Below, in pieces: positions 1 through 64,000 of a DNA stretch of 64,000 nt. The stretch's first letter is position 1; each line of letters opens with the position of its first letter. Under the pieces are notes generated by a model that had not been told where the DNA came from, made no database searches, and saw only the letters and a list, made by a program, of their open reading frames with translations. A program made the translations under genes and the position numbers. This stretch comes from Podarcis erhardii (lineage: Eukaryota): assembly GCA_964252035.1 (NCBI GenBank), contig OZ176213.1, one strand, 5' to 3'.

Positions 1-169
1 GCGGTACCTATTTATCTACTTGCACTTTGACGTGCTTTGGAACTGCTAGGTTGGCAGGAGCAGGGACCGAGCAACGGGAGCTCACCCCATTGCGGGGATT
101 CGAACCGCTGACCTTCTGATCGGCAAGTCCTAGGCTCTGTGGTTTAACCCACAGCGCCACCCGCGTCCC
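1..169 (-). mobile_element. Sauria SINE, 5' half (cut by window edge)
   Basis: Reverse complement reads GGGACGCGGGTGGCGCTGTGGGTTAAACCACAGAGCC..GGTTCGAATCCCC (tRNA-derived head), matching the full copies in this window. Confidence 0.85.
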
Positions 170-1018
170 ATGAAGGAACGTAATACACATCATTTTTTTG
201 TGTTAAAATGGATTAAGATTGTGGATTACTATAGACAATGTTGGCTATTTTCTGAGGGCTAGTTACAGATTTTCAATGTTTTGATGCGCATTGGAGATAA
301 TTTAGTGTTTTTCTTTTCTCCTCTCCTCCCCCCCACCCCAAACTTTTTGGTACGGTATGGAATATTGAATGAAATAACTAAACTGGAAAAATACAATGAA
401 AGCACCAACTTCATTCAGACTTCTAAAACTTAGACAAGCTTCAATTCTGAATTATTGAAGGTATTCAAGTTTGGTGCTGTTACCCTAGATGAGACTGCCA
501 GTTTTCATTTCTTAGTGCAGAAAGTATGGATCTGATGTGTAGAGATTTTTCCTATTCTGATTAGTTCAGGAGGATTCTGTAAGGTTTATTTCTATATGAG
601 AGAAACAGAGAGAAGGTTTCTGATGTTTTGTTTATTTCTCTGGGAAGCTGATTATAGCTGGTTTAAACTGGTTTTGTTATGTTTCTTTCAAGGCCATGCA
701 GACTATAATAATAAGGCCAGCAGGAGCCTGACTTTCACTTTCTCTTTCTCTTTGTTCTGGTGGTCTGTTCTGTATGCTGTTAAGGTTTAAGTCTTATTAT
801 AAAGTTTGTAAGTTTTATTTTAAGTGCTGCAACTGGATTTTTATGAACTGTGCCAATCCTGATTGTATTGGATTTGTGACCATTATGCTCATTTGCCTTC
901 AGCAGCACTAAAGCTCTGCTGGATGAAGTACAATTGCCTCTGGTCCATTTTTTGGAAACTCTGCTTCCAGCCCTGACGTGACAGAGCCCTTTTTAAAAGC
1001 AGTTCAGAAGAAAGAATA

Positions 1019-1251
1019 CAGTCATACCTTTGTTTTCAAACGGCTTAGTTCTCAAAACATTTTGGCTCCCAAACACCGCAAATCCGGGAGTGAGTATTTT
1101 GGTTTGTGAACTATTTCTGGTAGCCGAACATCTGACGGAGCTTCCGATTGGCTTTCAAGAGCTTCCTGCAGCCAATCAGAAGCCGCGCTTTGGTTTTGGA
1201 AGTCGAACGGACTTCTGGAACAGATTCCTTTTGACTTCCAAGGTACGACTG
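1019..1251. mobile_element. Tigger/pogo-like MITE (family C)
   Basis: TIR CAGTC[A/G]TACCTT, flanked by TA on both sides. Confidence 0.75.
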
Positions 1252-1333
1252 TATGTGACCACAGCAAGGCGTTGGTGGCATTCTGGACCAGTGCAGAAGC
1301 CTTTTCGTAAGCAAATTTCTTCTTCTCTTAAAG

Positions 1334-4300
1334 AATTCCCCGTATGAAGCGCCAGCCGCCAAAGGAGGATCCCTATGCTGTGCTCATGACTCCGGTAGAA
1401 AAAGAGTGGGTGATAAAGGTGCAAATGTTGCAGCTTCAGAGTGACAACCTTCACAGGGATGACTATTATTACCAGGTAAGTGTTGTTGTTTAGTCATATC
1501 CGACTCTTTGTGACCCCCTGGACCAGAGCACGCCAGGCATTCCTGTCTTCCACTGCCTCCCGCAGTTTGGTCAAACTCATGTTAGCAGCTTTGAGAACAC
1601 TGTCCCACCATCTCGTCCTCTGTCATCCCCTTCTCCTTGTGCCCTCCATCTTTCCCAACATCAGGGTCTTTTCCAGGGAGTCTTCTCTTCTCACGACGTG
1701 GCCAAAGTATTGGAGTCTCAGCTTCAGGATCTGTCCTTCCAGTGAGCACTCAGGGCTGATTTCCTTCAGAATGGAGAGGTTTGATCTTCTTGCAGTCCAT
1801 GGGACTCTCAAGAGTCTCCTCCAGCACCAGAATTCAAAAGCATCAATTCTTTGGGGATCAGCCTTTTATATGGTCCAGCTCTCACTTCCATACATCGCTA
1901 CTGGGAAAACCATCGCTTTAACTATACAGAGCTTTGTTCACACTTTTCCGTTCCAGCCAAGTAATGTTTATGATACATATGCCTATATAACATGTGCAGT
2001 AAAAATTCACATATTACTGGAAATATTATACAGAAATGCTTTGTACTGGGGGAAATCTACTTTGTGAAGAATACATATATTGGATGTAATTGCATACAAG
2101 GGAGTATATTGGGATAAATTAGCACTACAATGCTGGACCTCCCTCCCTGAAGAAGGCAGACTAGCTCCTGACTTGTCCTTCCATGGACAGGTAAAGACCT
2201 CCTTGTTCCAATGTGCTTTGGGGAACCGGCTGCTTTTAATGAAAAGGGTGGTGCCATGCTGTTTTTATTGTAATTATTTGTAGGTTTTAAACAGATTTCA
2301 TATATGTATTGAGTTTGAATTCTATTGGGGTTTTTAAAATTAATTTTTCTATGTTTTTAGTGCTTTTATTTCGAGACTTTGAGTCCCATTAGGGAAAATG
2401 TTGGGGTATAAATGACAATAATTAATAATGATGATGCTGATGCTGATGAACTGTTTTTAGGATATCAGAATGTGGAGAACTGAACTTAAGAAGCAAAAAA
2501 TGAGAAACTGCCACTGATAGGTTCACCCACCCCTAAGCAAGAATACTAAACCGCTCTTGAGAGGGTGGGCATAGCCTTCCAGTCACAAGGCTTGGGTCTG
2601 GGTCAGTTCTGTCTCTTGCAACTGCAGACCTGCTCTCATATGATGGGCTGCATTCTGACAACCATATTCTCCACCCCATGGTGGAGCTCCTTCCCTTGGG
2701 CTCTGTTAGGTTCGCCCAGGAAACGGAGAACTATAGTTCAAAAGGCACACATTAATCACTGTCTGTCGAGAATGGCTCAGTGAGAATTGCCGTCTTGACA
2801 GTTTTGGATGCTGGAGTTGGGGTGAGTGGGGAGCAACAGAAGTGTTGTGTGCTTCCATTGCTTTTGGTACTGAGCTGTCCTGTCCTCCCCACCCCCCAGG
2901 AATATTATCGCAAGCTGGAGCGCAAACAGGCAGAGAAGGGGCTTCTTGGAGGGTGCAAGACTGAAGTCCCCAAGCTAGTGACACCGTATATCCAGAAAGT
3001 GGAGGCATACGAATCTGGTAAGCGCTCTGCAGAAAAGAGGCTCTTCCCTAGATGTTAGAGATGCTAGGCACCTCCTGACAATCGTTTCCTCCTTCTAGTG
3101 GTGCGGATACCGGGCTCCCTGGGCCAAGTGGCAGTGTCTACGTGCTACAGTCCCCGCAGGGCTATTGATGCCGTGCACAACATCCCACTGGAACAGGTAA
3201 TGCACCTGTCCTGTTGCCTCTGGCTTGCCAGAAGCTGGGACTCGACTCCACCGATTTGCTGCATGTGAACCTGAAGTCTCTTCCATATATATCATCAGTG
3301 GGACCTTCCAACCCATGGGCCTTGTCTCGCCAGGCCATTTGGGCTAACCATGCCTGATTTCCTGGGCCTTGGAGTCCCATGAATGCTGGGCATGGGGAAG
3401 TTTGAGGAAAGTTCTTCATTTGCAGTTGTCACCAGAATTCAAGTTGGGTTGCAAAGGAAGAATCTTCTCTGCAGCTGCTGCTAGAACCGCCTGACACGTG
3501 ACACAAGATGATTTATGGTTGGGCGGCCCTGTTCACCTGTCAGTGGTCCACAGCGGATGGTTGTTCCCCACCCCCTAATAAGTAGGGCATGTTATTAACT
3601 GGCGGGTGGACGGTATATTCTATCGGCTTTTTCCTCCTGTTTTTCACACCACTTCTAATTGACCAGTGGAATTCTGGCCGCCTTGTTGTATTCCGTAAAC
3701 GGAAACGGCCCCACTGGAAACTGTATTGCAGAGCCCCCTGAACTGTTAATGTAGCATCCAGGGATGCCAAGCTGGTGCTGGTTGCTCTGCTGTTGAAAAC
3801 TAACACATGTTCCCCCTCCCTTTTTTTATCCATCTTCTGAAGGCTGTGGGTAATCAGCGACTGCAAGTGCTATATGAAATTGAGAAGGTGAGTCACTGAG
3901 ATAGCTTTGGAAGGCAGTTCTGTGTTTGTTTGGTTTTTAAGCCAGTGTCCTTGGAGTGCGGCAAGGCCAGTACCAGAAGCATTATTGTTGATTAACTCTT
4001 GTTTGGCTTTGTATTTATGTATTTAAACATTGATTTGGGGGGGGGGGGTGTTTGGTAATACAGTGGTACCTTGGTTCCCGAACGGCTTAGTTGTCGAACA
4101 AATCGGCTCCCGAATGCCACAAACCCGGAAGTAAGTGTTCTGGTTTGCGAACGTTTTTTGTTTTTTTGTTTTTTTAAATAATATTTATTCAAATTTTAAA
4201 GATTACAAAGAGAAAATTAGAAAAAAACAAAAAATAAAAATAAAAAAGTACAAAAAATACAATACAAAAATACAAACAAATCGAAAAAAGAAAAAAGAGA

Positions 4301-7300
4301 AGAAAAAACAGCTCAAACTTTTACATAACTTTCTTTCCTTTGCTTATTTCCTTGACCTCCTCACACCTCCCTTTTTTGTATTCTGGTTCAATTAGATATT
4401 TCAGCAAATCCTTTCTAGCTTTGTTTTTATCCTAATAATTTATATTAATATACTGTAATTTTACATTCTCGTCTTCCTCCAATTAAAAAATCAATTTTTA
4501 CCTAATCCTTTATATCATTTCTGCTAAAACCACATGGTTTGCGAACGTTTTTTGGAAGCCGAATGTCCAACGTGGCTTCAGCGGCTTCCATTTGAATGCA
4601 GGTATCTCCTGCAGCCAATCAGACGCCCCGCCTTGGTTTTCAAATGGTTTCAGGAGTTGAACGGACTCCCGGAACGGATTAAGTTCAAGAATTGTATTGA
4701 TATATTCTGCATTTGTTGAATTGTTTATTTTTGTCATTCGAATTTACTAACATGTTCTGTATTTTGTATGTTTGTATTTTCAATGTTTTGATGCATTTGA
4801 ATGTTTGCTGCAAGCTGCTTTGGGTACAGCTTATTGTGCAAAAGCAGCATATTAGTAAACTCCATCAGTCTCTATTCAGAAAGGCAGTGTGTGCTCTTCT
4901 TCCTCCAGTCACATACCCACCCCCTTTGTCCCCACAACAAAGAGCTTGACAATATGAAACTCAGGATCATGGCATTCCAGTGGAGCAGATTCCTAGTGTG
5001 GTGTATCCAACACAGGCAATGTCATGACTACAGATGATGATGATGATGCCTAGAAACTCTTGCAGAGTTGTTAGCAAATAGCTCTGATCAGCTAGAACTC
5101 TGCACATGCCTCCAGAACTGAGTGCTTTGGCTGAGTTAATGAAATAGTCATAGAATATGAGAAAAGCCCCTACAGTGTGAACCAGTCACAAGTACAGTGG
5201 TACCTCTGGTTACGAACTTAATTCGTTCCGGAGGTCCGTTCTTAACCTGAAACCCGAGGTACCACTTTAGCTAATGGCATAGCTGTCAACTTTCAGATTT
5301 GAAAAATAAGGGATCAGCAGCCTCGAAAATAAGGGATCAGCAGCCTCACCTGTCCCGGGGACAGTCTACGGGATATCTAACAATCCGGGATAGCAGCGGG
5401 AAACGGTGCTGGAATAAGGGAATTTCCCGCAAAAAAGGGAAGGTTGACAGCTATGGCTAATGGGGCTTCCCGCTGCCGCCGCATCGCCACCGCACAATTT
5501 CCTTTCTTATCCTGGGGCAAGTTCTTAACCCGGTACTACTACTGGGTTAGCGGAGTCTGTAACCCGAAGTGTTTGTAACCCGAGGTGTTTGTAACCCGAG
5601 ATACCACTGTGGTAGATTGCAATTGCCTAATTGATGGGAGTTGTAATCCAGCCACATCAGTTTGCAGGTTGCTGGACAAAACTGCTACCTGCCCCCTAGT
5701 GACCCTGCCAAAAGATTTTACATTGCAAAAGTAAAAACTAACTAAAGCATAATTCCTTGGCGCGGGGTGTACATGTACATGCCTGTGGTGCCTGAGCATG
5801 TGATCCTTAATGCTAGCACCAAATTAAGGGTTTGAACACTGTTTGGAGAATAGTTGATTCATGCTCCTGAACTTGTGGCTTTGTGACACTGCTGGCCCTA
5901 AACAAGTTTAGGAGACTCCGTGGAAAATGGAGGCATGGATTTCTCTACAGTTCCGATGAACTCTAGGTAAGAAAATACCATCTGCTGCCTTCCCTTTGCC
6001 CCCCCCAAAAAAATTGGCAGATGGGAGATAACAGGGGAAACAGCAACCACCTAGAGAGCACAGCTAGACGCTCAGCAAATATACCGTATTTTTCGCTCTA
6101 TAAGACGCACTTTTTCCCTCCTAAAAAGAAAGGGAAAATGTGAGTGCGTCCTATGGAGCGAATGCAGGCTGCGCGGCTAAGCCAGAAGCCAGAACAGGGA
6201 GAGGGAGTGCTGTGCAGCGCTCTGTCTCGCTGTTCTAGCTTCAGGGTTAGCGGCGCAAAGCCTTCACAGGGCAGCGGGGTGCCTTCATCCTGCTGCCCTC
6301 CGGAGGCTTCATGGACTGTCCCAGAAGCCTCCGCAGGGCACGGGGATGAAGGCTCCTGCGGAGGCTTCATGCAAAGCTAGACCAGCTAGAGGGAGCACTG
6401 CGCAGCCCTCCCTCTAGCTATTCTGGCTTTTGGATGACCCTGCGAAGCTATCCCAGCTATCCCAGCGGCTATCCCAGAAGCCAGAACAGCAAGAGGCGAT
6501 CCCAGAAGCCAGATCCCTCTTGCTGTTCTGGCTTCTGGGATTCAGATTTTTTTTTTTCTTGTTTCCTCCCCCCCAAACTAGGTGTGTCCTATTGTCTGGT
6601 GCGTCCTATAGAGCAAAAAATACGGTAGTTGGCTAAAGAGCTGCCCTGTCAAAGACGGTGGTTTTATGGATCTTGTTGGTGTGTTCCTGAAACAGATGTA
6701 CCTGCAGCTGCTGGATATAGAAGATGGTCAGCGGAAACTGGAGCAGGTGCCAGAGGAGGAGCACCTCCACTTCTGTGAGAAATTTGCGCGTGAGCTGGGA
6801 CATATCTATCAAGCCCTAAGAATCGGAGAGCAGAATTCGGAAAAGTGAGTCCAGGGGGAATATTTGCGGCAGTGATGGTACATGAGATGGGTGTTAGGAT
6901 GAAGAAGATGATGATTATTCTGGCCACGTGTCTGTGGACCCACCTCTATCCATCAGGCCAGCTGCCTACTTAGGTTATCAGGCCGCTGGCAATTTCTACT
7001 GGTTCATACCATCCTCCCTCTCTAGCGGAAGAGCCAGGAGATGTATAGGGCTGTATAAAGATCTGCTGGAAGAATACTCAACACAGATAAGCAAAGAACT
7101 TGAGCCAATCAAAAATTTTCTCTTGGAATGTTTGGGCCTGCTTACTTCCCTGACTGAGCTAATTAGGAGAAAAGAAGGCTGCCGTCCCCATAAAGCAGTC
7201 GACAACAAGCCAAATGGAAATATAATCCAGTCAGGCACGAAAAACAGAAAAACAACTAGAACTAAACCAGGCCAGGTGGAAAAACCACTTGCCCCCAAGA

Positions 7301-10083
7301 AATCGTCCTTAAAGGGAAAGTGTTCAATGCACAAGAAGAAGAAAGAGCCAGGAGATGTTCTGTTCTGTTAAACAGCCAGGTCTGAAGTCCAGACAGCACT
7401 AGGTAGAACATAACCATGGGCCTTTATGTTTACGCATTGGGTATGTTTTAGGCCCCTTTCTAGACTCTCATGGTGCTTTGGCAGTGAGATACATGTGTGG
7501 ACCAACTGGTCTTTTCCTTCCAGGGAAGCCAAAGATGAGTTCTTTCAGATCCTGCTTGTGGGAAAAGGCAGGAGGCTGGTGGCCCGTCTGTTGCCACACT
7601 TGTCGCAGGAGCAGGCCAAGCAGGTCCTTGTCAGCATCACCCAGCACCTACCGTTTCTCCTTCAGAAGGACATGATGGATGAGGTATCTGTCCTGTGTGT
7701 TCCACTTCTCCCTAAAACCATCTGCATCATTGATGACCTTGTTATGAGGCTCCCATTATAAATTGACTTTTGGGGTGCAAAAAGGGCTTGCACTAAAATA
7801 AGACATTTAAATTGGGTTGTGGGGGGAGCTAAACTGCATTGCTTGCACAATTTAATTTACACCAGATTTTCTTGCATAACCAGACCCAAGTAGGGCAGTG
7901 AAGCCTTGCCCCAAGCCAACAGAAAACTGAAATATGTGCACAGCTTTGTGGAAGCTGAAATGTGTAAGATGGGCTGTGTCTTTACTGAATGAACCGAAAA
8001 TGTTGCTTGAATCCTGTTAGGCTGAGAGTCAGACTGCAGAATTTTTCAGAGAGTAGCCAGTAACCCTTGCTTGATAGGTTGTAAGGGTTTGGGTTAAATT
8101 TATCAAGCCCATCCTGTTCTGGGAGTAGAAACTTCATTTCTCTTAACAGGCTCAGTTTATAGAAATAAAGACCTATAACTCTTAACACTACTTCCTTTGG
8201 TGTTAAGAGTTCTCTATCCCATAGATTAGGTTTATTAACTCTTAAAGGACAAGCAAGCTTGATATTAACATTTATCCTTTCAATTTACTCCTTCCATGTT
8301 CTGTGGACTTGGTAGTCTCTGCCCATTCTCTACGGTCCTCTCTGTGATGTCATTGAGCAGTTGACCTTCAGTGAGATGATAGACCTCTTACAGGAGCTAA
8401 CCAGATTGCAGCCAGAGTCTGTCCAGCAATCGCTTGCTATGGTGTTTGGGAACAAGGTAAGTTTGGGGACAGGGCTTTGAAACTTTCCTGGGGGTCCTTA
8501 GTATTTGCCAGTATCGGTGTGGTTTTATGCCACCTTAACCTCGAGGTTGGCATTGAGTGAGGTGGGTTCTATTGCTGCTGTTCCCTTGCTAACATTTCAT
8601 GCTGTGCCCTCTTCTCTCCTTGCCTCTCCAAGTTTGCCATCTCACTTCTATACCTTCTGCTGAGTCACGGGGAGAGATGTCTCTCCTCCGGAATGCCCCT
8701 GAACCCCCGCAACGGAGACTTTGAAAAATGGTGAGGTGGCATCTGTTGGGCAGGGTAGTCCCAAGTAATTTGTGTCTGCAGACACCAAGCCTCTTAACCA
8801 TCTCCGTCCTTTTTTTTTCTCTCCTCCCCCTCTTCCCTTTTCTTCCCCTTAGGGTGGATATAGTGCTCCTTGTTGCTAGGGAGCTGTCTCAGGTACCCAA
8901 GGCATCGATGGTAGAGCCATTTCACCTCCCCAGCAACCTCCTTTTTCTCTTCTGCCGCTATGTAGACAAAGACATGGCAAACCACTTAGATGCCAAGATG
9001 GAGTAAGTTTTGGGCATTGACAGAGAGCAGGTAGATAAGTACTTGGAGGAGTGGGGGAAGAGCATGTCATGTAGAGTGGTTGGGGAAACCCAGCCAGATG
9101 GGTGGGGTATTTATTCTTATTCTTATTCTTATTCTTATTCTTATTCTTATTTCAAGTGAACTCTTACATACAGTGGAGACGGTATTAGTTTGAATGGGGT
9201 ACTGTCCCACCAATCTCATCTCAGTCAGGCGACTGCCTGTCTCCTTAAAACCACCCAGTGGGGTAGCCCTGGCTGTCAGGTTCCTCCTCACTCCGTTTTG
9301 CCATTTGTTAATTCGGCAGCGAGAGTGATGGGGGGGGGGGCCAAACGAGAACCAGCTGGTCCCCTGTCTCATTGGCTCTGGCTTCATCTACTGCTGGTCT
9401 CCCTGTCTCTCCACCCCGCCAGTCCAAATGAGCACCAGTGACCACCGCTGACACAAATAACATGTCAGAACCCAGATGTAAGGCAAACTGCAAATTGGAG
9501 CATAGCAGGCGACTGGAGAGAAAATTCTCCTACAGGAACATGTCCTTTTCTAGCTATTTGCTTTTGGTCTCATCTCATGGTGGATCCCTGTATATGATGG
9601 CTTGTTGCTCTTGGAAATGAAGGGCCCATTATGGGCAATATGAGTTCATTGTTTTCCCTGCCAGAAAACTCACTGCTTTCACTATGCTTATTTTCATGTT
9701 CAACATGCTACACTGCACTGATAGACCACTGGCCCCATTAGCTCAGTATTGTCTACCTTGACTGCCAGAGGTAGTCTCGGGTTTCAGATTATGGCTTCTC
9801 CCAGACCTACCAGGAGATGCCTGGGACCATCTGCTCTACCACTGACCACTGTCCTCTTAACATTGAAGGACCCTTGCTATTGTTTACATTTACTTGTTGC
9901 CACCTCCTGACACAGCCAAGAGATTGCATATATTGATATGTGAGATACTTTGGGGGCCTTTAGGCTGCTGTGAGCACCATACATTTTTGGATAGCGATGC
10001 TGTTCTCAGCAGAACTCTTCCACATTGTAATTTCTTTTAGGTGGGCTTCCTTTGACTACCTGGCTGAGAACCTTGATTTCTGA
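1334..10083 (+). CDS. PATL2: Protein PAT1 homolog 2, 3' ten coding exons (5' exons lie upstream of the window)
   Basis: Exons 1334-1475, 2900-3017, 3099-3196, 3843-3887, 6696-6844, 7524-7683, 8316-8456, 8633-8730, 8853-9002, 10041-10083; all AG/GT with phases consistent (380 aa + TGA). Peptides [79 protein letters not shown] and [17 protein letters not shown] match the Pat1 family and are closer to PATL2 than to PATL1. The last exon is the least certain. Confidence 0.9.
1481..1938 (-). mobile_element. RTE/Bov-B LINE, 5'-truncated 3' end
   Basis: Minus strand encodes [56 protein letters not shown] (Bov-B ORF C-terminus); (CAA)n tail; no TSD found. Confidence 0.9.
4061..4690. mobile_element. 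Tigger-like MITE (family C), interrupted, right TIR missing
   Basis: TA-CAGTGGTACC start; body matches the 1019, 50108 and 55196 copies; split by the insert at 4161-4534. Confidence 0.7.
4161..4534 (-). mobile_element. 5'-truncated L1-type 3' end with A-rich tail
   Basis: T-rich tail at the left end; 20-bp TSD TGGTTTGCGAACGTTTTTTG at 4141-4160 and 4535-4554; target resembles the L1 endonuclease TTTT/RR site. Family assignment is inferred. Confidence 0.65.
5195..5609. mobile_element. Tigger-like MITE (family A) with nested hAT MITE
   Basis: TIR CAGTGGTA(C/T)CTC; body matches the 21251, 46362 and 61326 copies. Confidence 0.8.
5278..5455. mobile_element. hAT-type MITE, 178 bp
   Basis: TIR CATAGCTGTCAAC (13 bp perfect); 8-bp TSD GCTAATGG at 5270-5277 and 5456-5463; internal 22-bp direct repeat. 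Confidence 0.85.
6084..6625. mobile_element. Tc1/mariner (pogo/Tc2-like) non-autonomous element
   Basis: 27-bp TIR CCGTATTTTT[C/T]GCTCTATA[A/G]GACGCAC (25/27 match), TA flanks, internal 26-bp inverted repeat 6471-6496 / 6516-6541. Confidence 0.85.
9112..9150. repeat. (TTATTC)n microsatellite, tail of a retroelement remnant
   Basis: About 6 perfect units. Confidence 0.9.
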
Positions 10084-10240
10084 GTAGCAGAATGAGAGAT
10101 GTGGAATGGCAGCAAGCCCTGGCCAAAGCAGGCTGGGGAAAGCTATAAGAGCCCTTGCTCAAGTGCTTCCTGTTTAACATCCTTGTATGGTTCACATTCT
10201 ATGCATGCAAATGGTGGACCCATTATGAGCTGCTTTGCTA

Positions 10241-12063
10241 AATAAAAATGGGAGGCAGGGTAGTAGCTAATGCCTGGGTGGCCAGAAACCTGTGTAAGCT
10301 TCATGTTTTGCAAATATAATTGTGGAACGGTTCCTTGTAGTTGGTAAAATTGGATAAAAGGAGATTGGAGAGAGCTCTTCACTGGGGCTGCCACAGAATA
10401 GCTGAAGCCTTGCAGCAGGCATAGCCAAAGTGGTGTCCTCTCAATGTTTTGTACTACAACTCCTCTAATCTCTTGACCATTAGCTACACTGGCTGGGGCT
10501 GATGAGAGATGTGTTGCAAAACAATATGCAGAGCACTACATTGGCTAACCCTGCTTTATAGAACGCAGTTGGCCACTGATGGGAACTAATTTTCCCCTTT
10601 GATTCCTGATTTGCTTTCCTTTATGTTTCAGGTGATTGGTTTCTGCCTTCATGAGCTTTCGCAACACTTAGAGCCTCCTTTGTTGCTGCAGCGTGATCTT
10701 CGGTGGTAGTATCAGTCTTCGAGAGGCCTGGCTGTAGCTAGAACACAGTGGTTGTTTAAAGAAAACGATTATTTAATTCACAAATTCTGCTTTTGTTTGT
10801 GGTATGACGTGGTTCCCCCCCCCCCAAGTGCTCTGTGCTAATTGTAGATATTCAGTGCTAGCTCAGCACATAAACTGAGCCTGAAATGAGTGAACACAGG
10901 CTTGCCTGTACAGTAAATACTAGGTTGTGGGGGATGAACTTTGATTTTTACAATATCTTGTGTACAGCACTTATACAATAAAAGCAAATAAAACTAGTTT
11001 GAAATATTGGATCTTGCAGGTGAGGGGGCGCATAGTTGCCCTAAGAAAGATTGTGCATCTTTTCTTTGTTAATATTTAACTTTTCCTACAGATGTGGGTG
11101 AGACCTTTGAAGGCGGTGGAACTCCTGCCACTGCCTTGAACAGGATGCTAATTGTATCACTTGAAGTTCCATGTTTCATTTTTTTTCCAGTCTTTTCATT
11201 AGGACTGTGCGTGGGTTAACCATTTCCTCCCCCATTGTAGTCCCTATTAAATTGCCTCTACGCTGCTATGAAGGCCAGTGGCAGCTTTCACCTGGGACTA
11301 TCATAGTGCGGGAGGAAAGGTTCAACCTTCTTGCAGTCCCCTCCACCTTTTTTTCTTTTAATAAAAATGAAAATGCAATTTCCCCTTCTTTTCTGCTCCT
11401 TTTTTCTCCCGACCCCCGTCCTGGCCTGTTAATAGTAGAAGAGAGAGAAGACATTTAATTTCAAGGGCTGTGTTTTTCAGTATTGTATGTAAGTTGGTCC
11501 TTTATATTACATGAACTGCAAGCACTGGGAGAGATCTGGCTTGATGCTACATCAGAATGAGTTGTTGATCTTCAGAGATTGTTAGTGTCTGTAACTGGAG
11601 CTAGATGACCACTCTTTTTCAGAATAGAAAGGGCTTGCTGCTTTCAAATGTACAAACACACCCAATTTTTATCTCTGTTAAACAGACTTTTTTCCAAAAA
11701 GTACAGACACTTGTGTGCTGCTGTCTGGTTCTGGTATATNNNNNNNNNNNNNNNNNNNNNNNNNNNNNNNNNNNNNNNNNNNNNNNNNNNNNNNNNNNNN
11801 NNNNNNNNNNNNNNNNNNNNNNNNNNNNNNNNNNNNNNNNNNNNNNNNNNNNNNNNNNNNNNNNNNNNNNNNNNNNNNNNNNNNNNNNNNNNNNTTTGGA
11901 ACACTGCTTTATGTTGTTGCAATTATTAATATGCTATGCCAGATGCTGTAGGATATTTCAGTGTATTTTTAATGCTGCTGTTATTTATTACATATTTCAT
12001 TTCATTGTTTTGCAAATAGAACTGCAGTACAGTTAGAATATACAAAATAAAAGCAGCAATAAA
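10241..12063 (+). terminator. Candidate PATL2 poly(A) signals
   Basis: AATAAA at 10241-10246, 10977-10982 + 10987-10992, and 12046-12051 + 12058-12063. Which are used cannot be seen from DNA. Confidence 0.5.
11740..11894. other. Assembly gap (155 N)
   Basis: Run of N. Confidence 1.
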
Positions 12064-13390
12064 AATGCAATATCATTATTCAGTGTGATAAATGTGCTGC
12101 TTCTTGTCTTCAACTACAGATTCACAGACACAGTATGGTAACTCCTTCAATCCTGGCCACTGCAAGCTACTGTAGTCTGTATACTTGTGTATTTACAATG
12201 TGGCTTTCTCCTGTACATTATCGTCGTTCCTGAACTCCTCGGACAAGAGAATTCCCCCTAAGCAGTTTTGAATTTATCCACTGAGCTAGAAGTCGCACCA
12301 TCTCAGCCTCTGTATTACTAACTAAACATGACATTGTACTCTCTGCCATCTCAGTGCTACGAAAAGCTAGTCAGAATTTACCTACAGTTGCAAGCAATGG
12401 ACCAGTGTAGAATTCAGTCTTTTTCATTTCCTGTGGTAGCCCTCTGAGCCTAAGAGGTAGAATGCTGAACCACATAGTCTTAATACTTTGTCAAACGAAA
12501 GTGCTTTCAGCTCCAAGTAAGTGTTAGCTTTGTTGTCTGTGTTTAGTAAGCATCAGACCAACTGTGTTAAGGCTGTCCCAGTGCAGTTGGTGCCAGATCC
12601 TTGCAGAGGTGGGGCAGCCAGGTACACTTGCTCTGGGACCAACTTTTTTTGTTGAGTTTATAACTTTATTCTAGCAAGACTCCTGCCCCAGGCCTCAATC
12701 AAGCTCTGCACGGGCCTGGTTGGTGTTCTATCCTTGTGCTAAGTAACTGTAAGGATGAAAATGGGTTGGAATGGGTAAGCTTCTACAAATGCTATAAGAT
12801 ACCTTAGTACTAAATACACCCAAAGTATTTTTCTATAAACAGTTTCTTGCTATAACTGCCCACTTCCATCATGGCTACAGTTACTGTATAGGAAATCATG
12901 TGGTAGTACACCCATTTACTGGTGAGTACAGAAAGAGGAGAGGGTTTTGTCTTTGGCTGGGCATGAAGCCATTTCTGTTAGAGCCAACCACCACTAAAGA
13001 ATTTCCTTTGCCAGCTAAAAGGCAAGCCTATCAGCTAACTTCATAATGGGATGAAGTAGCTATACTGCTGTAAGTAACCTAGGTGTTCTAGTGTTACCAA
13101 GTACTAGATCAATAAAGATTAAATCTCGTGTCTAGCATGGCAACAGTTTAGTGGGATCAAATGCTGCTTTATATAACAAAAGGCTTGACATCAGTATTTG
13201 GCAATCTGCAAAACCAGGGTGGAATAAAATTTCCTTCTACTCTTTCCCACCCCCTACACCCCGCTCTGCCCCAAATAGAAGGCAGATGATCTCTTTTTGT
13301 AGAAATGAGAAGAGGCAGAGTAGTAATCAAATCCTAGACTAATACAACACATAAAATACTATTGATTTATAAAATGCATTTATGCATACC

Positions 13391-13585
13391 GTGTAGTGGT
13401 TAGAATCTCGGACTAGGACCTGGGAGACCAGGATTCAAATCCCGCCTCTGCCATGAAGCTCATGACTGGGCCAGTCACCCTCTCTCCGCCTAACCTACCT
13501 TGCAATGTTGTTGGGATTAAATGGGTCCATGTATGCAACCTTGAACTCTTTGAGGGAGGGATATAAATGCAATAGATAATAAATA
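13391..13585 (+). mobile_element. tRNA-derived SINE (MIR/Squam3-like); related copies at ~42800-43240 (+) and ~54430-54625 (-)
   Basis: GTGTAGTGGTTAGA..GGACTAGGACCTGGGAGACCAGGATTCAAATCCC head with A and B boxes; A-rich tail. Confidence 0.6.
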
Positions 13586-13646
13586 TACAATGTGCATTAT
13601 CGGGGTGCCAACTTGAATAAAACACTGTAGGGGCTCAGGTAAGCCC

Positions 13647-13995
13647 TGTTGTTTAGTCGTTTAGTCATATCCGACTCTTCGTGACCCTATGGACCAGAGC
13701 ACGCCAGTGTCTTCCACTGCCTCCCGCAAACTCATGCTGGTAGTTTCGAGAACACTGTCCAACCATCTCGTCCTCTTGTCGTCCCCTTCTCCTTGTGCCC
13801 TCCATCTTTCCCAACATCAGGGTCTTTTCCAGGGAGTCTTCTCTTCTCATGAGGTGGCCAAATTATTGGAGCCTCAGCTTCAGGATCTGTCCTTCCAGTG
13901 AGCACTCAGGGCTGATTTCCTTCAGAATGGAGAGGTTGGATCTTCTTGCAGTCCACGGGACTCTCAAGAGTCTTCTCTAGCACCATAATTTAAAA
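13647..13995 (-). mobile_element. RTE/Bov-B LINE, 5'-truncated
   Basis: [25 protein letters not shown] on the minus strand; possible TSD AAGCCC. Confidence 0.88.
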
Positions 13996-14191
13996 GCCCC
14001 GCATAATTGGTCACATGATGCAGTGCACACACCATTTCAATGGGAATGCCTATTAACTGCGTGGGAGTGGCCCCCTCAAATATTTTATTGTGGGGGCCGA
14101 AGCCCCCACGTCCCCTAGGGGTTGGCCTCTACGTGCATTATACAAAGTAGCAAAGCGCAAATTTGCACATTCATAAGTTTGTGTGTGCATG

Positions 14192-14561
14192 TGAAATATA
14201 CTCGGAGTCGCAAAGTGATTTCATGCTCTTTATTCAGCTCATAGTGGTGAGGAGGAATGAATGAAAGTCCCCTCAAAGTATCTGCCTTATATACATTATT
14301 TACACAATGGGCTGCACATGATTGGCTAATTCCGGAATTGTACTGTAAACCAATCAGGTTGTGGATTCACTTCAATCTGGAGCATGATTGGGTGGTTCCT
14401 GCCAACCAATCATACTGCTGCATTGTTCTAGGACCAATCAGACTGCTGCATTCTGAATCCTATTGTTCTAGGACCAATCAGACTGCTGCCTTTTGGATCC
14501 TATTGTTCTAGGACCAATCAGACTGCTGCAGTTTGGATCCTATTCGACTCAGTACATAACA
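14192..14561 (-). mobile_element. Probable solo LTR (Gypsy- or ERV-type)
   Basis: On - it reads TGTTATG...TTTCA, with CCAAT boxes, then TATATAA (~14287-14293), then AATAAA (14229-14234) in U3-R-U5 order. Flanks GCATG / CCATG give a 4/5-matching TSD. Confidence 0.75.
14421..14544. repeat. Tandem repeat, 3 x 40 bp, inside the solo LTR
   Basis: Unit TATTGTTCTAGGACCAATCAGACTGCTGC[A/C]..TG[A/G]ATCC at 14421, 14461 and 14501. Confidence 0.95.
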
Positions 14562-14689
14562 CCATGTGACAAATTCGGGAGGGGCCATCCCGTTAGATTG
14601 TAATGCACTGCTTTTTGGGGGGAGTGGGGAGGAATCCCCCCCCTAACCTCCCCACCCTGTCCTGTATTTTGCCAGAACCAGGTGGCAAC

Positions 14690-15480
14690 CCTACGTGACG
14701 GAAGAGGCAGGATCTGTTGCCCCTGAGTGTCTTGACATTGCCTCAAGCGAGCCGTGTAGTAGGCCGCCTTGCGCTCCTTGGAAAAGCAAGGCGGAGCCAG
14801 CTGCCCAGCCCCAAGCATGCGCCTACTCGGGAGTAAGCCCCCCGCTCAATCCCACGGAAGCCAAGCGAGGTGAGACCAGGCGTGGGCGAGGAGGATGCCA
14901 AGAGGCCACGCCCTGCTCCTCGCTCCCCGCGCTCCGATTGGCTGCCCACCTCCGTCCCCCTCTCCTCCTCCCTCCTCCCTCTTTCCCAGGGGCGGCTCCG
15001 GCTCCGCCCCTTTTTCCCCTCTCCGAGGCCCCGCCCCCTCTCCGTCCTGGCGCCGCCGCGGGCTCCCCTCTCCCCATAAGCCGCCTGTTGCCGCTTCCGG
15101 CGGGGCTGTGCGGGAGCCGGAAGTGGCCTCCGCGGGTGGCGGCGGCGGCGGCGGCGACATGGCGTCGGGAGGCTCCCCTGTGGACCGGCTGCCTCCGCCT
15201 TTCCCCGCGGCGGAGCCTGCGGGCGTCCCGGAGGCGGGCAGCGACTCGGACGGGGAGGACATTTTCACCGGCAGCTCCGTGAGTGGCTTCCTCGGGGCGG
15301 GGGGGGGGAGGCGCCCTGCTGGGACCCGCGCCCTGTCAGTCGTCGCCCTCCTTCCCCTCAGCGCCGCCTTGAGAAGTTTCTGCGGACTTGGCCAAGGGCG
15401 AGGAGGGGCCACGGCCGGTCCGGTGCTGCCGTGCATCGTCTCGCTCGAAGCGGAGCCTTGCAGGGTTCAGTGGGGCTTTG
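14690..15480 (+). promoter_or_regulatory. SNX1: SNX1 CpG-island promoter, TATA-less
   Basis: GC- and CpG-rich tract around exon 1. Inverted CCAAT (ATTGG 14937-14941), GC boxes near 14990-15040, ETS sites GCTTCCGG (~15093) and CCGGAAGT (15117-15124), YY1-like GACATGGCG over the start codon, (GGC)6 at 15138-15155. Confidence 0.8.
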
Positions 15481-18400
15481 CTACCCCGGAAATTGTGTGT
15501 GTGTGGAGCAGAAAATATTAAGAATAAATTTAAGGAACCGCAGAAAGAGGGAGGGGGAGGGAGTCAAGTTTCGAAAGGTTAAAATGACTGTAAACTCATT
15601 GAAATGCGTAAAACTGANNNNNNNNNNNNNNNNNNNNNNNNNNNNNNNNNNNNNNNNNNNNNNNNNNNNNNNNNNNNNNNNNNNNNNNNNNNNNNNNNNN
15701 NNNNNNNNNNNNNNNNNNNNNNNNNNNNNNNNNNNNNNNNNNNNNNNNNNNNNNNNNNNNNNNNNNNNNNNNNNNNNNNNNNNNNNNNNNNNNNNNNNNN
15801 NNNNNNNNNNNNNNNNNNNNNNNNNNTGGCAGTGCAAGCTTTCGGAAACGGGCTGCAAACTGCCCACTTCTTTAGTTTCCACGAAGTTGTTCAGCAAAGG
15901 TGTGGGTGTATCTTTCCGTGCATGCGAGTGGGAAGGTGCGGTTGGTCTGCTTGTGTTGTTTTCGTCGTGCATTTTGTGTTGTGCTTCTGTGTTGTAAGGC
16001 GCCCTGTGACCTTCCAGTGAAAGATGGTGTACGAATTCCATAAAGAATCATGCATGTGGGGCTGGAAAGGCTAAATGGCGAATATCTTACCCATTTCCCC
16101 TCCCCTTTCCTGTATAGGCACCTGCCTTCCGAGGGTAGCCCATTTATGCAGTCTTCCTGTACTCTGTTACTTGAAGATGTGTTGTGATAAACCTGGTGGC
16201 ATTTAAAGTGCCACAAGGTTCTTTATTGGTTTTCCTGCAATAGAGTGGGCATGGCTTCCTCTCAGAATGCTGCAGATTGATTGATTGATTGTAAGGATAT
16301 GGTGATGGGAAATCAAATCTTGGGCTTATGTTTTGAATCTGTTGCATGGTGGAGGCTTGGAAGCAGTTTAAATCTAGAACATAAAATCATCTTTGCCCCC
16401 TCTTTTGGATGGCTGGAGGTCCCACTGGTGTTGACTGTTTGATCAAAGTTCTAGACTTGGGTTGAGTTCAGGTCTAGGTTTCAATTCAACCGCCCTGAGC
16501 CTGGGGAGGGCGGGGTATAAATAAATTATTATTATTATTATTATTAATTCCCAGTTTTGTCCATTGCATTAAAGCAGCAGCCTAATATGTTACCTCTCTG
16601 TAGCTACTTAATCTATTATATTTTCTCTGTTTCACAGCCTTTCTTTGCTAATAAGACTTCATAGGAGGCTCTCTAAATCCCATGCTGCATAAGTGCATAT
16701 ATTTTGTATTCTTCCTAAGAGTTGCTGCTACTGCTTGTCTTAAAATGAATTTTGTTTACTTTGAGGCTTGTTTTATGTTACACTTCTGCTGGAATACTAG
16801 GTCATACACCTGAATAGTCTTTAAACACTCGTCTGTCACTTTTGCATCCTGAGTCAGTGGTATGTTTTCCACTGAACAGTTATCCTCTCCATTAGTCTGA
16901 AAGGACTTGAATTTACTTTATGTTTAATTGCTCAAAAGGAGGATAACTTTAATCTACTGATTCACATTCTTACTGTTGCTGATAATGACAATTTTTACCT
17001 GTTCTTATCAACAACATCCTGAAAAGCCTTTCTTACTGCATGCAAAAAACTGTGCCCATGTTCATTCAACCATCCTTTGACCAGTCCTGGGGATGTTCAT
17101 CGTGTGATGGAATATAATTGATGTGATGGGGAAAGTTTGGTGCATTTAAGTTTTTAGCAAAATTGTCCTATCCTGATTCCTTTTTTAGAAGTTTAGAACT
17201 TAAGTTAATGTGAAGGTAACTTCTAAACTGCAAACAGGGCATAGAATTCTGCTTGAGGAGCCCCTTTTTTGCAGTGGATGTCCTATCTTATCTAGATGCA
17301 GCTAATTGGCCAAGAGTCATAGTTAGTCAATGTTTACCAGGTCTTATGTTTCCAGAAAGAAATGTTTCTTTCAGGTAACAGTCTGTGGGATAAACTGCAA
17401 AACCTAAAAAGTGAATGGTTTTGAGATACCCACATAAAAGGAGATGAACTTGAAATTCAGATTCCTGGTAAGGGGATGAGGAAGAACTCTGTGGCACCAA
17501 TTGACTGGAAAGAATCAGTAAGCATGATGCCGGAAGTTGCTCAATCTCTGTAGAAATCATGCAAAACTTGCAAAACTTCACCAAAATGACTAGAGCTGTT
17601 GGAAAGGCTAGCTTTACTCTGCTCAGTATTGGTAACTTTCTAAGAATTCTCCATGGATAATAGTATATCTACAGTGGTGCCTCGCAAGACGAAAAGAATC
17701 CATTCCGCGAGTCTCTTCGTCTAGCGGTTTTTTCGTCTTGCGAAGCAAGCCCATTGACGGCTTAGCGGATTAGCGCTATTAGCGGTTTAGCAGCTTTTAG
17801 CGGATAAGCGGCTTAGCGGCTTAGAAAAAGGGGGGGAAGGGGGGGAAAACCGCAGGAACTCGCAAGACATTTTCATCTTGCGAAGCAAGCCCATAGGAAA
17901 TTCGTTTTGCGAAGCACCTCCAAAACGGAAAACTCTTTCGTCTAGCGAGTTTTCCGTCTTGCGAGGCATTCGTCTTGGGTTGCACCACTGTACTTCTGAT
18001 CTAATTCCCCGCCCCCTACAGTACCATATTTCTAGCTCTTACTGATACAGAAATGCAAGTACCAAAGCAGAAGAATGGACTAAGGCTCACAACACTGTAT
18101 TTTGGGGAACAATACAGCCTTATTTAACTGTAGGGCCACATGTTGCCATGAGCTGTGCCTTTTCATACAGAATAAAAGAGTGCAGAAACTTGCAGCCTCA
18201 AACTTCCAATCAAGTTTCTGCAACTTAGAACTTCAGGGAGCACAGAAAACATAAGAGCTTCCTTCTGAAGCAGTATGGCTCTGGCAGAGCTGCAGGGGGC
18301 TGAAGCCTTCCAAGGATTTGTTTGTCGTCAGCAAGCCTTGCTCCTGCAGCTCATTGCTCTGGCAACAAAGAGTCTGACTTCTAGCCTCAACAGCTCTGTC

Positions 18401-21400
18401 CATGGTGCCTCTTGGGGTCTGTGACCCCGTTCATGCTGCTATTTTATTTATTTATTTTGAAATTAGCAACTCAGCCGTGCAAACAGTGTCAGTGCTGTCT
18501 CCAGATACCAGAGCATTGTGTCTTCAGAAAGCTGTTGGGAAACAGTGGGCCTTTATAAGCCAGCACTACAATGACAGAATAGTGTAAAATGCACCAATGT
18601 ATGCATTATTAATTCCGCCCCAAAGAAGCTTTTTTTGACTTTTATTCTTGATAGCTGCTGAGAAGAAACATACTCAATGTACTGAAATAGGAAGGTTTTT
18701 TTTAAAAAAGTAAGGGTTTGAAAAACATTGGGTTTGCAAAATAACTTTACCTTTGGTAAAGTTGGCAGAGTTTTGTGAAACCGGTGGCATCCATGTGGCT
18801 GAAGGCATGCAATATATTTTTTTCAGGCTTCTGTGGGCATATACTTCAATAACAGATTTAACTTTGTAACATGTATAATAACTGTTATCTGTTCTTATTA
18901 GAGCAAGCCAATGTCGCCTAAGAAAGAGTCGCCTGTACCAGTAAGAACTACCTCCACAGAAAATGGTGTTCAGGAGGAACAGGATGATCAGGACCTATTC
19001 GCAGGTATGTCTTCTTACCAGGTGTGATGGTGTAAGTTCTTAAGAAAGCATGCACTGCTGTGGATTCTCCAGTTGCACAGGAGAAGACGTGCTTTGTGTT
19101 AAGGTGTTACAAAGTTGCTAGAAACAAACACCTTGACTTTGCAAGCAAGCCTGTCTGCTGATATTCTTCTGCTAAAACCCACGCACCACTTACAGCAGTC
19201 TTTTGCTGTTAACCCTTTGGCAGAAATGGGGCTTTAGATCTCTCCTATAGAAAATCTCTGGACATGAGCTCAAAAGTTGTGCTGTAGTGGCACTGCAGAT
19301 CAAGAAATCTCCAGTTTTAATTTTGCTTTCACCACAAGCTCAAAGTAGGTGATCTCAGCCTCCGTGCCCTCATCTGCAACATGGGGTGGGTGGGAAGTAA
19401 TAATACAGAGTTATTTTACATGGTTGTAAGACTTACAGCACAGCGCACGTGAACATTTGTATGACCATTTATATGAACACTAAGTAGATAATATTAGATG
19501 GTGATAATATTAGACACGTAAATCTGAGCCAAGGAGGATCATTGGAGATTTAAAACCAGGTAGAGGTATTTAACTAGCTGAAAGCTAGTTGGAACAAATG
19601 TATGGTATTTCTAATTCTGGTAATTCTATATGTTCAAATTAGGACAGTTTTGTGATAATTGCATGTTCTCCAAGGAGTGCTTATGCCCAGGCTAGTAGCC
19701 GCTCTGTGTTTAGGTTAATTAAAGGAAGTGAAATTAGCAGGCCCTCAAGTCTTTGTACTAAACTATACTTGAAACATGAAAGCTCCCAAACAGGAAACCC
19801 AACCACCTCATCTGTCATACGTGTGCCTAGATATGTCCCTAGGTCCAGACCACAATTTACATGTGTTCCTCTTCTTTTTAAACTGACAACTGGCCATTTG
19901 TTTTCAGATAGTTTGGGAACTGATGGGACCTGTTTGCTAACAAGATGAAGTTTATGCAAAATGAAGCTTATTCTTGTTTTGGTATTTTGAAAAGGTCAAT
20001 AAAATAAGGAGAAGAAAACAAAGTTTATAATAACCTAAATGACAGCTTTCAGGTGGCTTCTCAGTGCAGTCCTGACCTCTACTGCTGAAGGCTGCATACT
20101 TCTAGATGACCGTTGTTTGGACCTGCAGGAGGGGAAATTGCTGTTGTGCTCAGGTCCTGCTTGCAGTCTTCCTTGGGGCACTGTGAAAACAGGATACTGA
20201 ACTAAATGGACCATTGGCCTGATCCAGGGGGCTATTATGTTCTTATGGTATGCAGTATGACTTAGGCAATTATTTCACTATAAATCCATCCAGAAAGAGC
20301 AGGAATTGGTGTTGTGGCCTAGTACAAAGAAGGAGTGCAGCAGCGTTATAGTTGCATATTTATATTCCTTGATCAGATTTGATTGCCAAAGATTACGGCG
20401 AATCTCTAACTTGAATGCCTGCCACACAGGCTGGAATTGGGGAGGATAATGTCTAGTAGCTCTTCCTGATACATTTCTTCTGGCCTAGAAAAACTCAACA
20501 TCTTTCCTGATTCCTAAACCATTCCGGTTCTCTGCCCCCAGTTATAAATCTTATCCACTTTCAGATGCCACTGTAGAATTGTCTCTTGATAGCACACAAA
20601 ACAACCAGAAGAAAGAGATGGCTACTGTGATCAGCCCTGTCCCTTCTTTAGAGAAAACAGCAAATTTGCCTTCTAAGCCACAGTCAAAAACCTATGAGGA
20701 GGTAAGTGTTTCTGTGATTGTCTAGTCATATAAAGGTAAAGGTACCCCTGCCCGTACGGGCCAGTCGTGTCCGACTCTAGGGTTGTGCACCTATCTCACT
20801 TAAGAGACACTTCCGAGTCACGTGGCCAGCGTGACGAAGCTGCTCTGGCGAGCCAGCACCAGCGCAGCACACGGAAACGCCGTTTACCTTCCCGCTATAA
20901 AGCGGTACCTATTTATCTACTTGCACTTAAGGGTGCTTTCAAACTGCTAGGTGGGCAGGAGCTGGGACTGAAAGACGGGAGCTCACCCCGCTGCGGGGAT
21001 TCGAACCGCCGACCATGCGATCAACAAGCCCTAGGCACTGAGGTTTTACCCACAGCACCACCCGCATCCCTCCAAGATTCACCCTTCCCAGGTGAATATA
21101 CAATATATAACTGACTATATGTCTAGTCATATAGTCAGTTATATATTGTATATTCACCTGGGAAGGGTGAATCTTGGTGACTATTGTGAATAGCCTGCTA
21201 CATCCCTAAGCTAATTTCATACCCACATCTAACAGGTAATATTTAAAATACAGTGGTACCTCGGGTTAAGAACTTAATTCATTCTGGAGGTCTGTTCTTA
21301 ACCTGAAACTGTTCTTAACCTGAAGCACCACTTTAGCTAATGGGGCCTCCCACTGCTGCTGCGCTGCCGGAGCACGATTTCTGTTCTTATCCTGAAGCAA

Positions 21401-24400
21401 AGTTCTTAACCCGAGGTAATATTTCTGGGTTAGCGGAGTCTGTAACCTGAAGCGTATGCAACCTGAAGCGTATGTAACCCGAGGTACCACTGTACATATA
21501 TCCTGCCTTGCAACTTTAAAGCTTACAACATTTACTATTTTGTCAATTATATATAAATATTTGGGGGGGGGGAACCCTATTGAACCTGACAAATAGAAAA
21601 AAACTTACAAAAATGAGTTTTTTAGGAGACAATTTTTTAGGAAACAGTAGGTTCCATAGAAATGCTTTTGGAGAGGATACTTCAGAGCTGTGGTACTATG
21701 TTAGAAATTATGTTTTTATGTATTGAACATGAATGAGCTCTACATGCTGAAGCCTTCAGTCTACCCCCTAACTCTTTTAATATTCACACAATATTTAAAT
21801 ATGCACACAAATGTGAATATTATGTTGTGCCTGATACACGTCCTGACAGAAGTCCCTGGGTTAACCTACTTGAATGTACTTCTCTTACAGTTGGAAGAAG
21901 AGGAACAGGAAGACAAATTTGAACTTTCAGTGGAAGTGAGTGATCCTGAGAAAATTGGTGAGTCACTATGAAATGGAAATTACTTGACATAATTAAAGGG
22001 GAAAGCTGCATGGGTATGTGTTTTGCCTTCCGGTCTGAGGCAAGGCTGGTAATAAAGTTCTGCTTTCGGTGGTGGAGCTCAGAACTGCACTGATTGAACT
22101 GTCAACCCCCATCACTTACTGTTATGGATCAGCTTCAATACTTTGCTCTTGCTTCTTGCATAGAACGGCAGTGCAAGATTCTGCAAAAGCTTCTTGTTTA
22201 TGAAGTTTTTCCTGTTGCCAGAAATGTGATAGAAGAGTACTGTCAAGGGGAAAACTGATTACTGTGTTAACTTCCCACTCCCCTTCTGTGCCATTGTGGG
22301 TGATAGTTGGCTAGTAACAGCATAAATCACCTGGGTTTCTTAACTTATATATGTTCAAGTGTAATACAATAGATGCCCATTCTGAAGCTGGATGGTCTCA
22401 TATATTGTGTTCTTGACCATAAGCTTAAGGCAATTGTGTTCTGTTACTGCAGGTGCTGAAGTCATTGCTTTGAGCTTGTTTTCCAAGCAACAGATGATCC
22501 TTTTAAGTTATACTTTGTGTCTGTTGAGTAATTAATAACCTGAATATTTAGATTTTAATCTGATTCTATAGAGGCTTTTGACTGATGCACAGCTCTATAG
22601 AGGGGTGAAGCAGCAGTACAGCAGTTTGTTCAGCATCATCCCTCTCACTCCTGAATTTCTGTGGTGCTCTTTAAACTGCTCAACATTTTTAAAAGTCTTT
22701 GTGCTTTAAAAAGCAACTTGGGCCCTGAATACAAGAGCTTGCCTAAAACAATACCTGCACTTCAGCTACTCTTGTGCCCTGATTCCCAAAAATGCTACTT
22801 AAATGAGAGATAGCAGTTTGTTGGGAGCTGGTGTACAGGAACCTTAAAATTCAAATGTACACATGGAAGGTGTGCTGGCTTGCTCCTTCTTGCAGCTGTT
22901 GGCTGAATGCACACGACCGTTCTCCAAAGTCCTGACTTAATACAACCAGCTTCTAATTTGCAGGCATTCAAAGCATGCGCACCATTTCCACCTAGCAACA
23001 CCAGGAGTTGACTTCTTGGAGAGGAATATTTCAAGACCAGCTGAGATGCAGCTATTTTGCATAATAGATAATTTGGCACGTATCTTTTATTGCAGCTGCA
23101 CAGATCCTGCAGATTTTAATACAGGAAAGGATTCTGCAAAAAGAATTCTGTATCTATTTATGCTACTTGCTTTTAGACTTTCTATGCTCTGAAAAGCAAG
23201 CCGTGTGCAGTGAAGGGATTCTTTGGCCAGCATCCTGTGTGTGTTCTTTAAAAAAAAAAATGCCTTCAGTGCCATAACAGCCACTTAATTGTTCCGCCTG
23301 GGGCAGATGTGCAGAGCTCTCCCAGATCCTAGCAGTATAACAAGTCACTAATTATTATGTTAGGCTCATCTTTGTAGGAAGTAGAGACAGTACTTGGCAC
23401 CACTGAGGAGCCACTATTGTGTAAGCTTCAGCTGTCAGCATCCTGTAGCTTGTATGGTTGGAGAGCTGAAGGAGACCTCCTGGATCATCTGAACCACCTC
23501 CATACATGGGGGATGACTAGCAAGATGGAAAAATACTCAAGTGGGGCTTATTTATTCAGTGAAATGGGAAATGTTCAGAATGTATCATCTTTGACAGCTT
23601 AACTATTTTCTTCTTTGCTTGCTTGCCAGATCTAACACTCTGTTTTTAGTAAACTTTACTTACAGTATTACAAACTACCATGCTTTTCTAAAATCTTCAT
23701 TGCAAACTTGTTTCTGGAGTCTTCTATGGTTCACTGTTCCCCCCCCACACACACACACACACTCCACAACAAAATCAGCTGATGCACATATTATTCCAGC
23801 AGTAGCCTATTGAATTCCAAATGTTTTTGATATAGGAAACATGAGATGCAGCCCAGAATTCTGCATGCCTTTGTTATAACATCACATGGCTCAGCTTGTG
23901 ATTCACTCTGCTGCCCGGAAACTTCTCGGCCAGAGCTATTGCTTAACAATCTCACTTTTAAATTGATTCATTGTTTAGCGCAAACTTTTCACTTGCTGCC
24001 ATTTTTAGCTTCACATCCCTTTTTCTATACTTGCTAGTTTGGTAAGTTTACGTTCAGCTTCAGGTAAATTGTGTCACCTTGCTAGGCTGAAATATAGTTG
24101 CCCAGCCATTATGGAAGTGTGAGTTGTTGCAGGTAATGTAGAATTCAATATTGGAGGATTGTCTTCCTGACAGTTTTCTAAAAAGCAAAATTCTAGGGTT
24201 TCACCCAATAGAATAGCATAAGCCATTTGGGAGCTAAGCAGGACTTCTGGGAAGGTGGATACTGGTCTACACTGCCTATTACAGCTTTTTCCAACCCTGC
24301 CCCCCCCCAAAAAACAACCCTGATTCTTAATTTCTCGAGGTCACTTCATGCCTTGAAATGGTATGGAGTTCAGTATACTTCAAATGTGCTTTGAGCACAT

Positions 24401-27400
24401 GTAAACACCATGATTGCACTAAGAACCTTGCGTAAGGTACACAGGCTAATCCACAGCCATGTGATAAGATCAAAGCTAGTTTGCAATACGTGGCATGACC
24501 CTCAAACAATCAGCAGAGATTCTTCAGCTATCCTGGGCAACAGCCTCCGTTAATCAGTTTACCAAGAGCCCACTAGGAGGAGGCATCCCCACAGTATGGC
24601 AGTTTGCTAGAGACAACTAATTTTTCCCTTCCTTTCTCCTCCTTTCCATAGGAGATGGTATGAATGCCTATGTGGCCTACAAGGTGTCAACACAGGTATG
24701 TCTTACACTCTTTCTTGGTAGCACCAAGTCCAATTAATGCAAAGTTCCTTTCAGTTGGCTTTCTGCTTAAATTGCCTTTCCGTTGGTATTGCACTGCAAA
24801 CCTTGGGTAGTCAATGCACTTTTCAATTGACTGATTACACACCAGTTTCTTTTCTTAGGGTAGCGCAGTCATTTCCCTTCCTACCCTTCCTATATTGATT
24901 GGTGCTGGCCTTACAGGGAAGCAGCAGAGGAGTCAGACTCCTGTGGCTTCCAGAGAGTACATTCTGAAGGAAAATACAGAAAACACAGTAAGATGCATCA
25001 AAAAGTTCAGAGGAAAGGCCTTCTCCCAACCCCAACCCCAGACACACATATCAAAGCATGATATAGAAAAACTGAACTTCTTAATAATAATAAAAATATT
25101 TTTGCATGATTGGAAACTATTTTAATAGGGGTGTGCAACCTCTTACACGAGTCTCTTCTTCAGCATGACAACATTCCAGTTAATGGCTAAGAAATAGAAC
25201 TTTAATACCTAGTTACACCAGCAGACTGTTCAACTACAGCTTTGCTTTGCTCAGCTAAGGCCAACTTAAATTTCTGGAGCTGAGAGTTAAAGGACTTTTT
25301 TATGCTCACTTGGTTCTGGGTAAATCTCAGTAAGAGGGAAGCTCCTAACAGAAAGCTTTTCTTAATATTTTCCATGAATATCTCGAAGCGTCCGCTCTGG
25401 AATCTTTAGTCACATGCACATTTACTCAGTTTGGTTGATCAGTTAAAAGGCAATGAGTTGGTGAGTTAAATCTGCTCATCCTTTTGCAGCCCAGCCACAG
25501 TGCTGGTGGTTTCTGTTTCCAACCTGTGTTTCTCCTGTTCCTGCAAATGAGTAAACATATACTGGGCAGGATCCAAAGAGTTTCATGAGAGTCTTTGCTT
25601 CTGAACATAACTTCTTCATGCTGCATGGCAAACCATTTTTACAAGTTTTCTGGGGTGGAGGACAGTTTCATATGGTATACTCAAAGGGAAAGAAAGTGGC
25701 ATACACCAGGTCACAGCCTTATCTCAGTAGAATTATTGTATCCTGACCATGCCTGGGAACCTCTGGAGAGCAGTAGCTTCATCTCCATCATTGTCATTTT
25801 GTCTGAGTAAAAAATCAAGAAATATATAATTAATAATGTGAACTGTTCATTACCTTTACTATATGTAGTGCCTTTCATATTCTTATGGTACAATCCTAAG
25901 TATGTTTTACTCAGAGTTCAGTCCTCTTGTCTTCAAAGCAGTTTACTCCCAGGTAAGCAGTCAAAGGACTGCAGCATGTAAAATTCATGCTTGCCAATGT
26001 TGTGTGTTTTTCAGTTCTTTCAAAAAAAAAAGGGGGGGTGTGGTGGCAGCACAGCAGTGGCAAAGAATAGTTTATTTTTATAGCTTCAAGAATTCTGCAA
26101 GCAAAGCATCTCTATGCTTGTGTTTGTAAGATATAACTTGATACAGGATGCTCCATGTTAACGTGATGTCATTGTGTCCTCCTCAGACCACTTTGCCAAT
26201 GTTCAGGAATAAGCAGTTCTCTGTGAAGAGGAGATTCAGCGACTTCCTGGGCTTGTATGAGAAGCTATCAGAGAAGCACGCACAAAATGGATTCATCGTC
26301 CCCCCACCTCCTGAGAAGAGTTTGATAGGTGAGGTTGGTCAGTCGCTCTGCCAGCAACAACTCTGCAGACCTCTGTTCTCTGTTTTCAGTGCATCGTTGT
26401 AATTGAGGTGCCCTTGATACTGTGATCTTAACCTTTCCAAGGTTATTAACACTTAAAACAATGGACTTTTAAAAGCATAACACTGTGCAACAAGAAAGCA
26501 TCATCAGCCCACCTTGTCCTTGTGCGTGTAATTGTTGGTTGCTCTTTGTTTTGCAGAGAGCGATAAACACATAAGGCATACCTGACTTCCTTCCTAATAT
26601 TGCATCTCTGATACTGGTGAAGTTTCACTGCCTGCTTCAGTTTGCAGTTCTCTACTACTCTGCTCCAATACTCCATGTGCCTCTCTCAGCCTCTTGTAGC
26701 ACTTCTGCCTTTGGGCCCTACACAGAATGTTGTGGCCTTCTATAGAGAGCAATGCCCTTCTGGACACACAGTGTTCATGTGACCTGTGCTGTTGTCATAA
26801 TGCCTTTCTGGCTCTTTGACTTGCTCTGCAAGCACTGTTGGAGCCAGTTGCGCACAGTGCTTGCAGAGTGGAGAGCAGTTTTCTTCACATGGGTGCTCAG
26901 GTGCTGCACCGAGGACATGTTTGTCCTATTAAATCCACAGCGAGAGCAAGCTGAAGGTGCAGCACAGGTACAGCTGACCATATTGCTTCATTCTTGTTCC
27001 AGGAATGACCAAAGTAAAAGTTGGGAAAGAAGATTCTTCCTCCACAGAATTCCTAGAAAAACGTCGAGCTGCCTTAGAAAGGTAATCACTCCATGCATGT
27101 AACTGTCTGCTGTAGTTGACCGTTGTCAAAGGCCACAGTAAGCTGTTCACTTGGCCGACTCTGCTATGTAAAACTCTTTACTGAGGAAAAACCGCCATAT
27201 ATGGAGTCAGTTCATTGGTCCCTCTAGTATTCTCTGAATGGCAACAGCTCTCTCAATCCCCAAGCAGAGATCGCTCTGAGCCTTCCTAGCCATATGCCTA
27301 GGTGGGGTGATGGAAGTTGCCACCCAAAATATCTGGAGGGCACTAGGTTGGGGAAGGCAGCTATTGGGCTTTGACCCTTCTCCTTTGTGTTGTCAGAGGA

Positions 27401-30400
27401 GCAAATATTGAAAGCTTTGGAAGAAGTGCCTGAAATAATTCATAATACAAAACGCAGCCTCCTTTTCATTCTTGACCTCTGAGAAGAAATCCTCTGACTT
27501 CAACCTAATAAAGAAAATATCTCCTTTGCTTTCAAGCTGACTTTAACAAAGCATGCTTTTTCTTAAAATTCCTCAGGGTCATCATCCTGTGAATTTCCAT
27601 CAGTTATAAAACATTCTCAGTAACCATACCTAAACAAACAAACAAACAAACCTCTTCTAGCATGATCCTACTAGCTGAAGTTAAATTCTGATAAAAACAG
27701 GGGCTGGTAAAGATAATTAAAATCGAAAGCAGGTTCAGGTATCTCTCATCGGATAGGGAAGTGAGAGAGGAAGCAGGCACCGTTCCAGTTCTTGTTCTGC
27801 TTTGTTACACTTTTGCTATCAGTGATGCAGACTGCAAAAGGGTCACCTTCCTTTAATACATCACATGTTTTGCTCTATTACCTTTCCTTATCTAGGAGTG
27901 TGCCTCTCAAATGAGTTGGAGAGCAAACCTGCTAGCCAGCAGTTTTGGAGAGGCTGCACCCCATAGTCTTTCCCTGAATAAGTTACCTCTCTTGATGTTG
28001 GGAGTGGAGATGGCTAGAGCTTGGCTTCTGAAATTCAGCTCCAAAATGTCACCCTTGCACATCTTGCCTGATGCAGTGCTTTCACCAGCATTGCTGCTCC
28101 CCCAGTCTTCTGTCTCCCCCGCCAAGAGAAATCACACAGCTTGATTCCATCACCTGATTCTAAACCCAGAATCCCGCTGCTTGGCATCTAAAGAGCCGTT
28201 TTCAAGCTGAAACAGGCATCTTGCCCATCATGCCAACCTAAACATCCCTGTCATTCAAGTCTCCTTCTCCATTAACAGCTGCTGCCACCACACATTCCAA
28301 ACCATACTCCCTTAGTTGTGGATCCCGGCAAAATGCAAATTCCACACATTCCAATTGTCCTGAATGTTGTGATGTCAATGTGCATTCCCCGCCCCCTTTT
28401 AAAAAAATAAATGCTAAATGAAGGGAGCCTGGCCTCATACTTTCCTCTCCCGCAGGTATCTTCAAAGAACGGTCAACCATCCAACCATGCTGCAGGACCC
28501 AGATGTCAGGGAATTCTTGGAAAAAGATGAGGTTGGTTTGCTGCCGTACCTGAGTGCACAATACTTGTCTGCAAAGTGTTTCTGCACTTGGGGCCTGGTT
28601 TATTTATCCAACATAGTTTATTTGGTAAAACGCTTGAGGAATTCGTTTTGTAGATGTTCTCAGTCGGAACGAACTTCTACTCTCGGACACATTGGTGAGC
28701 TGCAGAGGAGGCAGAAAGGCACAAACCTCTTCTCACAGCTTCTCTGTCAAAACAGAGAAACCACTTGAGTGTTCTCCCTCTGGTCAGCTGCTCTTGGGCC
28801 ACTCAGTCTTGCAGCAATTTGATGAGCGACATGTGACACCTGATACAGATTGACTGGGACTTACTCCATGCCACTTCAGACTGTTCTTCCTGGAGTGGGG
28901 CTGAGGAGTTTCTGATGGCATAGGGATTGCTAGATGCATAAACACTGAGGGGAGGTTGTTGTTTTTTTAATGGTCTTGTGCTCCAGCCCTAAGCTCTTGA
29001 GGTCCCTTCCTTATGCAAGCCTTGTGATTCATTTTTGTCAGTATTCTTTGGGTGGTATTCAGCAAAGTTTACTTGGAGCACAGCCATTGAAATGAATGGA
29101 GCTAACTTAGTTAACTTTCTCCTTTTGCAGTTGTGTAGGGCTAATATGGGACACAGGTGGTGCTGTGGGTTAAACCACAGAGCCTAGGGTTTGCTGATCA
29201 GAAGGTCGGCGGTTCGAATCCCATGACAGGGTGAGCTCCCGTTGCTCGGTCCCTGCTCCTGCCAACCTAGCAGTTCGAAAGCACATCAAAGTGCAAGTAG
29301 ATAAATAGGTACCGCTCCAGCGGGAAGATTAACGGTGTTTCTGTGCGCTGCTCTGGTTCGCCAGAAGCGGCTCAGTCATGCTGGCCACATGACCCGGAAG
29401 CTGTATGCCGGCTCCCTTGGCCAATAAAGCAAGATGAGCATCGCAACCCCAGAGTTGTCCGTGACTGGTCCTAATGGTCAGGGGCCCCTTTACCTTTACT
29501 AGGGCTAATATTAGACACTTCAATGCATAGCATGGCCACAGCTTCTTCTCTTTGTTGCTCTCTGTAGTCGTAACCAACTTCTCAGCAAATAGGCTTAGTT
29601 TCAATCCTCTGGTTTCGTGCTGAGGCATCATGGCTTGTTTCTGCTTTCCTTCCCCACTGGTTCTGGTTTGAAATTAGGCTTTCCGGTCAATGTGTGGTTT
29701 TTTGGTGAATTCTCACCACAAAAGTTGCCTAGTTGTATCATGTTCTCCTTTTTTTAAAAAAAGGAAAGAAAGCAAGTTCTAGTCTCTATACACAGTTCAC
29801 AAATCATAAATAAGTACCCATATGTTCAGGGAACACTTGGAATGTGTTCTAGGAATGGGACTGTAACAATATCCCTCCATTGCTTCCAAGTCATGGGCTT
29901 GTATTCCTAGCAGCTCCGGAAGCATGATTTATTATTAGGTCTACTGGTTTTACTTGTTTCCCAAAGGCATTTGGGCCACTTGGGGTTTACCTATATACCT
30001 GAAGGAGCGTCACCGCTCCATCGTTCAGCCTGGACACTGAGGTCCAGCTCCAAGTGCCTTCTGGAGGTTCCATCAATGCAAGAAGTGAAGTTACAGGGAA
30101 CCAGGCAGAGGGCCTTCTCAGTAGTGGCACCCACCCTATGGAACACCCTCCCATTAGATGTCAAACAGATAAATAAATATACCACTTTCCATAGACATCT
30201 GAAGGCAGCCCTGCATTGGGAAGCTTTTAATGTCTGGTATATTTTGTGTTCTTTTATACAGTGGTGCCTCGCAAGACGAAAAGAATCCATTCCACGATTC
30301 TCTTCGTCTAGCAGTTTTTTCGTCTTGCGAAGCAAGCCCATTGACAGCTTAGCGGATTAGCACTATTAGCGGCTTAGCGGCTTAGCGGATAAGCGGTTTA

Positions 30401-33400
30401 GCGGCTTAGAAGAAGGGGGGAAAACCCGCAGGAACTCGCAAGACATTTTCGTCTTGCGAAGCAAGCCCATAGGGAAATTCGTTTTGCAAAGCGCCTCCAA
30501 AACGGAAAACCCTTTCGTCTAGCGGGTTTTCCGTCTTGCGAGGCATTCGTCTTGCGGGGCACCACTGTACTCTGTTTGTAAGCCGCCCAGAGTGGCTGGG
30601 TCACCCCAGTCAGATGGATGGGGTACAAGCAATTACTATTACTATGATTGTTACTGGGTTGTTCACTGAGCAGCCTTATTGGAGGAGGATGCTAATCTTT
30701 AGCAGGCGATTGGATCAGATGAGGTCTTGATGCCTTCTTGTACTCTGAGAGGCCTCCTCAGCTGTTGGGCCCAGCTATCATGAAACTGGAAGAGAACAAG
30801 ATTAGAACCTTATAAGATTTCAAGAGCTACTCCCGTGTCCAGCACAATATGACATGTTAGCAGCTGCACAATAAACCCCTCTTCCCACCTGGTGGTCCAT
30901 CCCAGCTGACTAGTACGTAGCATGGAAAGAAAACAGCAAGTGGGCCAGACAGTCTCTTTCCAAAGCAGGGACCCAGTCCCAGGAGGCAGTTTCTATATGG
31001 GAAGAAACACCATTCACAACTGATGGGTCTCGGAGCTCCTTTTCTGTTTTACAAGAGGCTTTTCCTAGTGCAGAATACAGGCTGATGCTTCCATTTTCTG
31101 AACTGTATGGAACTCAGGGATATTTTCTGCCAAACATTGCTGCCTGCCTCTGTTTGGAATCTCTCTGGTACCCATTTACACTTCATGCTTCTTTCATGGC
31201 CTCTTAATATAAGACTTCAAGTAGCTCAGTTTGTCAGTGCTGTAGATCAAGGGTAGGCAACCTAAGGCCCGGGGGCCGGATGCAGCCCAATCGCCTTCTT
31301 AGTCTGGCCTGTGGACGGGCTGGGAATCAGTGTGTTTCTACATGAGAAGAATGTGTCCTCAGTTAAAATGCATCTCTGGGTTATTTGTGGTGCATAGGAA
31401 TTCGTTCATTTCCCCCCAAAAGATATAGTTCGGCCCTCCACAAGGTCTGAGGGACAGTGGACCAGCCCACGACTGAAAAAGGTTGCTGACCCCTGCTGTA
31501 GATGATCAAGCTCTACTCTCCCTACAGTTGCCACGAGCAGTTGGCACTCAGACCCTGAGTGGAGCTGGACTTCTGAAGATGTTCAACAGAGCTACTGATG
31601 CCGTCAGCAAAATGACCATCAAGATGAATGAGTCGGACATCGTAAGTTTTTAACAGCTGTATGTTTGACATAAATGTATTTCTTTGGGGAGTGTTTGTGG
31701 AAGTGAATACCTATCTCAGGGGTTGCCAACATGGCGGCTTCCAGATGTTGGCGGACCACAACTTGCACCATCCCCGAGTATACCATGCTAACTGGGGCTC
31801 ATGGGAGTTTAACAGCATCTGGAGGGCACCACACTGGTGTTTCCAGGCCTAGCTGGATATTGCATTGACTTCCCTTAAAATGAGACCTTGATGGTTTTAC
31901 CTCTTTCAGTGGTTTGAAGAGAAGCTTCAGGAGGTAGAATGTGAGGAGCAGCGCCTGCGGAAGCTACATGCTGTTGTAGAACTGCTAGTTAATCACAGGA
32001 AAGGTAACGTCGCAATTCACTGTCATGGACTGGTTGGGCGCAGGTGGGAGGAACCAGTTGGGGAACCACCAAGCAGAGAAGGTGGTGGGACAATAATGAG
32101 TGGTCAGAAGGAAGAAGACTGAGAAGAGGTAACAGGACGTGGTGAGCTGACAGGCTGTGGCAGAGAGCAGTCCAGAATCAGAGGCAGAAGCTGAAGCAGG
32201 GGAGGAGGGAGTCCAGGAGGCAGAGATGAGTCAGGCTCATGAAGAGTCACAAGTGTTTCCCCCTCCTGCTGCAACAAGCTTCCCCCCATCTCCTAGAACC
32301 AGAAGAGGCAGGAAAAGGGCAGAGGAGAGGTTGGATTCACACAGGCACAGTCTCTAATTGCTTGGGGAAAACCCTGGAGAGGAGGGCACCTAGGCAGCCG
32401 TGAAGAGGTGGGGACTTTCAGTCTCTGCAACTGACCATAGGGCAAGATCTACCAGGGATGAACTGCTGTGCTCATGAGGCCTGATGCTCCGCCAAGTTTG
32501 TGCAGATCATATTTTTGCTAATAAAGAGTTAACTCCATCTTGCACAGTGTGATTACGGTGGGCTCGCTCCTGGCACCTGCTTTGTAAAGCTGAAAAACTA
32601 TGCAAGACTTCTATAGATCTCTGTGCAGCATCTTGAGCATGCAAATCACAGCTCAGCAACCTTTTTTCAATCCAAACTTGCACATTCCCTTCTGGGCAAC
32701 CTTCCAGGGGCTACTGAAGGCAAAGAGCTTCCAGGAGCATGGGAAGCTGCCACGTGGCAAATGGCAACATGCAATTATTGGCATAACATGTGGCAAACTG
32801 TAATCCAGGTCCTTACTTTCTGTAGCATCTTCAGTCTCCAGCTGCGGCATATCCCAAAATACCAAACGGTGAGGTGCAGGCCAGTGGATTGTGTAACCAA
32901 TTGCTGCATCTCCAGCAGTGATCTTTGGCTGGCTTAGTTTCTCACGTTTCCTGCTGCGCTTAATGCTTTCTGTTCCACCCACCAGAACTGTCAATGAATA
33001 CGGGTCAGTTTGCCAAGAGTTTAGCCATGCTGGGGAGTTCAGAGGACAACACCGCCATGTCCCGGGCGCTCTCCCAGCTGGCTGAGGTGGAAGAGAAGAT
33101 TGAACAGCTGCACCAAGAACAGGCCAACAGTGACTTCTTCCTCCTGGCTGAGCTCCTGAGTGACTACATTCGCCTTCTTTCTGTTGTGAGGGTGAGAATG
33201 CTTTGACAAGAAGCTTAAATGTGTTGATGTGTAATGCCTATGTTCCCTGTCATGGGCTTGAGAGCCCCAGTCCTGCTGCATTCAGAATGCTTCCAGGCCT
33301 GGCCCCAGAATCTTGAGATACAAACAATAAGTCTGTGCTCTGAATAAACCCAGGTGTGTCGTTGTACACAAGTTAGGACCAGGCAGAGGGCCTTCTCGGT

Positions 33401-36400
33401 AGTGGCACCTGCCCTGTGGAACGCCCTTCCGTCAGATGTCAAAGAAATAAACAACTATCTGACTTTTAGAAGGCATTTGAAGGCAGCCCTGTTTAGGGAA
33501 GTTTTAAATGTTTGATTCTATTTTTAATATTATGTTGGGAGCCACCCAAAGTGGCTGGGAAAACCCAGCCAGGTGGGTGGGGCATAAATAATAAATTATT
33601 GTTACTGTTAATTAATTAATTAGCTGCCTTTGCAATGCTACTGTTCTTGACTGGGCTGTTCAGCGAGCTAATATTAAACAAGGGCATTTTAAATTGTCTC
33701 TAGCCATTCCCATGATCCCTTCATTCAGATTCCAGAATAGCAATGAGTCTGTGGGTAATCAAACCAACAACTCTCTGCTATTCTGGCATTGATGACTGTG
33801 GAACACCCAGGTCTCATCCTGCTGTTCCACAGATCACAACATGTGTTGGAGGTGGAGGGAGGTACCAATTTTTATTTTTATTTTTCAAATTTATAACAAA
33901 ACAGTGCCAAATTAAAACTAATAATCATCATCAACCTTTATTACGGTCCAGAGACCCAACAAAAACACATTTTTATCAAAAACGGGCTTCCCATTCTCTC
34001 AGATATTTCTATTATTTCCCCTTTTAAATGCTGCTTATTTTCCAGATTTATCTCTAATTAACATCCTTTTTTAAGCAAATTTCTCAACCATCAGCTGTCT
34101 CATTACCGACTCCTGCATATAGATAAAACAAAAGTATATCAGATAACAACAAGTGAGGTTATAGTAATTTAAATCTTTCATTTTTCTTTCTAAGTTTCAT
34201 GTAACTGCATTTTCTTACCCCGAAAGTTACTGTCCTCTGCCTGCTTGCACAGTCATTCCCACAGAAACTCTTCTTTTCCATCTTAATTTATATGCAAACT
34301 CAATTCTTTCCTTTTCAACGTGTTTTCATTTGAGTTACCAGCCTCCCAAGGCCATTTCTTACATTCCACTGAAGATGCAGCATTTACAGCCGGCCATTGT
34401 CTCGGAATTGTACCATACGTTGGAGGGTCTTTTGATGCTCTGATTTAACCTATTGTTGTGTGTGGTGTTGCCTGGTGGAGGAGAGACTCGTTCTGAAGGT
34501 GTGCCCTTCCCTGCCAACAGGGTGCCTTTGACCAGCGGATGAAGACCTGGCAACGCTGGCAGGATGCCCAGATCATGCTGCAGAAGAAACGAGAAACGGA
34601 GGCTCGGCTGCTGTGGGCCAACAAACCCGACAAGCTTCAGCAAGCCAAAGAGGAGATCTCAGAGGTGAGAGGGACACCCAAACCTGACGGGTCTCCTCTC
34701 TCCATCCCTGCTGGTGTGTGTCTCCCTATCCTAATAAGCCCCGAGGAACCCAGAAGGGTTATTTGAACCAAATCTTCATCTGTAAGCAAGGAGAGACGGC
34801 ATGGTTCTTTCTGAGATGAGCCCCTCCAGTGAGCGGGGAAACCCGATGGTTTTAACAAAAGCCTTATCTTTATATATCTGCTTACATGTCTGTTCTAGGG
34901 TGTTGTGTAGTGGCAGGTTGTGTGTAATGAAGATGTACACACACACTTCTGCATCATGACAATCTGTCCTTTTCACATTTCTGCAGTGGGAATCTCGTGT
35001 GACGCAATATGAGCGAGACTTTGAACGAATATCTGCAGTTCTCCGGAAGGAGGTGTTGCGGTTTGAGGTATAGAACTTGCATTAAGCGCATTGGAACCCC
35101 TTTAACTTGACAGTTTAACACGGCGCTGGCAGACCGGGGAACTGGTTTCCTACCACTCTGAACTGAGATATTGCTGGGTGGGGGAAGTTGAGAGGTCTCA
35201 TAACTAGGTTTGACTTGGATGCTGCTTTCATTGCCCTTAATTTGATAAACTTTGCCCTAAAGCAGATACACAGTAGTTGGTAGTCTCTGTGTCAAGGAAA
35301 GCTAAAGATTTGGATATGACTCAATGCTTTAACATGGAGGTTTCAGTTTCCATTGCAAAGCAGCTCCAGGAAATGCTGGTCAGTTTTCCCGTGATCGCTT
35401 GTGAGACTGGGCTGCAGGTATTTAGGTGGCTTCAGAATCTAGCGTGAAACAGACCTGTTGGCTTGATTTTGCTGGGCAAAACTGCAACAGGCAACAGCTA
35501 GGTGTGAATCTATTGTTGGATCTTTTGGTGATTCTGCAGTAGATAAGCTAAGGTTTCTGGTTTACGTTTAGCAGGAGCAACAGCAAAAAGCCTTTTTCTA
35601 GATTGGGCTGCTTTAAAAGAACAGCACTGCTTTGGGGAGAAGCTGGTGTAGATGCTGCAGTGTAAGTTCCGAGCTTCAGTACTAGTACTAAAAACCAGTT
35701 CCTCGGCAGGCACCCTACTAGTTCTGAGTACATATCTGCCTCCTTATCTAATTGCTATTGTGCACCTGCCTTTGGTGCAAGGTTTTGGCTAGAAATCAGG
35801 TAGATCTGCAAACCGTATGCCTGCCTGTTCCTGCTGCTGTTCTGTTACAGTAAGATAATTTCTGTAGCATCTTGGGGGTTGATTGGTTTTGTGGCATCAA
35901 TAGGCAAAGCTTGTTTTTGTTTGTTTAATTGGGCATGCAGCTGTTTACAAAGCAGGATGCCTTCAGTATCAAGCCAAATCCTAGTGCCTGATATCTCATA
36001 AGGGACTCGCTACAACCTCTTGTTGGGATGGTTAAGTCTTCATTATTATTATTCTTTTACATCCTTTGTCTACAGAAAGAGAAAACAAAAGATTTCAAAA
36101 CTCATGTGACCAAATACCTGGAGACGCTGTTACATTCGCAGCAACAGGTGAGGGAGCAATCAGCCATGTACATCTTCCCTTGCCTTTCATCATTTGCCGG
36201 CTATTTATCCCAGGAGACACCTTGCAGAACAACGCAACCCAGTGAAATGCTCATCTGTCTTGTTAGAGTTGCCCTGCTTTTGCTCCTATCCAGTACATAA
36301 TGCAAGTGGGATCCCATATGAGAACGAAATCCAGTGGACCACAAAGTATAGCTGCCCTGTGGCCCTTCAATACAGACTCTCTCCAGTGCATTACACAAGG

Positions 36401-36676
36401 CAGAGCACAGCTGTATGTTCTTGCCTAAAGAAAGATGTCCCAGCAGCTTGCAGGGCCATGTTGATTACCCACATAAAAAGAATTAAGGAAGGGAACAAAG
36501 CCCTTCAGTGGCCAAAGTCCTTGGTGGGTGGTAAAAGCGGGTGGCGGCGTTACCAGATACTTTTAGATGAGCAGCTTGTGTTTTCCTTTGCTGACATTTC
36601 CTCCTCTTTCTTGTGTCCTGTGCAGTTTGTGAAGTACTGGGATGCATTCCTACCGGAGGCAAAGGCCATCTCCTAA
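15159..36676 (+). CDS. SNX1: Sorting nexin-1 (PX + BAR domains), complete, 15 coding exons, 509 aa
   Basis: Exons 15159-15278, 18902-19004, 20565-20701, 21891-21957, 24652-24695, 26187-26328, 27003-27081, 28456-28531, 31528-31641, 31910-32003, 32986-33191, 34521-34664, 34987-35067, 36076-36147, 36626-36676 (1530 nt, all GT-AG, in phase). Peptides: [33 protein letters not shown] motif [33 protein letters not shown] region [13 protein letters not shown]-terminus [14 protein letters not shown]. Confidence 0.97.
15618..15826. other. Assembly gap (209 N)
   Basis: Run of N. Confidence 1.
17672..17990. mobile_element. Tigger-like MITE (family D)
   Basis: TA-CAGTGGTGC...GCACCACTG-TA; internal TAGCGG repeat array. 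Confidence 0.85.
20733..21070 (-). mobile_element. Sauria SINE, full length, 14-bp TSD plus 5' inverted flank copy
   Basis: Head and (ACCTTT) tail present; TSD TGTCTAGTCATATA at 20719-20732 and 21120-21133. Confidence 0.9.
21251..21492. mobile_element. Tigger-like MITE (family A)
   Basis: TA-CAGTGGTACCTCGGGTTA...TAACCCGAGGTACCACTG-TA. Confidence 0.9.
29148..29499 (+). mobile_element. Sauria SINE, full length
   Basis: TSD TAGGGCTAATAT at 29136-29147 and 29500-29511; tail CCTTTACCTTTAC. Confidence 0.9.
29990..30650 (+). mobile_element. L2 LINE 3' end (interrupted by a MITE)
   Basis: [39 protein letters not shown] (L2 ORF2 C-terminus); simple-repeat tail near 30630. Confidence 0.75.
30259..30567. 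mobile_element. Tigger-like MITE (family D) nested in the L2 3' end
   Basis: TA-CAGTGGTGC...GCACCACTG-TA; L2 sequence on both sides. Confidence 0.85.
31248..31495. mobile_element. hAT-Charlie-type MITE, 248 bp
   Basis: Ends CAAGGGTAGGCAACC / GGTTGCTGACCCCTG; 8-bp TSD CTGTAGAT at 31240-31247 and 31496-31503. Confidence 0.85.
31722..31850. repeat. Short palindromic dispersed repeat (MITE-like); degenerate copies at ~10430, 41845, 46160, 47410, 50365, 53030, 55560
   Basis: CCAGATGTTG..GGAC.ACAAC..CA.CATCC / GGG..ATGGGAGTT..CAGCATCTGG hairpin-like arms. Confidence 0.55.
32021..32575 (+). mobile_element. Possible solo LTR in SNX1 intron 10
   Basis: TGTCA...TGGCA ends, purine-rich body, AATAAA at ~32519-32524 about 50 nt before the 3' end. 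No TSD found, so boundaries are uncertain. Confidence 0.5.
33365..33610 (+). mobile_element. L2 LINE 3' end
   Basis: Same family as the 29990 copy ([17 protein letters not shown]). Confidence 0.75.
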
Positions 36677-37038
36677 CCAGGCCAAGCAAACTCATGCAAC
36701 CTGGACTGATTCTGCCTTTACTACATTATACCTCTTGGCCTTTCAGATGGATCCTGCAGAGCTGATAGACTCCACAAGCAAAGCAGCAGTTTCCCCAGCT
36801 AGTAACTCTTCTTCTAACTGTATATTTTTTCATTTAGGTTCATATATATACACACACACACAAACAAACACACACACATATATATATTTTCCTATTGAAG
36901 AGACTAGTCCCCTGCTTAACAAGCCAAGACCCGCTGTAGGGAGCGGAGAATGGGCAGGGGTTATTGTGTATTTTTTGGACTTTGGTATTGGACCCAGGAA
37001 TGCTTCCTGCGACTCCTGTGGTGCCATGACGACTATGT

Positions 37039-37044
37039 AATAAA
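37039..37044 (+). terminator. Candidate SNX1 poly(A) signal
   Basis: First AATAAA noted downstream of the SNX1 stop, about 360 nt after it. Confidence 0.45.
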
Positions 37045-38563
37045 ACTTAAAATCAGGGCTAATCTGTTTCTTATTTCTGCATTGTGGTAGCTCCTGGCAA
37101 GGAGGTGCAATGGAACAAATGTTACTATCGACTGGAATAGCTGTGTTCTGGGGAAAGCAGTCATCTGCCAGAATCTGCCTGTCGCTTGGTGCCACAAGCA
37201 AAGCCCTGACATTCTGCAGCAGGAGCTGGCAGGAGCCTTCAAATGACTCGTGCTTTGTTGATGGTGTGTGTGAATTGTGAATATTCAGTCTTACGTACTT
37301 TTCAGTCTACCTACACTTTCCCTTTTTCTCTGTATCCACCAGCCTCATTTTATCCCAGGTTGCAAACTCTCCAAACCTTTCATGCACTTCTAGCGCAAGA
37401 GCTGCTTCTGCCTGAGCAGCTTGTTTTGAGAGGCTCACTGTTTGAATCAATCCTGGCGCTTTGGGGAAGAGCCATAGCTCAGTGACAAAACAGATGCCTT
37501 GCGTGCAGACGGTCCCCTGGTTCCATCCCCAGTAACATCTCTGGGTAAGGCTGGGAAGGTCCTCTTTGGAGACATTACTGAGCTAGATTAACCCTATGGT
37601 CTTGACTCTGTTTGAATGCAGCTTCCTAGATTCCCTTGATTTGCAGGTGGGGAAGAGAAGATTGCTGGCCAGTCTCTCATCATCCTTGGAAAAACCTGAT
37701 TTAAATACTAGCAGCCAAACATTGTCTGGTGCTTGCTAATATTCTAGTGTGTAGTTTTTTGTTAAGCTGAAAACACTTGATTTCTTGCCTGCTCAGAGTC
37801 CGTGCTTTGATTTTGTTCTCCCCCACTCTGAGACATTGGTGCTAAAGATTCGAAATTAGCTTGACCACAACCATGCCCTTAAAAGCCTTATATGCATTTT
37901 TATTTGCCTTATGCTTTCAGTTCTAATAAGCTGGGGCTAGAAGTCTCTGCAAACTAAATACCAACTGATATTAAAGAAGGAACCTGAAAGTCTTTTGTTT
38001 CTATGCTATCCCATTAAATCTGTATCTGAAAAGATTCCCTGTTCCTTGCTCATCCACGTAGCCTGCAGAGCAGCAGTGGGTACTTCATCCCTTTTGCAAA
38101 TATATATTTCTGTTTTGTTCTTGTTGGCATAGACTCAGATTGGGGAAGTGGGTTATAAATCCCGCAGATGTTCTGTGGACTCAGCACAAGGAACCATGAG
38201 GTAGTGTCACTTAAGCCAAAATGATGGGTTTCCCCGGGGGGGGGGGATAGGTGAAAACTGTATTGAGCCCCCAAGGTATTTGTTCCAGACTCCTATACCT
38301 GAGAGAGGAGAAACTGGAGCAAGAGTTACGCAGAAGTCCTTCTGTTCATTCAGCCACTAATTATCAGTTCCATTCGCAGGCTGTGCAGTGTATGGCAAAC
38401 TGATAAACTGGGTGGCGCCCCTGGACCTACAGGGCGTGGAAAAACAACCACAGATGCCACTGAGCACACTTGCCCAAGTATGTTGTATTTGGGTTGGTCA
38501 GCCATTATTATGGTCAATAGGTCAAAGTAGAAGCCATTACAAATTCAGATAAAATTTGCTATA

Positions 38564-38804
38564 CAGTGGTACCTCGGTTTACGAACTTAATCCGTTCCGG
38601 AAGTCCGTTCTTAAACCAAAACCGTTCTTAAACCAAGGCATGCTTTCCCTAATGAGGCCTCCCGCCGCTGGTGCCCTTCTACCGTTCGGCTTCCATTCTT
38701 AGACCAAGGTAAAGTTCGCAAACCGGGACACTACTTCCGGTTTTGCGCCGTTCTTAAACTGAATCGTTTGTAAACAGGGCTGTTCTTAAACCGAGGTACC
38801 ACTG
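38564..38804. mobile_element. Tigger-like MITE (family B)
   Basis: TA-CAGTGGTACCTCGGTTTA...TAAACCGAGGTACCACTG-TA. Confidence 0.88.
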
Positions 38805-39721
38805 TATAGAAGAAGAAAATACAGCAGTGGTACCAGGGCATGAGGGAACATAAATACCCCCCAAAAAGGTTGTTTATTGCCCTGAAGCAGGGTATATGCT
38901 GTGCTGTGCCCCCTCTTTTTAGCAATCCCCCCCAACTTGCTTGCTTTGGATAATTCTTCTGTTTTCAGTTGATGAGTGAGAAATAACTGCAGTATCATTT
39001 TGAGGGGGAAAGGCCTATCCCTTGGAGCAGAGATGGAGAGTCTTTGGTCCTCCAGATATAACCGGACTCAACTCTTGTCAGTCTGAGCCAAGCATGGCCA
39101 ATGGTGTGACCTCTGGAGAGCCACCAGTTTTCTTTAACAGAAAGACAAAATGCAGGGAGGGAAAGGGAGAACACTGGCATTGTTATTGGCCCATGATAAA
39201 TAACTTTGCCCATGATAAATTGATGTCTTTAGGGGGCTGAAACACTCCTTGTTTTGTAACTGGCAGTGACACTCCAAGGTCTTGCCAGAGAGAAGCATTT
39301 CCTATTGCTCTGTCATCTAATCTGGAGATGCCAAGGCCAGCTTGGGGAGAGGGGTCTCCTCCACCATATAAATATCATTGTTGACTTTATAACTAGTCTA
39401 TACCATTGGCTCTTGTAGTAAATATTTAAAAGAGGGGAAGTTAAAGCAATCCAACTGCTGAGTAACTTCTTATCTGTGAAATGCCTGAGTATTCAACTGG
39501 AAGTCTATAATACATCCCCAATCTTGAGAGAAGATAACAAAGATTAAGGCTAGCTCATTTCAAGTGCCAGGAATCTGAATCACACACTGGCAAGCAACTA
39601 GGGGCTCATTCATGCTGTTGCTTAGCATGGCTAAGTAAGCTTTCTGTCATTCCATTAATTATCCACGGTCCATACTATATTCTCTCCAGATTGCGGCTTC
39701 CCTGCACTTTCCCCTCCCTCT

Positions 39722-40050
39722 GGCCATTATTATTACTATTATTATTATTTATTTGTATACTGTGCTATAGCTGCAGATCTCAGGGCAGTTGCGACATAAA
39801 ATCACAATATTAAAACCACAAAATAGACAATAAAAACAAAAACAACCCAATAACCCTCCCCTCCCCAACACATTTTAAAAGAGAATTGGATGTCAACCAA
39901 CCAAAGAACTGGTTAAAGAGGAACTTTTTCCCAGATGAAAAGAGTTTAATGAAGGCGCCAGGCAAATCTCCCTGGGGGGAGAGCATTCCTCAAAGGGAAA
40001 GCCATTGCAGAAAAGGCCCATTCTCAAGTTGTCACCCTCCAGATCTCTCC
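39722..40050 (-). mobile_element. L2 LINE 3' end
   Basis: (ATT)n tail at the left and a degenerate L2 3' body. Confidence 0.55.
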
Positions 40051-40307
40051 TGGAGGAAGAAATATAATAATCTTTTAATACCCCCCCCATTTTTTTCTAA
40101 TATTTCTAGATCATTTAATAAGTTCTCATTTAATCTCCATCTCGTTGGGAAATTTTGCCCTGTTCTTAATTCCACAATAATAGAGTTGTGATCTGATAAC
40201 GTTCCGGGTAAAAATTCTACCTTCTTTATCTTAATGTACAAATCTCTAGAAAGCCATACAGAGTCCATTCCGCTCGCAGAATGATCCGCGCTAGCATAAA
40301 ATGTGAA
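40047..40307 (-). mobile_element. L1/Tx1-clade ORF2 endonuclease fragment, stop-free
   Basis: FTFYASADHSASGMDSVWLSRDL..KKVEFLPGTLSDHNSIIVEL..RWRLNENLL matches the C-terminal APE-endonuclease motifs (TF.S..H...SRID, SDH, WRLN..LL). Confidence 0.8.
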
Positions 40308-40399
40308 TGGTGGAGGAAGAAAAGGGAGCGGGTAAGAGGAAAGTCGGATAGAGGAAAGTTTGGGAAGGAGGAGGGGAGCGGACAACAAGAGAGAAGTTT

Positions 40400-41060
40400 G
40401 CTCTCCACTTTACGCGCAGCGCGCACGAGCCCTCCGAAGCGGCGGCGCTTAGGAACTGCGCGGCTGGAGCGCGCAAAGGCGGCGGGACCCGACGGGGCGG
40501 ATCTCCTCCGCAGAGGGCGGAGCGGTTTCAACAAGCTCTGAATGAGTCCGCGGGGGCGGCTAGTCTCGGCTCCGAGGAGGCGGCATGCAGCTGCAGGTCG
40601 CGGTGCCCTCGGTGGGGTTGCAGCTGTCCGAGGGCGACCAGAGCCCGGAGAAGGCGCGCACGGTGAGTGGCGGCGGCGGCAGCCCGTCGGGTTTCTCCCG
40701 GAGCGGGGCTTGGGCTCTTTTGCAGCCGCGGGGCCGGGAGGGAGAGCCCGTCCGCCGGTGCCTCTGGCGGGCTGGAGGGGAGAGCGGCTTCCAAGGCAGC
40801 GGGTGCCCCGTCGGGGCTCGAGGCCAGCCTGCAAGCGCCTTTGGCAGGGAGAAAGGGGGCGCTGAACTTGCTGGTGGGGCTTTGCAGAGGCCGGGCGAGC
40901 GAGGGAGGGGGTCCTTTGCGGCGTCCACCAAGGGAAATGAAGGAAGGAGCCCGACACGTGTAGCCTGGGGACCCTTCAGAAGTGAGGAGGAGCGCGAACA
41001 GTCTGCTTCTGGCGTCTCCAAGGGACGCGAGACGCGATTGTAATTCTTCCAACACCGCCG
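40400..41060 (+). promoter_or_regulatory. SNX22: SNX22 CpG island / promoter
   Basis: CpG-rich tract spanning exon 1, with GGGGCGG boxes (e.g. 40494-40500). Confidence 0.7.
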
Positions 41061-41488
41061 CCTTTTTGAGTCTGGTGAAAAAGAAGAAAGCTGGAAGAAG
41101 AGACGCTTGGAGGAAGGACGGACCTCGAGACTCCCTTTAGCGATTGAATGACTCGAGTCTGTGTCCTGTGTCCTCCAACAAGCGCGCACCCCACCGCTCA
41201 GAAGGGGGGGGGGGTATTACAGCCTCTGTAGACCAGAGAGGTGGGATATGGCAGGTATAGATAAAAAGAAAAATGTTAGCAGTGAGGGCGGAGAAGAATG
41301 AAATATAGACCCTGATAATTGTGCCTAAGGTTAAAAGTGTCCCAAACAAGTACAGTGCCCCCATCACATGGCAGAGTTGGTGAGACCACCAGCCTCCTGG
41401 CAGAGCCGTAGCTATGGAGCGGGGGGGGGGGCAGCCAGGTTTTTTGCCCCAGGTGAAGCCTCCAGCAGGGCGCTATTGAGGCTCCCAG

Positions 41489-41522
<34 letters not shown>

Positions 41523-44500
41523 AAATGCACATGAGGGAGCATGAAATTGGGTCTTTGACCTGGGTGAAATAAAGCCTAGTTTTGCCTCTGCCTCCTGGCA
41601 CTGATGAGCTAATGAACAACTGCAGTGCGATTTAAAAAAAAACACCTTATCTCAATTCAAGGCCACAGGTGATAGAACCAAACTTCAAAATACTTCCTTC
41701 TCTGGGAAGAAAGTGCACACTATGGAAAGCACTTGATTAAATATATCCTCCTTGTTTCACTGTTTAAGCGGAGTTCCCATTGGCATCATCAGGCAGCAGT
41801 TTCTTATAAGATGGGAATCCTGTCACATACACAAACACACACCAGAAGTTGTTTGACTACAATTCCCATCATCGCTGATGCGGACCATGCTGGCTGGGCC
41901 TGATGGAGTCAGTCTCACAACGTCTAGATGGCAACAGGTTCCGTGTTCCCCAAGAAGGCTTCCAAAAATGGGGTAGCTGGAAACACATTCATTCCATGAC
42001 GTTTCTCAGTGTCTCTGTTCTGTTAAAAGATAAGAGCTGGCATGGGAAGCCTGTCGGCCTCTAGATAATTATGGAGTCCATCAATATCTGGAGAACCAGC
42101 CGTTTCCTACCCCTGACTTAAAGTAATGTTTATGCTGCTTTAAAGTATACCGGTTGAGACAATAATACACAGAATACGGGAATAATGTGTTTTATTAAAA
42201 TGATGCATATTGTTCCAGTAACCTGCCCCCCCCCATGTTTGGGGGGAGGGAACAGCCACTCCTCACACTGTTGCCACAATAACACACACACAAACACATA
42301 CCTACCCTGTAGGATTGGGCAGAATGGCAGTTGTCGTGCCTCTGCTCCTTGCAGAACCAGAAGAAACTAGGAGGTTGCTAAGATCTGTAAGGCAAGATCT
42401 ATTTCACTCACATCCACACACTTTTTTAAAAATCCTTCCGGCCACAAGGAGCCAGAAGGCACAGAGTAACTGCCACCAGTACATTTTGGCACCTGAGGCA
42501 GACCCCAAAATTGCACCTCCCCTCCTCACCAGGAAAGAAAACCTACATCCAGAACCTACACCCTCCCCACCAGGAAAGAAAACCTACATCCAGAACAAGG
42601 GGGGGGGGGGCAGAGGAAAATTGGCACTGGGATCTACTGCCCCAGTGGATCCCTTTGCCTGAGTCAGTCACCTCATCTTGCCGCATGGGTGGGCCAGCCT
42701 TGAGTGCAGTACTTAGAGATGACAGATTCTCATGTGGCACCACTGTAGGTCATTCTGGGGTACTGGGGGTGGGAAACTAGTTAACCCGAGAGTGGGGTGG
42801 GAGTCGGTATGGGGTAGTGGTTAGAGCATCGGATTAGGACTTGGGAGATCGGGGTTCACATCCCAACTCGACCACGGAGCTCACAAGACAACCTTGAGCC
42901 GGTCACAGTCTCTCCATCTGAAATACCTCACAGGGTGGTTTAAAAATGAAGAGACAGGAGAACCATATACAGTGGTACCTTGGGTTACAGACACTTCAGG
43001 TTACAGACTCCGCTAACCCAGAAATAGTACCTCGGGTTAAGAACTTTGCTTCAGGATGAGAACAGAAATCGTGCAGCAGCAGCAGGAGGCCCCATTAGCA
43101 AAGGTGGTGCTTCAGGTTAAGAACAGTTTCAGGTTAAGAATGGACGTCCAGAACGAATTACGGTAAGTTCTTAACCCGAGGTACCACTATACACCACTTT
43201 GAGCTCCTTAGAGGAAAGGTGGGGGCATACATCTAATAATCAGGGCCGTCCCTCCCACAAAGCAAGGTGAGGCGACTTCCTTTGGTGGCAGGATCCACAA
43301 GTGCAGCAGAACCCAGTAGAGATCTTTATTCCCCACTCCTTCATGATGTAGATCTTCACTCACCCCTTCTTTCCTGGTGGGGAGGCATGCCTCGGGTGCT
43401 AAAAGGTCTTGGGATGGTCCTGGTAATAATACATAAATAAACTCTATTGTGTGGCTATAGAATGACTTGGGCCTTTGGATTCCTCTAGGCCAGTATGATA
43501 GACTTTGACTGGCAGCAGAGTTTTTTCCAGCGTCTTGGACAGAGGTGATCCCTTGCCCTAAAATATGAGATCCTTTTAAACTGGAGGCAGAAGAAGAGCC
43601 TGTTGGATCAATTCAATGGCCCATCTAGTTCAGCATACTGTTTTCGCATGAACTGGACTAATCCTCTTTTAAAACCATCCAAATTGTTGCCCATCACTGC
43701 CTCCTGTGGCAATGAGTTCCATGGTCTAACTGTGCATTGCATGAATAAGTCCTTTCTTCTTCTTTTGCCAATTAATTTTTATTAACATTCTAATTTGTTA
43801 ACAAATTAACAACAAATTAATTCAATTTAAAAGTTGAGTTTCCACCCCACCCTTCCAAGATGCTTCTTTCCCCTCCCTCCTTTGTTGCTAACAATAAAAC
43901 ACTTTATCTTAATTTTGCATCCTTTTGCATCCATTCTCTATTTCCATTGACTGTTTATGTTCAATTCCTGCTTAGGCCTTTATTTACTCTTTTGCCAGCT
44001 AATCGAATAGAGTTAATCTTTTATCAAGCCATGTAAATCATTCATCATAATTTTAAATCACCTGTCCTCCAATACGACTTATTTATCATGGCTTTATTTT
44101 ATCCATCCTGAATCTTCCAACATTCAGCTTCACTTGAATGCCCATGAGTTCTAGGGTCTAGAGATGTGAAGGTTTCAACCTGGGAGTTTCTGTGTCCCAA
44201 AGCATGTGCTATGGGAAATCTGAGAAGCCCACATAGATCAGATTTCTGTCGTGCATCTAGCAGTGCTAATGCCAAGAAGCCCAAGCCAAATTAAGAGCAG
44301 ACACTTAAGACAGGATTCTGGTAAATTGGGACATCAGCTGTGGAATAACCAGCCTTGTTTTCATGGAGGGAAGTGAACTTAGAGTGGCCTGTCTCCAGCG
44401 CACATTGAGCGAAGCATAAACATCAGGCATGGCATCTCTTGGGCACAGAGTTTCCCGGTTTCCTTATTGGTTGGCAATTCTCTCTGTTTAGTTAAGCTGG

Positions 44501-45140
44501 GTGTGGTGACCGTGGTTCTGTATTCCAGCTGGAAGGAGCTTACTTTGCTTGTGCCTTTATGGGGAAACTATGATTGGAACATAAAATGCCTTATGTGGCA
44601 GGATATTTTTGGCCCTAGGAACCTAAGAAACCACCTACCAGCCATTGGTCCTTCCAGCTCAGGCAGCAACTGTCCGAGTCAGAGGTCTCTTCTAGCCCTA
44701 CGGAGAGATGCTACGTGGAACTGAACATGGGGGGAGCTGAACATGTCGGATTCTATCACTCAGCCATGACTTTTCACTAATGAATCTGATTTTTTCCTTT
44801 TTAAAAAGCAAGCTTCTAGACCTCATGGGAAGCAATGATAGGCTGGAAGGCACGTGATCGGGACCTCGTGTAATTTCAGGAAGCAGAGGAGGAGTGATGC
44901 AGCGATCCCACTGGCCAGAGGGTTAGACTTCAGTGCCCTGCATCGCTTCTTCCCTCCCCAACCCTATTCCACAGTTGTGGGAAGGAAAGAGAATAAAGGA
45001 TATGCATGCATATTGGTTTAAAGTAGATCACAATATGATTTTTTAGTTGCCAAGTGCTCCCACTGCTGGCACAGCAGGGCTCTTGTATGTGTGCCTAGAT
45101 GAGGAAGAGAAAGCAGCGTATACTAAAAATAGCAGTGTGT

Positions 45141-45171
<31 letters not shown>

Positions 45172-48100
45172 ACCTGCTACTGTCACTACACAAACCTTCT
45201 GTGAGTAGACTGATTTTGACATTCTGGGGGTGCTCCAATTCTATTTTTTATCCTTGTCTTTTCCTCATTTCATTTTAAATTCATATACCATCTTTTTCCA
45301 TTGCTGACCCCAAGACAGTTTGCAGCCCAAGGTGAGGATTGTAGCATGTGCTTCCTCCCCCCCCCAAAAAAATATTTGGATCTATGTGCAGAGGAGAGTC
45401 TGTTGCTGCAGCTGCAATTCGTGGTGACCAGAAGTGAGTGTTGGATGTGTGAATAGTTGCTTCAGCTGGGTAAACTGAGGCCTGGGCCCAGGGACTTTGG
45501 TTTGTTTCCCCCCCAAGGAGCTGGCCCGTTTGGTCTCCTTTTCTCTCTCCTGAACAACTAAGTACACAAAACCTGTGTGGCACCTCTGCTACATCTACTG
45601 GAGCATCTGGGCACAAACCCTTCAAGAGGAGATATGAGCTGCATTGCAATCTGTGCTTTACTGGAGTTGTCCGAAGTGTATTCACCGCACTTCAACTGCA
45701 CACATTCCTCAGGCCCGACACAAAGTCTTCTGCTGGGTGTTCTTTTATGCAGAGCCGAGTTTATTCAGTATCCCTGCCCCTGCCCCCCTGCTCCCATTTG
45801 GCACTTTTGAGAAGCGAAGCCAAAGGCTGATTTCAAAGAGGCTTTTGTCAAGCAGTGTTTGCTTTGGGGAGAGACTGGACTGCGGTGCATTGTGGGGGAA
45901 GAAAGCAAGATGACCGCCCTGCTATTGCAGAGAGTTAAGACAGATCTCATCTGTTCAGCAGCAGCAGAGCTGTTTTGTGGTGTGGGTGGGGCATGTCCGG
46001 GTGAAACTGACGAGCTTGTGCCTAACCTTTCAGGTGTTCAAGGTGGAAATCCTGTGGAACGGGAGGAAACATTGCATTGAGAAGCGCTACAGCGAGTTCC
46101 ATGCCCTCCATAAAAGGGTAAGGTGGGTGCATGAGAGTCGGGGGGGGTGGCGAGCTTGTGGCCCTGCTGGGTGTCATTGGGCTACAAATCCCATCATCCT
46201 CGACAACTGCCCATGCCGGCTGGGACTGATGGGTGTTGGAGTCCCACCCACTAAAGAAGAATGGAGAAGTAAGGGGATGGATTGTGCAGAACTGGCAAAG
46301 TACGTTACGCTAAAATAAGTAAACAAGGTTTTATGGAAGACTGCAAACCCTTTTCGGATTACAGTGGTACCTCTGGTTATGTACTTAATTCATTCCAGAG
46401 GTCCATTCTTTACCTGAAACTGTTCTTAACCTGAAGCACCACTTTAGCTAATGGGGCCTCCTGCTGCTGCCGCGCCGCCGGAGCACGATTTCTGTTCTCA
46501 TCCTGAAGCAAAGTTCTTAACCCGAGGTACTATTTCTGGGCTAGCGGAGTCTGTAACCTGAAGCATCTGTAACCCGAGGTACCACTGTACTTAACCTGAG
46601 GTACCACTGTTTATGTAACTGTGAACCTGAAATACAGCTTAGGTTTTCGGTTTCCTGGAGTGTCACATGAAATTTTGCTGCTTTGGGCATATGTCTCTGC
46701 TCAAGGGAAGTTCAAGAGCCCTCGGCTTCCATGTTGTGTCTGTTTGTTTTTGGAGGGGCAATGGAGGAGTTGAAGAAGGGCGGCCCCATATTACTGCCTA
46801 TGGCCATAGACACTGCACACACCACACATTTAAAGCACACGCACCCTAAAAAGAATCCTGGGAACTGTAGTTCTGTAGAACTGTATACTGTAGTTCTGTA
46901 GAACTGTATACGGTTAGATACACGGTTTTCCCAGCCATAGTATCTGTGAGCAAGATTAGAGGGGAATGTAGAAAGGGAAGCCCTGTTTGACTGTTGCTTT
47001 CAACAGTGTGTGGCAGGAAATTTCCCACTGCTATCTCTCTTTTTTAAGTTAATTTAGGCACTGTTCATTGGGTGTGCTAATGCAAGGAAAGTCTTGCTCA
47101 ATCACCATGTCTTCCTTGCAAGTGTTCTGATGAAAATAACATGCAAATAAATCTTTGAATTTGCTTGAGTACCATATTTGTGCCATCTTGAGGATGCTCT
47201 GCTGAATTCTCTCCCTCCCCCGCCAGTCAATACCTCAGTCCAAATGCTTTTAGGGTGGGTGTGGAGGGAGACTTTATATATATATATATAAAGTAAAATG
47301 AATGCAGTGTGGTTTTTTGCTTACTGAGTATGGGTCAAATAAACATGCCAGATCATATACCCATGGGTTTTGGGCAGTGGCAGCAAACTGGTACCCCTAA
47401 ATGTTTTTGGATTCCAGATGTTGTTGGACTTTCAGGCCAGCAACATCTGGAGGGCAGGCACCATGTTTCAAATGCCTGCCCTTGCTTTCGGGGCAATGGA
47501 TTTTTCCTCCTGGGCATTGGATAATTCTATATTCCATATTTTCTGTAAAGCCCACATTGCAGGTCTTGACCGAAGACTTCCAGACTTCCAGTTGGGGCTG
47601 ACCCAGACTGCTTGCTACCTTGACGCAGAGGACAAGATGGTTCTCCCTCTATCCATGCCCTGTTAGGGTGGGGGACTGTTTGGGCCCCAACAGGCCAGAT
47701 CCTTACCTCCCCAAAACCCACTGCCCAACTTGGACAGGTGTGCAATCCACCCATCTGTCAGAGCTGACCCATGTGGGAAAGGATCCGCTTTGCCAACGCA
47801 TTTCCTGCAGGAAATGCACTGGCAAAGCACTGCCTGGAAGGATTGAGTTCTACTCACCAGCCGATGAACAGAGGGTTCGATCCTGCTCTCTGCTTAGGTC
47901 TGCTTCGCCGGCATGTTCCCAACAGGGAACAAAATGACCAAGCGGTACCCAGCAGGATTGCTATCGCCCAGTGACGTTAGCTGATTGGCAGATGGGCATG
48001 GTTTGGGGAAGCAGTTTTGTGGGCTGAATTTGACCCCTGGTGGGACAAGATTGCCCCACAGGCCATAAGTTTCCAACACCCGATGCACAGAAATGGACCC

Positions 48101-51100
48101 TGCTGGCAACTGAGCCTGACTTCAACACTCTCAGCGGAGAGCTGGCTAGTTTTGGGGTTGTAGGACACAGCACCTCTTCTCCCAGTGCCTCTCTGACATT
48201 CAGCATCCACTGCCAGAAGCAGCGGCTTCCCTCTGCCTAACAGTAGGACCGGCCGTGGGCCTGGTGGATCCTGGAGCTCCTTTGATGTCCACACTGCTTC
48301 TCTGCTCTCTCCCAACCCCCACAGATCAAGAAGAGATGCAGAGTCCCAGACTTCCCACCCAGGCGTGTCCCCAACTGGATGACGAAAGTCCTGGAGCAGC
48401 GGCGGCAGGGCCTAGAAGCTTACCTCCAGGTAAGGATGCGAGGCTGGCAGCCAAGTTGAAAACAGCCTCCCTTCCTCCCCAGCCTGCTCTCACTGATCGT
48501 GGTTCATCTGTCTCCTGCAGGGCATTTTGCTATGCAATACAGAGCTTCCCAAGGAGCTTCTAGACTTCCTGAAACTCTGGCAGTTTGAGCAAGAGCACAA
48601 GGCAGATCTTGGGTGAGTGTCTGGGTGAGCCGGGGGGGGGGAGGAGATTGAGCAGGAGCAACACTTTCCCCCTTTGTGCCACCGTCTGGCGCAGGTGGGG
48701 AGAACCTTTGACCCTCCAGATGTTTCTCCAAACACCTCCGTAATCCAAACACCATGATGAGAATGCCAGGGCTAATTACCTCCATATCAGCCCTGAATTA
48801 CCGGCACGGCTGGGGTCCGGTCATGGGGGAGTCCGCCATTTCCCACCGCCGGAAACAGGAAGCTCCTGGCCCTCCAGATGTTTCTCAACTGCAATCCCAT
48901 CTGCTACAGCCAGTGGGTTGTCAGGGCCCAGGGCAAGGCAGGTATTGCGCCCCCCCTAACCCATGGTTCCTGCCAGGGCCAGGTGGCAATGGGGGTGGGG
49001 AAGGGTCTTACCAGCTGGGAGAGACAATCTGTGCCAGCGGTCACTTATTTTATTTTTTATTTAATGAAAAATTTACATGGCTTGATTTAAAACAAAACAA
49101 AACACACCCTCCAAACAGTCTTTCTTTTGAAATTTTGCATGCCCCCCCCCAAAAAGTTTGTGCAACAACCCCTCTGCCCCCCCCATGCTATGCCACTGGC
49201 TACAGCAAGTGTGCCCAGGGGCAAGAGGGAGTAGGAATTGTGGTTCATTAACACCTGGAGGGCTGAAGGCTCCCTATACCTGTTAGAACTCGACAGCAGC
49301 ATAGTAGTTTGAGACTGACTGTAGTTTTGTGATTCTTCCAGGACTACTCTACTTTCTTCTTTACAAAAAGCGCGGGGTATCTCACAATAACAGAATCTGA
49401 TGCAATGCAAAATATAATGCCCTGATTTTCTTTCTTCATTGTAAGTTATACGTACTGTGCTTTTCTCAAACATCCCTTTCCCTGCAAAATCCAGCGTGGC
49501 AGGTAAACTCTTGTTAGAGAGGGATGGGTAGCTGGTCTCTTTTTGACATTGTCCAGGCGCTTTCCTCCCGAAGGAGCTGCAGTCAAAACGCCAACTCACA
49601 CACACTGCCCTTGTGTTGATTTACAGACTTTTTGGGGCCTGGGCAATTGACAGCTAAGACCACATCTGCACTGCACATTTAAAGCACTTGTATTCCACCT
49701 TGACAGTCAAAGAATCTTGAGAACTGTAGTTTGTTAAGGGCGCGGAGAGTTATCAGGGGACTCTCATTTCTCCTTGCAAAGCTAAAATTCCCAGAGATCT
49801 TCAGGGAAGAGGGATTGATTGTTAAACCACTTGTGAGATTTGTAGATCAGTGAGGGAAATTGTTGGGTGGGTGGGTGTGTCCTAACAAACAACAGTTTGT
49901 TTTACCATAGAATTGTAGAGTTGGAAGGGACCACGGGGGTCATCTAGTCCAACCCCCTGCAATGCAGGAATATTTTGCCCAACGTGGAGCTCGAACCCAC
50001 AACCCTGAGATCATGAGCCGCGTGCTCTACCAAGTGAGGTCATGACTGTCAAAGCGCTCTAGGTATGCTTGAAGTGCATGATGTAGGTGCAGTTTGAATC
50101 TCAAGTACAGTGGTACCTTGGTTTAAGAACAGCTTAGTTTATGAACAACTTGGATTAAGAACGCTCCAAACCCGGAAGTGTTTTGGTTTGTGAACTTTGC
50201 CTCAGAAGCAGAACATGTTTCGCTTCCTGTTGAGTGTGTTCCATTTGTAAATTGAGTCCCCCGCTGCTATGGGAAAGCACGCCTTGGTTTGAGAATGCTT
50301 TGGTTGAAGAATGGACTTCCGGAACGGATTAGGTTCGTAAACCATGATACCACTGTAGAACCTGGGGTAGATTAGGGTTGTGTTGGTTCCAGCTGCCATC
50401 AGCCAGCATGGTCTGGGATGATGGGAGTCCTGCAATATTTGGAGGGCCACATGTTCCCCATCCCTGCCTTATAAGCTCCGAGAGCCACCCGTTTCCACAC
50501 ACCAGCTTCTGTATGGAAAGGCTGCCTTTGTTACCTCCACTGTTTGTGAACAGCCTGTCCTGCCGCACCCAATGTTCTTCCCTGGGCGACTTTTCCTCGC
50601 AGGACACAAGACAAGTGCTTCACTGCCCCAGTGCTTTGTTTCCACCGGTGGGAGGGAGTCAAAATAGTCCCAACAACAGAAGGGTCCAGCCTTTGTCTAC
50701 TTACTCCCCAGGGGATAAATGTGCTCATCCAGCCATGGAGGCTGGCATTTACTTTCTCGCTCCAGGGGAATGGGCACTCCCTGTGGCTTGCTTGCTGCTA
50801 CAAGCGGCAGGGAATGCTCTCCAAAGGGTCTGCTTTGTGCTCTTGCTGGCCAAGTTGCAAGTGCCTGTTCCTTTTGCAGAAACACAGAGCGCACCATCTT
50901 CCGGCACTGCAGCATAGTGGTAGAGCACCTGCTTTGTGTACAGATGGTCTCAGGCTCAATCCCCAGGTAGGGTTGGCCTGGAGAAAGGCTGCTGGTAGGC
51001 ATTATTGACTCAGTATAAGACAACTTCCTATGATCCTTTGTTCAGAGCAGCAGCATCTGCCCGATACAGAGTTAGGCCATTGGTCCAGTGTGGGGTGAGG

Positions 51101-52463
51101 CTCTCCTGTTTATTGCATTTTTAGCTTTCCTCTCCCTCTTAGGTTCAGGGTGGTGCATGTTGATCCTCCCTTCCGCACATGCATTTTATTCTCACAACCA
51201 CCTTGCGAAGTAGGCTAGGAGCTGAAATGGACAGATTCTAACCCAAACGGTGGGGCTCAATTCTCTTTGCAGCCCCGGTTACCTGCTGTCCCACCGGCCG
51301 GTCATAAGTTTCCAAAGTGATCCATACATCCTCCCGGCTTCCACAGGTAACGGCTTCCTAGTAAGGTTTTTGGAGTGGTGATGGAGGGGAGCAGAGCTCT
51401 GGGCTGGTTAAGGTCTGTTATCAAGCAAGGGTCTGGGCTGCATGTCAACACTTTACCCGATACAGAAACAATTTGTCATGTAGTTTTCGATATGGGTGAC
51501 AAGAGAGGCGGGGGTCCCTCACCTGCCATCCTGGACTGGCAGGATTGGGGGAGCGGATGGAAAGCAGTTGTTTTGCTGAAAGGCACCTGTGCAAAAACCA
51601 TTGCAGTGTTAAAGGTAAAGGTAAAGGGACCCCTGACCATTAGGTCCAGTCTTGGCTGACTCTGGGGTTGCGGCACTCATCTCACTTTATTGGCCAAGGG
51701 AGCTGGTGTACAGCTTCCGGGTCATGCAGCCAGCATGACTAAGCCGCTTCTGGCGAACCAGAGCAGTGCACGAAAACGCCATTTACCTTCCCGCTGGAGT
51801 GGTACCTATTTATCTACTTGCACTTTGACGTGCTTTCGAACTGCTAGGTTGGCAGGAGCAGGGACCGAGCAACGGGAGCTCACCCTGTCACGGGGATTGA
51901 ACTGCCGACCTTCTGATTGGCAAGTCCTAGGTTCTGTGGTTTAATCCACAGCGCCACCCGTGTCCCCTTATTGCAGTGTTAGAGATGCCCAAACACTCAG
52001 GTTTGGGGTAGTTAAGCAGCGTCTCCTGCAACAGGAGGAAGCGGTGGATGCTGAAATGATGAAACACGGGATCGCAGAGTCCTAACATGAGCCACTTTTG
52101 TGCTCTGGAACTGAACCGTGTGCTAGATCTTATCTGAATGCCAGGTTGAAGATGCCCCTTTGCCCTCTGCTGGGGGCGGCATTGTCCGTCGGCCCATCTC
52201 AGGGGGCTTAGCTTCCTAGGCCAGAAAGGGAAGACAGGAAGAGGCCTCGGGGGCTGCTTTCTGCTCCCACCTTTTAAGGGTTGATTGAATGGGTTGCCAC
52301 CGTTAATTCCCTCCTCTCCCTCTCAGACTTGCTTCCCGACGTGATCCTGAGTGGAGTGCTGCAGGGTTTCTATGCACCCCGGAGGAACTTCTGCCTGCAG
52401 TCAAAGCTCTTTGCGGCTCTGCCACCCACCGACTTGACATCCTCTCCTTTGCAACCGGCCTAG
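40585..52463 (+). CDS. SNX22: Sorting nexin-22 (PX domain), 6 coding exons found, 189 aa
   Basis: Exons 40585-40662, 46034-46117, 48325-48429, 48521-48612, 51273-51346, 52327-52463 (570 nt, in phase). Peptides [95 protein letters not shown]. The position between SNX1 and PPIB matches the known SNX1-SNX22-PPIB order and argues against the paralog SNX24. Confidence 0.92.
41491..41521. repeat. (GT)n microsatellite
   Basis: About 15 units. Confidence 0.95.
42521..42596. repeat. Local tandem duplication, period 41 bp
   Basis: CCTCC[T/C]CACCAGGAAAGAAAACCTACATCCAGAAC occurs twice. Confidence 0.85.
42970..43189. mobile_element. Tigger-like MITE (family A, reversed) nested in a tRNA-derived SINE
   Basis: TA-flanked TIRs; SINE sequence continues on both sides (~42800-42969, ~43190-43240). 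Confidence 0.85.
43590..43760 (-). mobile_element. CR1 LINE 3' fragment
   Basis: GAAGAGCCTGTTGGATCA..GGCCCATCTAGTTCAGCAT..GGCAATGAGTTCCA, typical reversed CR1 3' end. Confidence 0.55.
45142..45170. repeat. (AC)n microsatellite
   Basis: About 14 units. Confidence 0.95.
46362..46609. mobile_element. Tigger-like MITE (family A) with duplicated right TIR
   Basis: Element 46362-46587 + TA, followed by a second CTTAACCTGAGGTACCACTG at 46590-46609. Confidence 0.85.
46865..46910. repeat. Tandem duplication, 2 x 23 bp
   Basis: CTGTAGTTCTGTAGAACTGTATA occurs twice. Confidence 0.9.
49906..50038 (-). mobile_element. SINE with tRNA-Lys(CTT)-derived head and CR1-type tail
   Basis: Minus strand GGTAGAGCACGCGGCTCATGATCTCAGGGTTGTGGGTTCGAGCTCCACGTTGGGC is joined to CCTGCATTGCAGGGGGTTGGACTAGATGACC..TTCCAACTCTACAATTCTATG. 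Confidence 0.7.
50108..50355. mobile_element. Tigger-like MITE (family C)
   Basis: TA-CAGTGGTA...TACCACTG-TA. Confidence 0.8.
51612..51966 (-). mobile_element. Sauria SINE, full length
   Basis: TSD ATTGCAGTGTTA at 51600-51611 and 51970-51981. Confidence 0.9.
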
Positions 52464-53796
52464 GGAACGCTCAGAGGATCAAGTGCAGCTCTGTTCGTTT
52501 GTGGAAAAGCAACCGCCGGCTTCCTCCTTGCGTCGTACGTTGGAAAGAAAGGGGTTGGGGACAAGAAAGAAGTTGGGGGAGCCACTTCTTGAGGCAGGCA
52601 GTGGGAAGGAAATGCAGTAGGTTGCTTTGTTAGTCTGCTGAGCTCCAGTAGAGTGCAGCTAACACGGGCAGGGCTTGTTGCCACTTCTGGCAAGAGCTGT
52701 GGCTCTCAGGTGTTTCCAGGTGACAGCTCTTGTCAGCCCATGTGAGTGAGAAGCAGCTGCAAGTCAGGGAGGTACGCATGCCTTCCTCCAAGCTTCATGG
52801 GCTGGAAGCAAGAGCAGCACAACAGCAGCAGCTGGGGGCAGGTACTGACTCAGGTCAGGTGCTGACAATGCAAGATGCTCCTAGTGTTTGTGTGCACAGT
52901 GACGCCACATTGATAGTCTCCCAGCCTTCTGTCTAGTCCAAAGGGAGGCAGCAACTGCTCCCTCACCGCAGCGGCAAGAAACCACTGCCAACTTGGCATG
53001 GATCTGGTCCAGTTGGCACTTTAATGCAGGTGTAGCCAACGTGGTGCCATTCAGCTGCCAACAGCCCCCCAACTCCCATCAGCCCCAACCGGCTGTGGTC
53101 TAACAACACCCAGAGTGTAACAGCTTGGGGAAAGCTGCAATGATGTGACACAGGTAGCAGAGCCCTCCCAGAGGAGTCCGGGTTTTTCTACAGCATGGCG
53201 GGAAACCAGCAGCTCCTCTAAGCTATCCCAATAGTTTGGGTTATTCCTGCTGAAGATAACTGCTTTCTCAGTGAGGTAGATGGTCTACTTTAACAAAAAT
53301 GGCTATGCAATAAAAACACTTCCACTACAAATATTGAGTTGGTTTTGAAACTGCTGTAATTTGAGGGAGGGGGTGGAGGGGAGAAGAAGACAGTTTCTGA
53401 CATTGCCAGTGGGCTGGTTTGTGGACAAAGCTTCTTAAACCATGGTTTACTCTTACAGTGAATCAGTATGCTAGTGCTTGGGGGGTGGGGGGGTGGAGCT
53501 GAGCCAAATCATGGTTTAGTTGCAAGAGAGGCTTTGTCCTTCCTGCTCAGTTTGTGTTTGCGATGGCTTGGAATAAGCCCCTTTATAAACATACCCACCT
53601 TTCATGGGATGCTAGGATTGAACAGCCACTTGCCTTTGTGTTCCAAACAGGGAAGCAAAGAGCTTTCTGAACGAATTTGGCAATGGCTAACTTTCCTTGG
53701 GGAAGTAGTAAATTTGTGACATTTGCAATCTAGAATACCGCTCTGAATAAATGCTGGAAGTTTATGGTTGGGGTGGGAGCTTTACTAGCTGTAGCT

Positions 53797-53802
53797 AATA
53801 AA
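53797..53802 (+). terminator. Candidate distal SNX22 poly(A) signal (others at 53309 and 53746)
   Basis: AATAAA followed by CA dinucleotides and a U/GU-rich tract. Confidence 0.5.
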
Positions 53803-53842
53803 AACAACAACCAGGCAGTACTACAAAAACACAATGGACGCG

Positions 53843-53848
53843 TTTATT
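53843..53848 (-). terminator. PPIB poly(A) signal
   Basis: TTTATT on + (AATAAA on -), about 290 nt past the PPIB stop, followed on - by the GU-rich TGGTTGTTGTTTTT. Confidence 0.7.
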
Positions 53849-54133
53849 GGTCCATGTGCTTTCTTACAAAACGGAATGGGACACCCATTGCCCCCCACCC
53901 CACCCCTCATAGCCACTTGGGTGACCAGTGGCTGATGGAATGAGTTGTTAACAGGATGGAGACCCCACCCCCCCACCCCGAAGCATGTAGCTGGGGGAAG
54001 GGTGGACAGAAAGGGAGCAGCAGTGGCGGCAGTTCACCTGCTGTGGGACAGTGATGATGCGAGGCCTCCGTGAGTGTGTAGCCCCCTCGCAGCCCTTTGC
54101 AAGCCAGAGTCTGACCCTCCAGCGGCCTCCCGG

Positions 54134-62030
<7,897 letters not shown>

Positions 62031-62583
62031 CCGCCCCCTGCCCCTCTCGCTCGTCCTCCCCTCCCGCCTCCCCCGCGCGCAATGGTACAGCCCCGAGCCG
62101 GGCGGAGCGGAGTCCTGGGCGAGAGGGATTGGCCGCTTCCATCTCAGGAGAGGGGGAGGGAGGCCGTTCCCCACCCCCACCCCGGGGGGCGTCGGCGGCT
62201 CCTGCGACAAAGGAATGCCACGTTTCCAGCTTCCGATTGGGCGGCGAGCTCGGCCAATGGGAAGCGGGCACGAGAGGAGCCGGCGGCGGCGGCTGCGCGC
62301 CGGTTGGGCCAAGGGGCAGACAAAGGAGAGGAAGGACGCGCGGAGCGAGGACTACATTACCCAGCGAGCAGTGCGCGGCCGCCGGCGTCGCGCTCTTCGC
62401 TGAAGTTGCCGCCCTTCGCCTGTAGGGGGCAGTGCAACCATCTGCATAGGATGGAGGAGGGTGTTCTGTTTGTAGCCCTTTGGAAAAATGGTTGCGTGTT
62501 AAAGGATCAGACGTGTATAATTCCCATCCATAGCCAGATTTCCAGGGATCTGGCCCTGTTATGCTGCAGTCTTGTACACACTT

Positions 62584-63045
62584 TGTTGTTGTTGTTGTTT
62601 AGTCGTGTCCATCTCTTTGTGACCCCATGGACCAGAGCACACCAGGCACTCCTGTCTTCCACTGCCTCCCCCAGTTTGGTCAAACTCATGCTGGTAGCTT
62701 CGAGAACACTGTCCAACCATCTCGTCCTCTGCCGTCCCCTTCTCCTTGTGCCCTCCATCTTACCCAACATCAGGGTTTTTTCCAGGGAGTCTTCTCTTCT
62801 CATGAGGTGGCCAAAGTCTTGGAGCCTCAGCTTCAGGATCTGTCCTTCCAGTGAGCACTCAGGGCTGATTCCCTTCAGAATGGAGGTTTGATCTTCTTGC
62901 AGTCCATGGGACTCTGAAGAGTCTCCTCCAGCACCAGAATTCAAAAGCATCAATTCTTCGGCAATCCGCCTTCTTTCTGGTCCAGTTCTCACTTCCATAC
63001 ATCACTACTGGGAAAACCATAACTTTAACTATACGGACCTTTGTT
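62584..63045 (-). mobile_element. RTE/Bov-B LINE, 5'-truncated
   Basis: TKVRIVKVMVFPVVMYGSENWT..FWCWRRL and [25 protein letters not shown]; TSD TTGTACACACTT at 62572-62583 and 63044-63055. Confidence 0.92.
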
Positions 63046-63247
63046 GTACACACTTACCTGCTGCTTAGTGTGGCGTACTGCTACACACACAATGTATTTG
63101 CTCAATTCGGTGCAAACGGAGAAGCATGGAGCTATTAGATGCAAACTGGGTTTATGACTTACTTTGGCTTAAGACACTTGGCACACGGAGAAAGCAAAGG
63201 TATTAAAAAGCAAAGCAAAACATCTCAAAGATCCAGCTTATAAAAGG

Positions 63248-63594
63248 GTAAAGGCACCCCTGACCATTACGTCCAGTCGTGGCCAACTCTGGGGTTGCGG
63301 CGCTCATCTCGCTTTACTGGCCGAGGGAGCCGGAGTACAGCTTCCAGGTCATGTGGCCAGCATGACTAAGCCGCTTCTGGCCAACCAGAACAGCACACGG
63401 AAATTCGGTTTACCTTCCCGCCAGAGTGGTACTTCTTTATCTACTTGCACTTTGACGTGCTTTCGAACAGCTAGGTTGGCAGGAGCAGGGACTGAGCAAT
63501 GAGAGCTCACCCCATCGCGGGGATTCGAACTGCCGACCTTCTGATCAGCAAGTCCTAGGCTCTGTGGTTTAACCCACAGTGCCACCCACGTCCC
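63248..63594 (-). mobile_element. Sauria SINE, full length
   Basis: TSD CTTATAAAAGG at 63237-63247 and 63597-63607. Confidence 0.9.
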
Positions 63595-64000
63595 TTCTTA
63601 TAAAAGGTTATGCCCTAATAAAATCTGCCATAGCTATCCCTCAGGACTTGGAACAGGTTCACACTTCAGAGGATACGCCAGTCGTCCTTAATTAAGCAAC
63701 AAAAATAAATAAATGCCCGTGTGATCGTGACACAAACTCCCACTCACTAACACTAGGCAAGAGAATGAAAGAACCATGTCCCCCATCTCTCCTTCCCCGC
63801 CCCCCCAGCAACAAGGTATCTATGACAAAAGTGTCTCTCACTAAATGTAAACCAACTGAAGAAGTGTGAATCTGAAGAAGTGTGCATGCACACAAAAGCT
63901 CATACCAATAACAAACTTAGTTGGTCTCTAAGGTGCTACTGAAAGGATTTTTTTATTTTTTATTTTGTTTTAAACAAACTGTGAAAGACTATGAATTGAA

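What the first reader, a model, noticed from the sequence alone, without database searches (positions are those of the whole stretch)
20719..21177. SINE insertion carrying a perfect 50-bp inverted copy of its own flank (106-bp hairpin)
Seen: TSD1 TGTCTAGTCATATA (20719-20732), reversed Sauria SINE (20733-21070), about 50 extra bp, then TSD2 (21120-21133). Bases 21072-21121 are the exact reverse complement of 21128-21177, with a 6-nt spacer TCTAGT, so the extra DNA at the SINE 5' junction is an inverted copy of the genomic flank beyond TSD2. Inference: during target-primed reverse transcription by the Bov-B machinery, the RT switched from the SINE RNA 5' end onto target DNA, or the target strand folded back and primed itself. 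Zero mismatches imply a young event. The result is a strong cruciform/RNA hairpin 370-475 nt from the SNX1 exon 3 donor, with the TSD starting at intron position +18.
Basis: partly seen in the sequence, partly recalled or inferred. Interest (0 to 1): 0.7.

Follow-up and report, generated by a model that had tools for sequence, protein, structure and literature searches.

The report
SINE insertion with fold-back flank copy
When a lizard jumping gene (a Sauria SINE) inserted into an intron of the SNX1 gene, the cut DNA end probably folded back and copied 48 bases of itself, leaving a perfect 106-base hairpin; this is a clean natural example of a repair mishap already seen with human L1 and R2 elements, not a new mechanism.

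Summary

- **Anatomy.** A 14-bp target-site duplication (TSD; 20719-20732 = 21120-21133) encloses a full-length reversed Sauria SINE (20733-21070) and one filler base (21071). It also encloses 48-50 bp (21072-21121) that are the exact reverse complement of 21128-21177.
- **Not an assembly artefact.** Short-read contigs from other runs break exactly where a k=31 graph must break at this palindrome. One differently named organism carries it with a 3-bp deletion in the left arm. A third organism probably has it too.
- **Age.** Because several named organisms share it, it is not demonstrably young. Zero mismatches are expected over a 128-bp target even after several million years.
- **Best mechanism (about 0.65).** After both target strands were cut, the 14-nt 3' overhang of the reciprocal end snapped back on itself. 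It paired by 2 nt (CA:TG) across a 6-nt loop and was extended 48 nt. It then joined the finished cDNA. A step-by-step model of this reproduces the window sequence exactly.
- **Main rival (about 0.2).** The cDNA 3' end copied a target-derived template.
- **Novelty.** The same anatomy is described for human L1 (inverted duplication, 2-bp microhomology, small hairpin). It is also a 'snap-back' junction class for R2. I found no report for Bov-B or RTE elements.
- **Earlier notes.** The scan's notes hold no earlier case of this kind.
- **Function.** Any effect on SNX1 is untested.

The parts
20565..20701 (+). SNX1 exon 3 (coding, ends in phase 0). The donor GT is at 20702-20703.
   Evidence: Open frame [17 protein letters not shown]...TYEE between an AG acceptor and GTAAGT. 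Exon 1 and exon 2 lie upstream. PX and Vps5 exons lie downstream.
20719..20732 (.). TSD copy 1 (14 bp), next to the SINE 3' tail. This is the primary RT end, where the first-strand nick primed cDNA synthesis.
   Evidence: Identical to 21120-21133, with no extension on either side.
20733..21070 (-). Full-length Sauria-type SINE. It is antisense to SNX1 and ends in ACCTTTACCTT.
   Evidence: Aligns end to end with four other copies in the window. The tail matches the published (ACCTTT)n tail (PMC13295347). Contig depth shows a very high copy number.
21071..21071 (.). One filler base between the SINE 5' end and the inverted copy.
   Evidence: It belongs to neither the SINE consensus start nor the palindrome. 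The model needs exactly one extra base.
21072..21119 (.). Newly made DNA: a 48-nt inverted copy of 21130-21177. The identity runs 2 nt further, to 21121, through the CA:TG microhomology.
   Evidence: Exact reverse complement. Reproduced by the snap-back model with a 48-nt extension. Present in organism A with a 3-nt deletion at 21111.
21120..21133 (.). TSD copy 2. On the minus strand this was the 14-nt 3' overhang of the reciprocal end. It holds the 6-nt loop (21122-21127) and the 2-nt pairing sites (21120-21121 and 21128-21129).
21128..21177 (.). Right arm: the original DNA that served as template. It is made of the last 6 nt of the TSD plus 44 nt of downstream flank.
   Evidence: Continuous with the unique flank in contigs from three runs. 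Contig depth is at single-copy level.

Best explanation
This is a by-product of one target-primed reverse transcription event.

1. The Bov-B-type endonuclease nicked the plus strand after ...CATATA. That 3' end primed the SINE cDNA. This step is shown by the TSD and by the orientation of the SINE tail.
2. The second nick, 14 nt to the left on the minus strand, released a reciprocal end with the 3' overhang TATATGACTAGACA. This is shown by the TSD.
3. Normally that overhang would prime on the cDNA straight away. Here it folded back on itself instead. Its last two bases, CA, paired with the TG six bases upstream.
4. A polymerase then extended it 48 nt along its own strand, copying TATA and then 44 nt of flank. 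This step is inferred, and the polymerase is unknown. Candidates are the LINE RT and a host repair polymerase such as Pol theta.
5. The extended end was then joined to the 3' end of the full-length cDNA, with one untemplated base between them. The opposite strand was filled in.

The result is a perfect 50-bp-stem hairpin sequence in SNX1 intron 3. Several named organisms have inherited it, and it is most likely neutral.
For: - A constructive model using the steps above (2-nt microhomology, 6-nt loop, 48-nt extension, 1 filler base) rebuilds window 20600-21300 exactly.
- The inverted copy lies inside the TSD pair, between the SINE 5' end and the 5'-side TSD. It is therefore part of the insertion event.
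- The copy begins within the overhang and leaves the smallest practical loop. Intramolecular fold-back predicts this; a jump to a separate template does not.
- The copy includes TATA(TG) from beyond the first-strand nick. The nicked downstream plus strand cannot supply those bases.
- There is no microhomology at the outer end (21071/21178) to guide an internal landing of the cDNA.
- The same anatomy is reported for human L1: inverted duplication of reciprocal-end DNA, 2-bp microhomology and a small hairpin (bioRxiv 10.1101/2024.12.14.628481).
- The palindrome is real and inherited. Contig ends in X15 (21148-21268) and X1 (21081-21168, 85 nt, with a 3-nt deletion) match a k=31 simulation exactly. 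An empty allele predicts no break.
Against: - No empty allele was found. The pre-insertion state is inferred from the TSD alone.
- The product sequence cannot by itself exclude extension of the cDNA 3' end on an intact target-derived template, followed by a 2-nt microhomology join.
- The R2 literature attributes 'snap-back' junctions to the cDNA end.
- The polymerase is unknown.
- Fold-back needs 44 nt or more of the plus strand to be resected or displaced. That is assumed, not shown.
Confidence: 0.65

Rival explanations
1. The cDNA end was extended instead. After copying the SINE RNA to its 5' end and adding one base, the RT (or another polymerase) continued on a plus-polarity template from the same locus. 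That template could be the sister or homologous DNA strand, or nascent SNX1 pre-mRNA. Copying ran 50 nt from 21177 back to 21128. The new 3' TG then paired with the terminal CA of the reciprocal overhang to close the junction.
For: - It gives the same final sequence. The 2-nt TG:CA overlap fits an ordinary microhomology join.
- R2-mediated insertions show a 'snap-back' class in which the cDNA 3' end primes on the cDNA or, less often, on nearby target DNA (PMC11371274, PMC11331408).
- LINE RTs are known to jump templates.
Against: - The nicked downstream plus strand ends at 21134, so it cannot template TATA(TG). A second intact molecule is needed.
- Landing at 21177 is internal and has no microhomology.
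- This model does not predict that the copy should stop just 6 nt short of mirror symmetry. A small loop would be a coincidence, roughly 1 in 5-10.
Confidence: 0.2
2. A later replication error. The SINE inserted normally. Afterwards, an intra-strand template switch during replication or repair inserted an inverted copy of the flank.
For: - Short template-switch mutations that create or perfect hairpins are common in vertebrate genomes (own knowledge).
- Human long-read data show many small inverted duplications with 1-15 bp microhomology, unrelated to mobile elements (PMC12350158).
Against: - The 48 bp sit exactly between SINE base 1 (plus one filler) and the first base of TSD2, and nothing is lost. 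For an independent event that is a coincidence of about 1 in several hundred positions.
- No run showed the SINE without the arm.
Confidence: 0.07
3. An assembly artefact, or a palindrome or foldback transposon that was already at the target site.
For: Long-read assemblies can contain fold-back chimeras. Perfect hairpins are typical of MITEs.
Against: - Short-read contigs from independent runs and differently named organisms carry the palindrome signature, and one carries its own 3-bp deletion.
- Depth over the arms is at single-copy level, so it is not a repeat family.
- The left arm lies inside the TSD pair. That is impossible for a simple insertion next to an existing palindrome.
- Models in which a capped hairpin end is opened predict GACA followed by GTCAG or by TGTCT. 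The sequence shows TATAGTCAG instead.
Confidence: 0.03

Closest known systems
L1 insertions with inverted duplication of reciprocal-end genomic DNA (DSB-end remodelling; bioRxiv 10.1101/2024.12.14.628481, Fig. 4D-E)
   Same: An inverted copy of adjacent target DNA lies between the element 5' end and the reciprocal breakpoint. The TSD-like duplication is retained. There is 2-bp microhomology at the inversion junction and a small hairpin. The proposed cause is a self-annealed 3' end that primes synthesis.
   Different: Those cases are human L1, in induced cell clones and in a tumour, so they are somatic. This case is a Pol III SINE moved by an RTE-clade (Bov-B) LINE. It is germline and inherited by several named lizard organisms. 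It is small (48 nt) and still perfect.
'Snap-back' 5' junctions of R2-protein-mediated insertion (PRINT; PMC11371274, PMC11331408)
   Same: Reverse-complemented sequence from the cDNA or from nearby target DNA is fused at the element 5' junction, often after full-length cDNA synthesis.
   Different: Those authors attribute it to the cDNA 3' end, and the copied sequence is mostly cDNA rather than target DNA. R2 uses a restriction-like endonuclease at a fixed rDNA site. Here the copied DNA is target flank, and the anatomy points to the reciprocal end.
Twin priming (5' inversion of L1)
   Same: The reciprocal 3' overhang acts as a primer during the insertion, and part of the product ends up inverted.
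   Different: In twin priming the overhang primes on the element RNA, so element sequence is inverted. Here the SINE is colinear and full length, and the inverted piece is host flank.
Snap-back templated insertions of polymerase-theta-mediated end joining
   Same: A 3' end folds back on 1-4 nt of microhomology. It is extended, then joined, leaving an inverted templated insert (own knowledge; related activities are discussed in bioRxiv 10.1101/2022.03.14.484287).
   Different: Typical inserts are a few to about 30 nt at ordinary breaks. Here the insert is 48 nt at a retrotransposition intermediate, and no evidence identifies the polymerase.

Membership tests
Sauria SINE (Bov-B/RTE-mobilised lizard SINE) | 3' end made of (ACCTTT)n microsatellite-like repeats | tested here: met
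   The focal copy ends in ACCTTTACCTT, and the other copies in the window end alike. The feature is as stated in PMC13295347 and PMC6007223.
Sauria SINE (Bov-B/RTE-mobilised lizard SINE) | TSD whose first base, in SINE sense, is the T of a TA, about 10 nt downstream of a TTT stretch (the Tn-TA signature) | tested here: inconclusive
   In SINE sense the TSD reads TATATG..., so the T-of-TA part is met. There is no TTT about 10 nt upstream, only AT-rich sequence.
Sauria SINE (Bov-B/RTE-mobilised lizard SINE) | tRNA-derived head with Pol III boxes | tested here: inconclusive
   A box-B-like GGTTCGAATCC is visible in all copies. ARAGORN and Rfam report no tRNA.
Sauria SINE (Bov-B/RTE-mobilised lizard SINE) | 3' region shared with the Bov-B LINE | tested here: inconclusive
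   Only a 16-nt motif (AGAGTCGGACACGACT) matches, 14/16, in two stretches that look like Bov-B LINE fragments by eye (E = 0.23). Pfam did not confirm those stretches as LINE. Otherwise this rests on the literature.
Sauria SINE (Bov-B/RTE-mobilised lizard SINE) | High-copy dispersed family with TSDs | tested here: met
   Five further copies or fragments lie in the 64 kb, several with TSDs. Summed contig depth over the SINE is very large in all four runs.
TPRT insertion with fold-back inverted duplication of the reciprocal end | The inverted host DNA lies between the element 5' end and the 5'-side TSD, inside an intact TSD pair | tested here: met
TPRT insertion with fold-back inverted duplication of the reciprocal end | The copy is templated by the immediately adjacent reciprocal-end strand, with short microhomology and a small hairpin at the turn | tested here: met
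   2-nt CA:TG microhomology and a 6-nt loop. The model reproduces the sequence exactly.
TPRT insertion with fold-back inverted duplication of the reciprocal end | The empty allele has one arm only | not testable with these tools
   None of the four runs laid gave an empty allele. No lizard genome collection is searchable here.
Twin-priming insertion | The 5' part of the element itself is inverted | tested here: not met
   The SINE is colinear over its whole length with the other copies.
MITE / foldback transposon | Multi-copy family with its own TSD | tested here: not met
   Contig depth over 21099-21192 is at single-copy level in X1, X5 and X15. The arm is a copy of the local flank.
microRNA precursor | Reaches an Rfam family's gathering score | tested here: not met
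   Only generic hairpin matches at 20-66 bits against thresholds of 56-100, on both strands.

The most novel reading that the evidence does not exclude
The fold-back was made by the Bov-B LINE protein itself during second-strand priming, and it is a recurrent outcome of RTE-clade integration rather than a one-off repair accident. Lizard genomes hold very many Sauria SINE insertions. They would then carry a readable record, in loop sizes, microhomologies and copy lengths, of how the reciprocal end is handled in vivo in a LINE clade that has no cell-culture assay.
Probability: 0.12. Interest if true: 0.6.

Novelty: new member of a known kind. Interest (0 to 1): 0.36.

Why it matters
How the 5' junction and the second strand of non-LTR retrotransposon insertions are made is still the least understood step of the process. 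Natural junctions with templated extra DNA act as fossils of the intermediates.

This copy is unusually readable. It is a full-length element with an intact TSD, and the fold-back has an exact register. It extends to the RTE/Bov-B clade, and to the germline, an outcome so far described for L1 in cultured and tumour cells and for engineered R2.

It also shows that a perfect 106-bp palindrome 370 nt from a splice donor can persist across named organisms. One lineage has begun to erode it near the centre.

In itself it is a single, probably neutral event.

Tried and rejected
- **Hairpin-capped end opened off-centre (P-nucleotide type).** This predicts that the overhang is followed directly by GTCAG (unfilled end) or by TGTCT (filled end). 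The sequence shows TATAGTCAG, so it is rejected by direct reading.
- **RT copying the nicked downstream plus strand to its 5' end.** This cannot supply the 4-6 nt beyond the nick.
- **Pre-existing palindrome.** Incompatible with the left arm lying inside the TSD pair.
- **MITE.** Depth is at single-copy level.
- **tRNA detection in the SINE head.** ARAGORN and Rfam found nothing.
- **Rfam on the hairpin.** Only sub-threshold generic miRNA-like matches.
- **Pfam on two stretches that look like Bov-B ORF fragments.** No hit.
- **Pfam on exon 3 alone.** No hit. The gene was identified from its other exons.
- **Search for an empty allele.** None appeared among the four runs. Organism G (X12) had nothing laid over 20535-20675 or 21099-21192. 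The tool warns that such holes prove nothing.
- **Earlier scan notes.** A word search for a similar case returned nothing.
- The N runs (11740-11894 and 15618-15826) were left untouched.

Full report
**What is there.** Reading 20400-21500 and running the repeat finder confirm every coordinate in the finding.
- The 14-mer TGTCTAGTCATATA occurs at 20719-20732 and at 21120-21133. Neither copy extends by a single base.
- Between the two copies lies a reversed SINE.
- BLAST against the window finds five further copies or fragments of this SINE. An alignment with four of them shows that the family begins with GGGA(C/T)GCGGGTGG. In two of those copies this start directly abuts their own TSDs.
- In the focal copy that start is at 21070-21067, so the SINE (20733-21070) is full length and 21071 is a single filler base.
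- The SINE ends in ACCTTTACCTT. This is the (ACCTTT)n tail published for the Sauria SINE. In SINE sense the TSD starts with the T of a TA, as published (PMC13295347; PMC6007223). The upstream TTT part of that signature is absent.

**The palindrome.** 21072-21121 is the exact reverse complement of 21128-21177, with no outward extension.
- The centre reads TG-TCTAGT-CA. Because the CTAG core is self-complementary, the tool also reports 53-nt arms with one T:T mismatch.
- It is by far the longest perfect hairpin in the window. The next has a 26-nt stem, and twenty block shuffles gave at most 12 nt.
- Predicted fold energy is -91.6 kcal/mol as RNA and -56.3 kcal/mol as DNA, z about -18 to -19.
- Rfam gives only sub-threshold matches to assorted miRNA hairpin models on both strands. 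These reflect the shape and nothing else.

**Gene context.** The plus strand carries a sorting nexin of the SNX1/2 type.
- Exon 1 (MASGG...EDIFTG) lies in the CpG-rich ORF 14874-15518.
- Exon 2, near 18902-19013, hits the Sorting_nexin N-terminal domain at E = 5e-6, just under Pfam's cut-off on a 37-aa fragment.
- The focal exon is 20565-20701.
- PX and Vps5 exons follow at about 26.2 kb and 34.5 kb.
- A cyclophilin exon lies on the minus strand near 56 kb. This fits the SNX1-PPIB neighbourhood known from other vertebrates (own knowledge).
- The labels 'exon 3', TSD at intron +18, and palindrome at +371 to +476 are therefore correct.

**Is it real, and how old?** The stretch 20300-21700 is held by runs from seven studies and nine coded organisms. 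I laid Logan contigs from four of those runs on it. A perfect palindrome cannot be walked through by a k=31 de Bruijn graph, so I simulated where unique and arm-shared 31-mers should begin and end.
- **Window sequence.** The simulation predicts a flank unitig at 21148-21268 (121 nt). Run X15 (organism H) shows no differences from the window and is probably the source species. It has exactly that contig. It also has a contig at 20346-20755 that crosses TSD1 into the SINE tail.
- **Copy with 3 nt missing at 21111.** The simulation predicts a unique unitig at 21081-21168 (85 nt). Run X1 (organism A) has exactly that contig crossing the loop. It also has contig 20300-20755, which shows the SINE. 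Its flanks differ from the window by 5/456 on the left and 0/130 on the right.
- **Run X5 (organism E).** At about 4x depth, it has a contig that starts exactly at 21128, the inner boundary of the arm-shared words. This is moderate evidence that organism E carries the palindrome too.
- **Empty allele.** The simulation predicts no break at all, and no contig of that form was listed.
- **Run X12 (organism G).** Uninformative.
- **Copy number.** Depth over the arms is at single-copy level.

The palindrome is therefore not an assembly artefact and not a repeat family. It predates the split of at least two differently named organisms. There are only 100 arm sites plus 28 TSD sites. At about 0.5% change per lineage, roughly 0.6-0.7 substitutions are expected, so seeing none says little. 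The 'young event' inference is not supported. The 3-bp deletion in organism A lies about 10 nt from the centre. Centre-proximal asymmetric changes of this kind are known to stabilise palindromes (own knowledge; not tested here).

**Mechanism.** The orientation fixes the strands.
- The SINE tail abuts TSD1. The first nick was therefore on the plus strand after ...CATATA, and the cDNA grew rightwards.
- The second nick, 14 nt to the left on the minus strand, left a reciprocal end with the 3' overhang TATATGACTAGACA.
- On the minus strand, the bases that follow this overhang are TATAGTCAGTT..., ending ...CTTGG. These are the complement of the strand's own preceding 48 bases. Then come one A and the SINE.
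- This is what results if the terminal CA pairs with the TG six bases upstream and the end is extended 48 nt.
- A script that enumerates fold-back registers rebuilds window 20600-21300 exactly with 2-nt microhomology, a 6-nt loop, a 48-nt extension and one filler base.

Three details favour this model over extension of the cDNA end on target DNA:
- The copy includes TATA(TG) from beyond the first nick. The nicked downstream plus strand does not contain those bases.
- There is no microhomology at 21071/21178 to guide an internal landing.
- The turn has the smallest practical loop. Intramolecular fold-back predicts this, but it would be a coincidence for a jump to a separate molecule.

The rival stays possible if the template was an intact molecule of plus polarity, either the sister or homologous strand or nascent SNX1 pre-mRNA. 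I give it about 0.2. A later replication template switch would have to insert 48 bp exactly between SINE base 1 and TSD2, so I give it about 0.07. Models based on opening a capped hairpin predict a different junction sequence and are rejected.

**Comparison with what is known.**
- A 2024-2026 preprint on L1-induced rearrangements describes L1 insertions with an inverted duplication of genomic DNA on the reciprocal end. It reports 2-bp microhomology and a 'small hairpin', in an induced cell clone and in a tumour. [quoted passage not shown]
- Work on R2-protein-mediated insertion defines a 'snap-back' class of 5' junction. It consists of reverse-complemented cDNA or, less often, nearby rDNA (PMC11371274, PMC11331408).
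- The two papers devoted to Sauria SINE and Bov-B insertion signatures do not mention inverted junction copies at all.
- My literature searches found no such report for RTE-clade elements.

The present case is therefore a new member of a known kind. It is the first I could find for this clade, it is in the germline, and it is inherited.

**Earlier scan notes.** A separate note reports a twin-priming-like Sauria SINE elsewhere in this genome. If correct, it would also show the reciprocal overhang acting as a primer. I did not test that note.

**Function.** Nothing here tests function. The hairpin lies in the sense pre-mRNA of SNX1 and could in principle be edited or diced. Its persistence, and its erosion in one lineage, fit neutrality.

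**Limits.**
- Only the one read-laying run used contigs rather than raw reads.
- Organism names are coded, so the depth of the shared ancestry is unknown.
- No lizard genome collection was available for a rate estimate.

Noticed in passing
window 21249-21494: A 246-bp element with 20-bp perfect terminal inverted repeats (TACAGTGGTACCTCGGGTTA) and internal 16-19-nt direct repeats (GTTCTTAACCTGAAGC-like). Summed contig depth is extremely high in all four runs. Many contigs join 21494 back to 21248, meaning head-to-tail tandem copies exist elsewhere in those genomes. It looks like a very abundant MITE.
   Followed up: partly
window 21063-21072 joined to 21242-21249 (table 5): In all four runs, dozens of short contigs join the SINE 5' end directly to the start of the TIR element. 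This may be a composite repeat found elsewhere in the genome. The matching sides are only 21-29 nt, so it may also be spurious.
   Followed up: no
window 20733-20748: The antisense SINE tail places two donor-like motifs (AAG|GTAAAG and AAG|GTACCC) 34-40 nt downstream of the authentic exon 3 donor. Read-through from the exon meets an in-frame TAG at 20723-20725, inside TSD1, so use of either motif would truncate the protein. The authentic donor GAG|GTAAGT is much stronger.
   Followed up: no
window 63595-63247 (-) and 51966-51618 (-): Two other Sauria SINE copies have short A-rich fillers (AA, AAG) between their 5'-side TSD and the SINE start. The focal copy has a single A. That makes 3 of 5 copies with 1-3 nt fillers, possibly untemplated additions to the cDNA end.
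   Followed up: partly
window 6471-6541: The second longest perfect hairpin in the window: 26-nt arms and a 19-nt loop, lying in a region of repeated ORF-like sequence.
   Followed up: no
window ~1480-2064 (-) and ~62510-63135 (-): The translated ORFs resemble the C-terminal and 3' region of Bov-B LINEs by eye. Both carry a 16-nt motif shared with the SINE 3' region (14/16). Pfam gave no hit.
   Followed up: partly
window 55989-56279 (-): A cyclophilin-type isomerase exon (Pfam Pro_isomerase, E = 1e-20) lies downstream of the sorting nexin gene on the opposite strand. This is consistent with a PPIB neighbour.
   Followed up: partly
window 20535-20675 and 21099-21192 in run X12: No contigs of organism G were laid over the exon or the palindrome at 90% likeness, although its flanks were covered. 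This could be divergence, a deletion, or the tool's silent filter.
   Followed up: no
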